The notes beneath the pieces were generated by a model, which worked only from the letters and a program-made list of their open reading frames with translations, did no database searches and was not told the origin of the DNA. The translations under genes and the position numbers were made by a program. From Candidatus Poribacteria bacterium (GTDB taxonomy: Bacteria; Poribacteria; WGA-4E; WGA-3G), in the NCBI GenBank assembly GCA_965205015.1, contig OZ242029.1:839937-903936 (forward strand): a stretch of 64,000 bases of DNA. The letters are read 5' to 3'. This document shows, in pieces, positions 1 to 64,000 of the stretch. Within the stretch, counting starts at the first letter, position 1. Each line of letters starts with the position of its first letter.

Positions 1-1580
1 ATGGCGGCAGTGGGTTCATCAAATACGACGAATTGACTCTGTCGGAAAAGTCCACGCGCAACGGCGAGGCGCAGCCATTCTCCACCGGACACGTCGCGTC
101 CGCCGAATTCGTGTCCGAGCCAAGTGTCAAGTTCTTGTGCGAAAGTAGAACCTGCTCTGTCGAGTGTGTGCCGCATAAAGGTGTCGTCTTGCATACGGTT
201 CGGGTCAGCAAAGCCGACATTATCCCTAACAGGCAGTAGGAACTTCGTGAAGTCCTGAAAGACAGCACTCGTTGTGGGTTTTTCGGAAGCCGTAGCACCT
301 TGCGAAAACATGAGTGTTCCGCTATCTGGAACGTACAAACCGAGCAATATATTTGCGAGTGTTGTCTTTCCAGCACCATTTTTCCCGACGAGTGCGACGG
401 TTTCGCCAGGCACTATTTTCGCGGTAATCTCCTTGAGGGTCTGCGTCGCTGCGCGAGGGTATCGAAATGAGAGATCATTCATGGCGACTGTTATCTCTCC
501 CGCTTCTGCAGCGAGTAGTGGCATCCCTTGTGGTTGCCCCTGGCCTTCCTGATGTTTCTCCGTCGCATCAGAAACACTAAGCTCTTGGGTGGATTGCGTT
601 GTGAACAGCGTCGCAAGATCACGTAAGACACCGCTCTGTTCGGCGAGATTCCCCATAGAGCGCGCCATATATGAGAGAAATCCTTGTAACCCAGCGGCAG
701 CGGCAATTAAACCCGTGAAGGTACCGGCGATTTTCTCAGGGTCGCCGTTATGTGCAACCCGTGCTGCGATGAAAACGATCACACAATATCCGAAGACAGA
801 ACTGAGGTTGGCGAGTGCGTTCCAGGCGGTTTTCCTTTTGAGGGATCCTATTTCCACCGTGGCGAGTTGACGATACGCGTTTTCCCATTTTGAAAGCAAC
901 CAACGTTGAAGTGTAAAGAGGCGGACCTCTGGACTGTTGACACGCTCGTAGAGCCGAGCTGCCCACGCTGTCTGTGTTCGGTTGGGACGTGCTGCCGCTC
1001 GGTCTTGCTCGAGTTCAAGTCTGGCAATAGGTTTCCTTGTGAAGAGAATGATGGAGGAACTGACCAGCAAAGCCGCCATACACCATATATCACTACTGAT
1101 AATAAAGATTGCGCCCAACAGTCCGCAGACACTCGCGACACTATGGATATTATCCACAACACTCTGAAACCAACTGACGACGCGATCACTGAAACCTTGC
1201 GTTGCTCGGCTAAGATTATCGTGAAAGTCAGGGTCGAAAAAATGGAGCAGGGGTGTTTGTCCAGCTTGACGCAGAAGGTCTTGCTGGAAGTGTAGCACCG
1301 CTTTATTGGAGAACCACATCTGTGTTACGCGATTGAAAACATCGGTTAATATTTCTAAGGTCATTAGCACGAGAAAAACACCCATCCATAAAAAGAGTCC
1401 CTCAGCATTTACTAACGCGTTTGTGAATCCGGCGATGATAACCGGCGAAAAACCGCGGTTTCCGGCGTTTATCAAACGGAGCAGAAGTATGACAAAGAGG
1501 GGAAGGGGTGCAATCCGTATAAATTGCCAGATTAAGCGAAGAACTGCGCGTCGAGGTAATGTGTTTGTGTCTCTCATCAT
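1..1580 (-). CDS. ABC transporter ATP-binding/permease protein, type I exporter half-transporter. Partial: C-terminus lies beyond the window start.
   Basis: Not in the ORF track because it runs off the edge. My minus-strand translation (codon phase 0) gives MMRDTNTLPRRAVLRLIWQF..., with Walker A 'GKNGAGKTT' at about 365-420 and ABC signature plus Walker B 'SGGEWLRLAVARG...VVFDEPTAA' at about 20-100. The ATG at 1578-1580 overlaps the upstream gene stop (ATGA). Confidence 0.85.
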   Translation of the reverse strand, partial: MMRDTNTLPRRAVLRLIWQFIRIAPLPLFVILLLRLINAGNRGFSPVIIAGFTNALVNAEGLFLWMGVFLVLMTLEILTDVFNRVTQMWFSNKAVLHFQQDLLRQAGQTPLLHFFDPDFHDNLSRATQGFSDRVVSWFQSVVDNIHSVASVCGLLGAIFIISSDIWCMAALLVSSSIILFTRKPIARLELEQDRAAARPNRTQTAWAARLYERVNSPEVRLFTLQRWLLSKWENAYRQLATVEIGSLKRKTAWNALANLSSVFGYCVIVFIAARVAHNGDPEKIAGTFTGLIAAAAGLQGFLSYMARSMGNLAEQSGVLRDLATLFTTQSTQELSVSDATEKHQEGQGQPQGMPLLAAEAGEITVAMNDLSFRYPRAATQTLKEITAKIVPGETVALVGKNGAGKTTLANILLGLYVPDSGTLMFSQGATASEKPTTSAVFQDFTKFLLPVRDNVGFADPNRMQDDTFMRHTLDRAGSTFAQELDTWLGHEFGGRDVSGGEWLRLAVARGLFRQSQFVVFDEPTAA

Positions 1581-3343
1581 TGATACCACTCACTTTGTGC
1601 TGCGAACATTTCAGCGTATTTTCCATTCCGCTGTAGGAGTTCAGTGGGATTCCCGATTTCTACAATGCGTCCACCATCCAAAACAACCACGCGATCGGCA
1701 AGCCGTGTCGGTCCGAGTCGATGGGCGATGAGCAGGGCAGTTTTACCCTCTACCAATTCAACAAACTGCTGAAAAATTTCCAACTCAGCAAGAGGGTCAA
1801 GGGCTGCCGTGGGTTCGTCAAAAATGACAAATTCGCCACCTTCTTTTATCAGACTCCGAGCGATAGCGACGCGTTGCCATTCACCGCCAGAGAAATCCGC
1901 ACCCCCGAATTCGGGACCTAAAAGCGAACTTAGCGGGAATTTTTCTGCTGGCAATCCGACTTGGGCTAAGGTCGCTTCGGTGTGTGCATCGGCGGCAGTG
2001 GCACCGTCCAAAATCAGGTTCTCGCGTAGGGTGGTCGGATAGCGTGCCGGATGCTGAAACACGACGGTGCAAGCACGCCGGAGGTCTTCAGATGAAATCG
2101 TGGTGGTATCAATACCATCTATCGTGATATTTCCTGCTGTTGGAGAACGCAAACCTGCTAAAATGTGTGCCAAAGTCGTCTTTCCCGCGCCATTTTCACC
2201 GACGACAGCGAGAATTTCGCCCGGACGGATGTGAACGTTAATATCGGAGAGCGCGTCTGTGTCTGCACCCGGGTAACGATACGCGACGCTATGCAAGCGG
2301 ATACCTTCACGCATCGAGTGTGGATAAGGCGTACGCGCTTCGGGAGCGTCTTCATCTTGCTTTTCTTCTAACAGACGGCGAAGGTCTTCTCCGTAGCCAG
2401 CGTGTTGGACAAAACCGATGACGAAATACTGCATCGAGTTCATACCCGCGGTGATATTCCGAAATGCTTCTAACACCAAAGCCGCGAGTCCAGCTTCAAC
2501 CCTTCCCTGTGAAAGCGATGTAACGAGCAGTGCCCCAGCGATGATGGCTACGAAAATAAATACCTGGAAAATACCTTGAGAGGCATTTCGAAAATCGATA
2601 TGCAAGCGTTCCTGAAGATATTGGGCGAGGATCGTCCGCCAGCGTTGGAGAAGGGGTTCGCCGATGGACCATAAACGGATTTCAGCGGCACTGCGCCGTT
2701 CTGTTAGAAGTTGGACGTAGTAATCCGCAAGTCGTTTGTTGCGTGTATTTTCCACCTCAAAGTGGCGCACTCGGGCGCCCATCTGAATTTCAAAAACCCG
2801 CAGCAATATTGCCCCACCGATGATGATCACGGGAATCCAAATCGAAATCAGTCCTAACACAACGGCACTGGTGAACAGGACAGGCGTGTATTCAATAAAG
2901 TTCAAGCCATTTTGCATTAATTGGACAACGCTCGAATCCCCACCAGTAACGACGCGATTGATGAGGTTATGCGATTCCTCGTCATCAAATGCCTCTAATG
3001 GTAATTTGCCTGTCTTTTGCAAAGCATCCCGCTGCAAAGCGAAACCGGCTCTAATGCGGAGTTGCTCGCGTAAAAGTGGGAGGAGTGTTAAGATCGCCTG
3101 CTCTACGAAAAAGAGGAGGCAAAGCGCAGCCAGCCATGGGACAGCACTCCTCATAATATCTGCATCGACGAGGGTATTAACGGTTTCCCGGAGCACAAGC
3201 AGATGGGCTGCCGCAGCACCTGCATTGATGAGGACAAGGGTTATCCACACAGCGGCAATAAAAGGCGAAGCTTTTAACACCTGTCCGAACAACCAGAGTA
3301 GGTCTCGAAATGAAGGGCGCGTTAATTTTTCTTTGTCCCACAT
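1577..3343 (-). CDS. ABC transporter ATP-binding/permease protein (MsbA-like exporter half), probably the heterodimer partner of the downstream gene.
   Basis: 588-aa ORF with an N-terminal TM region, Walker A 'GENGAGKTT', signature 'FSGGEWQRVAIARSL' and Walker B 'VIFDEPTAALD'. Confidence 0.9.
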   Translation of the reverse strand: MWDKEKLTRPSFRDLLWLFGQVLKASPFIAAVWITLVLINAGAAAAHLLVLRETVNTLVDADIMRSAVPWLAALCLLFFVEQAILTLLPLLREQLRIRAGFALQRDALQKTGKLPLEAFDDEESHNLINRVVTGGDSSVVQLMQNGLNFIEYTPVLFTSAVVLGLISIWIPVIIIGGAILLRVFEIQMGARVRHFEVENTRNKRLADYYVQLLTERRSAAEIRLWSIGEPLLQRWRTILAQYLQERLHIDFRNASQGIFQVFIFVAIIAGALLVTSLSQGRVEAGLAALVLEAFRNITAGMNSMQYFVIGFVQHAGYGEDLRRLLEEKQDEDAPEARTPYPHSMREGIRLHSVAYRYPGADTDALSDINVHIRPGEILAVVGENGAGKTTLAHILAGLRSPTAGNITIDGIDTTTISSEDLRRACTVVFQHPARYPTTLRENLILDGATAADAHTEATLAQVGLPAEKFPLSSLLGPEFGGADFSGGEWQRVAIARSLIKEGGEFVIFDEPTAALDPLAELEIFQQFVELVEGKTALLIAHRLGPTRLADRVVVLDGGRIVEIGNPTELLQRNGKYAEMFAAQSEWYQ

Positions 3344-3412
3344 CGTTTTCTGTCTACCTCGGTTAGTCCTAAATTACAATAGCGTGTAGGGAACGCGTTT
3401 TAGCCTTCTATT

Positions 3413-4207
3413 TCATTGTGTTTCTTCCGCACTTAAGTAGTCTAACGGGCTCTCAACGATATAATCCCCCGAATCCTCAAGAAACTGTTGGACGAGGAAA
3501 ACATGTCCAGCACCGATAATCAGTAGAATGCGATCGTCAGCAGATTCGGTGATACGGGTTAAATTCACAAATATTTTGAGATTCCGAGCATACCAAATAT
3601 GGGCAAGCCAATCTGCACCCGGATATTTGTCGTCTAACCCAATACGTGCATCATGTAAGTATGCCCGCTGGCTCGCACGGCTCCATGCAGGCTGATTGAG
3701 GCGGATATACATGTCGATTATCGGTTCATATTCCTCAGGTTCAATCCAGCCTGTCCCGTCCTCATCCTGTGTAACTTTTTCCGGAGATCCGGGATGGGAT
3801 CCAAAGAGGTGCCTCTGATTGTGTTTTTTCGCAAACTCGCTGCGGTTTATCAAATGACCTTTCATGCTTTCAAAGATCGGATCTTGCTTTGGCCAATAAT
3901 CAACGCAATACACTTTTGAATGTCTCACCATTTTCGCCAATCGAAACCCGACTTGATGGATTTCATGGCGTTCAAGTTGAAATTCATCCTTCAGATAGGC
4001 ATTGTATTCCTGCTGAAGATTGGAGTCAAGGTAGTCGACCTCAACAGCTATCTTCGTCGGCTGAAATTGAGCCAGTTGATCAGCAAGTTGTTGAAGTTCG
4101 CGCTGACGTTTAGGCGCGCGCATATCATCTATATTATCTCCATCCCAACCTGCCAAGTGGTGACTCCCGAGAATCATAACTGTAGGTTTCGTCTGATGTT
4201 TCATCAA
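3413..4207 (-). CDS. TraB/GumN/Tiki-superfamily (DUF5694-like) protein, paralog 1. No signal peptide.
   Basis: N-terminal 'ILGSHHL' GxxH motif, 'KRQREL...PTKIAVEVD' with conserved Glu, C-terminal 'LLIIGAGHVFLVQQFLEDSGDYIV' GxGH motif. The 4-nt ATGA overlap with the next gene suggests coupling. Confidence 0.6.
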   Translation of the reverse strand: MMKHQTKPTVMILGSHHLAGWDGDNIDDMRAPKRQRELQQLADQLAQFQPTKIAVEVDYLDSNLQQEYNAYLKDEFQLERHEIHQVGFRLAKMVRHSKVYCVDYWPKQDPIFESMKGHLINRSEFAKKHNQRHLFGSHPGSPEKVTQDEDGTGWIEPEEYEPIIDMYIRLNQPAWSRASQRAYLHDARIGLDDKYPGADWLAHIWYARNLKIFVNLTRITESADDRILLIIGAGHVFLVQQFLEDSGDYIVESPLDYLSAEETQ

Positions 4208-5019
4208 TTAGCATCCTCCATTTTTAAGTATTGCAGCGGACTTTCGACAATGTAATCGCCTGAATCCTCAAGAAACTGTTGGACGAGGAAGACATGCCCA
4301 GCACCGATAATCAGTAGAATACGATCGTCAGCAGATTCGGTGATACGCGTCAGGTTAATGCAGATTTTGAGGTTCCGAGCGTACCAACTATGGGCAACCC
4401 AATTCGCACCCGGATATTGGTCCCCTAATCCAATACGCGCACTGCGTAGATACGCCTGATGATCCGCGAGTCTACCTTCAGGCTCGTTGAGACGTATGTA
4501 CATCTCAATTATAGGTTCGTATTTCTCAGGTTCAATCCAAGTTGTGCCATCTTTGTCCTGAGTGATTTTTCCTTCTATAGGTGGGGGACGTAGGAAATGC
4601 TTCTGATTATGAGTCTCTGCGAACTTATAGCGATCCATCAAATCCCAATCAATCTTACTCTCAGGAAGACGGGGGGACCGTTCCGTCCAAAAATAATCCA
4701 CACAGTGTACCTTCGGATGTCCGATCTGCTTTGCCAATCGAAACGCAATCTGATGGATTTCATGGCGTTCAAGTTGGAAGTTATCCTTCAGATACGCATT
4801 ATACTCCGCTTGCTTTTCAGCGTCCCAACGTGTGTCGGATTCAATGGCTATCTTCGTCGGTTTGAAGCGCGCAAGTTGTTCAACGAGTTGCTGAATCTCG
4901 GCTTGGCGCTTTGGTGTGAGGACATCATCCATTTTTGTATTGTATACATCCGCTCCCCAGTTTGCCAAGTGCGGACTGCCGAGAATCATGATTGTCGGTT
5001 TCGTCTGATGTTTCATCAA
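4204..5019 (-). CDS. TraB/GumN/Tiki-superfamily protein, paralog 2. No signal peptide.
   Basis: Same motif set ('ILGSPHL', 'KIAIESD', 'IIGAGHVFLVQQFL'). C-terminal ~60 aa nearly identical to paralogs 1 and 3. Confidence 0.6.
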   Translation of the reverse strand: MMKHQTKPTIMILGSPHLANWGADVYNTKMDDVLTPKRQAEIQQLVEQLARFKPTKIAIESDTRWDAEKQAEYNAYLKDNFQLERHEIHQIAFRLAKQIGHPKVHCVDYFWTERSPRLPESKIDWDLMDRYKFAETHNQKHFLRPPPIEGKITQDKDGTTWIEPEKYEPIIEMYIRLNEPEGRLADHQAYLRSARIGLGDQYPGANWVAHSWYARNLKICINLTRITESADDRILLIIGAGHVFLVQQFLEDSGDYIVESPLQYLKMEDAN

Positions 5020-5888
5020 TCAGCATCCTCCGCCTTTAGGTATTTGAGTGGATTCTCAACGATGTAATCCCCGGAATCTTCAAGGAATTGTTGGACGAGG
5101 AAGACATGCCCGACACCGATAATCAGCAGAATGCGATCGTCAGCAGATTCGGTGATACGGGTTAAATTTACAAAGATTTTGAGGTTCCGAGCATACCAAA
5201 TATGGGCAAGCCAATCCGCACCCGGATATTTGTCGCCTAACCCAATACGTGCATCATGTAAGTATGCTCGCTGGCTCGCGCGGGTCCTTACGGGCTGATT
5301 GAAGCGTATGTACTTGTCAATTATCGGTTCATATTTCTCAAGTTTTCCTGGATCTGTAGGATCTCCGAAACGGTGATCCTCAGGAGATCCGAGAAGGTAT
5401 TCCTGATTGTGAACTTTTGCAAACTCGCTGCGGTTTATCAAATGCCCTTTAATGCTTTCAAAGATCGGATCTCGTTTGGGCCAATAATCAACACAATACA
5501 TCTTTGAATGTCCGAACTCTTTTGCTAACCTATATCCAATCTGATCTCCCTCATAGGGTCCGAGTGCGTAGGTCCCGTTTAAATAACCTTGATAGCGTTT
5601 GTTTTCAGCGTCGCAACGGCTTGGATCCAACTCAACCGCTATCTTGGTAGGTTTAAATCCTTTGAGGTGTTCAACCACCTGTTCAATCTCGCGTTGGCGT
5701 TTGGTCGCGAGGACATCATCCGAAAAGTGCCAACTGCCAAGAATCATAATCGTCGGTTTTTTCGTCATGTGCGTAGTATCCTCTGTAGACGGGTCTGTCC
5801 GGTCATCACTTGCGACTGTGCCGACCGCAAGTAACACAGCGACGAATAACATTATCAAATAGAACTCGTATTTCACTAAGGCTTTCAT
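5016..5888 (-). CDS. TraB/GumN/Tiki-superfamily protein, paralog 3, with N-terminal signal peptide (secreted/periplasmic).
   Basis: Hydrophobic N-terminus 'MKALVKYEFYLIMLFVAVLLAVGTVAS' followed by 'IMILGSWHF', 'KIAVELD', 'IIGVGHVFLVQQFL'. Confidence 0.6.
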   Translation of the reverse strand: MKALVKYEFYLIMLFVAVLLAVGTVASDDRTDPSTEDTTHMTKKPTIMILGSWHFSDDVLATKRQREIEQVVEHLKGFKPTKIAVELDPSRCDAENKRYQGYLNGTYALGPYEGDQIGYRLAKEFGHSKMYCVDYWPKRDPIFESIKGHLINRSEFAKVHNQEYLLGSPEDHRFGDPTDPGKLEKYEPIIDKYIRFNQPVRTRASQRAYLHDARIGLGDKYPGADWLAHIWYARNLKIFVNLTRITESADDRILLIIGVGHVFLVQQFLEDSGDYIVENPLKYLKAEDAD

Positions 5889-5944
5889 AAAACTTCTCCT
5901 ATCTGTGGTATCGGTAACCCTGCCTGAAAAAAGAAAACAACAGA

Positions 5945-7339
5945 TTAAGGCGTTTCCGCTTTGTTTGCATCCAAGTATTTCAACGGACTTTCAACGATAT
6001 AGTCCCCCGATTCCTCAAGAAACTGCTGAATCAGATACACATGCCCAGCACCGATAATCAGCAGAATGCGATCATCGGTGGACTCCGTGATGCGCGTCAA
6101 ATTCACAAAATTCTTGAGATTATGCGCATACCACCAATGTGCAACCCAATTGGCACCTGGATATTGGTTTTTGAGTCCAATGCGTGCGGTGCGCAGATAT
6201 GATTGATGACCGGTGTACATCTGTGCAGGCTCGTTTATCCGTATGTACATGTCAATTAGGGGTTCATATTCTTCGCGCTCAACCCAGACCGTGCCATCTA
6301 CGTCCGCCCGAACTTTCACCCCGCTTGAGGAAACGCTCCATAAGAGGTGCTCCTGATTATGCGTCTCCGCAAATGTGGCGTAGTCTAATAAACTCTTATC
6401 AATTTCATCATATATCGGCCGGTGCTTTGGCCAATCAGCAACACAATAAAGCTTCGGATGTCCCATCTGTTTGGCTAACCGAAAGCCGAATTGGTCAGGC
6501 AGGCTCCGTGTGAGTTCATAAGTGCCCTCCAAGTAGCTTTGATAGCTTGCGTTAATCTCCGCATCATCCCTTTCGTCTACATAAACGGCTATCTTGGTGG
6601 GACTAAACGCTCTAAGTTGCTGCACCAGTTGTTCCATTTCGCGTTGGCGTTTGGGCGCGAGGACATCATCCATTCTTGTATTGAATACATTGATTCCCGG
6701 ATTTGTGAAGAAGTCACTACCCAGAATCATGACTGTCGCTTTGTCTCGTGTGTCCCCTCTGTTCCATTGTCCTTTCAATTTGTCGCCAAAATCGATGTCC
6801 ACCGCACCGAAATTGCTGAGATTCCCGAGCAATTCCTCAATGCGTTCCGGTGCGATCTCACCGACAATGTTGACAAAGGTGGCTTCTCCAGACCTTTTCG
6901 GGATGATGATAGCGAAAATCCCGTAAACCTTCTCTTCATCAAACAGTAGATTAATCTCTACCGTTTCACCGCGCTCCTCAATTTTGACGAGGACTTCCCA
7001 CTCATCGTTCTTGAGCTTCTCCTTGAAATAGTTAACTAATTTCTTCTCATCAATCGTTGCCCTATCGTAAGTCCGGACATAGATACCGTCTAACATCTGG
7101 ATCAGCTCGGCGACTTCGGGTTGATTGCTCACCGATTTGGTTACCAGACTGATGAGTTTCGAGGTTAAGTTAACCTCGACCTTTGCCTCAAGAGGTTCTG
7201 GGAAATCGAAGAGGATGAGTCCTTTTCTATCAGTCTTGTCCGATTTGTCCTGCTGCGCGACTGCTGAATGCATCAGTGTTAGCGATGCAACCAAAAACAG
7301 CAACGTGAACAGTCGTATAAAGTGCTTTTGCGGTTTCAT
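5945..7339 (-). CDS. Secreted fusion protein: N-terminal DUF4252-like domain (~230 aa) plus C-terminal TraB/GumN/Tiki-like domain.
   Basis: Signal peptide 'MKPQKHFIRLFTLLFLVASLTLMHSAVAQ'. The N-terminal region aligns with the product of 7361..8047 ('YVRTYD/IRAYDG', 'L.N..WE.L.KI', 'FVNIVGEI/FVNIYGEI'). The C-terminal part has 'VMILGSDFF', 'KIAVYVD', 'IIGAGHVYLIQQFL'. Confidence 0.6.
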   Translation of the reverse strand: MKPQKHFIRLFTLLFLVASLTLMHSAVAQQDKSDKTDRKGLILFDFPEPLEAKVEVNLTSKLISLVTKSVSNQPEVAELIQMLDGIYVRTYDRATIDEKKLVNYFKEKLKNDEWEVLVKIEERGETVEINLLFDEEKVYGIFAIIIPKRSGEATFVNIVGEIAPERIEELLGNLSNFGAVDIDFGDKLKGQWNRGDTRDKATVMILGSDFFTNPGINVFNTRMDDVLAPKRQREMEQLVQQLRAFSPTKIAVYVDERDDAEINASYQSYLEGTYELTRSLPDQFGFRLAKQMGHPKLYCVADWPKHRPIYDEIDKSLLDYATFAETHNQEHLLWSVSSSGVKVRADVDGTVWVEREEYEPLIDMYIRINEPAQMYTGHQSYLRTARIGLKNQYPGANWVAHWWYAHNLKNFVNLTRITESTDDRILLIIGAGHVYLIQQFLEESGDYIVESPLKYLDANKAETP

Positions 7340-7360
7340 GGGTTCTACTCCTTATCTATT

Positions 7361-8047
7361 TTAACGATTCGTTGTTGTATTCCCTGATTTCAGGGCATGA
7401 TCCGGTTTCTCGGCGTTGCGCTTTACTTCCCACCCGTGGGACATCGGGACGTTTATCCAATTGCGAACTGTTTCGGAGATCGACTCCCTCGAATTAGATT
7501 CCAGAAGTTGTCCAAATAGAGTGCCGAGTTTCTGAAAGTCGATCTCTCCATAGATGTTCACAAAGCCCGAATTGCCATTATCGGTGAACATAACGAAAAT
7601 ACCGTTCACTACGCCCGGTTTTTCCGAGTAGAGCAGGCTGAGATCGAATGTATCCCTGATTTTGATGAGATGCTCCCACTTCTCATTTGCAAGGATGCTA
7701 CGGTAGTGGTCCACGATCCGGTTGAGGTCTCTCATCTCTCCATCGTAAGCCCGGATAGAGGCACCTTTTAGCATTTCGGCATACGCCGTATATTCCGACA
7801 TATCTATCGATTTATCTCCAGAAAGTTCCGGATGACTTGCGATACCGAAATTGATAAAGAGGCCTAAGAGGCTCTTGTCTAAGGTAATTTCCACCTTTGG
7901 GACAGGGGCATCCGGCAGATTCATTTCTATCTGACCCCGAACTGTTTCTCCTACGTTGCCGTTCTGGGCGTGCCCATTGGTGAAGAAACAGCAAACTGCT
8001 AAAAAGGCTATACCTGCTAAAAGGGCTGTAAGGGTGGATCTTTTCAT
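7361..8047 (-). CDS. Secreted DUF4252-like protein (ECF sigma-associated).
   Basis: The track ORF is 7361..8254. The likely real start is ATG 8045-8047, preceded by 'TAAGGAG', giving 'MKRSTLTALLAGIAFLAVCC' (signal peptide) and leaving a 13-nt gap after the anti-sigma stop. Homologous to the N-domain of 5945..7339. Confidence 0.55.
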   Translation of the reverse strand: MKRSTLTALLAGIAFLAVCCFFTNGHAQNGNVGETVRGQIEMNLPDAPVPKVEITLDKSLLGLFINFGIASHPELSGDKSIDMSEYTAYAEMLKGASIRAYDGEMRDLNRIVDHYRSILANEKWEHLIKIRDTFDLSLLYSEKPGVVNGIFVMFTDNGNSGFVNIYGEIDFQKLGTLFGQLLESNSRESISETVRNWINVPMSHGWEVKRNAEKPDHALKSGNTTTNR

Positions 8048-8060
8048 GCGTTTTTTCTCC

Positions 8061-8723
8061 TTAATATGAACGTTGATCGGTTTTTGTATCCAGAGTGCCG
8101 TGCGGTAATCGGTCAAGACTATCCAGACTCCGATGGATTGCCGATGAAATATTTCTCTTCTGTTTTGACACATGACGGGAGGCTGTTTCAATCTGAACAA
8201 ACGGACGACTTGAAACTTCATCAATCCGCACATCCGGGAGTTTCTCGTTAACAATCGTGCCGGTTCGCTCCACGGCGTAATTCAACTTACTGAGTGCATA
8301 AGCCAAGTCGCGGGAGGCTTGCTGCACTTTCAGATGCTGTTGGTACTGATAGGTCCCGAACAGGACAACTCCGATGAGGCACGCCAACGCGCCTGCGCGA
8401 GCGAGTACCGAAGTTAAATCATCCGAGAACGTAAACAGTTGGCATATCCGATGTAGCCACTTGGGTCCCTTGTTGGGATGCGCGCGAACGTACGCCTCAA
8501 CGGCGTTGAAAATTGCCGGGGATGGCTCTGGTTTCGGAAGTTCGTGTAATGCGCCGCTAATTGCTTCTGCGAAGCGAATTTCCTCTTGACACATTGAACA
8601 GGATGCAACATGTGCCGCTACCGTCGTCGCCGTATTTGCATCCAATTCATCGTCAAGATACGCTTCTAAGGTATCCTGAACTTCCGTACACGTTAAATCT
8701 GGATGGGAAGGAAATTGGTTCAT
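8061..8723 (-). CDS. Anti-sigma factor, zf-HC2 type, single-pass membrane protein.
   Basis: N-terminal 'C..V...L..YLDDELD...HVASCSMCQEE' zinc-finger anti-sigma motif, TM helix 'LARAGALACLIGVVLFGTY', and a 4-nt overlap (ATGA) with the ECF sigma gene. Confidence 0.75.
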   Translation of the reverse strand: MNQFPSHPDLTCTEVQDTLEAYLDDELDANTATTVAAHVASCSMCQEEIRFAEAISGALHELPKPEPSPAIFNAVEAYVRAHPNKGPKWLHRICQLFTFSDDLTSVLARAGALACLIGVVLFGTYQYQQHLKVQQASRDLAYALSKLNYAVERTGTIVNEKLPDVRIDEVSSRPFVQIETASRHVSKQKRNISSAIHRSLDSLDRLPHGTLDTKTDQRSY

Positions 8724-9265
8724 TCGTTATCTCTCCAGTAGGGACGCAGTAACTCCCGCAACCGCTTGCGGGCACGAAATGCTGTTGATTTCACAGTTCC
8801 TTCGGGTTGTTCTAACACCGCTGCGATCTCCTTGAAACTCATGCCGTTCAATTCCCGCATAATTATGACTGACCGCATATCTGGTGGCAATTTTTGAATC
8901 GCACACTGGACCGAGTCTTTGAGTTCTTGTTGGATCACAATCTCATCTGGTGATGGATTCGATCGACCAGAACGCGTGTGCATCAAAGTTTCGAGTTCTG
9001 TTTCGGGATCTGTATCGTCTCCGCCTGTTAAATGCACCTGAAATTTATCTCGCTTTAGCAGATTGAAACAGAGATTCTGCGCACATTTCAGCAACCATGA
9101 GTGTGCAGTCTTCGGACGCAATTTGTTACGGTGTTTCCACGCCGTAATGAACGTCTCCTGTGTTATATCCTCTGCATCTTCCCGATTTCCGAGTAGATAG
9201 AGGGTGTGTTGATAAACCCGAGCCTTGTGTTGATCGACAAGCTCAAGGAATTTATCTTCTGTCAT
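8720..9265 (-). CDS. RNA polymerase sigma-70 family, ECF subfamily sigma factor.
   Basis: 181 aa. Region 2 'DITQETFITAWKHRNKL' and region 4 'MSFKEIAAVLEQPEGTVKSTAFRARKRLRELL' helix-turn-helix. Confidence 0.85.
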   Translation of the reverse strand: MTEDKFLELVDQHKARVYQHTLYLLGNREDAEDITQETFITAWKHRNKLRPKTAHSWLLKCAQNLCFNLLKRDKFQVHLTGGDDTDPETELETLMHTRSGRSNPSPDEIVIQQELKDSVQCAIQKLPPDMRSVIIMRELNGMSFKEIAAVLEQPEGTVKSTAFRARKRLRELLRPYWRDNE

Positions 9266-9507
9266 GTTTCAGCTCCGCGCATTTTGAGGTTGCTGTTACT
9301 ACAAACGAGTTGCAAAAAAGTTGCACTTTTTTAATTTAAGCAATATTAAGAAACAAATCTCAGGTTCTTAGGAAAGGAGGAAGAACAAGAAGGAGGAGGA
9401 ACAGGAAAGGTGGAAGAGTAGGAAGGGTGGAAGAAACATCGTGTCCGCTATCTTCCAAACTTCCATGCTTCCAATCTTCCAAACCAATACGAAAGCGAAA
9501 TCAGATC

Positions 9508-10458
9508 TTATTCCCATTGAAACACGCTACCCAACACACGCATCGGTTCATCGCGGAGCCATCTATATATCTGTGGTGCCTCATCAACACTCACTCGATG
9601 TCGGATGAGGGGTGCAATTTTGACAGACCCCTGACGGAGCAATCGACAGAGATTTTCCAGATCGTCACACGTGAAGTGGCTACACTGAAGGATACTAATT
9701 TCCTTATGTTGCCCGACGTTAAAGGTGTAATTGACATCGAACCGTCCAGCAACTAAGAGCAATCTACCACGGGTTTTGCAAGCCTGGATCATCGGTGTCA
9801 CCATATCTGGAACCCCCGCGAAGTCCATGACGGCATCAAAGGAACCCTCTTGAATTTGAGAATCCCACCCATCGCCACTCGTATTGAGAACCGCCTCTGC
9901 TACGCCGAGTTGGCGGCTCTGTTCCAGTCGAGATTCCTCAATGTCGCAAACTGTGACACGGGCACCCATGGCGTTAGCGATCTGCGCCGCAAACATACCG
10001 ATGCAGCCCTGTCCGACAATCAGGATTTTTTCCCCGATGCGCGGATCAACACGTCGGCAGCAATGCATCGCGACCCCAGAAATGCCGAAGAGGGCAGCCT
10101 CGCCTGGGTCAATGTCTTCTGGCAATTTGAGCAGGAGTCCATCCTCTGGAATCGTGAACCGTTCGACATGGTTCACACTCGCATAGATGAGGTCGCCGAT
10201 CTGAAGCTGCGTTACGTCCGGACCTGTTTCAATAACTCTGCCGACGTTCTGGTATCCGTCGGTGGTCGGCAACCGGTTATCGGAGGCTGAATAGTTACCA
10301 CCGATCAGTTGATTTCGTTCTGTGCCGTTAGTAAGTCCAGTGAAGACGGCTTGACACAGCACTTCGTTTCCGGTAGGCGGTGCTGGCGCTTCCCAATCGG
10401 TGACAACAATTTTTTCGCGCGTTTTATCTGGCAATAATTTAACGACAAGTGCTCTCAC
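9508..10458 (-). CDS. Medium-chain dehydrogenase/reductase (zinc-type alcohol dehydrogenase-like) oxidoreductase.
   Basis: Rossmann 'ILIVGQGCIGMFAAQIANAMGARVTVCDI'. GroES-like N-terminal part. Likely start is GTG at 10456-10458 (MRALVVKLLPD...) rather than the longer track ORF ending at 10602. Confidence 0.65.
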   Translation of the reverse strand: MRALVVKLLPDKTREKIVVTDWEAPAPPTGNEVLCQAVFTGLTNGTERNQLIGGNYSASDNRLPTTDGYQNVGRVIETGPDVTQLQIGDLIYASVNHVERFTIPEDGLLLKLPEDIDPGEAALFGISGVAMHCCRRVDPRIGEKILIVGQGCIGMFAAQIANAMGARVTVCDIEESRLEQSRQLGVAEAVLNTSGDGWDSQIQEGSFDAVMDFAGVPDMVTPMIQACKTRGRLLLVAGRFDVNYTFNVGQHKEISILQCSHFTCDDLENLCRLLRQGSVKIAPLIRHRVSVDEAPQIYRWLRDEPMRVLGSVFQWE

Positions 10459-10587
10459 AATTTTCACCGTTCCTTTAAATAAAAAATTTAATGCGTGACC
10501 TCCGTTTAGACTACCCGAAACACTTAGATGTGTCAAGGATTTTAAGAATTTTTGGCTGCCATCGTGCGCGATTTGTAAAAAAACCTG

Positions 10588-10616
10588 TTGACAGGTCGTC
10601 ACACTTTTGATATAAT
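10588..10616 (+). promoter_or_regulatory. Consensus sigma70-type promoter (TTGACA-17-TATAAT) for the HpcH/HpaI aldolase gene.
   Basis: TTGACA 10588-10593, 17-nt spacer, TATAAT 10611-10616. RBS AAGGAG about 10690 and ATG 10703. Confidence 0.6.
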
Positions 10617-10702
10617 TTTTTAAGATTTTTGCACCAAAAACAGTGGGAAGCGATTGTATCTATTTTTCATTTTTCACGTTACTTTATTAAGGAGAATCCG
10701 CA

Positions 10703-11581
10703 ATGCCGAAACGCGTTAATAAAGCGATTGAATTGTTAGCAGACGACCTGCCTGTCTTCTATACGGGCAGTCACACGGGCGCGAACCTGAACTATGACGC
10801 GGGTCGCGCGATGGCAAAAACTTGGGCAGACTACATCAATGTCGGCATGGAGCATGGGAGCTTCGATCTCGCGGGATTGGATAGTTTCATGCGTGGACTC
10901 GCTGACGGCGGTCCCACCAATAGCGGACACCAAACCCCGGCTATTATTGTTGAATTGCCAGTAGATGGCATCAGCGCAGATGTGATTCGCGCCAACGGTT
11001 GGCAGATGCGGCAACTCCTTGCACGCGGTGTGCACGGCTTGCTGCTGTGTCACGCTGAATCCCCAGAAGCCGTCAAAGCGTTTGTTGAAGCATGCCGTTA
11101 TCCATTCCAGACGATCGGCGTTGGCACACAATTGGATGTCGGAAGACGCGGCTCCGCCGGACAAGGTTCCGCTGCACCGATCTGGGGCATCTCCGTTGAC
11201 AAATACCTGGATGTCGCTGATCCATGGCCCCTGAACCCGGACGGTGAACTGCTCTTGGGTCTCAAATTCGAAAACAAGCGCGCGTTAGCGAACGTCGAGA
11301 TCACGGCACAGGTCCCCGGAATCGCCTTCGCCGAATGGGGTCCGGGTGACATGAGTATGTCATTTGGCTACAAGAATGCACCGAGCCCACGTCCACAGGA
11401 ATTGGAAGATGCCCGGAATCGCGTCTTTGCGGCGTGCAAATCCGCCGGTATCGCATTTTTGGAAAGCACTTCACCCGATACAATTGAGGCGAGCATCGAC
11501 GCGGGTGTCAGGATCACCGGTGGCGGCGAAGAAGCTGCACGCATCGGAAGGGCGTACGCCGGTAGAACAATGCCTGTCTAA
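10703..11581 (+). CDS. HpcH/HpaI aldolase/citrate-lyase family protein (2-keto-3-deoxy acid aldolase).
   Basis: 292 aa. 'VGMEHGSFD' matches the family Glu-His motif. TIM-barrel-like layout. Confidence 0.6.
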   Translation: MPKRVNKAIELLADDLPVFYTGSHTGANLNYDAGRAMAKTWADYINVGMEHGSFDLAGLDSFMRGLADGGPTNSGHQTPAIIVELPVDGISADVIRANGWQMRQLLARGVHGLLLCHAESPEAVKAFVEACRYPFQTIGVGTQLDVGRRGSAGQGSAAPIWGISVDKYLDVADPWPLNPDGELLLGLKFENKRALANVEITAQVPGIAFAEWGPGDMSMSFGYKNAPSPRPQELEDARNRVFAACKSAGIAFLESTSPDTIEASIDAGVRITGGGEEAARIGRAYAGRTMPV

Positions 11582-11606
11582 AACCTACTTGTAAACCAAG
11601 ATCCAA

Positions 11607-11633
11607 AACACCAAGTCTGAAACATGGTAGGGG
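11607..11633. repeat. 27-nt dispersed intergenic repeat, copy 1 (AACACCARGTCTGAAACRTGGTAGGGG).
   Basis: 'aacaccaagtctgaaacatggtagggg' matches 38423-38449 with 2 mismatches. Confidence 0.7.
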
Positions 11634-11645
11634 TGCGGGGATTCA

Positions 11646-11725
11646 GTCTGGGAATAGACTGGATTTCGTCTGGGAATAGACTAAATCCGTTCCTTGTATT
11701 ACATTTCCGTTCCTTGTACTACATT
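11646..11725. repeat. Two pairs of tandem direct repeats upstream of the RraA-like gene.
   Basis: 'gtctgggaatagact' at 11646-11660 and 11668-11682. 'tccgttccttgtaYtacatt' at 11686-11705 and 11706-11725 (19/20 identical). Confidence 0.8.
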
Positions 11726-11808
11726 CCCAACCCCTACAGTAGGGAACTCCATATAAAGGCACGTCAAGTCCTCAACCTACACCACTTAACCGCAAGGAAA
11801 ATTAAAAA

Positions 11809-12543
11809 ATGGCATTAACAGAGCAGGAAATGTTGGCAGAATTGCGCAAATATGATACGCCTTCAATTACAAACGTGGTTGCCACCTATCCGGGGAGTCC
11901 CCATTGCCTTGGACTCTACAACCCGTGGACAGAGAATTGGTATACGGATACAACGATCCGCTGTATGTATCCTGAGCTTGGAGCCATCGCAGGTTATGCG
12001 GTGACGTGCGTCTACAGCGTACCGGATCCGAACTACTCGGAACTCTCCTTTATGGATGTCATCGATGCACTCGGTGCCTCCAAACAACCGACAATCTTCG
12101 CATTTGAGCAGAAGTTCCCGCCTGAGCTCGCCAATAAGGTCGGTTTAGCAGGCGGCAACATGACAGCGGCGATGAAATCAGTCGGCTGCTTAGGTGCCAT
12201 TTCAAACGGACCCTCACGCGATATTGACGAAATCCGTCCAATGGAATTTCAGTATCTGTTAAGCGGCATTACACCCGGACACGGCGCGATGGCGGTTCAG
12301 GCTGTCAACGTCCCCGTCTCAATAGGCGGCATGGATGTCGCGCCCGGCGAAATTATCCACATGGACGAGAACGGCGCGTGCAAGTTCCCAGGCGATCAGT
12401 TGGAGGCGGTCCTGACAAACGTCAAGGCGTTGCTTAAAGAAGAGGGGGATCGGATAGGGAAACTGCTCTCGGGTCCCAAAACAGCGAAACAGGTCCGGGC
12501 AATTTTCAGTGGACACTCTTACGCGGAAGACGAGGAAGAATAG
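11809..12543 (+). CDS. RraA-family protein (4-hydroxy-4-methyl-2-oxoglutarate aldolase / RraA-like fold).
   Basis: 244 aa. 'KVGLAGGNMTAAMKSVGCLGAISNGPSRDIDEI...VSIGGMDVAPGEIIHMDENGACKFPGD' resembles RraA/MenG-like family motifs. Confidence 0.55.
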   Translation: MALTEQEMLAELRKYDTPSITNVVATYPGSPHCLGLYNPWTENWYTDTTIRCMYPELGAIAGYAVTCVYSVPDPNYSELSFMDVIDALGASKQPTIFAFEQKFPPELANKVGLAGGNMTAAMKSVGCLGAISNGPSRDIDEIRPMEFQYLLSGITPGHGAMAVQAVNVPVSIGGMDVAPGEIIHMDENGACKFPGDQLEAVLTNVKALLKEEGDRIGKLLSGPKTAKQVRAIFSGHSYAEDEEE

Positions 12544-12566
12544 CGGTTTTCTTTACGGAGGCACGC

Positions 12567-13172
12567 ATGGCATCCGCTGCAGCACAAACCTCTCTGACAC
12601 CTGAAGAATACCTCGCTTTTGAACGCAAAGCGACGACGAAACATGAATACCTCAACGGACAGATCGTCGCAATGTCCGGCGCAAGTCGCGAGCATAATCT
12701 CATCGCTGGCAACATGTTTAATGGGCTTTACACCCAATTGATAGATGGCGCGTGTGAAACTTACATCAGCGAAATGCGCGTGAAAAATCATCAAACACAC
12801 TCCTATACATATCCAGATATCGTTGTTGTCTGTGATGAACCGCGCTTTGAGGATGATGTTTTCGATACGTTGCTTAATCCGATTGTGCTTATTGAAGTGC
12901 TTTCGCCATCTACCGAGGCGTATGATAGAGGCGAGAAATTCGCACACTATCGGCAAATTACTTCTTTGCAAGAATACGTCCTTGTTTCACAGGATCGGAT
13001 GCGTGTGGAGCACTATCTTCGGCAAGGGACCCAGTGGCTCCTCACTGAATTTTGTGGACTTCAGGAAGTGCTGTCCCTCGTTTCAATTGGCTGTGAACTC
13101 CGTTTGTCGGATATTTATAGACGCATCACATTTTCTGAGGAGTCCACCCCTTCAACAGAAGTCGGGGAGTAA
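12567..13172 (+). CDS. Uma2-family (DUF820, PD-(D/E)XK-like) putative endonuclease, copy 1.
   Basis: 'TPEEYLAFERKATTKHEYLNGQIVAMSGASREHNLIAGNM' is a typical Uma2 N-terminal signature. Confidence 0.7.
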   Translation: MASAAAQTSLTPEEYLAFERKATTKHEYLNGQIVAMSGASREHNLIAGNMFNGLYTQLIDGACETYISEMRVKNHQTHSYTYPDIVVVCDEPRFEDDVFDTLLNPIVLIEVLSPSTEAYDRGEKFAHYRQITSLQEYVLVSQDRMRVEHYLRQGTQWLLTEFCGLQEVLSLVSIGCELRLSDIYRRITFSEESTPSTEVGE

Positions 13173-13175
13173 ATT

Positions 13176-13754
13176 ATGGCATCCGCTGCAGCACAAACTT
13201 ACCTGTCCCCTGAAGAATACCTCGCTTTTGAACGCAAGGCGACGACGAAACACGAATATCTGAATGGACAGATCGTCGCAATGTCCGGCGCAAGCTTCGC
13301 GCATAATTTCATCACGGTGAACATAGCAACTTCTCTTAACGTTCAATTGATGGAAGGGGAATGTCGAGTCGCCACCAGTGATATGCGGGTGAAGGTTACG
13401 CAAATAAATTCCTATTTTTACCCCGATGTCGTCGTTGTTTGCGGTGAGCCGCGTGCTGAAGATGATACTTTTGACACCCTTCTGAATCCAACGCTCATCG
13501 TGGAAGTGCTTTCTCCATCAACGGAAGGTTACGATAGAGGGGAGAAATTTGAGCATTACCAGCAAATTGCTTCCTTAAAAGATTACATTCTCATCTCCCA
13601 AGACGAGATTCGCGTTGAACATTACCGTCGTCAAGAGTCCGAGTGGCTGCGGAGCGAGTTTCGGGAACTTGAGGATGTCCTATCGCTTCTTTCTATAAAC
13701 TGTGAACTCCGTTTGCAAGATGTCTACAGACGCGTCGAGATCGCTTCGGGTTAA
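13176..13754 (+). CDS. Uma2-family putative endonuclease, copy 2 (tandem paralog).
   Basis: Near-identical N-terminus 'MASAAAQTYLSPEEYLAFERKATTKHEYLNGQIVAMSGASFAHN'. Separated from copy 1 by 3 nt. Confidence 0.7.
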   Translation: MASAAAQTYLSPEEYLAFERKATTKHEYLNGQIVAMSGASFAHNFITVNIATSLNVQLMEGECRVATSDMRVKVTQINSYFYPDVVVVCGEPRAEDDTFDTLLNPTLIVEVLSPSTEGYDRGEKFEHYQQIASLKDYILISQDEIRVEHYRRQESEWLRSEFRELEDVLSLLSINCELRLQDVYRRVEIASG

Positions 13755-13764
13755 TCCTAAAAAT

Positions 13765-13793
13765 TTGAAATAAGTAGCAACTTGGGGTATAAT
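13765..13793 (+). promoter_or_regulatory. Sigma70-type promoter (TTGAAA-17-TATAAT) upstream of tyrS.
   Basis: TTGAAA 13765-13770, 17-nt spacer, TATAAT 13788-13793. Confidence 0.55.
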
Positions 13794-13888
13794 AATGTCG
13801 GATGAGAATATTCCAGTAGGAAATCCTTTCCCCAATTTCTGCATTAATGAATAGAACCAAGCACACTTAAATCATAACAGGACAAAAA

Positions 13889-15163
13889 ATGGATAACGTC
13901 TTCGAGGAACTGAATAAACGGGGTTTTATCAAACAGACCACAAAGGCTGAACAGGTGACACGCCTGTTAGGTGAAGAACAGGTCACTTACTACGTCGGCT
14001 TCGATCCGACAGCATCGAGTCTGCATGTCGGGAGCCTGGTCCCGATAATGGCGATGGCACACCTGCAACGCGCCGGGCATAAACCGATTGCAATTATCGG
14101 GGGCGGCACGACAATGATTGGCGACCCAACGGACAAGACTGAAATGCGTCCAATGTTGTCGCAGGAACAAATCTCAACCAACGGTAAAGGCATCCTATCG
14201 CAGTTGCAACGTTACTTAAATCTTGATGACGGCATAGCAAATAATGAGGGATCCCAGTCTGGATCAAAAACCGGAGGGTTTCTTAACAACGCCGACTGGC
14301 TGCTATCTGTAAACTATATCGAATTCCTACGCGACATCGGCAAACACTTCCGGGTGAATGAAATGATTAAGGCAGAAGGCTACCGACAACGTCTTGACCG
14401 TGAACTCGGACTTTCATTCCTCGAATTTAACTATCAACTGCTCCAAGCATACGATTATTTATATCTTTTTCAGAAGTACGGGTGCCGTCTCCAACTCGGT
14501 GGGGACGACCAGTGGGGCAATATTCTTGCAGGTGTTGATCTCGTCCGTCGCGTCGAAGGTGAACGCGTCCACGCCGTCACTTTTCCGCTACTCACGACAG
14601 CGAGCGGCGCGAAGATGGGAAAAACCGCAGGCGGTGCAGTTTGGCTCGATGCACAACGGACATCCCCGTATGAATTTTATCAATACTGGATCAATGTCGA
14701 CGACCGCGATGTCTCCCGATTTTTAGCGTATTTCACCTTCCTTCCAATGGACGAGATTCGACGCCTCGGTAACTTGGAAGATGAAGCGATTCGGGAGGCA
14801 AAGGAAGTCCTCGCGTATGAAACCACAACACTTGCCCACGGAAAGGCAGAGGCAGACAAAGCGCAAGCAACATCACGCGCCGCGTTTGGGGGTGGGAACC
14901 TTGATGAAGTCGCAATGCCGACTTCGGTTATCGCACCAGAACGACTCGCCAGCGGGATTCCGATCATGGAACTCTTCCATGAAGTCGGGTTAGCAAATTC
15001 ACGGAGTGAAGCGCGGCGGCTCGTCCAGCAGGGAGGCGCCTACATCAACGAAAAACAGTACCGGGCGATAGATACGGTTGTTGGTAGCGACCTGCTTGAG
15101 GAGAATGCTTTGCTCCTCCGCGCTGGAAAGAAACGTTACCACCGCATTATTATTGAAAATTAA
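13889..15163 (+). CDS. tyrS: Tyrosine--tRNA ligase.
   Basis: 'YVGFDPTASSLHVGSL' (HIGH-class motif), 'AKMGKT' (KMSKS) and a C-terminal S4-like domain. 424 aa. Confidence 0.9.
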   Translation: MDNVFEELNKRGFIKQTTKAEQVTRLLGEEQVTYYVGFDPTASSLHVGSLVPIMAMAHLQRAGHKPIAIIGGGTTMIGDPTDKTEMRPMLSQEQISTNGKGILSQLQRYLNLDDGIANNEGSQSGSKTGGFLNNADWLLSVNYIEFLRDIGKHFRVNEMIKAEGYRQRLDRELGLSFLEFNYQLLQAYDYLYLFQKYGCRLQLGGDDQWGNILAGVDLVRRVEGERVHAVTFPLLTTASGAKMGKTAGGAVWLDAQRTSPYEFYQYWINVDDRDVSRFLAYFTFLPMDEIRRLGNLEDEAIREAKEVLAYETTTLAHGKAEADKAQATSRAAFGGGNLDEVAMPTSVIAPERLASGIPIMELFHEVGLANSRSEARRLVQQGGAYINEKQYRAIDTVVGSDLLEENALLLRAGKKRYHRIIIEN

Positions 15164-15272
15164 TTATAACTATAGAAATTCTTACAGACGCGCTTTCGAG
15201 CGTATATCATCATAAAATGGTTATCAGTGTGTTTTGTTTGGGCGTATTGACAACCAAAGGGGTACTACGAGT

Positions 15273-18200
15273 ATGACGATTGATAATCCGAACGGGGTTG
15301 AGGAAGAGGCAACCTCTCCAAAGCATTATAGCGGAGGTAATCGGGTGGGACTCACTTTCACACCCTATTTTACCACGCCCGGCGTTCATCCCTACGACTT
15401 GTTGGACTGGGAACGCCGTGACGCGGTCATTTACAATGAAAAGGGTGATGTCATCTTTAAACAGGAACAGGTTGAAGTACCGACAGACTGGACGCAGCTC
15501 GCGACAGATATTGCATCATCAAAATATTTCCGAAAAGCCGGAGTACCCGGCGCAGCATCGGAGGACAGTGTTCGCCAATTGGTTACCCGTGTGGCGCGTA
15601 CGCTTCGTCGCGCCGGCGAAGAATTCGGCGGGTATTTTGCGACGCCTGAAGACGCAGAGATGTTTGAGATGGAATTGACGCATATCCTCGTTACACAACG
15701 GGGCGCTTTCAATTCGCCTGTTTGGTTTAACTGCGGCTTGTGGCATGAATATCATATCGAGGGGGGCGGCGGCAACTATTATTGGGACAGAGACGCACAG
15801 GCAGTCAAGGTCACTACCAACGCGTATGAACACCCGCAAAATTCCGCCTGCTTCATCCAAAGCGTTGAAGATTCTCTGGACTCTATGTTGGAACTCCAGA
15901 GAGCCGAAGTGCGTCTCTTTAAATATGGCAGTGGTACAGGCTCCAACTTCAGCAAAGTTCGTGCAAAGGGTGAACTCCTCTCCGGCGGTGGTGAGAGTTC
16001 CGGCGTCCTCTCATTCCTCGAAGGCTTCGATCGGTGGGCAGGCAGTATCAAATCTGGGGGCACCACAAGACGCGCAGCCAAAATGGTTATCCTCGACATG
16101 GATCACCCAGAAATCGCTGACTATATCGACTGGAAACTCAGAGAAGAGAATAAAGCGAAAGCACTCATCGCCGCAGGATACCCCGCCGATTTCAATGGGG
16201 AGGCATACAGCACTGTCAGCGGACAGAACAGCAACAACTCCGTCCGGATTCCAGATGATTTCATGAGTGCCTACTTACAGGGAGATTCATGGAAAACGAC
16301 GTACCGCACAAGTGGTGAAGTCGCCGATGAGTATGACGCCAGAACACTGATGGAAAAGATCGCCTATGCCGCTTGGGCATGCGCAGATCCGGGGGTCCAG
16401 TTTGACAGCACAATTCAGAAATGGCATACCTGTAAAAACACGGGCAGAATTAACGCAAGTAATCCGTGCAGTGAATACCTCTTCTTAGACGATTCTGCCT
16501 GTAACCTCGCCAGTATTAACCTTGCCAAATTCTTGAGAGATGATAACACCTTTGATATTGAGGGTTTCCGCGCGACCGTTCGTGTGTTCGCCACTGCGAT
16601 GGAAATCATCGTAGATCTCTCCTCATACCCAACCGAAGGTATAGCACAGCGTTCTCATGAATATCGTCCCCTCGGACTCGGTTATGCGAACTTGGGCGCA
16701 CTCTTGATGCGTTTAGGGATTCCTTACGACAGCGACCAAGCGTATGCCTACGCCGGTGCGATTACTGCCATCCTGAGTGGTAAAGGGTATCAAACAAGTG
16801 CCGAAATTGCGGGGAGCATGGGTCCTTTTGCGGGGTACGCGAAGAATAGCGACTCAATGTTAGACGTCATGCGGATGCACCGCGATGCTGCCTACAGTAT
16901 CGATCCGACAGCATGTCCCCCCGACCTTTTGGATGCTGCACAAGCGGACTGGGATACCTGTGTTGAAAAGGGAGAACGTTGGGGGTATCGGAATTCCCAA
17001 ATCAGTGTTATCGCTCCAACGGGAACCATCTCTTTCCTGATGGATTGCGATACGACAGGGATTGAACCGGAGTTCGCTCTCGTTAAATTCAAGAAGTTGG
17101 CAGGCGGCGGGTATATGAAAATTGTCAACCAGAGCGTCCGCGATGCCTTGCACAACTTAGATTACACACTCCAGCAAACTGAGGCTATCATTAAGTATCT
17201 CATCGGAACGGGCACTTTTGAAGGGACACCGCACATCAATGCGGATACATTGAAACGGAAAGGCTTCACACTGGAAGATATCGCCCGCGTTGCGGAGATG
17301 TTACCGAGTGCCTTCGACCTGAACCTCGCCTTCGCACCCGGCTTTCTCGGAGAAGCCTGTCTTGAGCGGTTGGGTATCACCGAAGAAGAAGCAGCAGATC
17401 CGAGTTTTGACCTTCTCTCTGCAATTGGATTTAGTGAAGATGAAATTAGTATTGCTGAAGAAGTCATCTGTGGTACAGGCACGGTTGAGGGCGCGCCGCA
17501 CCTCTCACCGACGCACTATGCCGTTTTCGATTGCGCCGTCCAGTGTGGGAAGCACGGAACGCGTTACATAAAGCACATGGGACCGCTGAAAATGATGGCA
17601 GCTGTGCAACCCTTCATCTCTGGTGCTATCTCCAAGACCGTCAACGTCCCGCACGACGCAACGGTAGATGACATCAAAACGTTATACGTGGAAGCGTGGC
17701 GGCGCGGTGTCAAATGTCTCGCCGTTTATCGGGATGGTAGCAAAGGTAGCCAACCGCTTTCAACCCGAAGCCAACAGGATGCGGAGAGTGAAACCGATGA
17801 GACTATCGCCGATACGCTCACTGAACGTCCCATCAGGAAGCGTCTCTCTGACACGCGTTCCTCTCTGACCCACAAATTTAGCGTTGGGGGTCATGAAGGC
17901 TACATCCATGTTGGATTCTATGAAGACGGTAGCCCCGGAGAAGTCTTCCTCCGCATGAGTAAAGAAGGCACTGCCGTCTCTGGACTGATGGACTCTGTCG
18001 CGGTCCTCACCTCTATTGCGTTGCAGTACGGCGTGCCGTTAGAGTCGCTCGTTAATAAGTTCAGCCATGTCCGGTTTGAACCGTCAGGCTTTACATCTAA
18101 CCCTGACATTCCGATGGCGAAGTCGATTATAGATTACGTTTTCCGGTGGCTCGGCACACAGTTCCTCACGCAGGAACCACAAGCCGGGAACATGATAGAT

Positions 18201-18407
18201 ATGGATGAAGAGATGGTACCCCCTGAGGAACTCCATCCCTACGGACACGGGAGTAACGGTGAAACGGATTCATGGTCGGCGCATGAGAAGCAGGTCGTTC
18301 TCGAATATGCGGATGCACCGCCCTGTCTCGAGTGCGGTGCCCTGATGATGAGAAGCGGGGTCTGCTATCGCTGCGCAAACTGCGGCGCAACGAGTGGATG
18401 CTCCTAA
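15273..18407 (+). CDS. nrdJ: Ribonucleoside-diphosphate reductase, class II (adenosylcobalamin-dependent), NrdJ-like.
   Basis: About 1045 aa. 'NPCSEYLFLDDSACNLASINL' active-site region, with a C-terminal Cys-rich tail 'CLECGALMMRSGVCYRCANCG'. The track ORF starts at TTG 15234. ATG 15273 is preceded by 'AAAGGGG' and is preferred. Confidence 0.85.
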   Translation: MTIDNPNGVEEEATSPKHYSGGNRVGLTFTPYFTTPGVHPYDLLDWERRDAVIYNEKGDVIFKQEQVEVPTDWTQLATDIASSKYFRKAGVPGAASEDSVRQLVTRVARTLRRAGEEFGGYFATPEDAEMFEMELTHILVTQRGAFNSPVWFNCGLWHEYHIEGGGGNYYWDRDAQAVKVTTNAYEHPQNSACFIQSVEDSLDSMLELQRAEVRLFKYGSGTGSNFSKVRAKGELLSGGGESSGVLSFLEGFDRWAGSIKSGGTTRRAAKMVILDMDHPEIADYIDWKLREENKAKALIAAGYPADFNGEAYSTVSGQNSNNSVRIPDDFMSAYLQGDSWKTTYRTSGEVADEYDARTLMEKIAYAAWACADPGVQFDSTIQKWHTCKNTGRINASNPCSEYLFLDDSACNLASINLAKFLRDDNTFDIEGFRATVRVFATAMEIIVDLSSYPTEGIAQRSHEYRPLGLGYANLGALLMRLGIPYDSDQAYAYAGAITAILSGKGYQTSAEIAGSMGPFAGYAKNSDSMLDVMRMHRDAAYSIDPTACPPDLLDAAQADWDTCVEKGERWGYRNSQISVIAPTGTISFLMDCDTTGIEPEFALVKFKKLAGGGYMKIVNQSVRDALHNLDYTLQQTEAIIKYLIGTGTFEGTPHINADTLKRKGFTLEDIARVAEMLPSAFDLNLAFAPGFLGEACLERLGITEEEAADPSFDLLSAIGFSEDEISIAEEVICGTGTVEGAPHLSPTHYAVFDCAVQCGKHGTRYIKHMGPLKMMAAVQPFISGAISKTVNVPHDATVDDIKTLYVEAWRRGVKCLAVYRDGSKGSQPLSTRSQQDAESETDETIADTLTERPIRKRLSDTRSSLTHKFSVGGHEGYIHVGFYEDGSPGEVFLRMSKEGTAVSGLMDSVAVLTSIALQYGVPLESLVNKFSHVRFEPSGFTSNPDIPMAKSIIDYVFRWLGTQFLTQEPQAGNMIDMDEEMVPPEELHPYGHGSNGETDSWSAHEKQVVLEYADAPPCLECGALMMRSGVCYRCANCGATSGCS

Positions 18408-18420
18408 TCTCTTTCGTAGC

Positions 18421-18452
18421 CGTCAGCCATCAGCAGTCGGCAGTCAGTTTCC
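18421..18452. repeat. Heptamer-type short repeat (CAGCCAT/CAGCAGT/CGGCAGT) just after the nrdJ stop.
   Basis: 'cgtcagccatcagcagtcggcagtcagtttcc'. Related copies at 30291-30313, 35570-35593 and 59651-59704. Confidence 0.6.
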
Positions 18453-18461
18453 AAAGATCAT

Positions 18462-18511
18462 TACGGCCCACACGCCGCTGGCGAGGTTTCAAACCTCGCC
18501 AGCAAAGGATG
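18462..18511. repeat. 50-nt palindromic intergenic repeat element (REP-like), copy 1.
   Basis: 'tacggcccacacgccgctggcgaggtttcaaacctcgccagcaaaggatg'. It contains a 10-12 bp inverted repeat 'ggcgaggttt / aaacctcgcc'. The second copy is at 33013-33062. Confidence 0.8.
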
Positions 18512-18773
18512 AGGATAAACCGAATTATGCAAAACAGACCCAGCATTAAATTGCTTGCGCCTCAACAGAAACGTCCGTTCGGTGCTGTAGGTTCACCAAA
18601 GCGTGATACCGTTAGCACAAGACTAACAAGCATTCCTACCTGCCCCCCCCCACTTCACACCCGTTAAGCGCGCCTTTACAGAAAACTTCATACAACTCGA
18701 ACAACGGTTGCGGCTGCCTCCGTTTTTCCGCGCCTGCATGCCCTTCGGCGTATGTAAGGGATTTTTTTATCCT

Positions 18774-21700
18774 ATGAAGACAAAACTTTTCCCTCTGTTT
18801 CTCATAGGTGTCCTTCTCCTTCTCGTCCCGCTGCGTCAGGCGAGCTCTCAGAACGTGAACGTTCCTGATGCCAATTTAAGAGCGGCAATAGAGAGCGCGC
18901 TCTCTCTCAGTGCAGGTGACCCTATCACAGAAACAGCGATGGCGGGGTTGACAACACTGACAGCAAGCGGCGTGGGCGTGGAAGACCTCACCGGATTGGA
19001 ATACGCGACAGGGCTACAGCATTTGGATCTCTCTTCCAACCCAATTACGGACATCAGCATCCTTACACAAACCAACTTTCCGAATCTGAAGTCCTTAGAC
19101 ATAACGGATACATGGGTTCGGGATTTCTCGGCAATTGATGGAGAATATTGGACCAGGAAGTTTAATGAGGATCAATCTAACAACAGACTATATATATGCA
19201 GTAATGCCTTAGAAAATTGGGATTACGATGGTAACAATGATGGCGATCCCCTGGGTAAAATTGATCTGCAGACTTTTGATTGGATTGATCCGGCGGACTG
19301 GACGGCGAGCGATAGGGAGAGGATCAAGGAGCAACTCGAAAAACCTACCTGTGCGCCTGTGTTTACACTGACCGGGGACGACACATCCGTTAGGTTAGTG
19401 GTCGATGCCGATGCAGACCTGCTGGGAACCAGAGGGACCGTAACCTACGTCTACCGTTATCGGAAGAGTGGTGAGAGCTGGCCCGACACGAGTACGGATA
19501 CATTGACCCCTCTGTGGACAGGTGGTTTTCCTCATGCTACTCCACCGGGTGAAGACATGGAACCAAACTATCAAGGTGTTATTGAGCCCACACAGGTTGG
19601 CGAGGGCGGGCCCGAATATGCCGCTGACATCACGGGACTTGATCCGAGTGCCGTATACCATTTCCAAGTGTTCGGTTCCGTTTTCGCTCCGGGCAGCCCG
19701 AATCGTCAGATCTATCCACCCGGGAGTGAAGTAAAATGCTGGTCTACATCAGACCAATCAGTCGTAGACTGTCCGGAGGACCCGCCCCCCACGACAAGCA
19801 TCCCTCACGGACTGACGGTACTGACGGTGACGTTTGCGGACTACCCTGAAGAGAAACCAGTTGATGAATTGACGCTCACGATCAGATTCTCCGAACCCGT
19901 CATCGGTTTCGAGAAAGAGGACATCACGGTAGAGACAGAACTCACCAGCGGGAAAGGGGACGCAACCGTGACAGACTTGACCCCCGAAACACCAATACAC
20001 CCCGATAGACCCGACCCTGACCCCATACAGACCTACACCGCAACCGTGGCACTCCCCGACCGCGCAAGAGGCACCGTGACACTCATCGTCCGAGCAGATG
20101 CCGCAACCAACCCAACGGAGACGAGAGGTCCCGCTTCAGATACCCCCTCCGACCCCATCGAGTTCGGACGCAGACGTGTGATCGTCTGTCCACCATCTGT
20201 CGTGCCTATGGAGACAGTCATCTTCAACGAGTTTCGAAATGCTGAAAACGATACACACGACTGGATCGAACTGAAAAACATCTCCGATGAAGACGTCTCT
20301 CTCGCCGAATGGGAGATCAGTCTTGTCGTCCCGCACGCCATCAGTCCGGCGGCACCGCAACAGGAAATCTTCGCAATGGATCGGGAGGTCGTCGCCTTTG
20401 GAGACTATACACTCCCCGCAGGGGGTATCCTGCTGATCGTCAATACCCACCCCAGTGAGACGGATCTGATACGCGGGCAGGACATCGAAAATCCCAACCG
20501 CAACCCCGATCTCCTCCCCCACTATCTCATCGCACCGGAGATGAAGTTGCCGAGTACCCCGTATCTGATCATCCTCCGGAGTGTGCGCGATAAGAACGGT
20601 CAACACGAAGGCTTTGAAGACCTCGCAGGCGATTACCACAAAGACGATGTCAACTACGCTACCAACATCTGGCCCCTGCTCTGTACCCCTGTCTATACCG
20701 GCACAGAGGCACGGTTCACCGTAGGCGACATCTATCAGCGGGTCATGGTGCCAAAGTTTTCGTCAAGAACCCTGGACACCACGCCACAGCCGGAGAAACG
20801 CGGCTACCTGGAGGGTGCCTGGATCTTGAGCGACTATCACAGCGGGTTAGGCTATGACCCCGAGGCACCCCCCGAAAAGAGTCTCGGCACGCCGGGGTAT
20901 CCGCTGCCGGGACAACCGACTGAAAAGGGATGGGGAAACATCAGTTTTTCTGAGGTGATGTATGCGACGAACGATAACGGAGGACTCTCGCAGTGGATAG
21001 AACTCTATAACAACACCTCCGAGATCGTGGACCTCACGGATTGGGAGCTCATGATTGAGGCACGCGACAGCAAAACCGTCCGACGCTGGACATCGCTTCG
21101 ATTCAAACCGCTACACATCAGACCGAACGCAACCGTGCTACTGGTGGGGCGGAACGCCCGAACCTCAGGGAACATCCCTGCCGATCGGATTTACGATCTC
21201 TACCGTCGCAACATTGCGGCGTTTCGGCGACTCGGCGAGGGTGCGAACCGATTCCTCGGATGGGAGGGGTTTGCGCTGCGGTTGTTCTCCCCCGACGGCA
21301 CTTTGGTGGATGTGGCGGGGAACCTCGATGGACGACAAACGCACGATAAACCGAAGTGGGAGTTGCCCGACGGGTGGACGGAAACCGGGACGCGTACCTC
21401 GTTGATCCGGGGGTATGATGCGCGTGTGCCACGGTTAGGGACGCTGTCGGGCAGTTTCGTACGGGCGGCGGATACAGCGTTGCTCAAGGGATATTCGTAT
21501 TGGGGACTTCCGAACGATAATGGGACCCCGGGGTATCGGCGGGGGAGTCCGTTGCCTGTAACGCTGTCGAGTGTGCGTGCGGATCGTGCCGAGGGTGGGG
21601 TTGTAGTGAACTGGACGACAGCATCGGAGATGGAGAACGCCGGGTTTCATGTGCTGCGAAGTCAACACCGAGCGTCAGGGTTCCTACGCGTGTCTCCGAG

Positions 21701-21911
21701 CCTGATTGCGGGTGCCGGGACGACGGCGGAGCGACAGAATTATATCTATCGAGATACCACGGTACAACCGAATGTCCCCTATTACTACCGGATAGAAGAG
21801 GTCTCGTTATCGGGGGAACGTCGGGGGGTGGCGACTGTGCGGCTACGCGGGCACGTTTCAGCAGCGAATAAGCTGCTTTGGAAATGGGCGGATGTCAAAA
21901 CCGAGAAGTAA
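18774..21911 (+). CDS. Large secreted protein with N-terminal leucine-rich repeats, two lamin-tail domains (LTD) and a C-terminal beta-sandwich-like domain.
   Basis: Signal peptide 'MKTKLFPLFLIGVLLLLVPLRQASS' (ATG 18774, inside the track ORF 18708..). LRR 'LTGLEYATGLQHLDLSSNPITDISIL'. LTD motifs 'VIFNEFRNAENDTHDWIELKNISDEDVSLAEWEI' and 'ISFSEVMYATNDNGGLSQWIELYNNTSEIVDLTDWEL'. Confidence 0.7.
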   Translation: MKTKLFPLFLIGVLLLLVPLRQASSQNVNVPDANLRAAIESALSLSAGDPITETAMAGLTTLTASGVGVEDLTGLEYATGLQHLDLSSNPITDISILTQTNFPNLKSLDITDTWVRDFSAIDGEYWTRKFNEDQSNNRLYICSNALENWDYDGNNDGDPLGKIDLQTFDWIDPADWTASDRERIKEQLEKPTCAPVFTLTGDDTSVRLVVDADADLLGTRGTVTYVYRYRKSGESWPDTSTDTLTPLWTGGFPHATPPGEDMEPNYQGVIEPTQVGEGGPEYAADITGLDPSAVYHFQVFGSVFAPGSPNRQIYPPGSEVKCWSTSDQSVVDCPEDPPPTTSIPHGLTVLTVTFADYPEEKPVDELTLTIRFSEPVIGFEKEDITVETELTSGKGDATVTDLTPETPIHPDRPDPDPIQTYTATVALPDRARGTVTLIVRADAATNPTETRGPASDTPSDPIEFGRRRVIVCPPSVVPMETVIFNEFRNAENDTHDWIELKNISDEDVSLAEWEISLVVPHAISPAAPQQEIFAMDREVVAFGDYTLPAGGILLIVNTHPSETDLIRGQDIENPNRNPDLLPHYLIAPEMKLPSTPYLIILRSVRDKNGQHEGFEDLAGDYHKDDVNYATNIWPLLCTPVYTGTEARFTVGDIYQRVMVPKFSSRTLDTTPQPEKRGYLEGAWILSDYHSGLGYDPEAPPEKSLGTPGYPLPGQPTEKGWGNISFSEVMYATNDNGGLSQWIELYNNTSEIVDLTDWELMIEARDSKTVRRWTSLRFKPLHIRPNATVLLVGRNARTSGNIPADRIYDLYRRNIAAFRRLGEGANRFLGWEGFALRLFSPDGTLVDVAGNLDGRQTHDKPKWELPDGWTETGTRTSLIRGYDARVPRLGTLSGSFVRAADTALLKGYSYWGLPNDNGTPGYRRGSPLPVTLSSVRADRAEGGVVVNWTTASEMENAGFHVLRSQHRASGFLRVSPSLIAGAGTTAERQNYIYRDTTVQPNVPYYYRIEEVSLSGERRGVATVRLRGHVSAANKLLWKWADVKTEK

Positions 21912-22044
21912 TCAGGGGCATTGCGTGAGAAATCGCGACCGGGAGGTCCCTCCTACCGGGACACATCAGGAAGCGGATTAAATGCCTCTGCGACGGCACA
22001 TTAATTTTCTTGCTTTAAGTTGACAGATAGGTTAAAATAGAAAG

Positions 22045-22401
22045 GCTTGAGTTGAGTAGACGGTCGCGTCCCATCGGGATGAGGAAAGTCCGGACTCCAC
22101 AGGGCAGGATGCTGGGTAACACCCAGGAGCGGCGACGCTATGGAAAGTGCAACAGAGAGGAGACTACAACGCCTACTTCATAGACTCAGTTGGGCGTTGT
22201 ACAGGTGAAACGGTGCGGTAAAAGCGCACCAGTCCATAAGGTGACTTATGGAGCTTGGTAAACCCCGTCTGGAGCAAGGTAAATGGGGGATATATACAGG
22301 TGTGCCCGCCTCGTCCCCAGGTAACCGCTTGAGGTGGATGGTAACATCCATCCCAGATGAATGATCGTCATATACAGAATCCGGCTTATTCTCAACTCAA
22401 G
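22045..22401 (+). ncRNA. rnpB: RNase P RNA (bacterial type A).
   Basis: 'GAGGAAAGTCCGGACTCCACAGGGCAGGATGCTGGGTAACACCCAGG', '...AGTGCAACAGAGAG...', 'GGTAAAAGCGCACCAG', 'ACAGAATCCGGCTTAT'. P1 pairing between 'cttgagttgag' (22045-55) and 'ctcaactcaag' (22391-401). Confidence 0.92.
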
Positions 22402-23981
22402 TCCTTTAACGAGAATCCGCCGCCGCCCGGCGTTTCTATCCGAATGACATCACCCTCGCGCGTGGAAACAGATACCTTACCCGCTAATGGAGTTTCTTCT
22501 CCATCAGAAATTAGAACGTTGCGCCCCGGTTTTCCGGGTTCACCGCCTTGCAAGCCGTAGGGACCCCGTTTTCGCCGTTCCGACAGGAGGGTAACCTCCG
22601 CATCCGTAAGAAGTCGCAGTGCCCGAATGACGCCTGCACCGCCTCGGAACTTTCCTGTCCCGCCTGTTCCGCGTCGAATTGCATACGCCGCTACCTGCAT
22701 CGGATAGTTCGTTTCGATCGCCTCTATAGGTGTGTTCATCGTATTGGTCATATGCGTATGGATGGCATCAATTCCGTCTCGGTCTGGGCGCGCGCCCATC
22801 CCGCCTGCAATCGTCTCGTAATAAGTAAAGTCCTTCCCGCGCGAAGCATCATACCCCCCTATTGTGATATTATTCATAGTGCCGGAACTCGCAGCGGGAA
22901 TCTGATCCGGACAGGCTTGCGCCAACGCCCCCAGCAAAACATCAACAATACGCTGCGATGTCTCAACGTTTCCCCCGGCAACCGCTCCCGGAAACCTCGC
23001 GTTCACAACGGTTCCCTCTGGGGCAACGACTCGAATCGGCTCCAAACACCCAGCATTGGCGGGAACGTCTGCACCGGCGATACATCGAAAAGCATAAAAA
23101 ACAGCGGAGAGTGTAATCGCGTAAATCGCGTTCACTGAACCTCGAACCTGCGGGTCGGTACCAGTGAAGTCAACCAATGCCGTATCGTCTTCGATCTCAA
23201 TCGCGACCCGTATCTCAATAGGTTCATCGGTGATCCCGTCATTGTCAAGCACATCGGTGTATGTATAGCGTCCATCCGGGATTTCCCGAAGGCGTGCTCT
23301 GACCATCCGACTTGCGTACGCGCAGAGTTCCTGCATGTACTCCGTAATTTCTGGCGCGCCATACTTGTCCATCATCTCCTGTAATCGCCGTTCACCGACG
23401 CGGTTTGCGGCGAGTTGCGCTTCCATATCGCCACGGCGTTCCTCAGGCGTACGGACATTCGCGAGGATGAATTCCCAGAGGTCGGTGTCCAATTCTCCAC
23501 CACGGATGAGTTTAACGGGTGGAATTCGGATGCCTTCCTGAATAACACTCGTCGCAATCGGCATTGAACCGGGGGTCATCCCGCCCACATCGGCGTGATG
23601 GGCACGATTCGCAACAAAAAAGACGGGTTTACTTCCGGATTCGTTCTCACTCTCACCCGAGAAGACAGGCGCGACAAGCGTAATATCGGGGAGGTGGGTG
23701 CCGCCGCGATAGGGGTCATTCAGCGCGATCATATCACCCGGTGCCATCTCGGTATGGGCAATCGCAGCGAGAACCGAAAGTGGCATAGAACCGAGATGCA
23801 CAGGAATATGCGCCGCTTGTGCAACCATTTTACCCGTGTTATCAAACACGGCACATGAAAAATCAAGCCGTTCCTTGATATTCGGTGAGAACGCCGTGCG
23901 TTGTAGCGTTACGCCCATCTCCTCGGCAACCGAGGTCAGCATATTCTTGTAAAGTTCAAGTTTGATTGGATCAGCTGTCAT
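22392..23981 (-). CDS. Hydantoinase B / oxoprolinase family protein (HyuB).
   Basis: 529 aa. N-terminus 'DPIKLELYKNMLTSVAEEMGVTLQRTAFSPNIKERLDFSCAVFD...HIPVHLGSM' is characteristic of the HyuB family. Confidence 0.8.
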   Translation of the reverse strand: MTADPIKLELYKNMLTSVAEEMGVTLQRTAFSPNIKERLDFSCAVFDNTGKMVAQAAHIPVHLGSMPLSVLAAIAHTEMAPGDMIALNDPYRGGTHLPDITLVAPVFSGESENESGSKPVFFVANRAHHADVGGMTPGSMPIATSVIQEGIRIPPVKLIRGGELDTDLWEFILANVRTPEERRGDMEAQLAANRVGERRLQEMMDKYGAPEITEYMQELCAYASRMVRARLREIPDGRYTYTDVLDNDGITDEPIEIRVAIEIEDDTALVDFTGTDPQVRGSVNAIYAITLSAVFYAFRCIAGADVPANAGCLEPIRVVAPEGTVVNARFPGAVAGGNVETSQRIVDVLLGALAQACPDQIPAASSGTMNNITIGGYDASRGKDFTYYETIAGGMGARPDRDGIDAIHTHMTNTMNTPIEAIETNYPMQVAAYAIRRGTGGTGKFRGGAGVIRALRLLTDAEVTLLSERRKRGPYGLQGGEPGKPGRNVLISDGEETPLAGKVSVSTREGDVIRIETPGGGGFSLKDLS

Positions 23982-24055
23982 TATGACGAAGGTGAGTTAT
24001 ATGGATGGATTGATATAGGTAGTTCAGATCCTCAAATCAGTAAGTGATTAAATCT

Positions 24056-24271
24056 TTAGTTCTTCACCAGAGCGATAATCGAGACAATCACAGCAATCAC
24101 AGCACAACCGATAGGTATCCATTCCTTGAATGCTAAGCGTCTGCCTTTCAACTCTGCGACACCGGTTTCAACGTTTCGTAACCGGCTGTCAATACTCTCA
24201 AGCCGATTCTCAATTCTATCAAAGCCTTGCTTCATTAATCCGTAAAGTTCTTCAATAGTCATGATGTTCAC
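24056..24271 (-). CDS. Small tail-anchored membrane protein with N-terminal coiled coil (XhlA-like layout). Hypothetical.
   Basis: 71 aa. 'IENRLESIDSRLRNVETGVAELKGRRLAFKE' coiled coil and a C-terminal TM helix 'WIPIGCAVIAVIVSIIALV'. Confidence 0.35.
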   Translation of the reverse strand: MNIMTIEELYGLMKQGFDRIENRLESIDSRLRNVETGVAELKGRRLAFKEWIPIGCAVIAVIVSIIALVKN

Positions 24272-24407
24272 CTCATGTGAACCTAAATTTTAAGAATTGT
24301 ACTACATTTTCGAGAGAAAGTCAAATTCATTTTCAATCATCTCAATCCTTGCATTTTAACATCGCCTGCTATAATATGCAAGGAAAGATTCGTTAGGAGA
24401 ACTCCAA

Positions 24408-25373
24408 ATGAAAAAAGTCAATATTGCGCTTATCGGCGCGGGCGGGATGGCAAACGGTGTCCATTATCCGTCGCTCAGAGAGTGTGAAGATGTGAATCTT
24501 GTTGGATTGTGTGACGTAATCCCATCAAAACTTCAGGCAACAGCAGAACGCTTTGAGATTGAGGAAACGTTCACTGACTATAAACAGATGCTGGAGAAGA
24601 CGAGTCCGGATGCGGTGTATATCCTCATGCCGCCGCAACATCTATTTCCGCTCGTCATCCACTGTCTCTCGCAACAGCATCACGTTTTTATTGAGAAACC
24701 ACCCGGCGTTACACTCCACCAAACCAAGGAAATGGCACGCGCCGCAGAGAAAAACAACTGTAAGACGATGGTAGGTTTCAACCGTCGCTTTATCCCTCTC
24801 TTGCGAAAGGTCAAAGCAATCGTCGAAAAGCAAGGTCCGATCCTTCAGTGCATGTCAACCTTCCACAAAAACACACCCGACGCACACTATTACGACGGCG
24901 TGATAGATGTCCTAACATGCGATGCAATCCACGCCGTGGATGCACTCCGATGGCTTGGTGGTGGTGAGGTGAAAGCCGTCGCAAGCGACATCAACAGTTT
25001 CTATTCCGAGCGTGAGAATAGTTTCAATGCCCTTGTTAAATTTACCAGCGGTGCCTCCGGTTATCTCTGTACCAACTGGGCAGTCGGCGGGCGTATCCAT
25101 ACATTTGAGATGCACGCGCGTGAGATTTCCGCCTATATTAATCCCGATGCCGGCGGACGTGCGGTCCTTCACACCCCCAACGGTACAACTGAAATTACCC
25201 CTGAAGACGCCGCGGGATCTGAGGCGACACATAGGTCTTACGGATTTTATGGAGAGAGCAGACATTTCGTCGATTGTATTCACCAGAACCAGCAGCCGTT
25301 AACCTGCTTCGCGGACGCAGTCAAGACGATGGAACTCGTGGCAGCTATCTATCAAAACCGGATAGACGCTTGA
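24408..25373 (+). CDS. Gfo/Idh/MocA-family NAD(P)-dependent oxidoreductase.
   Basis: 'MKKVNIALIGAGGMANGVHYPSL' Rossmann N-terminus, 321 aa. Confidence 0.75.
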   Translation: MKKVNIALIGAGGMANGVHYPSLRECEDVNLVGLCDVIPSKLQATAERFEIEETFTDYKQMLEKTSPDAVYILMPPQHLFPLVIHCLSQQHHVFIEKPPGVTLHQTKEMARAAEKNNCKTMVGFNRRFIPLLRKVKAIVEKQGPILQCMSTFHKNTPDAHYYDGVIDVLTCDAIHAVDALRWLGGGEVKAVASDINSFYSERENSFNALVKFTSGASGYLCTNWAVGGRIHTFEMHAREISAYINPDAGGRAVLHTPNGTTEITPEDAAGSEATHRSYGFYGESRHFVDCIHQNQQPLTCFADAVKTMELVAAIYQNRIDA

Positions 25374-25427
25374 ACGCCCAGCACGAAAAATCAATTGGCA
25401 TCTTTCTTGCTAAGATGATATTATAAA

Positions 25428-26411
25428 ATGGTAGGGACCCTTGCGAACGCTATGAATACACACCACATACCCGTCTTATGTGATAAAGTCATTGATTTTC
25501 TCCGTCCAAAATCGGAGCGTGTTTACATAGATGGCACTGTGGGGTTAGGAGGGCATAGTGCTGCTATTTTAGAGACTTCCGCACCGAACGGACGCGTGAT
25601 CGGAATTGATTTAGATGTTGAGGCTCTCAGTATCGCAAAAGGTAGATTACAGGTCTTCGGGGCGCGTTATTCTCTCATTAACGGCAATTTTGCTGAGATG
25701 GATGTCTTATTGGAAACCAGACACTCAGTTCACGCGGTAGACGGTATTCTGCTTGACTTAGGGGTATCTTCTCTGCAACTGGACACACCACACCGAGGTT
25801 TCAGTTTCAACCATACCGGTCCGTTAGATATGCGCATGAATCCACGGCAGGTGTTAAACAGCGAGCGAGAAGCGAGAATCCTTACAGCTATGCAGGTCGT
25901 CAACGACAGTCCAATGGATGCCCTCGTTGATATTTTTAAACGGTATGGCGAAGAACGATTCGCGAAACGGATTGCACATCGGATTATTCAGACGAGACAA
26001 AAAACACCGATAGCCACAACAACGCAACTCGCAGAGATTGCTAAGCAAGCCGTCCCCAAGAGCAGATCCAAAATTCATCCGGCAACTCGTATATTTCAGG
26101 CACTCCGCATTCATATCAACGCCGAATTGGAAAATCTCGCGATCGCTTTAGACGTTGCAATACAACTTTTGAAACCGGGCGGTTGCCTGTGTGTCATCAC
26201 ATTTCATTCACTTGAAGATAGGATCGTCAAACACCATTTCCAGACCTGCGCACGGGCGTGCGTCTGTCCACCCAAAACGCCCGTCTGTATTTGTGAACAC
26301 ACCGCGTCTCTGGAAATTCTCACGAAGCGTCCCATAGTACCAGATGCCCTTGAAGTTGAAAATAATCCGCGAGCACGCAGTGCTAAATTGCGCGTCGCTC
26401 GCAAGTTGTAG
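25428..26411 (+). CDS. rsmH: 16S rRNA (cytosine1402-N4)-methyltransferase RsmH (MraW).
   Basis: 'IPVLCDKVIDFL...YIDGTVGLGGHSAAILE', 'DLGVSSLQLD'. First gene of the dcw cluster. Start may be ATG 25452 (MNTHHIPVL). Confidence 0.85.
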   Translation: MVGTLANAMNTHHIPVLCDKVIDFLRPKSERVYIDGTVGLGGHSAAILETSAPNGRVIGIDLDVEALSIAKGRLQVFGARYSLINGNFAEMDVLLETRHSVHAVDGILLDLGVSSLQLDTPHRGFSFNHTGPLDMRMNPRQVLNSEREARILTAMQVVNDSPMDALVDIFKRYGEERFAKRIAHRIIQTRQKTPIATTTQLAEIAKQAVPKSRSKIHPATRIFQALRIHINAELENLAIALDVAIQLLKPGGCLCVITFHSLEDRIVKHHFQTCARACVCPPKTPVCICEHTASLEILTKRPIVPDALEVENNPRARSAKLRVARKL

Positions 26412-26535
26412 GGTAAGGTGTCTCTACTTCGCGCCCTACCAAAGAAAAATGTATCTTAAATACAATATTCAACGTTTAAAAAAAAGAGTTTTTGCCACCT
26501 GTGGAAGCACCCTCTCTCTATAGAATATTGAATAC

Positions 26536-26862
26536 ATGCAAACATTACATAATAGTCATTCGACACGCATTACCAATACAGAAGACCCAAAACCGAAAAG
26601 GAGATTCCCGTTAGCCTATATTGTTCTGGTGCTATCTTTCTGCACCTTCGCTGGCAGCATCTGGTTCTCATCTTACGCCAAAAAGGTTGCTTTGCATCGA
26701 CAACCGACTTACGAGAGGCAGAAGCGTCAAATTCAGGACGAAATTCATCGACTTGAATTGAAAGAATCAACCTTAACGGGTGTCCAAAGGATTCGGAAAA
26801 TCGCGACCGAATTCGGAATGGTTGCACCCACCGAAGCCTCACAAGTCGTCTGGGATAAATAA
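26536..26862 (+). CDS. ftsL: Cell division protein FtsL-like (bitopic membrane protein with coiled coil).
   Basis: 108 aa, one TM 'LAYIVLVLSFCTFAGSIWFSSY' then coiled coil 'QIQDEIHRLELKESTL'. Positioned between rsmH and ftsI. Confidence 0.55.
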   Translation: MQTLHNSHSTRITNTEDPKPKRRFPLAYIVLVLSFCTFAGSIWFSSYAKKVALHRQPTYERQKRQIQDEIHRLELKESTLTGVQRIRKIATEFGMVAPTEASQVVWDK

Positions 26863-27036
26863 AGGAAGGGTTCCTGATACCACATACTCACATCTCTGTT
26901 GCTTTTGAAATCATCCTGTGCAATCTCTTTCTTCTTCGCTTAAGCGCAGTGTTCGTAATGAAATGGAGAATGGATAAACGAAAAGGTACTTCAAAGTCGA
27001 AACCGAGCTGACCGAACCGCAAGGTATAATTAAAAA

Positions 27037-28821
27037 ATGAAAAATAATTCGCATTTATCTATTCCCCGACTGGCTTTCGTGCTTATTATACTTCAGATAA
27101 GTTTCCTCTTATTGATAGGTAAATTGTTCAAAGTTCAGATATCGAGCGATGTTGAACATCAAGGATTCGCTGGACACCCTTGGGGCCCCGCGCGCACAGC
27201 AGCGGTAAAACGAGGCAAAATTTTGGACAGACACGGCAATGTTTTAGCCTTGAGCCGTCACAGCCTCTCCGTCTATGCCGACCCGAAGTATATGAAGACG
27301 GATCCGAGTGAAGCCGCGCGGAGACTTGCCCCGGTTTTAGGTGTTCCCGAATCCGAATTGCTGACCAAACTTCGCCGCAAGGATAAACGGTTTGTATGGC
27401 TCAAAAAGGATATGGATTACGAATTGCTTGATGAGATTCGAGCAATTGAAAAAGACATCCGCGGCATCAAACATGAGGTCGAACAGCAACGCTCCTATCC
27501 GAAAGGGCAACTCGCCGCCCAAGTCATTGGACATATAAACGATCAAAATATGGGTGAGGGAATCGAGTACCAGTACAACAATTATCTTTTGAACGCGAGG
27601 CAGCGACAAGCCGCGCGGCGGGCAGAAGCCGCCCGTAACGAACCCATAAACTTGCTAACCAAGGGTGACTCTACCGACGATTATGGATACAGTGTCGTCT
27701 TGACTATTGACGAATATATTCAGCACGTCGCTGAAAAGGAACTAACAGCAGCCTGTCGAAAGTGGAACGCCCCACGAGGAACCGCCATCGTCTTGGCATC
27801 AAAAACCGCTGAAATATTGGCACTCGCTAACTACCCCTCTTACGATTTGAATCATTATACACTCGGGAGTGAGCAAGCAAAAAGGAATTTCGGTGTTTGG
27901 TTCGCGTATGAACCCGGCTCGATCTTTAAAATCGTTGCATCCTCCGCTGTCCTGAACGAAGGTATTATGAGCCCCGAGTCAACGGTTTTTTGCGAGAACG
28001 GACGATACCAACTCCCAAACGGTAGAATCATCCGAGACGTATCCGGGAAAGGATGGCTTACCTTAGAAGAAGTCCTCCACAAATCGAGTAATATCGGTAT
28101 GATTAAAGTCGTCAAGGAATTGGGATATGAGCACCTTAGTACCTACATCAACAAGTACGGCTTTGGAAAGGCAACCGGTGTAGACTTGCCTTATGAGCAC
28201 AATGGAAGTCTTTATGCCGTAAAACACTGGGATACACACTCTCTTGGCGCCGTCCCTTTTGGACAAGGGATTATGGTGACCCCTCTTCAAATGGTGAGTG
28301 CGCTAAACGTCATTGCGAACGGTGGAAAACTCCTCCGCCCACATATTACCCGAGAAATTCAGGACAGTAGCGGAAAGGTGATTAAAAAGAAATATCCCAT
28401 TGAAGTCCGGCAGGTCATCCGTCCGAGAGTCGCAAAACAGATGACTGAGATACTCGTCGGTGTCGTTGAAGGGGGTAGCGGCAGGCGGGCACGTGTTGAA
28501 GGCTATCGCGTGGCAGGAAAAACAGGAACAGCCCAAAAAGCTGAAAAACATGGGAAAGGCTACGCCGGAAAAGAGATTATGTCCTTTATGGGATTCCTAC
28601 CAGCCGAGAACCCTATGGTCTCAATAATCGTTATGCTTGATGAACCGAGGGGGGCACGTTTCAGTGGACAAATCGCCGGACCCCTCTTTCAGCAAATCGC
28701 TGCGCAAACCGTGCAATACTTGAAGCAAACCGAGTTCTTCGGACCCGAACTTCAAAAACCCTCCGACTTCTCATCTGTTGTGAAAAAACAATCACCAACG
28801 CTGAAAGGAGAGGGGCTATGA
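27037..28821 (+). CDS. ftsI: Peptidoglycan D,D-transpeptidase FtsI (PBP3).
   Basis: N-terminal TM, SxxK 'GSIFKIV', 'SSN' ('KSSNIGM'), 'KTGTA'. 594 aa. Confidence 0.9.
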   Translation: MKNNSHLSIPRLAFVLIILQISFLLLIGKLFKVQISSDVEHQGFAGHPWGPARTAAVKRGKILDRHGNVLALSRHSLSVYADPKYMKTDPSEAARRLAPVLGVPESELLTKLRRKDKRFVWLKKDMDYELLDEIRAIEKDIRGIKHEVEQQRSYPKGQLAAQVIGHINDQNMGEGIEYQYNNYLLNARQRQAARRAEAARNEPINLLTKGDSTDDYGYSVVLTIDEYIQHVAEKELTAACRKWNAPRGTAIVLASKTAEILALANYPSYDLNHYTLGSEQAKRNFGVWFAYEPGSIFKIVASSAVLNEGIMSPESTVFCENGRYQLPNGRIIRDVSGKGWLTLEEVLHKSSNIGMIKVVKELGYEHLSTYINKYGFGKATGVDLPYEHNGSLYAVKHWDTHSLGAVPFGQGIMVTPLQMVSALNVIANGGKLLRPHITREIQDSSGKVIKKKYPIEVRQVIRPRVAKQMTEILVGVVEGGSGRRARVEGYRVAGKTGTAQKAEKHGKGYAGKEIMSFMGFLPAENPMVSIIVMLDEPRGARFSGQIAGPLFQQIAAQTVQYLKQTEFFGPELQKPSDFSSVVKKQSPTLKGEGL

Positions 28822-30368
28822 AACTTCATGAACTGCTCCGCGGACTTAACATTACCACAAGTTCTGGATCGCTGGATACTGATATTACGGGTGTTGTCAG
28901 CGACAATCGGAACGTCGAACTCGGTAATGCTTTTGTCTGTTATCAAGGCATCAACGTAGATAGCCATGATTTCATTCCAGATGCACTTCAAAAAGGAGCA
29001 GCAGTTGTCATTGGCGAAAAACCGATAACACCTATAGCGATACAAGGAACACCGACGACCTATGTGCAAGTTCCCTGCGGGCGCCGAGCCCTATCCTTGA
29101 TCGCTGCCAATTGGCACGGAAACCCCGCAAAACACCTTAAACTCATCGGTATCACAGGCACCAATGGTAAAACCTCAACGGCACACCTCATACACGCCAT
29201 ATTCAAGGCAAGCGGACAGAAAACAGCACGCATTGGAACGGTCGGCCACCAGTACACAAACGCCCAAGGCAAAGAGGAAACAGTCCCTGCCTCCCTCACA
29301 ACCCCCGATGCGCTCGCACTCCACGCACTCTTCAAACAGTTTACGCAGGACGGTATAGCGTCCGTTACGATGGAAACCTCCTCCCAAGGGTTAGCACTGC
29401 AGCGACTGGCAGGGCTTACCTTCGATACCGCTGTTTTTACCAACTTCACTCAGGACCACCTCGATTATCATCAAACGATGGAAGCATATTTAGAGGCGAA
29501 ACTGATGTTGTTCAAGCAACTCCACAAGGAAGGCATCGCGATCTTGAACGGCGACTCACCCGTAGTAGCGCGCATCGCCGATGCCTGCTCTGATGTGCGC
29601 CTTTTGACGTACGGACTCGATAAAAAAGCAGATTTACACGCCGAGGATATTAATTTTTCTCATAATCGATTGGCGTTTACAGCGGTTACGCCAGAGGGAC
29701 GCATCCCCGTTAAGTTACGACTCCTCGGAGAATACAACCTTTACAATGCCCTTGCTGCCATTGCTGTTGGACGCCGTTACGATTGTCCGATCCCAGCAAT
29801 TCAGGAAGGTCTCGCCGCGACTGTCGTTCCCGGTCGGTTTGAGCTCATTGATCAAAAACAGGATTTCGCTGTCATCGTCGACTATGCACATACACCTGAT
29901 GGCTTAGAAAATGTGCTGACTGCTGCTAAGCGCGTCGCTAAACGGAATCTCATCTGTGTTTTCGGATGCGGTGGCGATAGGGATAACGGCAAGCGTCCGA
30001 AGATGGGAAATATTTCTGCACAAATTGCGGATTATAGCGTGATTACCTCCGACAATCCGCGTACCGAGGACCCTGATGAAATCATCGCGCAAATTGTGTC
30101 AAATTTACCACATGATACCAAATATGTGTGCATTCGCGAGAGGCGCGACGCTATCCACCACGCAATCGCGACGGCAAAATCTGGTGATGTTGTTGTCATC
30201 GCAGGTAAAGGACACGAAGATTACCAGGAAATTAATGGTGAAAGATTTCCCTTCGACGATCGGGTCGTGGCTTCAGATTTTTTGGAAATGGCAATCAGCA
30301 ATCAGCAGTCAGCAAAAAATGAAAACCTCTTAACTGATGGTGAACCGATGGTTTCCGATAGCCTTTAA
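28818..30368 (+). CDS. murE: UDP-N-acetylmuramoyl-L-alanyl-D-glutamate--2,6-diaminopimelate ligase MurE, with a short repeat-encoded C-terminal extension.
   Basis: 'IGITGTNGKTSTAHL', 'DNPR' motif ('ITSDNPRTEDP'). The C-terminal tail '...FLEMAISNQQSAKNENLLTDGEPMVSDSL' is encoded by the heptamer repeat at 30291-30313. ATGA overlap with ftsI. Confidence 0.9.
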   Translation: MKLHELLRGLNITTSSGSLDTDITGVVSDNRNVELGNAFVCYQGINVDSHDFIPDALQKGAAVVIGEKPITPIAIQGTPTTYVQVPCGRRALSLIAANWHGNPAKHLKLIGITGTNGKTSTAHLIHAIFKASGQKTARIGTVGHQYTNAQGKEETVPASLTTPDALALHALFKQFTQDGIASVTMETSSQGLALQRLAGLTFDTAVFTNFTQDHLDYHQTMEAYLEAKLMLFKQLHKEGIAILNGDSPVVARIADACSDVRLLTYGLDKKADLHAEDINFSHNRLAFTAVTPEGRIPVKLRLLGEYNLYNALAAIAVGRRYDCPIPAIQEGLAATVVPGRFELIDQKQDFAVIVDYAHTPDGLENVLTAAKRVAKRNLICVFGCGGDRDNGKRPKMGNISAQIADYSVITSDNPRTEDPDEIIAQIVSNLPHDTKYVCIRERRDAIHHAIATAKSGDVVVIAGKGHEDYQEINGERFPFDDRVVASDFLEMAISNQQSAKNENLLTDGEPMVSDSL

Positions 30369-30373
30369 AAAAC

Positions 30374-31135
30374 ATGCAGAGTACGGAGATTAACGGTCTG
30401 AAAATCTCATATCAGGTTGGCGGAGAGGGCGACGTCGTTCTCCTTCTGCATGGCTGGGGTGGAGAAGCGGCGAGTTTTCAACCCGTCTTTGATTGGCTCA
30501 CACAATCCCACAAAGTCTACGCACTGGATTTGCCAGGGTTCGGTCAAAGTCAGATGCCACCTACAGCATGGAACACCTCCGATTACGCCCAGTTCGTTAT
30601 AGCGTTTCTGGAGAAGTCTGGCATTCCGAAGGCTCACTTCATCGGTCACTCCTTTGGCGGTAGAATTGCGATTATCGTATCAGCGGAATACCCTGAAAAA
30701 GTCGATAAACTTATCTTGGTTGACAGCGCGGGAATCAAACCCCCTCGCTCCGCAAGATACTATCTTCGCGTAGGTTTGGCAAAAATCGGTAAATTGCTCC
30801 GCCGATGCGGGAAATACGGTATCTTTGTCGCAGACGCGATGTCCGCACGTGCCGGCTCGAAAGATTATCAGAACGCTGGAGATATGCGTGCCACACTCGT
30901 CAAAGTCGTGAATCAAGATTTGCGCGCATTCTTGCCACGGATAATCGCACCAACCTTACTCATCTGGGGGGAAGACGACAACGATACACCCGTGGCTTTC
31001 GGACAAATTATGGAGAAAGAAATACCTGACGCCGGATTAGTCGTCCTAAAGGAAGCGGGGCATTTCTCGTACCTTGATCAATTTCCGCAGTTTTGTCGAA
31101 TCGTCGCAAGTTTTTTGAAAATCGCTGGAGAATAG
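30374..31135 (+). CDS. Alpha/beta-hydrolase fold protein inserted within the dcw cluster.
   Basis: 'VVLLLHGWGGEAASF' and the nucleophile elbow 'GHSFGG'. 253 aa. Confidence 0.75.
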   Translation: MQSTEINGLKISYQVGGEGDVVLLLHGWGGEAASFQPVFDWLTQSHKVYALDLPGFGQSQMPPTAWNTSDYAQFVIAFLEKSGIPKAHFIGHSFGGRIAIIVSAEYPEKVDKLILVDSAGIKPPRSARYYLRVGLAKIGKLLRRCGKYGIFVADAMSARAGSKDYQNAGDMRATLVKVVNQDLRAFLPRIIAPTLLIWGEDDNDTPVAFGQIMEKEIPDAGLVVLKEAGHFSYLDQFPQFCRIVASFLKIAGE

Positions 31136-31139
31136 CATT

Positions 31140-31196
31140 TTAACCATCAACTCGGGTTTCCTTTGAATATTGTATCGGAGGCGAGTTGATGGTTAA
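31140..31196. repeat. Long stem-loop (15-bp perfect stem, 27-nt loop) immediately 3' of the alpha/beta hydrolase gene.
   Basis: 'ttaaccatcaactcg' 31140-31154 pairs with 'cgagttgatggttaa' 31182-31196. Followed by a partial 'ccacacgccg' motif. Confidence 0.7.
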
Positions 31197-31312
31197 CCGC
31201 AAACCACACGCCGAGACCTGCGTCGCAATTAGCAAAGAGACTTCTATTAAACGAGAACCTTTTAACTGATGGCTTCCGACTGCTGAAAGCCATTAAAAGG
31301 AAAATTGGAAAA

Positions 31313-32968
31313 TTGGAAATGATGAGTACAGTGTTTTTCTACTTCACGCTGCTAACCTGTTTCGTAAGGGCTGTTGTCAGGACGACGCGTGGTCTCCATA
31401 TGCTCCAACTCGATGGCTATAAGACGGGTCGGTACCTGAAATGGATGCCTCAGCACTTGAAGAGTTGTTTTGAAATCAAGGAGATTCTCATTATTGGTGG
31501 GCTTCTCATCTTGACCGCGTTCTATCCACAATATAACGATACGTGGTTGTTCCCTATACTGTGTTTGGCTTGGGGCGGGTTCCAAATCTATATGAGCACA
31601 CAACGGAAAAAGGTAGAAGCCAAAAAACCACTCGTTTATACGGCACGCGCGAAACGGGTGTTCGGACTCTCAATCTGCTTGCTCATCGGTATCGCGACAA
31701 CACTCCTGCTGATAGCACAAACAAGTCCGTGGCGTATCGCGCTCTTCCTCTTTAGCGAATTAACTGTCCTTAATTTAACAATTGCGAATCTTCTTATCTA
31801 TCCTTTGGAGCGTACCATAAATGGAGCATATCTCCTTTCAGCGAAAAAGCGAATCAAGACGCTCCAACCCAAAGTTATCGGGATTACAGGAAGTTACGGC
31901 AAGACGAGCACGAAATATATTCTACATCAGATTTTGTCTCAAAAATTTAACACGTTGATGACACCCGACAGTTACAATACACCCATGGGTATCTGCAAAG
32001 TCATCCGCGGGGAACTTACCGCCGAACATGAGATATTTATTGTCGAAATGGGGGCTTATAAACGTGGCGACATCCGAGAGTTGTGTAATTTAGCATCCCC
32101 TCAAATCGGCATTCTCACCGCTGTTGGACCTCAGCACTTGGAACGATTCAAAAGTATAGAGAATATTGCCAAAACGAAATATGAGTTGATCGAGTCTCTC
32201 CCACCGGGTGGGCTCGCAGTTTTCAACTGCGACAATGAAATCTGTGCTGGACTTGCCGATAAAAGGGAGCAAACTGGAAACTCAGTGCGTCGGTACGCGA
32301 CAGAACCCTTTCCTGTAACTTCGGCTGCTGAGCGTGCTGAGTTAACCGCCACGGACATTCAACACACCGACGCAGGACTTGCTTTCAGATTACATACATC
32401 CGTCGGTACGGAAACCGAAATTCGGACCCAACTTTTGGGGAGGCATAATGTATCCAATATCCTTGCTGCAACGGCAGTTGCAATAGAATGTGGGATGACG
32501 CTTGAGGAAATTCGGGTAGCAATCGCTAATGTTGAATCCGTGCCCCACCGCTTGCAATTGACTGCCAGTGAAGGCAACGTAACCATCATTGACGATAGCT
32601 TCAACTCGAACCCAGTCGGCGCGAAAGCCGCCCTTGAAGTTCTCACGGAAATCCAAGGTGGGAAAAAAGTGTTAGTGACACCTGGAATGGTAGAACTCGG
32701 GGAAAGGGAATACGAAGAAAATAAGCGTCTCGGAGAACACGCAGCCGATGTCTGTGACCTGGTCATTTTAGTCGGACCCAAGCGGACGACTCCGATTTTA
32801 GACGGTTTGAAAGCCGTCCAATATCCGATCCAGCAAATCATTGTCGCACTCAACTTGGAAGAAGTCAAACAACATTTAGCAACACAGGTCGGAGCCGGTG
32901 ATGTCGTCCTTTTTGAAAACGACCTGCCGGATAACTACAATGAGGAACAGCAATCGGCTATCGGTTGA
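31313..32968 (+). CDS. murF: MurF-like UDP-MurNAc-tripeptide--D-Ala-D-Ala ligase, with the N-terminal substrate domain replaced by a ~180-aa polytopic membrane domain.
   Basis: Residues 1-165 have 4-5 hydrophobic helices (VFFYFTLLTCFV, ILIIGGLLILTAFY, WLFPILCLAWGGF, VFGLSICLLIGIATTLLLIA, IALFLFSELTVLNLTIANLLIY). From residue ~187 there are Mur ligase central and C-terminal domains ('VIGITGSYGKTSTK', 'NTPMGICKVI', 'EMGAYKRGDI', 'GILTAVGPQHLERFKSIENIAKTKYEL'). Position between murE and ddl. Confidence 0.7.
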   Translation: MEMMSTVFFYFTLLTCFVRAVVRTTRGLHMLQLDGYKTGRYLKWMPQHLKSCFEIKEILIIGGLLILTAFYPQYNDTWLFPILCLAWGGFQIYMSTQRKKVEAKKPLVYTARAKRVFGLSICLLIGIATTLLLIAQTSPWRIALFLFSELTVLNLTIANLLIYPLERTINGAYLLSAKKRIKTLQPKVIGITGSYGKTSTKYILHQILSQKFNTLMTPDSYNTPMGICKVIRGELTAEHEIFIVEMGAYKRGDIRELCNLASPQIGILTAVGPQHLERFKSIENIAKTKYELIESLPPGGLAVFNCDNEICAGLADKREQTGNSVRRYATEPFPVTSAAERAELTATDIQHTDAGLAFRLHTSVGTETEIRTQLLGRHNVSNILAATAVAIECGMTLEEIRVAIANVESVPHRLQLTASEGNVTIIDDSFNSNPVGAKAALEVLTEIQGGKKVLVTPGMVELGEREYEENKRLGEHAADVCDLVILVGPKRTTPILDGLKAVQYPIQQIIVALNLEEVKQHLATQVGAGDVVLFENDLPDNYNEEQQSAIG

Positions 32969-32987
32969 CAGTCTTTTTAATAATAGA

Positions 32988-33072
32988 ACTTACGCAATTT
33001 CTATGGAAGCTCTACGGTCCACACGCCACCGGCGAGGTTTCAAACCTCGCCAGCAAAGGATGCTGCGTAAGT
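32988..33072. repeat. 50-nt palindromic repeat element copy 2, enclosed by a 9-bp inverted repeat.
   Basis: Core 33013-33062 'tacggtccacacgccaccggcgaggtttcaaacctcgccagcaaaggatg'. Flanking 'acttacgca' (32988-96) pairs with 'tgcgtaagt' (33064-72). Confidence 0.8.
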
Positions 33073-33141
33073 CCTGAATAATTCGCAAAGCGTTAGATTA
33101 AGCGGTTGGTTCTCTAGCGATTTTCGTGAAGGAAAAATTAA

Positions 33142-34368
33142 ATGTCAAAATACAATGTAGCCCTTATATTTGGCGGATGCACACCTGAACATGAAGTCTC
33201 AATCGTAACTGCACACCAAGTTTGTCTCGCCCTACAGGACTTTAGTGACGGATCAGGGGGGCATCACGTTACCCCTATCTATGTCACAAAAAATGGCGAG
33301 TGGTTAACCGGCGATGCCCTTCGCGATTTGTCCACGTTTACCGACGGAAATCTGCCACATCCAACCGACTTCGACAAAGTCAGCGTTGAATTTCATCCGA
33401 ACCCGCAATTCGTTGTTACCACAAAACATTGGCTGGGTCAAAACATTCAGAAAAGAACTGTTCTTCCGGTAGATGTCGTCTTTCCAGCAATACACGGTAT
33501 GCATGGCGAAGATGGAACGCTTCAAGGTTTACTTGAACTTATGAATCTCCCCTACGTTGGTGCGCGAGTCGTCGGCTCAGCTGTCGGTATGGATAAAATC
33601 ATGATGAAGGCGATTCTCAGCGAAAATGAGCTGCCAATACTTCCCTATTTCTATTGGTCCAATTATGACTGGGAGACGCGCCGTAACGAACTTATTAAAG
33701 CGGTGGAAGCATCGCTTTCTTACCCACTGTTTGTGAAACCTGCAATGAGCGGCTCAAGTATTGGGGTCAGCCACGTTAAAAATCAAGATGAACTTTGCGC
33801 TGCTGCGGAAGTTGCCGGACATTATTCGCGCAGAATTCTCATCGAAAAGGCGGTCAAGAATCCCCTCGAAATCAACTGTGCTGTAATGGGTACGGACGAT
33901 CCCACCGCCTCTGTCTGCGAGCAACCTGTGACGCGGGAAACCAACTTTCTCAGCTTTGACGATAAATACATCCATCAAAATGGAGAATCTTCAGGAATGG
34001 CAGGTGCAGAAAGGAAAATTCCTGCACCCATTTCAGAAGAATTGACGTTACATATACAAAACCTGGCAATACAGACCTTTCAGGTTTTAGATTGCGCTGG
34101 TGTCGCACGTATCGACTTCCTCGTAGATGCAAACGAGAACGTTTATGTGAATGAAATCAACACCATTCCCGGGTCATATAGTTACTACTTGTGGACGCAT
34201 CAAGGCATTGCGTTTCCGCAACTCGTATCCGAACTCATCGATTTAGCATTTACGGCACATGCACAGAAAAATGCGCTAACCTACACATATACGACGAACC
34301 TCCTAAGCCAAGCAGGAGCGAGTTTTGCCAAATTGAAGAAGGGTGACAAGTTCGGAGACACCGCGTAA
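33142..34368 (+). CDS. ddl: D-alanine--D-alanine ligase.
   Basis: 'KYNVALIFGGCTPEHEVSIV', ATP-grasp C-terminus 'ARIDFLVDANENVYVNEINTIPG'. 408 aa, longer than typical. Confidence 0.85.
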   Translation: MSKYNVALIFGGCTPEHEVSIVTAHQVCLALQDFSDGSGGHHVTPIYVTKNGEWLTGDALRDLSTFTDGNLPHPTDFDKVSVEFHPNPQFVVTTKHWLGQNIQKRTVLPVDVVFPAIHGMHGEDGTLQGLLELMNLPYVGARVVGSAVGMDKIMMKAILSENELPILPYFYWSNYDWETRRNELIKAVEASLSYPLFVKPAMSGSSIGVSHVKNQDELCAAAEVAGHYSRRILIEKAVKNPLEINCAVMGTDDPTASVCEQPVTRETNFLSFDDKYIHQNGESSGMAGAERKIPAPISEELTLHIQNLAIQTFQVLDCAGVARIDFLVDANENVYVNEINTIPGSYSYYLWTHQGIAFPQLVSELIDLAFTAHAQKNALTYTYTTNLLSQAGASFAKLKKGDKFGDTA

Positions 34369-34464
34369 AACGGTTACCGGGTGTCAGGAGAGCGTGTGGC
34401 AGCTGCAATAGCTTTGAATACCATAAACTGCTCTTAACCGATAACTGACAACTGACAACTAAAA

Positions 34465-35568
34465 ATGTTTTACCATCTGTTCTATGAGAATCTCGTTGAA
34501 GTCTTTTCGCCATTCAACATTTTTCGCTATATCAGTATTCGAGCGATTTATGCAACGGCAACATCACTGATTATCGCGCTTGTTTTGGGACCGTTCATGA
34601 TAAATCGGCTCAAACAGCTTCGGATCGGCGAACATATACGCGCAGAGGGACCACAAGATCACCAAAGCAAAGCAGGGACGCCAACAATGGGCGGCGTGCT
34701 CATTATCGTTTCCGTCCTGATATCGGTAGTGTTCTGGTCGCGTTTGGATCAACCCTACATCTACTTGATGATTCTAACAACACTCTGGTTCGGCGGGCTC
34801 GGATTCTTAGATGATTACAGTAAATTGGTAAAACAACAATCCTTAGGACTTCGAGGTTGGCATAAAATTGGACTTCAAACAGTAGGCGCGTTAGTGATTG
34901 CGGGTTATCTTTACCAATGGGGTCCCGCGCACACTGGAGATCTAACAACACGGACATCGCTGGCTCTCCCTTTTTTCAAAGATGTCCACCCAAACTTAGG
35001 TATCCTGTTTATCCCGCTCACAACGTTGGTCATCGTTGGAACCTCTAATGCCGTCAATCTTACGGATGGAATGGATGGATTAGCAATTGGATGCACCTTG
35101 TTTGTTGCGGGAACCTTAGGCATCGTCGGGTACATGACAAGTCACAGTGAGATTGCAGCGTACCTGAACATCTTTCATCTACCCGTCGGTGGAGAAGTCA
35201 CAACAGTTTTCTGTGCAGCGTTAGTCGGGGCGGGTTTGGGATTTTTATGGTACAATGGGCATCCTGCCCAAGTCTTTATGGGAGACACCGGATCGATGGC
35301 ACTCGGTGCCACACTTGGGACGGTGGCAGTGCTTATAAAGCAGGAATTTCTACTCCTGATCGTCGGTGCCATTTTCGTCGCTGAAACATTATCGGTCATC
35401 ATCCAAGTCTGGTCATTCCGTACATTTGGTAAACGTGTGTTCAAAATGTCTCCGATCCATTATCACTTCCTGCTCTCAGGGTGGAAAGAATCCAAAGTTG
35501 TCATCCGATTTTGGATCGTTGGGCTTATTTTGGTCTTAATAGCCTTAAGCACATTGAAACTTCGGTGA
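34465..35568 (+). CDS. mraY: Phospho-N-acetylmuramoyl-pentapeptide transferase.
   Basis: Polytopic. 'AGTPTMGGVLII', 'NAVNLTDGMDGLA'. 367 aa. Confidence 0.9.
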   Translation: MFYHLFYENLVEVFSPFNIFRYISIRAIYATATSLIIALVLGPFMINRLKQLRIGEHIRAEGPQDHQSKAGTPTMGGVLIIVSVLISVVFWSRLDQPYIYLMILTTLWFGGLGFLDDYSKLVKQQSLGLRGWHKIGLQTVGALVIAGYLYQWGPAHTGDLTTRTSLALPFFKDVHPNLGILFIPLTTLVIVGTSNAVNLTDGMDGLAIGCTLFVAGTLGIVGYMTSHSEIAAYLNIFHLPVGGEVTTVFCAALVGAGLGFLWYNGHPAQVFMGDTGSMALGATLGTVAVLIKQEFLLLIVGAIFVAETLSVIIQVWSFRTFGKRVFKMSPIHYHFLLSGWKESKVVIRFWIVGLILVLIALSTLKLR

Positions 35569-35569
35569 G

Positions 35570-35593
35570 GAGAATAGCAATCAGCAATCAGCC
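35570..35593. repeat. Heptamer repeat (GAGAATAGCAATCAGCAATCAGCC) right after the mraY stop.
   Basis: Shares 'gaatagcaatcag' with 59651-59663, and 'caatcagcaatcagc' with 30291-30305. Confidence 0.6.
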
Positions 35594-35636
35594 TCAGAAA
35601 AGATACCGTCGTTAACGCGGTCTTTGCCGATGCCTG

Positions 35637-37085
35637 ATGGCTAAGAAAAAAGTGCAATTACAAGGAAAGCGGGTTACAGTTTTTGGCTTGAATCGAAGCG
35701 GGATCGCTGCGGCGAAATTACTCTATTCACAGGGTGCCGTTGTTACGCTTACAGACACGCGTTCTCGTGAAGCACTCTCTGCAGAAATTGAGGCACTCAA
35801 TGCGTCCTCAGACCCAAGCAAAGCACAGACTGTTAACGGTAGGCTTGCAGACACCTGCAGTCCGTATCGCACATATTTTAGTGGACACCCTCTGGAATGC
35901 ATCACAGATGCAGATCTTATAGTGGTCTCTCCAGGTGTACCCCTTGATATCCCGATCCTGTGCAAGGCGCGGGCGCGAAACCTCCCAATCCTCGCAGAAT
36001 TGGAGATTGCCGCGAGCGTATGTCCGGCAACTATTGTCGCCATCACTGGCACGAAAGGTAAATCAACAACGACACTCCTCACAGCTGCCATACTAAAATC
36101 CAGTGGTAGATTTCCAAACGTTCGTGTTGCTGGCAATATCGGCGTCCCATTGGCAGCAGAGGTTCAAAACCTGACACGTCGAGATATAGTCGTTGTTGAA
36201 GCAAGCAGTTTTCAGTTGGAGAGTACCGTAACGTTTCATCCGAAAGTTAGCGTTGTGCTTAATTTATCTCGCGACCATTTAGACAGACATGGAACAATGT
36301 CCTCTTATCGCGAGGCAAAACAGAAAATCTCTGACAATCAGACAACTACAGATTGGATAGTCCTCAACGCCTCAGATGCATCTGTCAAGGATTTCGCAGT
36401 ATCAACATCGGCGGAAGCGGTCTATTTCACAGATAAAGGGCTTCCCGAGAATTCGTCGTTCTCCGGAACATTTAGAGAGGGTGCGGAACTTTTCGTCCAG
36501 CGGAATGGGACACGTGAAAAAATATGTGACATCGTGGACCTTCCACTCCCAGGAGCACACAATGTACAGAACGTCCTCGCTGCTATCGCCGTAGGACGCA
36601 TCTTTGGTGTAACAGGAACAGAAATCCGAGAAGCACTTCAAGGTTTCGATCGGTCGCATCCCGCTTTATTCCATGCTTTTGAGTTGGTGCGAACCGTAGA
36701 AGGCGTTCGGTTTATAAATGACTCAAAAGCGACAAACGTGGCGGCAGTCAAAGCAGCTCTTGAATCATTAGCAGATGCTCAAGTTCTACTGATAATGGGA
36801 GGGTATGATAAAGGCAACGACTACACACCTTTGCGTGAAATTGTTCAAACGCAGGTTAAAGGGGCAATAATGCTCGGAGAGTATACCCAAGACATTGAAA
36901 AGACGCTCGCCAATACCACGAAAATAATGAAAGCGAAAACAATGGCAGAGGCTGTGCAGGTGGCATATAAACACGCGGCACCGGGCGATGTCGTGCTGCT
37001 GTCTCCGGCAAATGCCAGTTTTGACATGTATTCCGATTATAAAGCAAGAGGCACTGACTTTAAAAAAGCAGTTGATGCACTTTAA
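35637..37085 (+). CDS. murD: UDP-N-acetylmuramoylalanine--D-glutamate ligase.
   Basis: 'VAITGTKGKSTTTLL', Mur ligase domains. 482 aa. Confidence 0.85.
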   Translation: MAKKKVQLQGKRVTVFGLNRSGIAAAKLLYSQGAVVTLTDTRSREALSAEIEALNASSDPSKAQTVNGRLADTCSPYRTYFSGHPLECITDADLIVVSPGVPLDIPILCKARARNLPILAELEIAASVCPATIVAITGTKGKSTTTLLTAAILKSSGRFPNVRVAGNIGVPLAAEVQNLTRRDIVVVEASSFQLESTVTFHPKVSVVLNLSRDHLDRHGTMSSYREAKQKISDNQTTTDWIVLNASDASVKDFAVSTSAEAVYFTDKGLPENSSFSGTFREGAELFVQRNGTREKICDIVDLPLPGAHNVQNVLAAIAVGRIFGVTGTEIREALQGFDRSHPALFHAFELVRTVEGVRFINDSKATNVAAVKAALESLADAQVLLIMGGYDKGNDYTPLREIVQTQVKGAIMLGEYTQDIEKTLANTTKIMKAKTMAEAVQVAYKHAAPGDVVLLSPANASFDMYSDYKARGTDFKKAVDAL

Positions 37086-37134
37086 CCCCAAAGTCGTCGG
37101 CACACGCCGTGTGTCGTTATAACAGTATGAAAAA

Positions 37135-38403
37135 ATGGCACGCAACTACCAAAACTCTACCCATAGCAATAGGAACCGCAAATCCAAGCCTAAATCTGGG
37201 TTCAAATGGACAAACACGCGCGTCTATTCCGTTGTAGAGGAGCAGCAGAAACAAGCAGCGCCCGCTCCCCCTCCGCAAAGATTCGGGCGAATGGATAGAG
37301 GGTTGATCGCTCTTACACTCTGCCTCATCGCAATAGGCATTCTGATGGTATACAGCGCAAGCCATCTCTTATCTTCAAGACACTATGACGGTTATAGTTA
37401 CCGCTATCTACAGATACACATCGTTGCCTGTGCGATTGGCTTAGTGGGTATGTTTTTTACTTCCCATCTACCTTACAGATTTTATGCAAGGTTCGCAAAT
37501 CTCTTTTTGATACTCGCCTTTATAGGGTTATTATTGGTTTTCGTGCCAGGTTTAGGCGCAAGCGTACAAGGGGCAGAAGGCGGTAGATTTAGACGCTGGA
37601 TCCGGATTGCGAATCTACCGATCCATTTTCAGCCCGTGGAATTTGCGAAAATAGCGTTGGTTATACATGTGGCGAATTTCATCAGTCGTAACCCAGAACG
37701 GGTCAAGAGTTTTTTCAACGGGGTACTGCCGAATATCTTAATTGTAGGTGCCGCTTTTGGTCTCGTGTACATCCAACCGGATTTCGGTTCAGCGGCCCTA
37801 CTCGTTCTAACCGTCTGTATCGTGCTATTTGTCGGTGGTATGCGTATCTGGCAGGTGTTAGCACTTGGGGGGGCAGGTGTAGGGCTTTTCGGTCTGTTGA
37901 TAATTCGGGATTCCTATAAACTCAAACGGCTCATGGATTATTTGGCAATGTTGAAATCTCCGGATGCAACGAACTATCAGTTAACACGATCGCTGGACGC
38001 CCTCGAAAGTGGTGGACTGCTCGGTTTAGGGATCGATAGCAGCCTTCAGAAAATATCGCGTCTCCCCTATCCACACACAGATTTTATTTTCGCAGTGTTA
38101 GGTGAGGAATTCGGATTTATCGGGGCTGTGACTGTGACGTTTATTTTCATGCTTTTTATATGGCGAGGACTCCACATTGCCCGACACGCCAGTGATCTAT
38201 TCGCCTCTTTGCTCGCCATCGGAATTACAACACTCATCGGCTTACAGACATTCATTAACATCGGTGTTGTAACAGGTTTACTGCCGACAAAAGGGATCAC
38301 ATTGCCGTTTATCAGTTATGGGGGTTCATCAATCGTTCTGAGCTTGGTAAGCGTCGGGATCCTTTTGAATGTATCACGGAGCAGCAGTAAAAACGTAGAT
38401 TGA
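37135..38403 (+). CDS. ftsW: Peptidoglycan glycosyltransferase FtsW (SEDS family), with a ~50-aa basic N-terminal extension.
   Basis: 'MDRGLIALTLCLIAIGILMVYSAS', 'PVEFAKIALV', polytopic. 422 aa. Confidence 0.85.
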   Translation: MARNYQNSTHSNRNRKSKPKSGFKWTNTRVYSVVEEQQKQAAPAPPPQRFGRMDRGLIALTLCLIAIGILMVYSASHLLSSRHYDGYSYRYLQIHIVACAIGLVGMFFTSHLPYRFYARFANLFLILAFIGLLLVFVPGLGASVQGAEGGRFRRWIRIANLPIHFQPVEFAKIALVIHVANFISRNPERVKSFFNGVLPNILIVGAAFGLVYIQPDFGSAALLVLTVCIVLFVGGMRIWQVLALGGAGVGLFGLLIIRDSYKLKRLMDYLAMLKSPDATNYQLTRSLDALESGGLLGLGIDSSLQKISRLPYPHTDFIFAVLGEEFGFIGAVTVTFIFMLFIWRGLHIARHASDLFASLLAIGITTLIGLQTFINIGVVTGLLPTKGITLPFISYGGSSIVLSLVSVGILLNVSRSSSKNVD

Positions 38404-38422
38404 TATCAAACCGATAAAACAG

Positions 38423-38469
38423 AACACCAGGTCTGAAACGTGGTAGGGGCTGGGTAACCCAGCCCCTAC
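38423..38469. repeat. 27-nt dispersed repeat copy 2, followed by a strong hairpin in the ftsW-murG spacer.
   Basis: 'aacaccaggtctgaaacgtggtagggg' 38423-38449. Hairpin 'gtaggggctgggt..acccagcccctac' 38443-38469 (11-13 bp stem). Confidence 0.7.
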
Positions 38470-38487
38470 AGAAGGCAGCGCTACGAA

Positions 38488-39720
38488 ATGGAACATGAAA
38501 TTCAAGCAACCGACGACCGTAGCTTATCGGCACTGAAACGGCGTGCGACAGAAAAAAGAATCATTATTGCGGGCGGCGGGACAGGCGGGCATATCTATCC
38601 CGCTATTGGTATCGCCCAAGCACTGCAACGCTTAGATGCTGCCGTCGACATTGCATTCATTGGCGGTGCGGACAAGTTGGAAGCAACGCTTGTACCACAA
38701 CACGGATTCCGTTTCCTGCCTATTTCGGTTGCGGGGCTTCCGCGTCGCCTCACTTTACAGTGGCTACCAACCCTTTGGAAGGCGTCTCATGGACTTATTC
38801 AGTCATTACGATATATGAAGGCGTTGAAACCAGACATTGTTATAGGAACGGGCGGATATGTTTCGGGTCCGGTTCTGTTAGCCGGTCTTCTGTGCCGGAT
38901 TCCAATTGCGATCCAAGAACAAAATGCTTCTGTTGGCTTAACGAACAGTATATTGGCACGATGGGCGGATGCCGCCTACCTTGCCATGGAATCGGTTCGC
39001 GAGCACAATTCGTTCCGACGCACCACACGCATAGAGATTACAGGAAATCCGATTCGTCCTGCAATTGCTGCATTCCCGAGGTGCGAAGAAACCTATAGAA
39101 GATTCGGGTTGTACCCAGAGCGAAAAACTATTTTTGTGATGGGGGGAAGCCAAGGAGCTCACGCTATCAATGAAGCGATTGTTGCTGCGCTGCCACACTT
39201 CGTCGAATATGCCGATCAAATCCAGATAGTTCATCAAACGGGGGCAATGGAAGTAGACAAGGTTCAAGACGCGTATGATCGGATCCTCGCGCCGCATCGA
39301 ACCGCCAACTCGACTCCCAGACAAGACAGCAAAGCACGAGTTGGAGGTTCGGGATTCCTATACTGTGTCAAACCTTTCTTTGAGACTGTTGAAGAAATCT
39401 ATAGCATCGCGGACATCATGGTGTGCAGAGCAGGCGGAATGACGATTGCTGAGGTCACTGCATGCGGCATCCCGGCAATCTTTATACCCTTACCCTCGCA
39501 AACCGGAAATAATCAGGTACTAAACGCTCACACCGTTGCAGAAGCAGGCGCGGCTGTTGTCCTTGAACAAGGCACTTTCACAGTAGAGACATTGGTTAAA
39601 AACCTAACGAATATGATCTTGGACGAAAATAGACACGAACGAATGGTAACCGCAAGTCGAGCACTTGGCAAACCAAATGCCAGCGATGACATTGCCAAGT
39701 CGATTTTTTTAATTTTTTAA
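38488..39720 (+). CDS. murG: Undecaprenyldiphospho-muramoylpentapeptide beta-N-acetylglucosaminyltransferase.
   Basis: 'IIIAGGGTGGHIYPAIGIAQAL'. 410 aa (some insertions). Confidence 0.85.
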   Translation: MEHEIQATDDRSLSALKRRATEKRIIIAGGGTGGHIYPAIGIAQALQRLDAAVDIAFIGGADKLEATLVPQHGFRFLPISVAGLPRRLTLQWLPTLWKASHGLIQSLRYMKALKPDIVIGTGGYVSGPVLLAGLLCRIPIAIQEQNASVGLTNSILARWADAAYLAMESVREHNSFRRTTRIEITGNPIRPAIAAFPRCEETYRRFGLYPERKTIFVMGGSQGAHAINEAIVAALPHFVEYADQIQIVHQTGAMEVDKVQDAYDRILAPHRTANSTPRQDSKARVGGSGFLYCVKPFFETVEEIYSIADIMVCRAGGMTIAEVTACGIPAIFIPLPSQTGNNQVLNAHTVAEAGAAVVLEQGTFTVETLVKNLTNMILDENRHERMVTASRALGKPNASDDIAKSIFLIF

Positions 39721-39771
39721 TTTTACCTTGCGGAGAAATAACGGACGTTATAACTATCGGATGCGTTCCTT

Positions 39772-39854
39772 AAATCCGCCCTCCATTACATTACGGGCTA
39801 CAGTTCGAAAATTAACTTAAGACAGCAGCCTGCAACAACGGCGCAGGCGGATTT
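39772..39854. other. Intergenic (murG-murC) region with a long-range 9-bp inverted repeat enclosing internal hairpins. Candidate structured RNA or regulatory element.
   Basis: 'aaatccgcc' 39772-80 pairs with 'ggcggattt' 39846-54. The internal stem is 'gcctgc aacaacggc gcaggc'. Confidence 0.35.
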
Positions 39855-39912
39855 GAGAAAAAACCGTCAATAAACCAATTGCCTGATTTAACGCCTTGCG
39901 AATAATTAAAAA

Positions 39913-41277
39913 ATGTTTGGAAAAACACGACATATCCATATTATCGGCATCGGTGGCGCTGGCTTAAGCGGCATCACTGAAATCCTGCTGGACCTCGGAT
40001 TCCACGTAACAGGCTCCGATATCCGCAAGTCATATACGACGGAACACCTGCGTGGACGCGGAGCAACCATCTATTATGAGCATGCAGCATCACACATACA
40101 GGGTGCTGATGTCGTCGTTATGTCTCCGGCTATTCCACCTGATAATCCAGAACTTCTCGCTGCAGAAACGCAAAAAATTCCAATCGTCAGAGGCGCAGAG
40201 ATGCTAAATGAAATTACGCGCATGCGCTATAGCGTGGCTGTCAGCGGAACACATGGAAAAACAACGACAACCGCCATGACTGCGACAGTCCTTGCCAGTC
40301 TTGATCCAACGGTCGTTGTAGGTGGGAAACTTATGAATGGCAGCCATGCTCGAAGCGGCGAAGGTGACGTTATGGTCGTCGAAGCGGACGAGGCATATGG
40401 CTCTATTGAGATGTTTTATCCCACTGTTGCTGTTGTTACGTCAGTCGATGCCGACCATCTGGATTATTACAATAGCGTTGATGAGATTGGTGAAACTTTC
40501 CTCAAATTTATCAATAAGGTCCCGTTTTATGGCATCGCAGTTCTCTGCTTAGATGCTGAAAATATTCAGAGGTTTATCCCGCGGATTAAAAAGCGTTATA
40601 TTACTTATGGACTCGAAACGCGAGCGGATTTGACGGCTGAAGGCATTACTGTAGAAGGTCCGACCTCTCGGTACCGAGTTCGCAAAAATGGACACCTCTA
40701 TGGCGAAATTCACCTTAAAATGCCGGGGCGCCATAATATTTCTAACTCTTTGGCAGCGATAGCCGTTGGACTTGAACTTGATATTCCGTTCGATCAAATC
40801 CGGGAGCGACTTGAGTCATTTCAGGGAGTCCACCGCCGATTTGAAATACTTGGTGAAGCCAACAACATTATTGTCGTTGACGATTACGCACATAATCCAG
40901 CGAAGTTGAAAGCCGCATTGAGCGGGGCGCGCGACGGTTATACACGTCGTATCGTCGCCGTCTTTCAACCGCATCGATACCAGCGTGTCAGAGATTTAGC
41001 AGATGAGTTTTCTCGCGCTTTCTATCAAGCAGATGTCCTCATTGTTACCTCAATCTATGGGGCTGGTGAGGAACCTATTGAAAACGTTACGGCTGAAAAA
41101 CTGGTAGAAGCGATACAATCACACGGACATCGTCAGGTCTTCTATGTACCAGACGCAGATAAAATTACAGATGTTTTGATGAAAATAACACAACCAGAAG
41201 ATATCGTCATTACGCTGGGCGCCGGAGACATCAGTAAAGTAGGACATGAGTTCCTAAAGAGACTTCAGGCAGAATAG
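39913..41277 (+). CDS. murC: UDP-N-acetylmuramate--L-alanine ligase.
   Basis: 'IHIIGIGGAGLSGITEILLDLGFHVTGSD', 'VSGTHGKTTTTAM'. 454 aa. Confidence 0.9.
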   Translation: MFGKTRHIHIIGIGGAGLSGITEILLDLGFHVTGSDIRKSYTTEHLRGRGATIYYEHAASHIQGADVVVMSPAIPPDNPELLAAETQKIPIVRGAEMLNEITRMRYSVAVSGTHGKTTTTAMTATVLASLDPTVVVGGKLMNGSHARSGEGDVMVVEADEAYGSIEMFYPTVAVVTSVDADHLDYYNSVDEIGETFLKFINKVPFYGIAVLCLDAENIQRFIPRIKKRYITYGLETRADLTAEGITVEGPTSRYRVRKNGHLYGEIHLKMPGRHNISNSLAAIAVGLELDIPFDQIRERLESFQGVHRRFEILGEANNIIVVDDYAHNPAKLKAALSGARDGYTRRIVAVFQPHRYQRVRDLADEFSRAFYQADVLIVTSIYGAGEEPIENVTAEKLVEAIQSHGHRQVFYVPDADKITDVLMKITQPEDIVITLGAGDISKVGHEFLKRLQAE

Positions 41278-41350
41278 CCATCAGAGGTCAGTGCTCCGTC
41301 AGACAACCTCTTTGCCGAAAACCGATGGCTGATAACTGAAAGCCATTAGG

Positions 41351-42376
41351 ATGTGGATTCAATTGACTGCAAATCAACGACTCACCCTTATAGGTACAAG
41401 AGAAGCCGGAAGAAGGTCTTCGGTCTTTGGGAAAAAAAAGCGTAATGAATACACCCGGCAGACTTCAATGCCTGCGCAACGGCTTGGTAAACACCCCAAC
41501 GCCAAAATATACATGTGGCGGCGTATCATTCTCGTCATCGCGGTTCTGGTTACTTTATCGTTCGCAGGAAAAATAGTTCTCGGTTTTTTTAGTGCCGAAT
41601 ACGTTTCACTTGAAGTTTCAGGGAATATGCACTATACTGATGTACAAATCTATGATGTATTAGGTGAGAAGTTAGAAAATATCGTCACAGATTCCGAAGA
41701 ACAAACAGCTGACTACCTAAAGGAAAGTTTAAGTTACATTAGAGAAGCACACGTCGTTAAACATGTAATGAAGCGGGTACTCACCATCGAAGTCACTGAA
41801 CGTGAGCCTTTCGCTCTCCTGAGGTTCAGTAACGCTTCGCAAGCGGATATACCGAAGGTACAAACATTAGGGAATCAACCATCTGTCGTAAGCGCGTTAC
41901 GCAATGGTGATATTTCGTTTTTTCTGGTAGATAGTGAAGGACATGTGTTAAAAAATATAGAGGTTAGAGAAACAGGTCAATGGAGATCCGAAGGACTTGA
42001 AGAAATGGTCATACTTCCGGTAGTAAGTAATGAACTACCGAGAATTGGTACTCCCTTTCAAAGCAGCGAGGTTAAATTAGGATTAGAGATTTTAAAGACT
42101 GCCTTACTTCAGGAACCAGCACTTGCGGCACAAATACAGATTATTGATGCAAGTGACTTCCAAAAAATTAAACTACAGATTGATGCCCTGCCTATACCAA
42201 TATGGCTCGCTGGAGATGCCATTGAATCCGGGCTTCATCACACCGCCCTGCTTTTAAAACAGCAAAAAACTCGGATCCTTGAACTTATTGGTGAGATTCC
42301 GAGTGCAAGAAAGCCATATCTTGACGTAAGGTACCAAGACACACTCTACTTGGGGGGGTACACCGCAGGCAAGTAG
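41351..42376 (+). CDS. ftsQ: Cell division protein FtsQ/DivIB-like (POTRA domain).
   Basis: TM 'IILVIAVLVTLSFAG', POTRA-like 'VSLEVSGNMHYTDVQIYDVLG'. Sits between murC and ftsA. The true start may be an internal ATG (MWRRIIL). Confidence 0.6.
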   Translation: MWIQLTANQRLTLIGTREAGRRSSVFGKKKRNEYTRQTSMPAQRLGKHPNAKIYMWRRIILVIAVLVTLSFAGKIVLGFFSAEYVSLEVSGNMHYTDVQIYDVLGEKLENIVTDSEEQTADYLKESLSYIREAHVVKHVMKRVLTIEVTEREPFALLRFSNASQADIPKVQTLGNQPSVVSALRNGDISFFLVDSEGHVLKNIEVRETGQWRSEGLEEMVILPVVSNELPRIGTPFQSSEVKLGLEILKTALLQEPALAAQIQIIDASDFQKIKLQIDALPIPIWLAGDAIESGLHHTALLLKQQKTRILELIGEIPSARKPYLDVRYQDTLYLGGYTAGK

Positions 42377-42439
42377 CTCTATCCTTATAGCACCTAACGG
42401 TTTCTCTTGATATTTGAAGAAGGAGGTGAAAATATTTAA

Positions 42440-43666
42440 ATGCCAAAACAAAATATTATCGCCGGACTTGATATCGGTTCGAGCAAAATTTCAGTAGTTG
42501 TTGGGAATACACTGCACGGAAACGTCCCCAAAATAGGAATTATCGGCGTCGGTCATGCCGCCTCGGAAGGCCTTCGGAGAGGCGTTGTCGTTGACATCAA
42601 CCAAACAGCCGAGGCTATTCGTAAAGCCATCTCCAGTGCTGAATTAATGGCAGGTGTAAAAATAGACTCCGTCTGCGTTGGTATTTCCGGTGAACATGTT
42701 ATTGGGCAAACGTCCCATGGGGTTGTCTCTGTGGCAAATACCGAGATTTCGCAGGACGATGTTGACCGAGCGATGATAGCTGCAAAGGCAATCTCTATTC
42801 CCGCAGACAGGGAAATACTGCACGTCATTCAACAGAATTTCGTCGTTGATGCCCAGAGTCGTATTCGGGAACCTGTCGGTATGTCAGGCGCGCGTCTTGA
42901 AGCTTACGCCTACATCATTACAGGCGGCACAACGGCTATTCAGAATTTGCTCAATAGTATCGAAAAAGCGGGCGTGCCCATCGTTGAAACGCTTGTTGCT
43001 GCACCCCTCGCAGCAACACAAGCTACCATTTCAAAGGATGAGCGTGAAGTCGGTATCGCACTCGTTGATATTGGTGATGGAACAACTGAAATTATCGTCT
43101 ACAAAGAAGATTCTATCGGACATACAGCAGTAATTCCTGTTGGCGGACAGCACGTTACCAACGACATTGCGCAATACTTAAAAGTTACCCTTCCAGAAGC
43201 GGAGGCACTTAAACTTCACCGCGGTTGTGCTTGGACAGAATTAATTGATCCTGACGAAGTTAGATCCATCCCAGTCGCGAGCGACTCAACGCCACCACGC
43301 TTCATCGACCGGATTGAACTCGCCCAAATTATTGAGTACCGCATGGCTGAAATCTTGGACGCAATCGGTGACGAATTAGGGGATATTCCACTGCCAGGGG
43401 GTCTTGTACTCACTGGGGGTACCGCGCTTATGGACGGTTTGCAAGAACTCGCTGAGGCTATGCTCCAATTGCGCGTCCAGATCGGATACCCGCGTGGCTT
43501 GCAAGGCTTGACAGACCGAGTGAATCATCCGATGTACTCGACAGGCATAGGACTCGCTCTTTACGGTGAGACGCTGCGGCAGTTAGAACGTGAACACAAC
43601 ACACGTCAGGGCGGGAACGCCTTTGGATCATTCCTGCAGCGGGTCAAGGAATGGTTTGGATATTAA
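42440..43666 (+). CDS. ftsA: Cell division protein FtsA.
   Basis: 'IIAGLDIGSSKISVVVG', actin-like fold motifs. 408 aa. Confidence 0.9.
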   Translation: MPKQNIIAGLDIGSSKISVVVGNTLHGNVPKIGIIGVGHAASEGLRRGVVVDINQTAEAIRKAISSAELMAGVKIDSVCVGISGEHVIGQTSHGVVSVANTEISQDDVDRAMIAAKAISIPADREILHVIQQNFVVDAQSRIREPVGMSGARLEAYAYIITGGTTAIQNLLNSIEKAGVPIVETLVAAPLAATQATISKDEREVGIALVDIGDGTTEIIVYKEDSIGHTAVIPVGGQHVTNDIAQYLKVTLPEAEALKLHRGCAWTELIDPDEVRSIPVASDSTPPRFIDRIELAQIIEYRMAEILDAIGDELGDIPLPGGLVLTGGTALMDGLQELAEAMLQLRVQIGYPRGLQGLTDRVNHPMYSTGIGLALYGETLRQLEREHNTRQGGNAFGSFLQRVKEWFGY

Positions 43667-43723
43667 GGGGCCTCCCGATTATCTAAGAGGACGAATCCAC
43701 TTATGCCAAACTTGCCGTAACGC

Positions 43724-43752
43724 TTGACTTAATCTTGCTAATAGCGTATAAT
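43724..43752 (+). promoter_or_regulatory. Consensus sigma70-type promoter (TTGACT-17-TATAAT) upstream of ftsZ.
   Basis: TTGACT 43724-43729, 17-nt spacer, TATAAT 43747-43752. A second TATAAT lies at about 43814. Confidence 0.6.
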
Positions 43753-43869
43753 TTAATGTGAAAAAGCAAATTCATGAAAGTTAATAAGGAACCTCGGTCC
43801 GGAGATCGAGGCTATAATGATAGGAGGAATTAGGTTGCTGTGCCATTGTTATAGTAACCGAAATCCAAA

Positions 43870-45174
43870 ATGATAGAATTTGAACAGGAAGAATTTGAAA
43901 GTTTACGCGCCAAAATTAAAGTCATTGGAGTCGGTGGAGCAGGGGGAAACGCTGTCAAACGCATGATTGAGGCGGGACTTACCGGCATAGAATTTTATGC
44001 TGTCAATACAGATCAACAAGCACTCGTGACCTGTCTTGGCGCGACGCAAATCCAGATTGGCGTTAACACGACGGAAGGCTTAGGTTCCGGTGCCAACCCC
44101 GACATTGGCAGAAAAGCCGCCGAAGAAGACAGGGAACATCTCCAAACGATTGTAGAAAACGCAAATATGGTCTTCATCACCGCAGGTATGGGCGGTGGAA
44201 CTGGCACCGGCGCAGCCCCACTCATTGCTACACAAGCAAAAGAACGCGGGGCACTTACGATCGGGGTCGTAACACGTCCTTTCAACTTTGAAGGACAACG
44301 TCGCGCAGACACCGCCGAGGCAGGCCTTGAGGAACTTCGAGATGCTGCTGACTCTGTAATTGTCGTACCAAACCAGCGACTCATCGATACCATGGACAGG
44401 AAACTTCCAATCCGAGACGCTTTTCGCATGGGAGACCAGATTCTCTTACACGGTGTTAAAAGCATATCCGACATCGTTACGGAATCCGGCGAAATTAATG
44501 TTGACTTTGCCGACGTTGAATCGATTATGCGAAACGCAGGAAGCGCATTGATGGGCATGGGGCACGCGACAGGAGACAACCGGGCTCAAATTGCCGCGGA
44601 ACAAGCGATCAGCTCACCCCTTCTTGAGCAAACTAACATCGCTGGCGCCGTTGGTATGATTGTGAACATAACCGCCCCCCCCGATTTCATGATGCACGAA
44701 CTCGATGACGCTATGGGTGTCATTCAGGATACAGCGCCCGATGCACAAATTATTTTTGGACTTGTTTATAAAGATGAATTGGAACTCGGTGATGAAGTCC
44801 TGGTGACGGTCATTGCAACCGGATTTGATACTGTTGGGGCGGAAGGCTACGGCATCGACAACAGAAGCACATCCGCACGATATGCTGACCCAGACACCTA
44901 TCAAAGGCAGCCCCAGGCTCCTTCGGAACAGCGGTCATCAAGGCCAAGCAGAGTACGACAGAATATTGCCGGGACGCCATCCGATAGCCCCAGGATTCCG
45001 GGTCGTCGGCAAAGGGGAACCAAGGTCGAACCTCCCGTAGAGGAGGAGAAGGCACCGCCAAAGAACCAACAGAAACCCACTCGAGGAAGAGAGCAAGGCT
45101 CGCAACAGCGTGAAACGGATTGGGAAATTCCGGCTTTCCTGCGCGTTCAAAAAAGACGTGGGAATAAAACCTGA
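43870..45174 (+). CDS. ftsZ: Cell division GTPase FtsZ.
   Basis: 'IKVIGVGGAGGNAVKRMI', tubulin signature 'GGGTGTGAAP'. C-terminal Pro/Gln/Arg-rich linker. 434 aa. Confidence 0.95.
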   Translation: MIEFEQEEFESLRAKIKVIGVGGAGGNAVKRMIEAGLTGIEFYAVNTDQQALVTCLGATQIQIGVNTTEGLGSGANPDIGRKAAEEDREHLQTIVENANMVFITAGMGGGTGTGAAPLIATQAKERGALTIGVVTRPFNFEGQRRADTAEAGLEELRDAADSVIVVPNQRLIDTMDRKLPIRDAFRMGDQILLHGVKSISDIVTESGEINVDFADVESIMRNAGSALMGMGHATGDNRAQIAAEQAISSPLLEQTNIAGAVGMIVNITAPPDFMMHELDDAMGVIQDTAPDAQIIFGLVYKDELELGDEVLVTVIATGFDTVGAEGYGIDNRSTSARYADPDTYQRQPQAPSEQRSSRPSRVRQNIAGTPSDSPRIPGRRQRGTKVEPPVEEEKAPPKNQQKPTRGREQGSQQRETDWEIPAFLRVQKRRGNKT

Positions 45175-45181
45175 GGCAACA

Positions 45182-46951
45182 GTGAACCTACATCAACATT
45201 ATCAACACTTGCGCAGTGAGGAACACGGCGCACATCATAACTTCAGAAAACCCAACAAATTCGCGCTTGTCTATCCAAGCACGTATGCTCTTGGTATGTC
45301 GAGTCTCGGTGTTCAAGTTATGTACGCAACGCTTAACAACCGCCCGGATACCGCTTGCGAACGGGTTTTTATTCCCGAGCCTGACTATCTGCGTAAACTT
45401 GCCTCCCAAAAAAAGGCGCTTTTCTCGTTTGAAACGCAGACCCCTTTGAACCAATTTGACATCATCGGGTTCTCAGTCTCCTTCGAATCAGATTATGTGA
45501 ACATTCCTCGCACGTTAGCGTTGGCGAACATTCCACCGCTTGCGTCGGAAGCACGCCATCACGATGATCGGGATCGCGGGACCTCCAAAGAAACACGAAC
45601 GGAATGGGATCCGCTCGTCATCGCGGGTGGCATCAATATTTCCTATAACCCAGAACCGATCGCCGATTTCGTTGATGTGTTCGTCATTGGAGAAGCCGAA
45701 CTCGTCATCCACCAACTCATGGCGCATTTCAACGAGTGGAAAAGATCCGGCGCACCGAAGCGTGAATTGCTTGAAACCCTCGCAACTGTGCCAGGGCTTT
45801 ACGTACCACATTTTTACGACGTCAGCTATCGCGAGGATGGTACGATTGATGCCGTCTCCCCAAAGTCCAGTATATCGCCTCAGATTCGCGCAGGAGCCGT
45901 TCCAAGACTTGATGATGTCGAAACCTGTACGCACATCCACACCCCCAATACCGAATTCGCAAATGCACATCTCATTGAAATCGTGCGCGGGTGCGGTCGG
46001 CAGTGCCGTTTCTGTGTCGCAGATTATGCCCGTCGATGGCCGAGACACCGCTCTGTAGAGAGTACGCTCGCGCTTGCGGAACGCGCACGCGGCATTACAG
46101 ATAGAATAGGACTTGTCGGTGCCTCTATCTCCGACCATCCACACATCGATGAAATTGCTACAGGTCTCGTCGAACGTGGCTTTCGCATCTCTTGTGCTTC
46201 ACTCCGCGCCGAAACCGTTCGAACGCCGCTCCTCGACGCACTTGCAGACAGCGACCAAGGCACCATCACTATTGCGCCAGAGGTTGCGACTGAAGAACTT
46301 CAAAAGGTTGTTAATAAAGCGATTCCACGGGAACGCCTCTACTCTGTTTTTGAAGAAGCATTGAAACGTGATATCCTCAACCTGCGTTTATACTTCCTCA
46401 TCGGTGTCCCACATGAAACACCAGCAGACGTGGAAGCGATTGTTGATATGGCAAAGGAGATGCGAACGATACTGCTCCCGCATGCCAAACGAACCGGAAA
46501 AATCGCGCGCATCAACTTTACCATTTCACCCATGGTGCCAAAACCCCATACCCCTTTCCAGTGGGTAGCGATGGAACCCCCGAAAATCATCTCCCGAAAA
46601 CTTGATTTCCTGAAACGCGAAATTAATCGGCTTGGCAGCATAAAAGTTGGCTCCGCCAGTGCCAGACTCGCACACCAAGAAGCCGTTTTCGCACGCGGCG
46701 ACCGGCGACTTGGAAAAGTTATCCTTGACCTCGCACACGGGGTCCCATGGAACCAAGCCTTCCGGAATCATGAATTAATCCCACATTTTTACGCAACACG
46801 GCAACGTCCACTGCATGAAGTCAATCCATGGGACCACATCGACCTCAACGTTAAACCGCAATTCCTACAACTTGAGTTCCACAAGCACGAAAAAGGGTTC
46901 ACGACCAGCGAATGCGATACGACCGTCTGTAAAAAGTGTGGGGCTTGCTAA
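45182..46951 (+). CDS. Radical SAM protein with an N-terminal B12-binding-like domain (TIGR03960-like).
   Basis: 'RGCGRQCRFC' CxxxCxxC cluster, with a C-terminal Cys-rich tail. Likely start is GTG 45182 (RBS GAGG 45174-77) immediately after the ftsZ stop. The track ORF starts at 45110. Confidence 0.6.
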   Translation: MNLHQHYQHLRSEEHGAHHNFRKPNKFALVYPSTYALGMSSLGVQVMYATLNNRPDTACERVFIPEPDYLRKLASQKKALFSFETQTPLNQFDIIGFSVSFESDYVNIPRTLALANIPPLASEARHHDDRDRGTSKETRTEWDPLVIAGGINISYNPEPIADFVDVFVIGEAELVIHQLMAHFNEWKRSGAPKRELLETLATVPGLYVPHFYDVSYREDGTIDAVSPKSSISPQIRAGAVPRLDDVETCTHIHTPNTEFANAHLIEIVRGCGRQCRFCVADYARRWPRHRSVESTLALAERARGITDRIGLVGASISDHPHIDEIATGLVERGFRISCASLRAETVRTPLLDALADSDQGTITIAPEVATEELQKVVNKAIPRERLYSVFEEALKRDILNLRLYFLIGVPHETPADVEAIVDMAKEMRTILLPHAKRTGKIARINFTISPMVPKPHTPFQWVAMEPPKIISRKLDFLKREINRLGSIKVGSASARLAHQEAVFARGDRRLGKVILDLAHGVPWNQAFRNHELIPHFYATRQRPLHEVNPWDHIDLNVKPQFLQLEFHKHEKGFTTSECDTTVCKKCGAC

Positions 46952-46966
46952 AAGGAGGAATCTACA

Positions 46967-47743
46967 GTGCTTAAATTTGGAAAATTTATAGGCGGACTCG
47001 TCGCAATATGCGCCCTGTTTACCTTTACGATACCTTCGCATGCTGGGTTAGATGACAAATCCCTCGTCTTATACCTCTCTTTTGACGAAGGAAAGGGAGC
47101 GAAAACCGCAGATGGTTCTATACATGGTCATGATGGCGAATTTGTCCAAAATCCCAAATGGGTAGATGGGCAGTTCGGTAAAGCATTGGAATTCGATGGG
47201 ACCAAGGGAGACCATGTCATCGTGCCTATCAATGACACTTTACAGCTCAGAGAACAGTTCTCTGTCGCTTTTTGGGTGAAACGTGGCAAAGCCCAAATTC
47301 GGGATTGGAATTACATGGTCGCAGCCGGCTCCTTGAAATGGGCAACAATTTTTAAGAATGGCGGCAGTATGACCTATTTCTGGTCGACATCTGGCGGCGC
47401 TTGGGCACAGAAAGCCGTCAGTAAGGACATTCAACCCGAAGACTGGGTGCACATGGTGGTCACACATGATACCAAATCAAAAGTGGTCATCTACAACGAC
47501 GGAAAAGAAGCCGGCGGTGGAGCGAAACCGCCACCTGTTGATGAAATTGACGGTTCGATTATGGTCGGTGCCCGCCACCCCGGTCAAGAATTTTTCACCG
47601 GTACCATCGACGAAGTGTTTCTCTTTAATCGAATCATCACGCAAGCGGAAATCGATGACATTATGAATGGCGATTTCCTGCCAGTGGAACCCGCAGAGAA
47701 ACTCGCGACGACATGGGGTAGCATTAAAGCCGATCGCGATTAG
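46967..47743 (+). CDS. Secreted LamG-like (concanavalin A-like lectin/glucanase, Laminin_G_3) domain protein.
   Basis: Signal peptide. 'LVLYLSFDEG...ALEFDGTKGDHVIVP...FSVAFWVK...GTIDEVFLFNRIITQAEIDDI'. Paralog at 57700..58449. Confidence 0.65.
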   Translation: MLKFGKFIGGLVAICALFTFTIPSHAGLDDKSLVLYLSFDEGKGAKTADGSIHGHDGEFVQNPKWVDGQFGKALEFDGTKGDHVIVPINDTLQLREQFSVAFWVKRGKAQIRDWNYMVAAGSLKWATIFKNGGSMTYFWSTSGGAWAQKAVSKDIQPEDWVHMVVTHDTKSKVVIYNDGKEAGGGAKPPPVDEIDGSIMVGARHPGQEFFTGTIDEVFLFNRIITQAEIDDIMNGDFLPVEPAEKLATTWGSIKADRD

Positions 47744-47797
47744 AAATACGCTTGACAAGGGCGGTCCCAACGCCGCCCTTACACCAGAGAGAAGCGT

Positions 47798-48958
47798 ATG
47801 CTGAAATATCTCGCTATATTCATCCTCTGCAACACTTTTATAAATATCACTTTCTCCGATTCTTCACTCGCTGAAAAGCATTATAAAGATGCCACCACCT
47901 ACCACAATCTCGAAGAATTTGAGCAAGCCATTGCCGAATACAGACAAGCCCTCGCGCTTAATCCAAATTCCCCCATCATCTACAACAGACTCGGTGTCGC
48001 ATATTCCGAACTGAAGCAATACGATGCCGCACTTGATGCCTATCAGAGAGCACTCGTGTTGTCTCCCATGACGGCTGAACCGCACTATAACATGGGACTG
48101 GTTTACCTCAAGCAAGGCGATCTTCCACGTGCCCTCAAGGCGTTTAAGCGCGCGACCACTATGAATACAGAGTGGGGTGAGGCGTATACCGGACTCGGCG
48201 AAGTCTACTTGAAGCAAGGTGATTTCGGACAAGCCATCCACGCCTATAAACAAGCCACCCGTCTCAATCCAAACGGAAATCCGAGTGCCATTTTGGGATT
48301 AGGTAAGGTTTATGCAAGGCAGGAACGGTGGGATGAGGCAATCACCGCCGTTGAGAAGGTAATCGAAATCCAAGGAGATAACACAGAAGCGCATTATCAA
48401 CTCGCCCAAATTTATATCAAACGCGGCGAAAAGAAAAAAGCCGCCGCAGCGATGGCGTTCTTCAAAACCCTTCGTCAAACAGACCCACTCCTCAAAGAAG
48501 CCGAAGTATGGGTCAAAAGACATCCGAATGACGCAAGAGGCTATAACAATCTCGGTATCGTTTATCTTGCTCGTCGTCGTTCTGAGGACGCAATTGCAAG
48601 CTACAAACGCGCTATTTCCCTTGTCCCCGATTTAGCCACTGCACACTACAATTTAGGGCACGCCTACCATAAGCAAGGAAAAATGAATCTCGCTATCGCG
48701 GCTTACAAACAAGCACTCACCATCGATACGACCCTCGCGATTGCGCATAATAACGTCGCTGTCTGCTACATAGAATCGGGGATAGATGTGAACCAAGCAC
48801 TCTCTCATGCCCGAACCGCTGTTCGCCTTGTCCCGACTGAAGCGAACTATTGGGATACGCTCGCCCAAGTTTGCACCGTTCTTGGATTGGAAAACGAGGC
48901 GCAACACGCACGTGCCCGTTCGATAAAAGGGCAGAAAGGGTATTCCCAAAAAGAATGA
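47798..48958 (+). CDS. Tetratricopeptide (TPR) repeat protein, secreted.
   Basis: Multiple 34-aa TPR units ('AIAEYRQALALNPNSPIIYNRLGVAY...'). Confidence 0.8.
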   Translation: MLKYLAIFILCNTFINITFSDSSLAEKHYKDATTYHNLEEFEQAIAEYRQALALNPNSPIIYNRLGVAYSELKQYDAALDAYQRALVLSPMTAEPHYNMGLVYLKQGDLPRALKAFKRATTMNTEWGEAYTGLGEVYLKQGDFGQAIHAYKQATRLNPNGNPSAILGLGKVYARQERWDEAITAVEKVIEIQGDNTEAHYQLAQIYIKRGEKKKAAAAMAFFKTLRQTDPLLKEAEVWVKRHPNDARGYNNLGIVYLARRRSEDAIASYKRAISLVPDLATAHYNLGHAYHKQGKMNLAIAAYKQALTIDTTLAIAHNNVAVCYIESGIDVNQALSHARTAVRLVPTEANYWDTLAQVCTVLGLENEAQHARARSIKGQKGYSQKE

Positions 48959-50655
48959 AATACCGCTGCTATATGGTCCTCTTTTTCCTTCTGAGCATAC
49001 CCACTTCCGCAGAGGTCCAATTCGTTGACGTGACCGCCGCTGCAGGAATCACATTTCGGCATGTCGATGGCAGAACCGGTGAGAAGTACCTCCTCGAAAC
49101 GCTCGGTTCCGGTGCACTCTTCTTCGACTTTGATGTTGATGGCGCTTTGGATCTGTATGTAGTGAATGCTACACATATCCCCCCACCCGCGAGTGAAGGG
49201 ACGCCTCAGACATACATCCCCCGAAACAGACTCTACCGAAACGCCGGCAACGGAATTTTTACGGATATGACAGATAGTGCGGGAGTCGGAGATATTGGCT
49301 ATGGCGTTGGATGTGCAGCCGCCGATGTTAACAATGACGGCTATCCCGAAATCTACGTAACCAACTATGGGCCGAATCGCCTCTATTACAACAACGGTGA
49401 TGGTACCTTTACGGATGTGACGCAAAAAGCCGGAGTCGGCGATGAACGTTGGGGCACAAGTTGTGCGTTTCTGGATTACGATTTAGACGGGTATATTGAC
49501 CTATACGTCGTCAATTACATGAAATTCTCCATTGCGGAGAACGAATGGTGGGAAACTCAAGGTATTAGAACCTATTGCAGTCCGACAGATCAGATCGCCG
49601 GCAGCCACTTTGTAAGCGAGCCTGATATCCTCTATCACAACAATGGCGACGGAACCTTCACAGATGTCACCAACACTGCGGGCATTTCACATCGTGCCCT
49701 CGGCCTCGCCGTCGCAGTCGGAGACTACAATAACGATGGTTACCCAGACCTACACATCGCCAACGATATGGAAGCCGACCTCTTTTACCACAACAACGGC
49801 GATGGCACCTTTACCGAAACCGCTGACTTCACCGGGACAGGGTATGATGAAAACGGTTTCCCAGGAAGCGGTATGGGAAACGCATTCGGGGATTACAATA
49901 ACGACGGTTACCTCGACCTCGTCGTCAGCAACGCCTCTGGACTGCCTGCCCTGCTCTATCAAAATGAAAACGCTGCATTTTTTACCGATGTCTCTTTCGT
50001 TTCAGGAATCGGAGCAGTGACGCTCCCCGACTTTAAATGGGCGGTCGAATTCTTAGACTATGACAACGACGGTCTCCTTGACCTCTTCGTCGCGAACGGA
50101 CATCTTCAAGAGAACATCTCGCTCTTTTCAGAGGGCACCTATCCACAGATGGATTTGATGTTCCGCAACATGCGCAGACAGGACGGCACACACCATTTTA
50201 CTGATGCGTCTACCCAAGTCGGATTGGCAGAACTCCCCAAAAAAGTCAGCCGCGCTGCCGCATTCGGGGACTATGACAACGACGGAGATATTGATATTTT
50301 CCTCAACAACTCCAATCAACACGCAACGCTTCTCCGAAACGAGGGTGGTAATAGCAATCACTGGTTGACAATTCAACTCATCGGTACCCGAAGCAACGCG
50401 TCCGGTATCGGTACAAAAATAGTTGTAAAAGCGGGAAATTTGTCCCTCACCAAAGAAGCACGGAGTGGTGCGAGTTACCTTTCACAAAGTGACCCCCGGG
50501 TTCATTTCGGGCTTGGGGAAAATTCAAAGGTTGATACCTTGGAGATCCACTGGCAGAGCGGGCTTACAGAGCGGTTTTCTAATCTAAAGTCAAACCAAAT
50601 TCTTCGTATTAAAGAGGGACATAAGATTTTGACATACCCCAAAGGAACTGAATAG
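48955..50655 (+). CDS. FG-GAP repeat / ASPIC-UnbV (CRTAC1-like) secreted protein.
   Basis: Start ATG 48955 overlaps the TPR stop (ATGA). Signal peptide 'MKYRCYMVLFFLLSIPTSA'. Repeated 'DxDxDGxxD' FG-GAP units ('DVNNDGYPEIYVTNYGPNRLYYNNGDGTFTDV'). C-terminal UnbV_ASPIC 'NHWLTIQLIGTRSNASGIGTKIVV'. Confidence 0.8.
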   Translation: MKYRCYMVLFFLLSIPTSAEVQFVDVTAAAGITFRHVDGRTGEKYLLETLGSGALFFDFDVDGALDLYVVNATHIPPPASEGTPQTYIPRNRLYRNAGNGIFTDMTDSAGVGDIGYGVGCAAADVNNDGYPEIYVTNYGPNRLYYNNGDGTFTDVTQKAGVGDERWGTSCAFLDYDLDGYIDLYVVNYMKFSIAENEWWETQGIRTYCSPTDQIAGSHFVSEPDILYHNNGDGTFTDVTNTAGISHRALGLAVAVGDYNNDGYPDLHIANDMEADLFYHNNGDGTFTETADFTGTGYDENGFPGSGMGNAFGDYNNDGYLDLVVSNASGLPALLYQNENAAFFTDVSFVSGIGAVTLPDFKWAVEFLDYDNDGLLDLFVANGHLQENISLFSEGTYPQMDLMFRNMRRQDGTHHFTDASTQVGLAELPKKVSRAAAFGDYDNDGDIDIFLNNSNQHATLLRNEGGNSNHWLTIQLIGTRSNASGIGTKIVVKAGNLSLTKEARSGASYLSQSDPRVHFGLGENSKVDTLEIHWQSGLTERFSNLKSNQILRIKEGHKILTYPKGTE

Positions 50656-50829
50656 CCTTAGTTCTTTATAAATTTAACGACTTGTGTTAGCTCCCTATAT
50701 GTCTTTGTTGTTTTCACAACGATTGGGTTTTGTATTATACACATATCGTCCCTACGGAACTGAAGACTGTATCTATCCATACGAAACACTGATAAAACGT
50801 TCCGCTTCTGTGAAACAATGTTTTGTGAT

Positions 50830-52275
50830 AGACCCAAGTCTAAAGACTTGGGCTTCTGCAATCGTTATGCAGAAGCATTTGTGGATTTCAGAATCGGATG
50901 GTTGGATTCAACGGAGCAGCCTACGATCTTGTCAAACAAAACAATAGGACTTACAACCCCTAAGCCAAAGGAAGCTATCCCTTCCTTAAGAATGTTCAGC
51001 GCAGCGTTCTCGTCTCGGTCCAGGTGCGTATCGCAACTTGGACACCTCCAAGAACGATCTGCTAACGTGAGGTTTTGATTTTTATGTCCACAAACACAAC
51101 AGGCTTTTGTCGTCGGAGACCACCGATTGATTTTCAGCACGGAGCGAATACGCTTATGAGACTGGTGCTTGAGTTTCCGCAGGAACTCACCAAACGCAAG
51201 ATCCGAGACCTGTTTCCCCCACAAGCGTTTCATACCCGCAAGGTTCAGGTCCTCAAAGAACAGTATATCAAACTTACGACACAGTTCTATCGCCAGTTTC
51301 CAATGGTGATCTGTCCGTTGGTTCGCCGTTTTCTTGTGGATACGCGCAACGGTCTTGCGTTCCCTCTCTTGGTTGTTAGACCCTTTGACCTTGCGGGAAT
51401 ACGCCTTTTGGGCTTTCGCTAACTTCTCAGCGTTCTGTTTGTAGAACATCGGAGACGTATATCTATGACCATCACTACCAATCAGAAAGTCCTTGATACC
51501 CATATCAAACCCTTCAGCTTGACCCGTCTTGGGTTCGATCTTGATTTCGGTATAGTCTTCTGTCAGCGTAATATACATATCTCCGAGGGCATCTCGTGTT
51601 ACGTGAACTTCGATGATTTGTCCCTCGATTTCACGATGCAGGGCGAAGCGATACCAACGTCCATTCAGTCGGATTTTATAGGTCGGGTGATTTCTTTGGT
51701 TTTTCTGCTTATCCAACACTTTTTCAAGTTTGACCTGTTCACCCCGAAACGTCATCCCTTTGTGTTTCTTACACGACTTGAACTTCGGGTGACCTCTGCC
51801 CAATGTTTTCATTTCACGAAAAGTTTGTGCTAACCGTTTTAGCACATTTTGCAACGCCCAAGAGTAAGGGATATTCCAATGCTGATACTTCTCAAGTTTC
51901 TTCAGTTTCGTCAAATGTTTCGACAGTTTCGCATACGAAAGTCCTTTACCATAGCGGCGGTAATATCGCATACAGAGTGCCAAAAAATGATTTTTCACAA
52001 CGCCACAGATATTGCAATCGTCGTGCAAGTGACGCAACGTCTTATCCTTGAAAAGTTTATGTTTTGTGTTTCGCATGGTTTATCAAGTCTCAAGTCTTTA
52101 ACCCCTATACAGTGGGTGGGACCGACACGTAACCTTGCGGTTATGCTGTATATGTCGGTCCAACTTGATATTCTCATTATATCACACTTTCGGACCAAAC
52201 GTCAAGCAAAAAATGAACGCTTTGGTCCTTTCCAAGAGGGCGAGACTGTATCCCAAAGCTAAAGCATTGGGTTTT
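50830..52275 (-). mobile_element. IS200/IS605-family tnpB-only element (IS1341-like), copy 1.
   Basis: tnpB ORF plus conserved subterminal hairpins. RE is 'cccaagtctaaagacttggg' at 50833-50852. LE is 'cccaaagctaaagcattggg' at 52252-52271. No room for tnpA. Confidence 0.7.
50865..52076 (-). CDS. tnpB: TnpB (IS605 OrfB) RNA-guided endonuclease-like protein.
   Basis: 403 aa. RuvC-I 'GFDMGIKDF', C-terminal zinc finger 'CCVCGHKNQNLTLADRSWRCPSCDTHLDRDENAALNI'. Confidence 0.85.
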   Translation of the reverse strand: MRNTKHKLFKDKTLRHLHDDCNICGVVKNHFLALCMRYYRRYGKGLSYAKLSKHLTKLKKLEKYQHWNIPYSWALQNVLKRLAQTFREMKTLGRGHPKFKSCKKHKGMTFRGEQVKLEKVLDKQKNQRNHPTYKIRLNGRWYRFALHREIEGQIIEVHVTRDALGDMYITLTEDYTEIKIEPKTGQAEGFDMGIKDFLIGSDGHRYTSPMFYKQNAEKLAKAQKAYSRKVKGSNNQERERKTVARIHKKTANQRTDHHWKLAIELCRKFDILFFEDLNLAGMKRLWGKQVSDLAFGEFLRKLKHQSHKRIRSVLKINRWSPTTKACCVCGHKNQNLTLADRSWRCPSCDTHLDRDENAALNILKEGIASFGLGVVSPIVLFDKIVGCSVESNHPILKSTNASA

Positions 52276-52326
52276 CGTCTCGGAAGTTTAGATAAAAAGT
52301 TATTTAGCACCAGTCGTAGGTTTAAT

Positions 52327-52356
52327 TTGACTTTATTCGCTGAAATATCGTATAAT
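52327..52356 (+). promoter_or_regulatory. Sigma70-type promoter (TTGACT-18-TATAAT) about 490 nt upstream of the small secreted-protein gene.
   Basis: TTGACT 52327-52332, TATAAT 52351-52356. Confidence 0.4.
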
Positions 52357-52848
52357 TAACGTGAATTCGACAATAAAAAGCCCTATAGACATCCGTTGCA
52401 TCAATAGGAGCATCTTTATAGCATGAACACCCGACCCCTCAATACGGATTTCTCATTACAAAGTCTTGCGGTCCCGAGCTGGGATGTCCTACCATGCTTT
52501 GCTGTGTGTAATCTGCGCGCATCATCTATACGCCCTGAGATGTTACAACAAGATATAACCATCACCCCCCCCCACTTTACGCGAGTTAAGTAAACCTTAC
52601 CTAAACAACTTATTGCTGCAATGTGCACAAGGACCCTCTTCCTTCGCGCCGCGTAGTCCCCCTAATGCCGCCCCTTGGACATTCTTCACATACAGATGTC
52701 CTCAAGGGCTATTTCTGTTCTGCAAGCATTTTTCGCAGCTGCCTGTCCGTCCTACCGGAGCATATTCACTCCTGCTACCGCTGGCACAGGCCCCACACTC
52801 CCTCACAGGGCGAACGTGCCACAATTAGATGAATACAAAAGGAGAAAC

Positions 52849-53202
52849 ATGAGAGACAAAATTATTTTTTTCATACTCGGTGCTTTACTCGCAACACTCG
52901 CATATTCCGCAGGTGGTATCCAACTTTCTGCTGACGATGATATAACCCTTTTTGAAAAGTTACTTGTCAAAGACCTTTTGATTACAGACTCCCTTCAAAT
53001 CGGAGTCAAAGATTCAAACCTCAGAATTCTCATAAGAAAGACAGAAGATTATGCTGCCATCATCTTGCAAAATCAAGAAAACGACGAACGTATCACACTT
53101 AACGTTTCCAAAGACACTGGACCATTTATTGGGATTCGAAACAAGCATAAGAAAACGCGATTTATGGATGCCAACAGCGTCAATCGTATACACCAAGAGT
53201 AA
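52849..53202 (+). CDS. Small secreted hypothetical protein.
   Basis: RBS AAGGAG 52838, ATG 52849, signal-like 'MRDKIIFFILGALLATLAYSAGG'. 117 aa, within the track ORF 52675..53202. Confidence 0.45.
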   Translation: MRDKIIFFILGALLATLAYSAGGIQLSADDDITLFEKLLVKDLLITDSLQIGVKDSNLRILIRKTEDYAAIILQNQENDERITLNVSKDTGPFIGIRNKHKKTRFMDANSVNRIHQE

Positions 53203-53232
53203 ACAGCAAAAATTCAGAGGTCATAAGAACCT

Positions 53233-53997
53233 TTACGTATCACTATCAGGGATCTCTGGCCAATTGTGTTCCGGTGAATATCCTAAATCCGCTTCCGCGG
53301 GTCGCCACGCGAAACGGGAATCCGCACGACCCGCGACAGCATTATAAGAACCATACCGGACTGTCTCTGTCTCAATCGCGCGAGCAACACACTGCGCAAC
53401 ATCTCTCGGATCCACGTAAACGAACCAAGGATCTGTCACAATATCAGGAGCCGTCGGACCGGGATTCTGTCCGTCGCCATCTATAACACCCGGACGGACA
53501 TGAATCACGTCCAATCCATGCGCTTGATGATACGCCGCTCCGATCTGTTCACCGAGATACTTCGCCAGCGCGTAGTAAAGATCTCCCGGACCGAATTGGA
53601 AGTCATCGTCCACCTTGTAAGGCAATTCAGCACTTGGGGCAGGTGGACACGCCGAAATACTTGAGATGTTCACCAATTTTTTGACGCCTTGCTTCACACA
53701 GGCTTCCGCGACGTTCCATGTCCCTTTCACCATAACATCCGCAAATAGCGAAGCCGGTTTATCAGACCGTCCCCGTACCAGCGCAACAAGATGGACGACA
53801 GCGTCTTGATCCGTACACGCTGCCTCGATTTCAGCAGCATCCGTCACATCCGCCTTGATAAAATTCGTGCCTGAAACCGTCCGATCCAGTTCAACAATAT
53901 CAGTGAGCGTAAGGTCATACTCACCACGCAACCGATCAATGATAAACTGCGCCAGATATCCATTCGCACCCGTAATCAAAATCTTTTCAATCGACAT
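53233..53997 (-). CDS. NAD-dependent epimerase/dehydratase (extended SDR) family protein.
   Basis: 'ILITGANGYLAQFIIDRL' Rossmann motif. 254 aa. Confidence 0.7.
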   Translation of the reverse strand: MSIEKILITGANGYLAQFIIDRLRGEYDLTLTDIVELDRTVSGTNFIKADVTDAAEIEAACTDQDAVVHLVALVRGRSDKPASLFADVMVKGTWNVAEACVKQGVKKLVNISSISACPPAPSAELPYKVDDDFQFGPGDLYYALAKYLGEQIGAAYHQAHGLDVIHVRPGVIDGDGQNPGPTAPDIVTDPWFVYVDPRDVAQCVARAIETETVRYGSYNAVAGRADSRFAWRPAEADLGYSPEHNWPEIPDSDT

Positions 53998-54048
53998 TGG
54001 TTTTCCTTAAAGGTAGTAGGCACACGCCGCTGTGCCGTAACAAGGCAT

Positions 54049-54276
54049 TTACGCGAAAGAGGCTTCCGTTTCATAGAGTGTCTCATTGAAGCCAACAAAG
54101 AAAACATTTCCGCTTTGTATCGTCGGCGCCCGGAGGCTACCGCTCCGCCCCATTACCACTTTTAGGATCGATTCCTGTGTGTCTTCGGTCGGCACGAAGG
54201 TTTCCACACGCTTCCCTTTCGCAACAACGATTCGCTCCGCACTGCCCATTAAATCCCATACCGCCGTTGCATCCAT
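54049..54276 (-). CDS. Hypothetical small protein.
   Basis: 75-aa ORF co-directional between two enzyme genes. No recognised motif. Confidence 0.3.
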   Translation of the reverse strand: MDATAVWDLMGSAERIVVAKGKRVETFVPTEDTQESILKVVMGRSGSLRAPTIQSGNVFFVGFNETLYETEASFA

Positions 54277-54410
54277 TCGCTCTTTCCGGGCATCAGTCCG
54301 ACTTTCTGGCTGTAATTCGTGTTCGTCAAGAAACTCTTGAACCTTTTTACACGAGGTTCAGCTACTCCGAGAATAAATCCAATCTATCATTTTTTAATTT
54401 TCCTTTTACC

Positions 54411-55418
54411 TTATAGGTCCCCAACGTTAATAAATCTGCCGGTATCACGACTCTGGACGGCTGCATCAATTAGGGCGAGTGTCTCCATTGCATCGGCGAA
54501 TGACGAGCGAATCAGTGTCCTGTCACCTGTTTCAATGGCACGCAACCATGCGCCGGATTTATCCAATCCCAGACTGTTTTCGGAAACCCCCGGTTCATTG
54601 ACAACCTCACCGTTAAGGTATCCACGGATAACGTTATCCGTCATCTTCGCGTGCAATCGCAGATGCGGTCCGACGACTTCAACCTCAAAACTAAATCCCT
54701 CGGTCCCACAATGATTCATGTGTGTTCCAAAAACGCCGTTGTCCAATTGATAGGTCATTTGAATGGCATTTTCGGCATCGAATTCCGTGCGTTCTAATGC
54801 CATGTTCTTAGCGGCGAGGGCGTGTGCTTGCACCGGTTTCGGATTTCCCATTACAAAACGTGCACAATCCAGCACATGCACCGCTTGTTCCGGCAAGGGA
54901 CCCCCGCTGATCTCATATTGTAGAAACCAAGGCGACATCCGGAAACTTAGGTAATAATCAACAGTACACACCGTCCGGACGAGGTGGACCGTTTCCGAAG
55001 CGATTAACACCTTCAGTCGTTCATAGAGCGGATGGTAGCGAAGTTGGAACCCAACAGCGGAAATGACATCCGCTTTCTCGATGCATGCAAGGCATTTTCT
55101 ACCTTCAGCCATGTCCAAGGCGGGCGGTTTTTCAACCATCACAGGAATGCCGCGGTCGCACGCCATTTGGATCGGTTCAAGACGGACAGGGGGTGGTGTC
55201 GTGATAACCACCCCGTCCATGTCCACATCGAAAAAGGCATCCAACGCCGTCGTCGCAAGTGCTGATTCGGCATGCGCGGCGAGTTCGCGCGCTGCTTCAA
55301 GTCTCACATCATGGACGGCGACAACACGCGCACCGTAATTGGTCATCGCACCCTGATGATGCCTTCCCATACTACCAGCACCAATAATGCCTATTGCTAA
55401 CGGTTTTTGAGAGCTCAT
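54411..55418 (-). CDS. Gfo/Idh/MocA-family oxidoreductase.
   Basis: 'LAIGIIGAGSMGRHH' Rossmann N-terminus. 335 aa. Confidence 0.75.
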   Translation of the reverse strand: MSSQKPLAIGIIGAGSMGRHHQGAMTNYGARVVAVHDVRLEAARELAAHAESALATTALDAFFDVDMDGVVITTPPPVRLEPIQMACDRGIPVMVEKPPALDMAEGRKCLACIEKADVISAVGFQLRYHPLYERLKVLIASETVHLVRTVCTVDYYLSFRMSPWFLQYEISGGPLPEQAVHVLDCARFVMGNPKPVQAHALAAKNMALERTEFDAENAIQMTYQLDNGVFGTHMNHCGTEGFSFEVEVVGPHLRLHAKMTDNVIRGYLNGEVVNEPGVSENSLGLDKSGAWLRAIETGDRTLIRSSFADAMETLALIDAAVQSRDTGRFINVGDL

Positions 55419-55431
55419 TGTATTGTCAAAC

Positions 55432-56645
55432 TACCCAAGCCTAAAGACTTGGGCTTGCCTTAAACAACAACTGTGTTGCGTTTTGCAAGCCCGCGTCTCG
55501 TGCTTCGTTGGTGTTTCTCGCTTCACAGAGAGTGGTAACCCACTGCTCTCCACGAAGGACAGTAGCTGCCCTGAGAAGTATGTTTATCGCAGCGTTGTGG
55601 TCCCAGTCTAACGAAGTGCCACAAAAACTACAGTGAAAGGTGCGTATCGCTAAAGAGAGTTTCTTTGGCGACTTCTTGCCACAAGCCAAGCATGTTTGCG
55701 AAGTGTTCTTGGGATCAACTTGGTGGAAATGCAGACCGTCTCTTTCGGCTATGTCTGCACACCATTTAAAGAAGATACCCCAAGAGGCATCCGAAATGCT
55801 CTTGCTGAGGTGTTTATTCTTTACCATATTAGACGTGCTTAACTCCTCTGCCACTAAAACATTGTTTTCTTTATGATGATAGAGTTTATAGACGAGTTTG
55901 CCGATAAAGTCTTTGCGTTTGTTCGCGGTTCGCTCATGGTGTAAAGCGAGGGTGTGTTGGTGTTTCTTTCTTCGGTGGCTCCCTAACTTTTTACGCGATA
56001 GGTCTTTCGAGTGTTTTCGGAGCAAACCTTCTGCTTGGCGATACCAGCGCGGGTTATCTTCCTTTTCGCCTTCGGAAGTCGTTAGGTAGTGTGTCGTGCC
56101 AACATCAACAGCGACCGCAGCCCTCGGTTCAACTTTCGCAGTATCGGGGAGTTCACAGGTAATATGAGCATACCAGCCACTTGCTTTTTTCACGAGTGTC
56201 ACTTCTTTCGGATCGCCTTCAAGCGGGCGGTGCATGTATATCTTGACTTCACCCAGCTTTGGTACTTTCAAACGGTCGTGTTTCCATGGGGTTTCTCGGA
56301 TAGGATTCTCGCGAACGCGTATCGTCTGTTTTTCAGCATCTTTGGTCTTTCGACGAACCACTTTCGTATATTTGCGAAGACTCCACGTCAGAGAACGCAC
56401 ACGCTTTTTGTAGCGAGGATACCCTTTTTTCGCAGCGTTTTCTTTACAACGTTTGCGGAAGGCAGTAAAGGCTTTATCGTTTCTTCGCAGGGCGTGGTTT
56501 TGGAAATCTTGTGGCACTTCTCGGAAGTCATCATATTTTTCACGAGCTTGCGTGAGAAGCGTCTGCTGGTCAGAGAGCGAAACAAAGGTTTCCCCTTCCG
56601 TTCCAAGAGGGCGGTTTTTCCTCCCAAAGCTAAAGCATTGGGATT
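55432..56645 (-). mobile_element. IS200/IS605-family tnpB-only element, copy 2 (5'-shortened).
   Basis: RE hairpin 'cccaagcctaaagacttggg' 55435-55454, LE hairpin 'cccaaagctaaagcattggg' 56623-56642. The tnpB start codon lies inside the LE hairpin. Sequence downstream of LE ('cgccctcttggaacgga') matches copy 1, then jumps into mid-tnpB. Confidence 0.65.
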
Positions 56646-56649
56646 CCAA
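55441..56649 (-). CDS. tnpB: TnpB-like protein lacking the first ~60-80 aa relative to copy 1. Possibly truncated.
   Basis: RuvC-I 'AVAVDVGTTHYL', zinc finger 'CLACGKKSPKKLSLAIRTFHCSFCGTSLDWDHNAAINIL'. Begins at the region equivalent to 'AFTAFRKRCKENAAKKGYPRYKKR'. Confidence 0.7.
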   Translation of the reverse strand: MESQCFSFGRKNRPLGTEGETFVSLSDQQTLLTQAREKYDDFREVPQDFQNHALRRNDKAFTAFRKRCKENAAKKGYPRYKKRVRSLTWSLRKYTKVVRRKTKDAEKQTIRVRENPIRETPWKHDRLKVPKLGEVKIYMHRPLEGDPKEVTLVKKASGWYAHITCELPDTAKVEPRAAVAVDVGTTHYLTTSEGEKEDNPRWYRQAEGLLRKHSKDLSRKKLGSHRRKKHQHTLALHHERTANKRKDFIGKLVYKLYHHKENNVLVAEELSTSNMVKNKHLSKSISDASWGIFFKWCADIAERDGLHFHQVDPKNTSQTCLACGKKSPKKLSLAIRTFHCSFCGTSLDWDHNAAINILLRAATVLRGEQWVTTLCEARNTNEARDAGLQNATQLLFKASPSL

Positions 56650-56788
56650 AACCGATTATTCCCTTGAGATGTCCCCACGTTACCGCGAGTTTCCTTTTTA
56701 TCCCCTTGCTACGGAGTAACGCTTGTCTTTTGTAGGCACAATTTTGGCATTAGCGAAATGCCCTAAACTCTGCCTACAACCGATGAGG

Positions 56789-57502
56789 TTATTCTGTCTT
56801 AATCTCTGCCCACGTTGTAGCAGCCTTCCCGTCCGGTTCAACAGCCATCGGGTCTTTGCCGCCGTAAATCTCGATTTCATCAACGCGAGCCCCGCCATTC
56901 GTGCGAATATGAAGACGTAACCACCGCGCCTCTACATCCTTGAAGGTAAACTCAGTCGTTTCACTCACCGGATCACCCTTGTGCGTATAAACCTTCGTCC
57001 ATGAGTTTGCATCGGAGTTTGGATCCGCTTTCGAGGTCGCGACCAGGATATCAAAGTCAGCAGTTGTCCTATCGAGAAACCCCTGCGAATGATCGCTACC
57101 GAAGTAGATGCGGTTCACATTGGCAACATCCCCTATATCGATCTGTGCCCAACCGGGTATCGCGCCGATGATCCAACTCCGGCAGTTGTTGTAAAAACCG
57201 TCGTTGAGGTATTCAACACAGTGTCTGCGCGGACACCATCCCTCGAGCTGCGAAGAGGCTTCCGGTTTCGCATCCTTGAGGAGTGCCAAATTGGGTTCCT
57301 TGTCCCGAACCGTCGGCACAAATTCAGGTCCCGGCTTGCCCCCAGCGTCACATTCATCTGTTGCTGCTTTTTGGTCCTGCTTCTTAAACTCGTAACGCCC
57401 GAACTTTTCAGGTCCTTGCGCTTCGTCATGCACTGCAAAGACAGTAAACGTGCTTATGAGCATCACTGCTATCACAAGCCACCAATACTTCGTCCATCTC
57501 AT
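56789..57502 (-). CDS. Secreted protein with discoidin (F5/8 type C)/galactose-binding-like domain.
   Basis: Start ATG 57500-57502 after GGAGG, signal/TM 'MRWTKYWWLVIAVMLISTFTVFA'. C-terminal 'GWAQIDIGDVANVNRIYFGSDHSQGF...RWLRLHIRTNGGARVDEIEIYG'. Confidence 0.45.
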   Translation of the reverse strand: MRWTKYWWLVIAVMLISTFTVFAVHDEAQGPEKFGRYEFKKQDQKAATDECDAGGKPGPEFVPTVRDKEPNLALLKDAKPEASSQLEGWCPRRHCVEYLNDGFYNNCRSWIIGAIPGWAQIDIGDVANVNRIYFGSDHSQGFLDRTTADFDILVATSKADPNSDANSWTKVYTHKGDPVSETTEFTFKDVEARWLRLHIRTNGGARVDEIEIYGGKDPMAVEPDGKAATTWAEIKTE

Positions 57503-57699
57503 TGTAGATTCCTCCGTTTTCAAGGTAGTCTTTAACATCATATTAGCACAAGTGAAAAATTGTTTCAAGAAAACGGTTATCTCTTGACTTTTTTTTTCTC
57601 TGTTGCTATCTTAAGATTGTATTCACCGTTTAGACATTTTCAATTTTTGTTGACACCTGTAAAGATGTCGCTTATAATTCTACCGTAAAGGATCGAAAT

Positions 57700-58449
57700 T
57701 TGAAACAGCATGCTATTTTTTGGTTATTCCCTCTCACTTTGATATACGTTTCAGCAGTTTGCGATGCCCAAGAGTTGGTGCTGCATCTCTCTTTTGAGGC
57801 GTTAGATGGAAAGGTTGCAAAGGACCGTTCGGAATTTGGTAACGATGCAACCTTCAAAGGTTCTCCAAAACTCATTGAAGGTGTTTTCGGAAAAGCATTG
57901 GAGTTCGACGGAAAAACTTCCGGACAAATTCCCGATCATGCCAGCCTTGATATTGTCGATGGCATCACCATCGAATTCTGGGCGATTGTCAAAGGGGGTG
58001 AGGCAATCCAGAGCGGTGTCGAAAAAGGCGTCGCTTGGGTTTCTGGCTTGTATAATCTCGCAGCGCTTTACAACGGCGGAACAATCCTTCAATTTTTTGA
58101 CTTACCAGATGCCTGTAACGATGAGAACATCGGTCCCAGTATTCAGGATGACGAGTGGCATTTTCTCGCAGGAACATGGGACGGAAAAACAATTCTGCTC
58201 TACATCGACGGCGAACTGGAAGCGGAAATGGCGTGTAAAGGTGAACTAACGCCGAACAACGATCCCCTCTTCATCGGCGCACGTGGCGGAAGTGGACGCT
58301 TTCTCACCGGAGCCTTGGATGAAATCAAAATGTATAATTACGCCTTAACCCAAGAGGAACTGCTTAAGGATATGGAGGCACCTGTTACGTTGCCTGTCAA
58401 CGTACAGGATCAATTGACTACCGTCTGGGCACGCCTCAAAACCGACTAA
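57700..58449 (+). CDS. Secreted LamG-like domain protein (paralog of 46967..47743).
   Basis: 'LVLHLSFEALDGKVAKD...ALEFDGKTSGQIPDHASLDIVDGITIEFWA...GALDEIKMYNYALTQEEL'. Confidence 0.65.
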   Translation: MKQHAIFWLFPLTLIYVSAVCDAQELVLHLSFEALDGKVAKDRSEFGNDATFKGSPKLIEGVFGKALEFDGKTSGQIPDHASLDIVDGITIEFWAIVKGGEAIQSGVEKGVAWVSGLYNLAALYNGGTILQFFDLPDACNDENIGPSIQDDEWHFLAGTWDGKTILLYIDGELEAEMACKGELTPNNDPLFIGARGGSGRFLTGALDEIKMYNYALTQEELLKDMEAPVTLPVNVQDQLTTVWARLKTD

Positions 58450-58468
58450 TCATCGCAACACAGGAGGT

Positions 58469-59077
58469 TTGATGAAAGCGACACGCTATTTTTTGGCACA
58501 ATTTACAAGCCAAAATGTGCTTTATAAAAGTCCGACGTTTTTTCTTTTACTACTGACCCTCATCGGTTGCGCGCTTCCCTTCAGCCAGAACCTAACGCTT
58601 GAAGAACAGGTCGCAGTCGTCACAACCGACAAAGGTCTATTCGTGCTTGAGTTCTACCCCGATGCTGCCCCCGTGGCAGTGGACAACTTCATTAAGTTGA
58701 TTAACCAGAAGTTTTACGACGGCTTAACATTTCATCGGAAAGTTGATACCCGCGGCTTGAATATTATTCAGGGCGGGTGTCCAAAAGGCGATGGAACAGG
58801 TGGTCCCGGTTGGACGATCACCGACGAGTACACACATCCGAACCAGCGTCCACACGTCAGAGGGACGTTGGCAATGGCTCGGACGTCCGAACCCAATTCA
58901 TCCGGGAGCCAATTCTATATCTGCTTGAAACCCCAACCCCATCTTGACGGAGACTACACTACCTTCGGGGGTGTAATTCAAGGGATGGATATCGTCGATC
59001 AACTATCAATGGGCGATGTCATGACAAAAATCCAATTGGAGGCGAAGTCAAAATATGTTAAGGCAACAGCAGAATAA
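58469..59077 (+). CDS. Peptidyl-prolyl cis-trans isomerase, cyclophilin type, secreted.
   Basis: 'FHRKVDTRGLNIIQGGCPKGDGTGGPGWTITDEY...GTLAMARTSEPNSSGSQFYICL'. Confidence 0.8.
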   Translation: MMKATRYFLAQFTSQNVLYKSPTFFLLLLTLIGCALPFSQNLTLEEQVAVVTTDKGLFVLEFYPDAAPVAVDNFIKLINQKFYDGLTFHRKVDTRGLNIIQGGCPKGDGTGGPGWTITDEYTHPNQRPHVRGTLAMARTSEPNSSGSQFYICLKPQPHLDGDYTTFGGVIQGMDIVDQLSMGDVMTKIQLEAKSKYVKATAE

Positions 59078-59657
59078 GCAACATCGGCAGCTCGCATCCG
59101 CAGCACTCTTTATCTTAGCGACTTTCTTCGCTACTTTTGTGCTGAGTTGCGCACAAGAAGATAAGCCAGCCCCCGTCCCACGTGCCCGCCGCGCTGGCAC
59201 AGGCACCGCAACAACCACTGCAAAACCGCAGATCGACCCTGCAACGGTCATCGCAGTCGTTGAAACGGCAAAGGGTACCATTGAATTTGAATTTCTCGCA
59301 GCCGAAGCACCCGAAACTTCTAAGAACTTCATCAAAAACGCCCGGGTGATGTATTATAAGGGTGAGAAGTTTAATCGCGCAGAAGAACTCCTCGTCCAAG
59401 CAGGCTCAAAACTTGCCGCTGGAGATACACTCCCGATTGAGAACGGTTCGCAAGAGATGTCGAGAGGCGTTGTCGCTATGGCAAAAGAGGAAGGGGCAAG
59501 CGTTTCCTACGCATCCGAATTCTTTATCTGCCGAGGGGACGCGATCCTCGACAGTGATTACACCATTTTCGGAAAAGTCATCAGTGGAATGGACGTGGTT
59601 GACAGCATCGTCGTCGATGACATCATTACGAACATCACCATCCGAGACAAAGAATAG
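59055..59657 (+). CDS. Cyclophilin-like PPIase, probable lipoprotein (divergent).
   Basis: Lipobox 'FVLSC'. 'GTIEFEFLAAEAPETSKNFIKNA...GVVAMAKEEGASVSYASEFFIC...YTIFGKVISGMDVVDSI'. Overlaps the previous gene by 23 nt. Confidence 0.65.
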   Translation: MLRQQQNKQHRQLASAALFILATFFATFVLSCAQEDKPAPVPRARRAGTGTATTTAKPQIDPATVIAVVETAKGTIEFEFLAAEAPETSKNFIKNARVMYYKGEKFNRAEELLVQAGSKLAAGDTLPIENGSQEMSRGVVAMAKEEGASVSYASEFFICRGDAILDSDYTIFGKVISGMDVVDSIVVDDIITNITIRDKE

Positions 59658-59704
59658 CAATCAGTAGTCGGCAATCGGCAGTCGGTTTCCGACTGCCGAC
59701 TGCC
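59651..59704. repeat. Heptamer repeat plus palindrome after the cyclophilin gene stop.
   Basis: 'agaatagcaatcagtagtcggcaatcggcagtcggtttccgactgccgactgcc'. Hairpin 'cggcagtcgg tttc cgactgccg' 59676-59698. Confidence 0.65.
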
Positions 59705-59707
59705 AAT

Positions 59708-60091
59708 ATGGAGGCATCTATGGCATTAACAGTTATCCGCACGGCTCGCCCAAGTCCCGTTTGGCAGGAAAGTTACGTGCGCGTTGAAAAAGGGCAACGA
59801 CTCATTATCGATGCGGAGGGCGCATGGTCTCCGGATTTGCAAAATCGGATCGGATGGTGCGGCGCTGACGGTGTTCCCAAGACACCGGGTTCCAGCGATT
59901 ACCTGCTTCCCGGTACGAATATTGGGGCACTCATCGCTCAGATCGGAGATGTTACCTTCGCTGTCGGTTCACGCTACGACAATCCCGCCCCCGCTGACGG
60001 TGTTATTTTCCTCGCAATGAACGAAAGTCCAAACAACAATAACCAGGCAGGGAGCTTACTCGCACAAATTATCATCTTTGATGACGAATAG
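59708..60091 (+). CDS. PA-IL (LecA)-like lectin-fold small protein. Hypothetical.
   Basis: 'AEGAWSP...IGWCGADG...GALIAQIGD...GVIFLAMNESPNNNNQAGSLLAQIIIFD' parallels LecA 'AAGWASYGP...GALVMKIGN...[23 protein letters not shown]'. Start may be ATG 59720. Confidence 0.45.
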   Translation: MEASMALTVIRTARPSPVWQESYVRVEKGQRLIIDAEGAWSPDLQNRIGWCGADGVPKTPGSSDYLLPGTNIGALIAQIGDVTFAVGSRYDNPAPADGVIFLAMNESPNNNNQAGSLLAQIIIFDDE

Positions 60092-60151
60092 GAAAATTTT
60101 CCTACAAATATTGACTGCCTCTACTGGGCGAATCGGAACCAGGAGCAATAT

Positions 60152-60517
60152 ATGGACAACACCACGGTTCAGGAGGAAGCGCAACAAATTCCCCCTGTCG
60201 ATTTTATCGGTTATCTTGCCAACCTTGTAGAAACAGGACGGCTCTACTTAGAGGGCATCCCGAATCCCGAAACGGACGAGGTTGTTACAAACCTTCCGCT
60301 CGTGAAACATATTATTGATACGATTGAGATGCTTGAGGAAAAAACGAAGGGAAACCTTACTGCCCCAGAAGCCAACTTCTTGGCAAATACCCTCTATGAA
60401 CTCAGAATGGGCTACGTCCGTGCCATCAATAGACAAGAAACCGCCACACAGGCAGAAACACCAACTGAGGAAACCGAAGAAGAGGTCTCCACTGAAAAAA
60501 CCGAGGATTCGTCTTAA
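60152..60517 (+). CDS. DUF1844-family protein.
   Basis: 'IPNPETDEVVTNLPLVKHIIDTIEMLEEKTKGNLTAPEANFLANTLYELRMGYV' matches my recollection of the DUF1844 consensus. Acidic C-terminal tail. Confidence 0.55.
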   Translation: MDNTTVQEEAQQIPPVDFIGYLANLVETGRLYLEGIPNPETDEVVTNLPLVKHIIDTIEMLEEKTKGNLTAPEANFLANTLYELRMGYVRAINRQETATQAETPTEETEEEVSTEKTEDSS

Positions 60518-60638
60518 CTGAAGACGCAACAATCACCGAGACAAACGATCCACCACATAAGTCCCAACACTGTTTATTTTCATGAATTGTCTGCCACAAA
60601 TCGGGTTAACTCTGTTAAACCTTCGAGGAGAATCAATT

Positions 60639-61688
60639 ATGGAATTTTACCACGGTACAACCTTAAACAGTGCGAGAGGGATCGTTGAAAACGGGTTCCG
60701 TCCACGTGGCGGAGCCGTCTGGTTCACAAACAGCCAGGATTATGCGAAAAACCGCGCCGAACAAAAGGCGCGACGGAAAAATCGGCGTCCAATTGTAATT
60801 AAAACCGAGTTGGATGTCGACAAACTTCGAACGCTTCTCGGTCCGGGCAAAATTCATGTACGGGGCGGCATCATAGCCGCTAACGAACACCTGCCCGTTC
60901 AACTTTTACACTCCAACCTCTTTGAGTGGCTCGCGTGTCCAGTCGCACTCTCACAATGGATTAACCGTCAATTGGGACTTTACGCCCACAACGGCGTGAG
61001 CCAAAACCACTGGGGGGTCGTGAGGTTGGCACACTGGATGAATAACCGAATGCAATCGGGAACCGGAAACCGTATTGACCGGAAAGAATTCTTTGCAAAA
61101 GGCGAACAATGGTTGCCCACGTTCTTTAGTAGAATTCCCTTTAGCCCAGAAGTTTTACCTATTCAGCACTTACAGAATGACACGATTGAAGTTAATGTGC
61201 TGTACCCAGACACACAGGAAAAACCAGACCAGCCAGTGAAAGTTGATGCACATTACACCAAAGCCATAGCCGACATTTCTGATCAGAATCCGAAACGACG
61301 GATACGTGGACTTCAATTCCTTGAAAAAATCGGAACTGAGGACCTATTCGATTGGTGTGTCCTGCATCTTGAAGACGAATCGGTGGACGTGGTATGCAAC
61401 GCGCTACGAACTATGCAACGGTGTGACGACGGATACACCGCCCCTATTCTGGGGTATGCTGCATCTAAGAACAAACGCATCCGGGCGAGCGCGCTCGCAG
61501 CACTCGCAAAGCACGATTCTCATGATGCTGAACGCTGGTTCGAGCGGGGCCTCAAAGACTCTGAGACGTGCGTCCGTATGGAAGTCGCAAGACTTTTACC
61601 AAGGCTCGATAGAATCGAATACCGCACGCTCTTCGACATCGCACGGCACGATCCGAATCCTGCCGTCAAACGTAGTGCGAAAAAATAG
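60639..61688 (+). CDS. Hypothetical protein: N-terminal domain with an H-G-T...GF...WF motif (possible ADP-ribosyltransferase-like fold, weak) plus C-terminal HEAT/PBS-lyase-like repeats.
   Basis: 'MEFYHGTTLNSARGIVENGFRPRGGAVWFTNSQDYA'. HEAT-like 'SKNKRIRASALAALAKH', 'DSETCVRMEVARLLPRL', 'DPNPAVKRSA'. The track ORF begins at 60582. Confidence 0.4.
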   Translation: MEFYHGTTLNSARGIVENGFRPRGGAVWFTNSQDYAKNRAEQKARRKNRRPIVIKTELDVDKLRTLLGPGKIHVRGGIIAANEHLPVQLLHSNLFEWLACPVALSQWINRQLGLYAHNGVSQNHWGVVRLAHWMNNRMQSGTGNRIDRKEFFAKGEQWLPTFFSRIPFSPEVLPIQHLQNDTIEVNVLYPDTQEKPDQPVKVDAHYTKAIADISDQNPKRRIRGLQFLEKIGTEDLFDWCVLHLEDESVDVVCNALRTMQRCDDGYTAPILGYAASKNKRIRASALAALAKHDSHDAERWFERGLKDSETCVRMEVARLLPRLDRIEYRTLFDIARHDPNPAVKRSAKK

Positions 61689-61714
61689 TATTAGCATTAA
61701 AACAAAAAGCGAGA

Positions 61715-62734
61715 ATGAATTATCAACGCAAGATTCTCTTTGCCATGGCACTGCTGATTGGCTTGCTCGGGACGGGGACGGTTGGCTATCTATTGCTCGA
61801 AGGGGATAATCCTCAAGGGGAGTGGCAACTTCTCGATGCAATTTACATGACCGTCATCACCCTAACAACCGTCGGTTATGAGAACATGGGGATGAGCGAT
61901 GCTGGACGAATTTTCACCCTATTTCTACTCATTGGCGGGTTCGGCGTGTTCACCTATAGTGTTACGATCGCCACCGCATTCCTCATTGAAGGACAACTCC
62001 AAAGTTTTTTCCGACAACAAAAAATGGTTCGAACTGTCGATAAATTAGAAAACCACTATATTGTCTGTGGACTCGGTGATACCGGGGTCCATGTGCTTGA
62101 CGAGATGCTGAAGTCAGAAGTAGATTTCGTCGGTATCGAATTCGAGGAAGAACGACTCCTCTACCTCTCTGACACACGAAACTTTCTATACCTCCACGGC
62201 GACGCAACCGATGACGAATTGCTCATACGGGCGGGAATCGAACGCGCCAAAGGGCTCGTCACATGCCTCAGCCGTGACCAAGATAATCTGTTCGTCGTGA
62301 TCTCCGCGAGAAAATTGAACCCACGGTTAAGGATCGCCTCTAAAGCCGTCGAAGACAATTCACCCGGAAAACTCATGACCGCAGGCGCAGATGAGGTCGT
62401 CCTACCGGATCACATCGGCGGACTCCGCCTCGCCTCCGGCATCCTCCAACCACAACTCGTAGGGTTCTTAGAAAATATCACCCAAAACCAAGACGGTGCC
62501 CAGTTCACTGAATCCATTATTCAAGAAGGCTCCGCTCTGGACGGGATCTTACTCAAAGCCGCCAGCATCCACGAACAAACCGGTTTAGTTGTTATCGCAA
62601 TCCATGATAACGACGGGACGTTCCTCTATAATCCTCCTGGAGATAAGAAAATTGCAGCCGGTGACGCCCTGTTAGTCATAGCCAACCAGAAGCAGCTACA
62701 AACATTGCACAAACTTACCGGAGATTTAAGTTAG
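61715..62734 (+). CDS. Two-TM potassium-channel-like protein with RCK (TrkA-N) and TrkA-C domains, carrying a non-canonical filter 'TVGYE'.
   Basis: Pore helix/filter 'VITLTTVGYENMG', 'HYIVCGLGDTGVHVL' GxGxxG Rossmann, C-terminal TrkA-C-like region. Confidence 0.75.
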   Translation: MNYQRKILFAMALLIGLLGTGTVGYLLLEGDNPQGEWQLLDAIYMTVITLTTVGYENMGMSDAGRIFTLFLLIGGFGVFTYSVTIATAFLIEGQLQSFFRQQKMVRTVDKLENHYIVCGLGDTGVHVLDEMLKSEVDFVGIEFEEERLLYLSDTRNFLYLHGDATDDELLIRAGIERAKGLVTCLSRDQDNLFVVISARKLNPRLRIASKAVEDNSPGKLMTAGADEVVLPDHIGGLRLASGILQPQLVGFLENITQNQDGAQFTESIIQEGSALDGILLKAASIHEQTGLVVIAIHDNDGTFLYNPPGDKKIAAGDALLVIANQKQLQTLHKLTGDLS

Positions 62735-62744
62735 ACGAAAAGCG

Positions 62745-62773
62745 TTGACCTGTTATCTTCCGCGTGATATAAT
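62745..62773 (+). promoter_or_regulatory. Sigma70-type promoter (TTGACC-17-TATAAT) upstream of the comM/yifB-like gene.
   Basis: TTGACC 62745-62750, 17-nt spacer, TATAAT 62768-62773. Confidence 0.55.
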
Positions 62774-62885
62774 AGAGTCAGACGTTACCGGACGAGATTG
62801 AATCTCACCGTTGTAAAATACACGCGCATAAAACACAATATTGCAATACATTCTTAAACTGTTGAAAATTGGAAGGAACACATAT

Positions 62886-64000
62886 ATGCTCGCAACCGTT
62901 CTAAGCAGTGCAATGCTCGGAATTGATGCTTACATCGTGAAAGTTGAGGTAGATGTTGCTGGTGGAATGCCGTCCTTCAGTACTGTCGGCTTACCCGACA
63001 ACGCCATCAAAGAGAGTCGGGATCGGGTTACCGCTGCCATTAAAAACTCCGGTTTTTACTTTCCACCCACCCGAATCACGGCGAACTTAGCACCTGCGGA
63101 TATCCGAAAAGCGGGATCGGCGTTTGACCTTCCTATTGCAATCGGGGTGATGGCAGCCACCAAGCAAGTAAACCTCACGAGACTCGAAAACGCAATAATT
63201 TTAGGTGAACTCGCACTTGATGGAAGCGTTCGCGGCATACAAGGTGGACTCCCTATCGCTATTTCCGCAAAAGAGAACGGCATTCGAGACCTCATCTTGC
63301 CAGCTGAAAATGCAAAAGAGGCAGCGATTGTCGAAGATGTGAACGTCTATCCGGTCACAAGCTTAGCAGAGGCGGCTGCATTCCTCAATTCCGAGAAAGA
63401 AATCGTAGCAGAACCACACGCGCTTAGCACGCATGTACACAAGGAGCATCCTGACACACATCTTGACCTGCTCGATGTGAAAGGGCAGGAACACGTTAAA
63501 CGCGCCATTGAAGTCGCCGCCGCAGGTGGGCATAATCTCATCATGATTGGACCGCCCGGCTCCGGAAAGACCATGATCGCGAAACGAATTCCGTCGATTC
63601 TGCCGAAACTGTCTATCAACGAATCGTTAGAAACGACGAAAATTCAAAGTGTCATCGGTATTTTGCCGAGCGATACACCTCTGGTCGTGACGCGCCCATA
63701 CCGTTCACCACACCATACGATTTCAGACGCAGGTTTAATCGGCGGTGGAAGAGTACCGCGTCCCGGTGAAGTGAGTCTCGCACATAACGGTGTACTCTTT
63801 TTAGATGAACTCCCCGAATTCCGACGAAACGTTCTTGAAGTCATGCGGCAACCGCTCGAAGATCGGCAAGTAACCATCTCCCGCGCATCTGCATCCCTCA
63901 CGTATCCCGCGAATTTCATGCTCGTCGCCGCCATGAACCCGTGTCCCTGCGGATTTTTTAGCGATCCGACCCGGGATTGCAAGTGTTCGTCCACTCAGAT
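62886..64000 (+). CDS. Mg-chelatase-like AAA+ ATPase YifB/ComM family. Partial: continues past the window end.
   Basis: Not in the ORF track because there is no stop in the window. '[48 protein letters not shown]', Walker A 'GPPGSGKT' about 63550. Confidence 0.85.

Follow-up and report, generated by a model that had tools for sequence, protein, structure and literature searches.

What an ECF sigma factor may control when several predicted hydrolases and an exporter are encoded behind it is the question raised by a nine-gene cluster of Candidatus Poribacteria, an uncultivated sponge-symbiont lineage, found in a 64-kb window (the whole stretch of DNA that was analysed). A sequence-only reading had proposed a module for processing and exporting a peptide or protein. 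All nine genes were recovered as ORFs, co-directional on the minus strand, in the order ECF sigma factor, zf-HC2 anti-sigma factor, DUF4252 protein, DUF4252::DUF5694 fusion, three DUF5694 paralogs and two ABC exporter halves, and Pfam HMM searches bore out every domain call, including DUF4252 in both the stand-alone protein and the fusion. The genes were separated by gaps of 13, 21, 56 and 69 nt and otherwise overlapped. Of four ATGA overlaps read earlier, those at 8720-8723 (sigma/anti-sigma) and 1577-1580 (the two ABC genes) stood, whereas the junctions at 5016-5019 and 4204-4207 were TTGATG, in which either the TGA stop and the ATG overlap by 1 nt or a TTG start gives a 4-nt overlap. No terminator-like site was present on the coding (minus) strand in any intergenic gap of the cluster, and the count of such sites was not above the shuffled expectation. 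With such small gaps and overlaps, a single operon is plausible, as had been suggested.

The first gene (8720..9265) encoded an ECF (group IV) sigma-70 factor of 181 aa (Pfam Sigma70_r2 E 1.5e-14, Sigma70_r4_2 E 1.6e-18), which reached 91.2 bits against TIGR02937 (sigma70-ECF, cut-off 42.9). Its best NCBIfam matches were SigW models, at 113 bits versus an equivalog cut-off of 209, and the sigma_PG0214 model gave 105 bits, below its cut-off of 130. The second product (8061..8723, 220 aa; zf-HC2 32.3 bits versus cut-off 22.2) was a single-pass ZAS-type (zinc-finger) anti-sigma factor, with HxxxCxxC in its cytoplasmic N-domain (HVASCSMC in the translation), one transmembrane segment at residues 103-121 by hydropathy and about 100 aa outside the cytoplasm.

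A putative auto-regulated ECF promoter, TGCAAC-N16-TGTAGTA, was located on the minus strand at 9297..9325, ending 31 nt before the start codon of the sigma gene; it was exact and the sole good match in the window. In other Poribacteria the same motif was kept ahead of the sigma gene in loci of Type A, B and C, and we infer from position and conservation that the sigma factor recognises it. A search over 75 related loci gave 97 matches at ≤1 mismatch, all on the coding strand, many of which were orthologous and thus not independent. In relatives the motif also preceded 11 extra DUF5694 genes, and in locus L003 a CBM9/DUF5916 gene; the other matches lay mostly before genes without identification or inside over-extended sigma ORF calls. 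In two cases the promoter had come as part of a duplicated segment, made up of promoter, leader and the first ~38 codons of a sigma gene, in which the ATG had become ATA. Such promoter gain before DUF5694 genes points to them as output of the regulon.

Two secreted DUF4252 proteins followed. The stand-alone one (7361..8047, 228 aa; PF14060 31.9 bits versus cut-off 23.9) had a hydrophobic N-terminal segment at residues 5-23, and its ATG at 8047 was preceded by an AAGGAG Shine-Dalgarno sequence. The other (5945..7339, 464 aa) joined a signal-like N-terminal segment (hydropathy), a Pfam DUF4252 domain at residues 55-170 and a DUF5694 domain at residues 259-456 (E 2e-41). Both domains were spanned by just one 50%-identity cluster among the best 150 from 1.84 billion representatives, and the structure model of the full-length fusion was poor (pLDDT 50).

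Three free DUF5694 paralogs, matching Pfam DUF5694 with E from 7e-42 to 5e-46, were encoded next. The 290-aa product of 5016..5888 (PF18950 E 6.8e-42) carried an N-terminal signal or anchor segment, hydrophobic at residues 9-27. No hydrophobic N-terminal segment was detected by hydropathy in the products of 4204..5016 (5019 if the start is TTG; 270 aa, PF18950 E 1.5e-44, predicted cytoplasmic) and 3413..4204 (4207 if TTG; 263 aa, the copy modelled in 3D), in agreement with the earlier count of one paralog with a signal peptide and two without; the start of 4204..5016 abuts the upstream stop, so a leader has no room. Membership of Pfam TraB (PF01963), also expected earlier, was reached by no window protein. 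The family match was DUF5694, which is a separate Pfam family of the TIKI superfamily (Tiki/TraB/PrgY/GumN/ChaN/erythromycin-esterase). The DUF5694 window proteins had no sequence match to any solved structure, and neither a mention of DUF5694 nor a characterised member was found in the literature searched. In the same literature DUF5694 was neither linked to an ECF sigma factor nor fused to DUF4252.

The metalloprotease-like motif GxxH...E...GxxH, previously ascribed to these proteins as a group, was found in the three free paralogs, whose catalytic set (HEEH) was intact, and was absent from the fusion. His, Glu, Glu and His were invariant family-wide (alignment A4; 83 representatives, 30-45% identity) and matched the 2His/2Glu set of RRSP, where this set is essential; PMT, which lacks it, is inactive (PMC6254334). 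In the fusion of the window three of the four invariant residues were replaced, His-1 by F210, Glu-1 by Y253 and Glu-2 by L280, with H433 kept (alignments A1 and A3). A residue census gave HEEH for 139 free copies and FYLH, FYYH, LYSH or FHYH for 26 fusions, so that HEEH occurred in none of the 26 and three of the four catalytic residues were lost in every one, by the same three substitutions in most. Since these residues are absent, we see in the fusion a candidate pseudoenzyme with a sensing or regulatory role; just as likely, its dead domain inhibits the live enzymes, scaffolds them or dimerises with them. In sister Type B loci the DUF4252 N-module was instead fused to a CBM9-Omp85 barrel encoded beside sigma and anti-sigma genes, a pattern of module swapping in which DUF4252 would be a constant transmitter with an exchangeable input domain.

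The core of sigma factor, anti-sigma factor, DUF4252 protein (in some loci), DUF4252::DUF5694 fusion and one to six DUF5694 copies was conserved in 22 species-representative Poribacteria genomes and three metagenome contigs; the neighbourhood survey proposed earlier thus shows an arrangement recurring far more than by chance. Four sampled lineages outside Poribacteria had DUF5694 genes without an adjacent sigma or DUF4252 gene; in a deltaproteobacterial locus an ECF sigma gene lay ~5 kb away, and in the sampled Bacteroidota locus the DUF5694 gene was solitary. Twelve further operons had the form sigma-DUF5694-DUF5694 without an anti-sigma gene. In 10 of these a second, independently inactivated copy (HQEL, LQEL or HQER; YEEH plus HQEL in L060) stood beside an intact one. 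L061 and L072 have an LQEL copy next to one with SHEGH, and an additional YEEH copy was present in the Type A locus L026. Through these operons, this type of sigma factor would be tied a second time to a DUF5694 pair of one live and one dead copy.

The triad of sigma factor, anti-sigma factor and DUF4252 had been taken for a recurring neighbourhood, and this held. Bacteroidota show the same order with a membrane anti-sigma factor, for example in Porphyromonas gingivalis (PG0214-PG0216 and PG0985-PG0987), where the PG0214-PG0218 and PG0985-PG0987 operons are co-induced as units, the triad by H2O2, and PG0985-87 is iron-responsive. In contrast, DUF5694 and ABC exporters are missing from the annotation of those operons, where some genes are "hypothetical", and in Poribacteria the module is extended by a further DUF4252 protein that carries a dead hydrolase, by one to six live hydrolases and often by exporters. 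We tentatively regard the locus as a Poribacteria-specific elaboration of the ECF sigma/ZAS anti-sigma/DUF4252 module, whose output may be Tiki-superfamily (DUF5694) hydrolases, often with efflux transporters alongside.

In the proposal of ECF-controlled processing and export, a peptide or protein matured by DUF5694 proteases would leave through the ABC heterodimer encoded by the last two genes. These encoded half-transporters of 588 aa (1577..3343; TMD and NBD, ABC_tran E 1.8e-29, ABC_membrane 22.2 bits, below cut-off 28; PDB matches of ABCB1 type) and of 526 visible codons, the C-terminus being cut by the window edge (1..1580; ABC_tran E 1.1e-21). The pair begins 69 nt downstream of the DUF5694 genes with no terminator between and is adjacent in ~9 orthologous loci; proteases occur in the superfamily (Tiki, RRSP), some graspetide loci have a Tiki/TraB-family peptidase as their predicted maturase (PMC8939145), and the ABC proteins were weakly similar to bacteriocin and T1SS exporters in NCBIfam. 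However, the gaps of the cluster contain neither a small ORF nor space for a precursor-peptide gene, no C39 peptidase or other N-terminal domain was found in either ABC protein (Pfam, NCBIfam), the NCBIfam matches were all generic exporter models far below cut-offs, and no MFP or OMP partner was visible. The pair was missing in L002, L003, L012, L035 and L036, fragmented in L001 and L004, and separated from the core by two ABC-2 permease genes in L017 and others, while the sigma-DUF5694 core stayed; judging from gene content, it is dispensable. The surroundings of the orthologous loci are rich in transporter genes (ABC-2 permeases, a MacB-like permease, further exporters), in favour of the mechanism preferred below. 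DUF5694 copies without signal peptide also occur in loci without the pair. With the fused domain dead as well, processing and export is quite unlikely. Haem or cofactor handling, with DUF5694 as a ChaN-like haem binder, the ABC pair as a CydDC-like haem/thiol exporter and an iron- or redox-responsive sigma factor with its ZAS anti-sigma, is very improbable: Cofac_haem_bdg matched two relatives below threshold, CydC/CydD models matched the ABC proteins at 1e-48 to 1e-51 and PG0985-87 responds to iron, but the invariant 2His/2Glu set points to an Ere/RRSP-like hydrolase over a binder, the CydC/D scores were far under cut-offs and no better than those of MsbA or T1SS models, and nearby haem-uptake genes were absent.

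The remaining explanations concern signalling itself. The earlier alternative, action on the anti-sigma/DUF4252 pathway, came closer for the dead fused copy but not for the others. In one reading of this kind the live secreted copy would be a site-1 protease on the anti-sigma tail or DUF4252, like PrsW or DegS, with the dead copy tethering or inhibiting it. The physical fusion to DUF4252, the known protease activity of the superfamily and the operons without a conventional anti-sigma gene, most with an inactivated and an intact copy, are in its favour. Yet one to six copies per operon, with others elsewhere under the same motif, are typical of output genes; about half of the intact copies lack a signal peptide, the wrong membrane side for site-1 cleavage, and CBM9/DUF5916 surface modules are attached to some of the live copies, so this explanation is unlikely. 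It is also unlikely that the cluster is a generic envelope-stress regulon acting through anti-sigma and DUF4252 as in Bacteroidota, with DUF5694 and ABC genes as cargo or neighbours and the dead domain as remnant or scaffold. There the triad works without DUF5694 under H2O2 induction, ABC linkage varies among loci, and related MAGs can keep synteny without function. Against it, the dead domain had 81% mean identity across species over the 26 fusions, with recurrent substitutions and no truncated case, inactivation arose a second time independently in the sigma-linked pairs, and the DUF4252 N-module also occurs in front of a different C-terminal module.

A dead paralog as sensor has precedents. 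In the BlaR1/MecR1-BlaZ and UhpC-UhpT circuits the induced effector has a catalytically dead or slow paralog, which serves as the sensor; likewise, the cluster carries a conserved inactivated effector copy on a signalling module, encoded with the live effectors that it would induce. The likeness is one of logic, with no homology, and an ECF anti-sigma route replaces the zinc-protease or two-component relay. FecA-FecR-FecI consists of a TonB-dependent transducer with an STN signalling domain, the FecR anti-sigma factor and the sigma factor FecI. It shares the ECF sigma and single-pass anti-sigma factors, and Type B loci add an outer-membrane barrel with an N-terminal periplasmic module (DUF4252). 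Unlike FecA, this barrel is Omp85-like with CBM9, DUF4252 is unrelated to STN, and the anti-sigma factor is ZAS-type; in the window a dead hydrolase domain takes the place of the barrel. In Bacillus subtilis the SigW regulon, with transporters among its genes, serves detoxification and resistance to antimicrobials. SigW-RsiW also has a single-pass ZAS anti-sigma factor, and TGCAAC-N16-TGTAGTA resembles the SigW motif TGAAAC-N16-CGTA, whereas the sigma score stays below the SigW cut-off, no PrsW gene was found, and the SigW system lacks DUF4252 and DUF5694.

The preferred mechanism, proposed with less than even confidence, is an ECF response under its own control, in which hydrolases of the periplasm and cytoplasm are induced together with efflux and the DUF4252::pseudo-hydrolase is the sensor or regulator. 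Its first two steps draw on sequence evidence: the sigma factor would transcribe its own nine-gene operon from TGCAAC-N16-TGTAGTA and, in relatives, the extra DUF5694 genes and, where checked, the CBM9/DUF5916 outer-membrane protein gene behind the same motif; at rest it would be held by the cytoplasmic zinc-finger domain of the anti-sigma factor. The other four steps we infer. By hydropathy the anti-sigma tail, DUF4252, the fusion and one live paralog are all outside the cytoplasm, where DUF4252 could be a periplasmic transmitter or adaptor touching the tail. The dead DUF5694 domain may bind the substrate of the live paralogs without hydrolysis and so be a receptor, and ligand binding would relieve the anti-sigma inhibition. 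The live hydrolases, one secreted or anchored and two cytoplasmic, would then destroy the compound, an ester or a peptide, and the heterodimeric ABC exporter might clear it or its products. The dead hydrolase fused to DUF4252 thus suggests a testable way for this signalling module to sense its trigger.

The nine co-directional ORFs that the sequence-only reading had seen on the minus strand at 1-9265 were present as claimed, with small corrections only. An ECF-type sigma factor gene (8720-9265, Sigma70_r2 and r4_2 in Pfam) was followed on the same strand by genes for a zf-HC2 anti-sigma factor (8061-8723, 32.3 bits against a Pfam cut-off of 22.2), a DUF4252 protein (7361-8047, PF14060, 31.9 bits against 23.9), a fusion of DUF4252 (residues 55-170) and DUF5694 (residues 259-456, Pfam E 2e-41) at 5945-7339, three DUF5694 paralogs (5016-5888, 4204-5019 and 3413-4207; Pfam E 7e-42 to 5e-46) and two ABC exporter halves with ABC_tran domains (1577-3343 and <1-1580), the last gene passing the window edge. 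Adjacent genes were 13-69 nt apart or overlapping, and good Shine-Dalgarno sequences stood before the gene starts. Terminator-like sites on the coding strand were found in none of the cluster gaps and were not enriched. Two of the four junctions that had been read as ATGA overlaps were true ATGA, while the other two were TTGATG. The four DUF5694 genes, tandem duplicates of one another, were 72-84% identical at the nucleotide level over 300-nt blocks.

Among alternative sigma factors none form a larger group than the ECF factors, and for most ECF groups we know of no input signal. The window sigma factor (181 aa) had PF04542 and PF08281 as its sole real matches, giving the regions 2 and 4 and the size (about 180-200 aa) of an ECF factor, and TIGR02937 gave it 91.2 bits, the cut-off being 42.9. 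Directly 3' of it lay the zf-HC2 gene, overlapping the sigma stop by ATGA as expected of an adjacent downstream anti-sigma gene, and co-transcription is predicted. The anti-sigma translation contained the ZAS motif HxxxCxxC as HVASCSMC, and hydropathy placed one TM helix at residues 103-121. By hydropathy the DUF4252 protein, the fusion and the 5016-5888 product have signal-like segments at their N-termini, which the remaining two DUF5694 paralogs lack. The sigma/anti-sigma/DUF4252 triad, taken earlier for a recurring uncharacterised neighbourhood, is indeed already known as an uncharacterised operon type; to our knowledge it is common in Bacteroidota, oral and gut species included, with no mechanism attached. 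Literature searches returned nothing on Poribacteria together with ECF sigma factors, and nothing mechanistic on PG0214 together with anti-sigma factors.

All four DUF5694 copies of the window belonged to PF18950, with 142.7 to 157.8 bits against a cut-off of 27.5. The kinship of these paralogs with TraB/GumN/Tiki proteins held at the superfamily level but not as membership of the Pfam family TraB_PrgY_gumN (PF01963), which no window protein matched at E<=0.1. Among 83 diverse DUF5694 representatives, PF01963 matched 24 (best 3e-4) and the ChaN family two, all sub-threshold. The traB model TIGR00261 stayed at 15.5 bits, with its cut-off at 178. The fold was that of TIKI/TraB/ChaN/Ere proteins, alpha/beta with a parallel beta-sheet core; Foldseek against PDB with a good paralog model gave nothing significant, searches of PDB sequences with the profiles A2 and A4 gave noise only, and a literature search found no publication that mentions DUF5694. 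His, Glu, Glu, Asn, Gly and His were invariant across the 83 representatives (30-45% identity). The H...E...E...H set corresponded to H15, E58, E85 and H225 in the numbering of A4, and to H16, E55, E81 and H234 within GxxH contexts in a window paralog; the free copies read GSHH/GSPH/GSWH ... E ... E ... GAGH/GVGH, the 2His-2Glu pattern of the superfamily. In RRSP each single mutation of the 2His/2Glu set abolishes activity, and PMT, which is without that set, is inactive (PMC6254334). Because the DUF5694 set mirrors that of RRSP, its residues are read as catalytic. The sub-threshold TraB and ChaN matches and the invariant set thus place DUF5694 in the Tiki/TraB/Ere superfamily, as a distant branch that is probably hydrolytic and lies outside Pfam TraB itself.

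DUF5694 comprised about 1,000-2,500 representative clusters, and its diverse representatives came from Acidobacteriota, Bacteroidota, Chloroflexota, WOR-3, Acetothermia and one deltaproteobacterium. The genome scan patterns were so specific that they reached Poribacteria only, and other phyla were sampled with a profile built from diverse representatives and in four genomic contexts; in these four contexts the DUF5694 genes were solitary, and none adjoined a sigma or DUF4252 gene. Some non-poribacterial DUF5694 proteins (P0193, P0173, P0182 and P0154) carried extra N- or C-terminal extensions of ~130-190 residues, that of P0193 being glyoxalase/bleomycin-resistance-like by eye, and P0154 had two tandem DUF5694 domains. 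On a Bacteroidota contig the DUF5694 gene adjoined beta-lactamase-family and alpha/beta-hydrolase genes. Such extensions and neighbours are weakly consistent with a small-molecule hydrolase role. By analogy, both Ere-type ester hydrolysis and Tiki/RRSP-type proteolysis could be the activity, each having a precedent, and a live DUF5694 fused to CBM9/DUF5916 in a related locus (L034) hints at glycan-associated substrates.

A scan of species-representative genomes gave 196 DUF5694-like stretches, from which 72 loci were kept, all in Poribacteria MAGs except one labelled Nitrosopumilus (L071, likely an annotation or binning artefact) and a few labelled only 'uncultured bacterium'. Homologs of the fusion with 77-91% identity were from named Candidatus Poribacteria, which are sponge symbionts, and related contigs kept the upstream synteny of ADH_zinc_N, HpcH, RraA and TyrRS. 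Layouts mapped by phmmer fell into three recurring types. Type A, that of the window, had sigma, anti-sigma, an optional DUF4252 gene, the DUF4252::DUF5694 fusion and then one to six DUF5694 genes, and was found in 22 species genomes and three metagenome contigs; its ABC pair was adjacent in about nine, behind two ABC-2 permease genes in about eight, fragmented in two and absent in five to six. Type B had sigma, anti-sigma, DUF4252, a DUF4252::CBM9::Omp85-barrel gene and then free DUF5694. In Type C a sigma gene (177-185 aa, same promoter type) overlapped a DUF5694 gene without signal peptide, one or two more followed, and no anti-sigma gene was present (L030 7844-10822; also L038, L052, L054, L059, L060, L061, L062, L065, L072, L074 and L075).

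Some other features were observed around these loci. A 201-aa ORF at window 12567-13172 (+), between RraA and TyrRS, stood where the related locus L003 has a Uma2-family gene (PF05685) and was missing in L001 and L002, a variable insertion amid conserved synteny. A protein of ~575 aa fused an ECF-type sigma (Sigma70_r2 and r4_2) to three DNA polymerase III beta-clamp domains (L002 16852-18582; L003 12717-14444; many 'SIG' ORFs of ~565-577 aa in L011-L072); this unusual architecture recurred near the clusters in many Poribacteria genomes, where sigma-containing ORFs of ~400 aa and ~990 aa were also common. A database protein named 'Nisin transport ATP-binding protein NisT [Geodia barretti]' (P0062), combining DUF5694 and ABC_tran, is likewise a likely artefact: two merged genes, probably on symbiont DNA that had entered a sponge assembly.

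The GxxH...E...GxxH motif claimed for the cluster stood for the three free paralogs, all HEEH (His-1, Glu-1, Glu-2, His-2), but not for the fusion, which read FYLH at these positions and had lost three of the four residues. G13, H16, E55, G231 and H234 were invariant in 61 free Poribacteria copies, and in 34 fusion orthologs the places of H16 and E55 were taken by F210 and Y253, both conserved to 90% or more. Among all copies of 230 aa or longer, HEEH was counted in 139 free copies and in none of the 26 fusions, which had FYLH (21), FYYH (3), LYSH or FHYH. The dead DUF5694 domain nevertheless kept a mean identity of 81% among fusions, and judging from these sequences it would be a conserved pseudoenzyme. 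The 14 other full-length copies without HEEH were all free: 13 lay in Type C operons, and one (YEEH) in the Type A locus L026. An inactivated copy (HQEL, LQEL, HQER, or YEEH plus HQEL) stood beside an intact one in 10 of the 12 Type C operons; L061 and L072 had only an LQEL copy beside a SHEGH copy. HQEL, LQEL and HQER lost a different subset (Glu-1 and His-2), which points to an inactivation independent of that in the fusion.

Both DUF4252 assignments of the sequence-only reading, the 7361-8047 product and the N-domain of 5945-7339, passed the gathering score of PF14060, the latter with 51.2 bits against 23.9; the PDB held no solved relative of DUF4252 by sequence. No exact database match of the window fusion protein was found, and 90%-identical relatives were used instead. 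Only one 50%-identity cluster spanned both domains among the best 150 profile matches (1.84 billion cluster representatives), so the fusion appears to be an invention of Poribacteria. Its DUF4252 N-module was nearly identical to that of the Type B CBM9-Omp85 protein, the pattern that a constant transmitter should show if its input domains can be exchanged. Large envelope proteins of two kinds, DUF4252::CBM9_1::Omp85-like barrel (~830 aa) and live DUF5694::CBM9_1::DUF5916 (~940 aa), were encoded at L048 6539-9046, L011 5058-7592, L034 10804-13623 and L058 9956-12808.

Within 60 nt upstream of the sigma gene, TGCAAC-N16-TGTAGTA was located at 9297-9325, the only good match in the window. Its sequence and spacing were conserved before orthologous and paralogous sigma genes in loci of all three types. 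It is a putative auto-regulated ECF promoter, for which AAC within the -35 element and a conserved -10 element would be characteristic. The window motif resembles TGAAAC-N16-CGTA, the consensus for SigW of B. subtilis, and SigW models were the top NCBIfam matches of the window sigma factor. Allowing one mismatch at most, 97 occurrences were found in 75 loci, all on the coding strand, 49 of them before sigma genes and 11 before additional DUF5694 genes. The motif also preceded a stand-alone CBM9/DUF5916 gene in L003, a promoter variant that recurs in L002, L004, L008 and L023; for most remaining occurrences the downstream gene was not identified, or they lay inside over-extended sigma ORF calls. 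In L040 and L027 an extra DUF5694 gene lay behind a duplicated block of promoter, leader and ~38 initial sigma codons, in which ATA had replaced ATG; here a partial duplication has clearly led to promoter capture. Of the in-silico evidence at hand, the motif distribution and this capture argue best that DUF5694 genes would be an output of the window sigma factor. Apparent sigma::DUF5694 fusions in L009, L027 and L040 were rejected, being untranslated sigma 5' remnants of ~38 codons, each with ATA for ATG (L040 10675-10990; L027 9590-9900; L009 16830-17160), before ordinary secreted DUF5694 genes. The stretch 9326-9512 (-), which separates the sigma promoter from the ADH_zinc_N-like gene (9508-10602), carried GGAAG repeats followed by a ~70-nt CT-rich tract of CTTCC repeats; the two together fold as a hairpin that is long but imperfect (MFE -41.3 kcal/mol, z -1.96). 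Part of this tract was common to the close relatives L001, L009 and L022, and it might terminate or insulate the upstream gene, or else be a repeat element.

A module for peptide or protein processing and export was first proposed for the cluster. The two proteins of its ABC pair were type IV (ABCB-like) half-transporters, a type with an N-terminal six-helix TMD and an NBD with Walker A/B (ABC_tran E 1.8e-29 and 1.1e-21), their best PDB matches being ABCB1-type. ABC_membrane reached 22.2 bits, below the cut-off of 28, and four to five hydrophobic regions were resolved at the hydropathy threshold used. The proposal is weakened and is not supported as it stood: the precursor gene was absent, the ABC proteins started directly with TM helices and had neither C39 nor any other peptidase domain, the pair was dispensable in orthologous loci, and copies without signal peptide persisted where it was missing. 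NCBIfam T1SS and bacteriocin models scored far below their cut-offs. A RiPP or bacteriocin locus was rejected, with no precursor, C39 domain or modification enzymes, and so was a T1SS, with no MFP or OMP gene within window 1-13000. No sign of a defence or toxin-immunity system emerged. The downstream parts of orthologous clusters were rich in export systems (L017 12726-15743; L005 14613-19359; L002 18669-21311), among them two ABC-2 permeases with DUF3526 that separate the ABC pair from the DUF5694 genes, a third ABCB-type exporter and a MacB-like permease (MacB_PCD and FtsX).

The live DUF5694 copies could possibly act as signalling proteases, a role that fits poorly with their copy-number variation, with the cytoplasmic copies and with the extra copies under the same promoter. 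If the DUF5694 genes were plain cargo with no role in sensing, neither the conserved dead domain nor the second, independent dead lineage would be explained. A ChaN-like haem role is unlikely because the catalytic set is invariant.

The most economical model that we infer, in its contacts, ligand and hydrolytic chemistry as in every mechanistic step, is an auto-regulated ECF response, in which DUF4252::pseudo-DUF5694 would sense the substrate that the induced hydrolases act on, or modulate how it is sensed. What the data show directly is the anatomy, the conservation, the residue losses and the distribution of the motif. The model fits the predicted extracytoplasmic location, the dead but conserved domain, the live paralogs in two compartments and the frequent linkage to efflux-type transporters. 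Its sensing logic would be analogous to that of the BlaR1/BlaZ and UhpC/UhpT circuits. A further step, rather doubtful at present, takes DUF4252 as the periplasmic transmitter of a new kind of ECF input route and its C-terminal partner as the receptor. The receptor in the window cluster would then be a pseudoenzyme derived from the hydrolases that sigma induces, and in sister loci it would be the CBM9-Omp85 outer-membrane barrel. In Type C, the second, independently inactivated cytoplasmic DUF5694 may be an unconventional anti-sigma factor or a co-sensor.

The component families are already known, and the cluster is not a new category of system; new are the lineage-wide coupling to Tiki-superfamily hydrolases, the DUF4252::pseudoenzyme fusion, the exchangeable C-terminal modules and the shared promoter. 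Poribacteria are uncultivated, which is the main limit, and they offer a natural experiment in which the same DUF4252 module is joined to a conserved dead hydrolase or to an outer-membrane barrel. With live hydrolase copies downstream and others behind the sigma promoter motif, the contacts of the anti-sigma tail, the identity of the promoter and the residues to mutate can be tested, so that an unexplained ECF input and two domains with no assigned function become testable questions, and DUF5694 gains its first functional context. If DUF4252 is indeed the transmitter and its partner the receptor, a first function would be given both to DUF5694 and to DUF4252, a domain found widely in ECF operons of Bacteroidota, and ECF signalling would gain a 'dead-effector sensor' mechanism. 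For the biology of sponge symbionts the cluster points to an expanded, regulated repertoire of hydrolases and efflux, with 196 DUF5694 stretches in the Poribacteria species genomes, which could deal with metabolites or matrix components of the holobiont.
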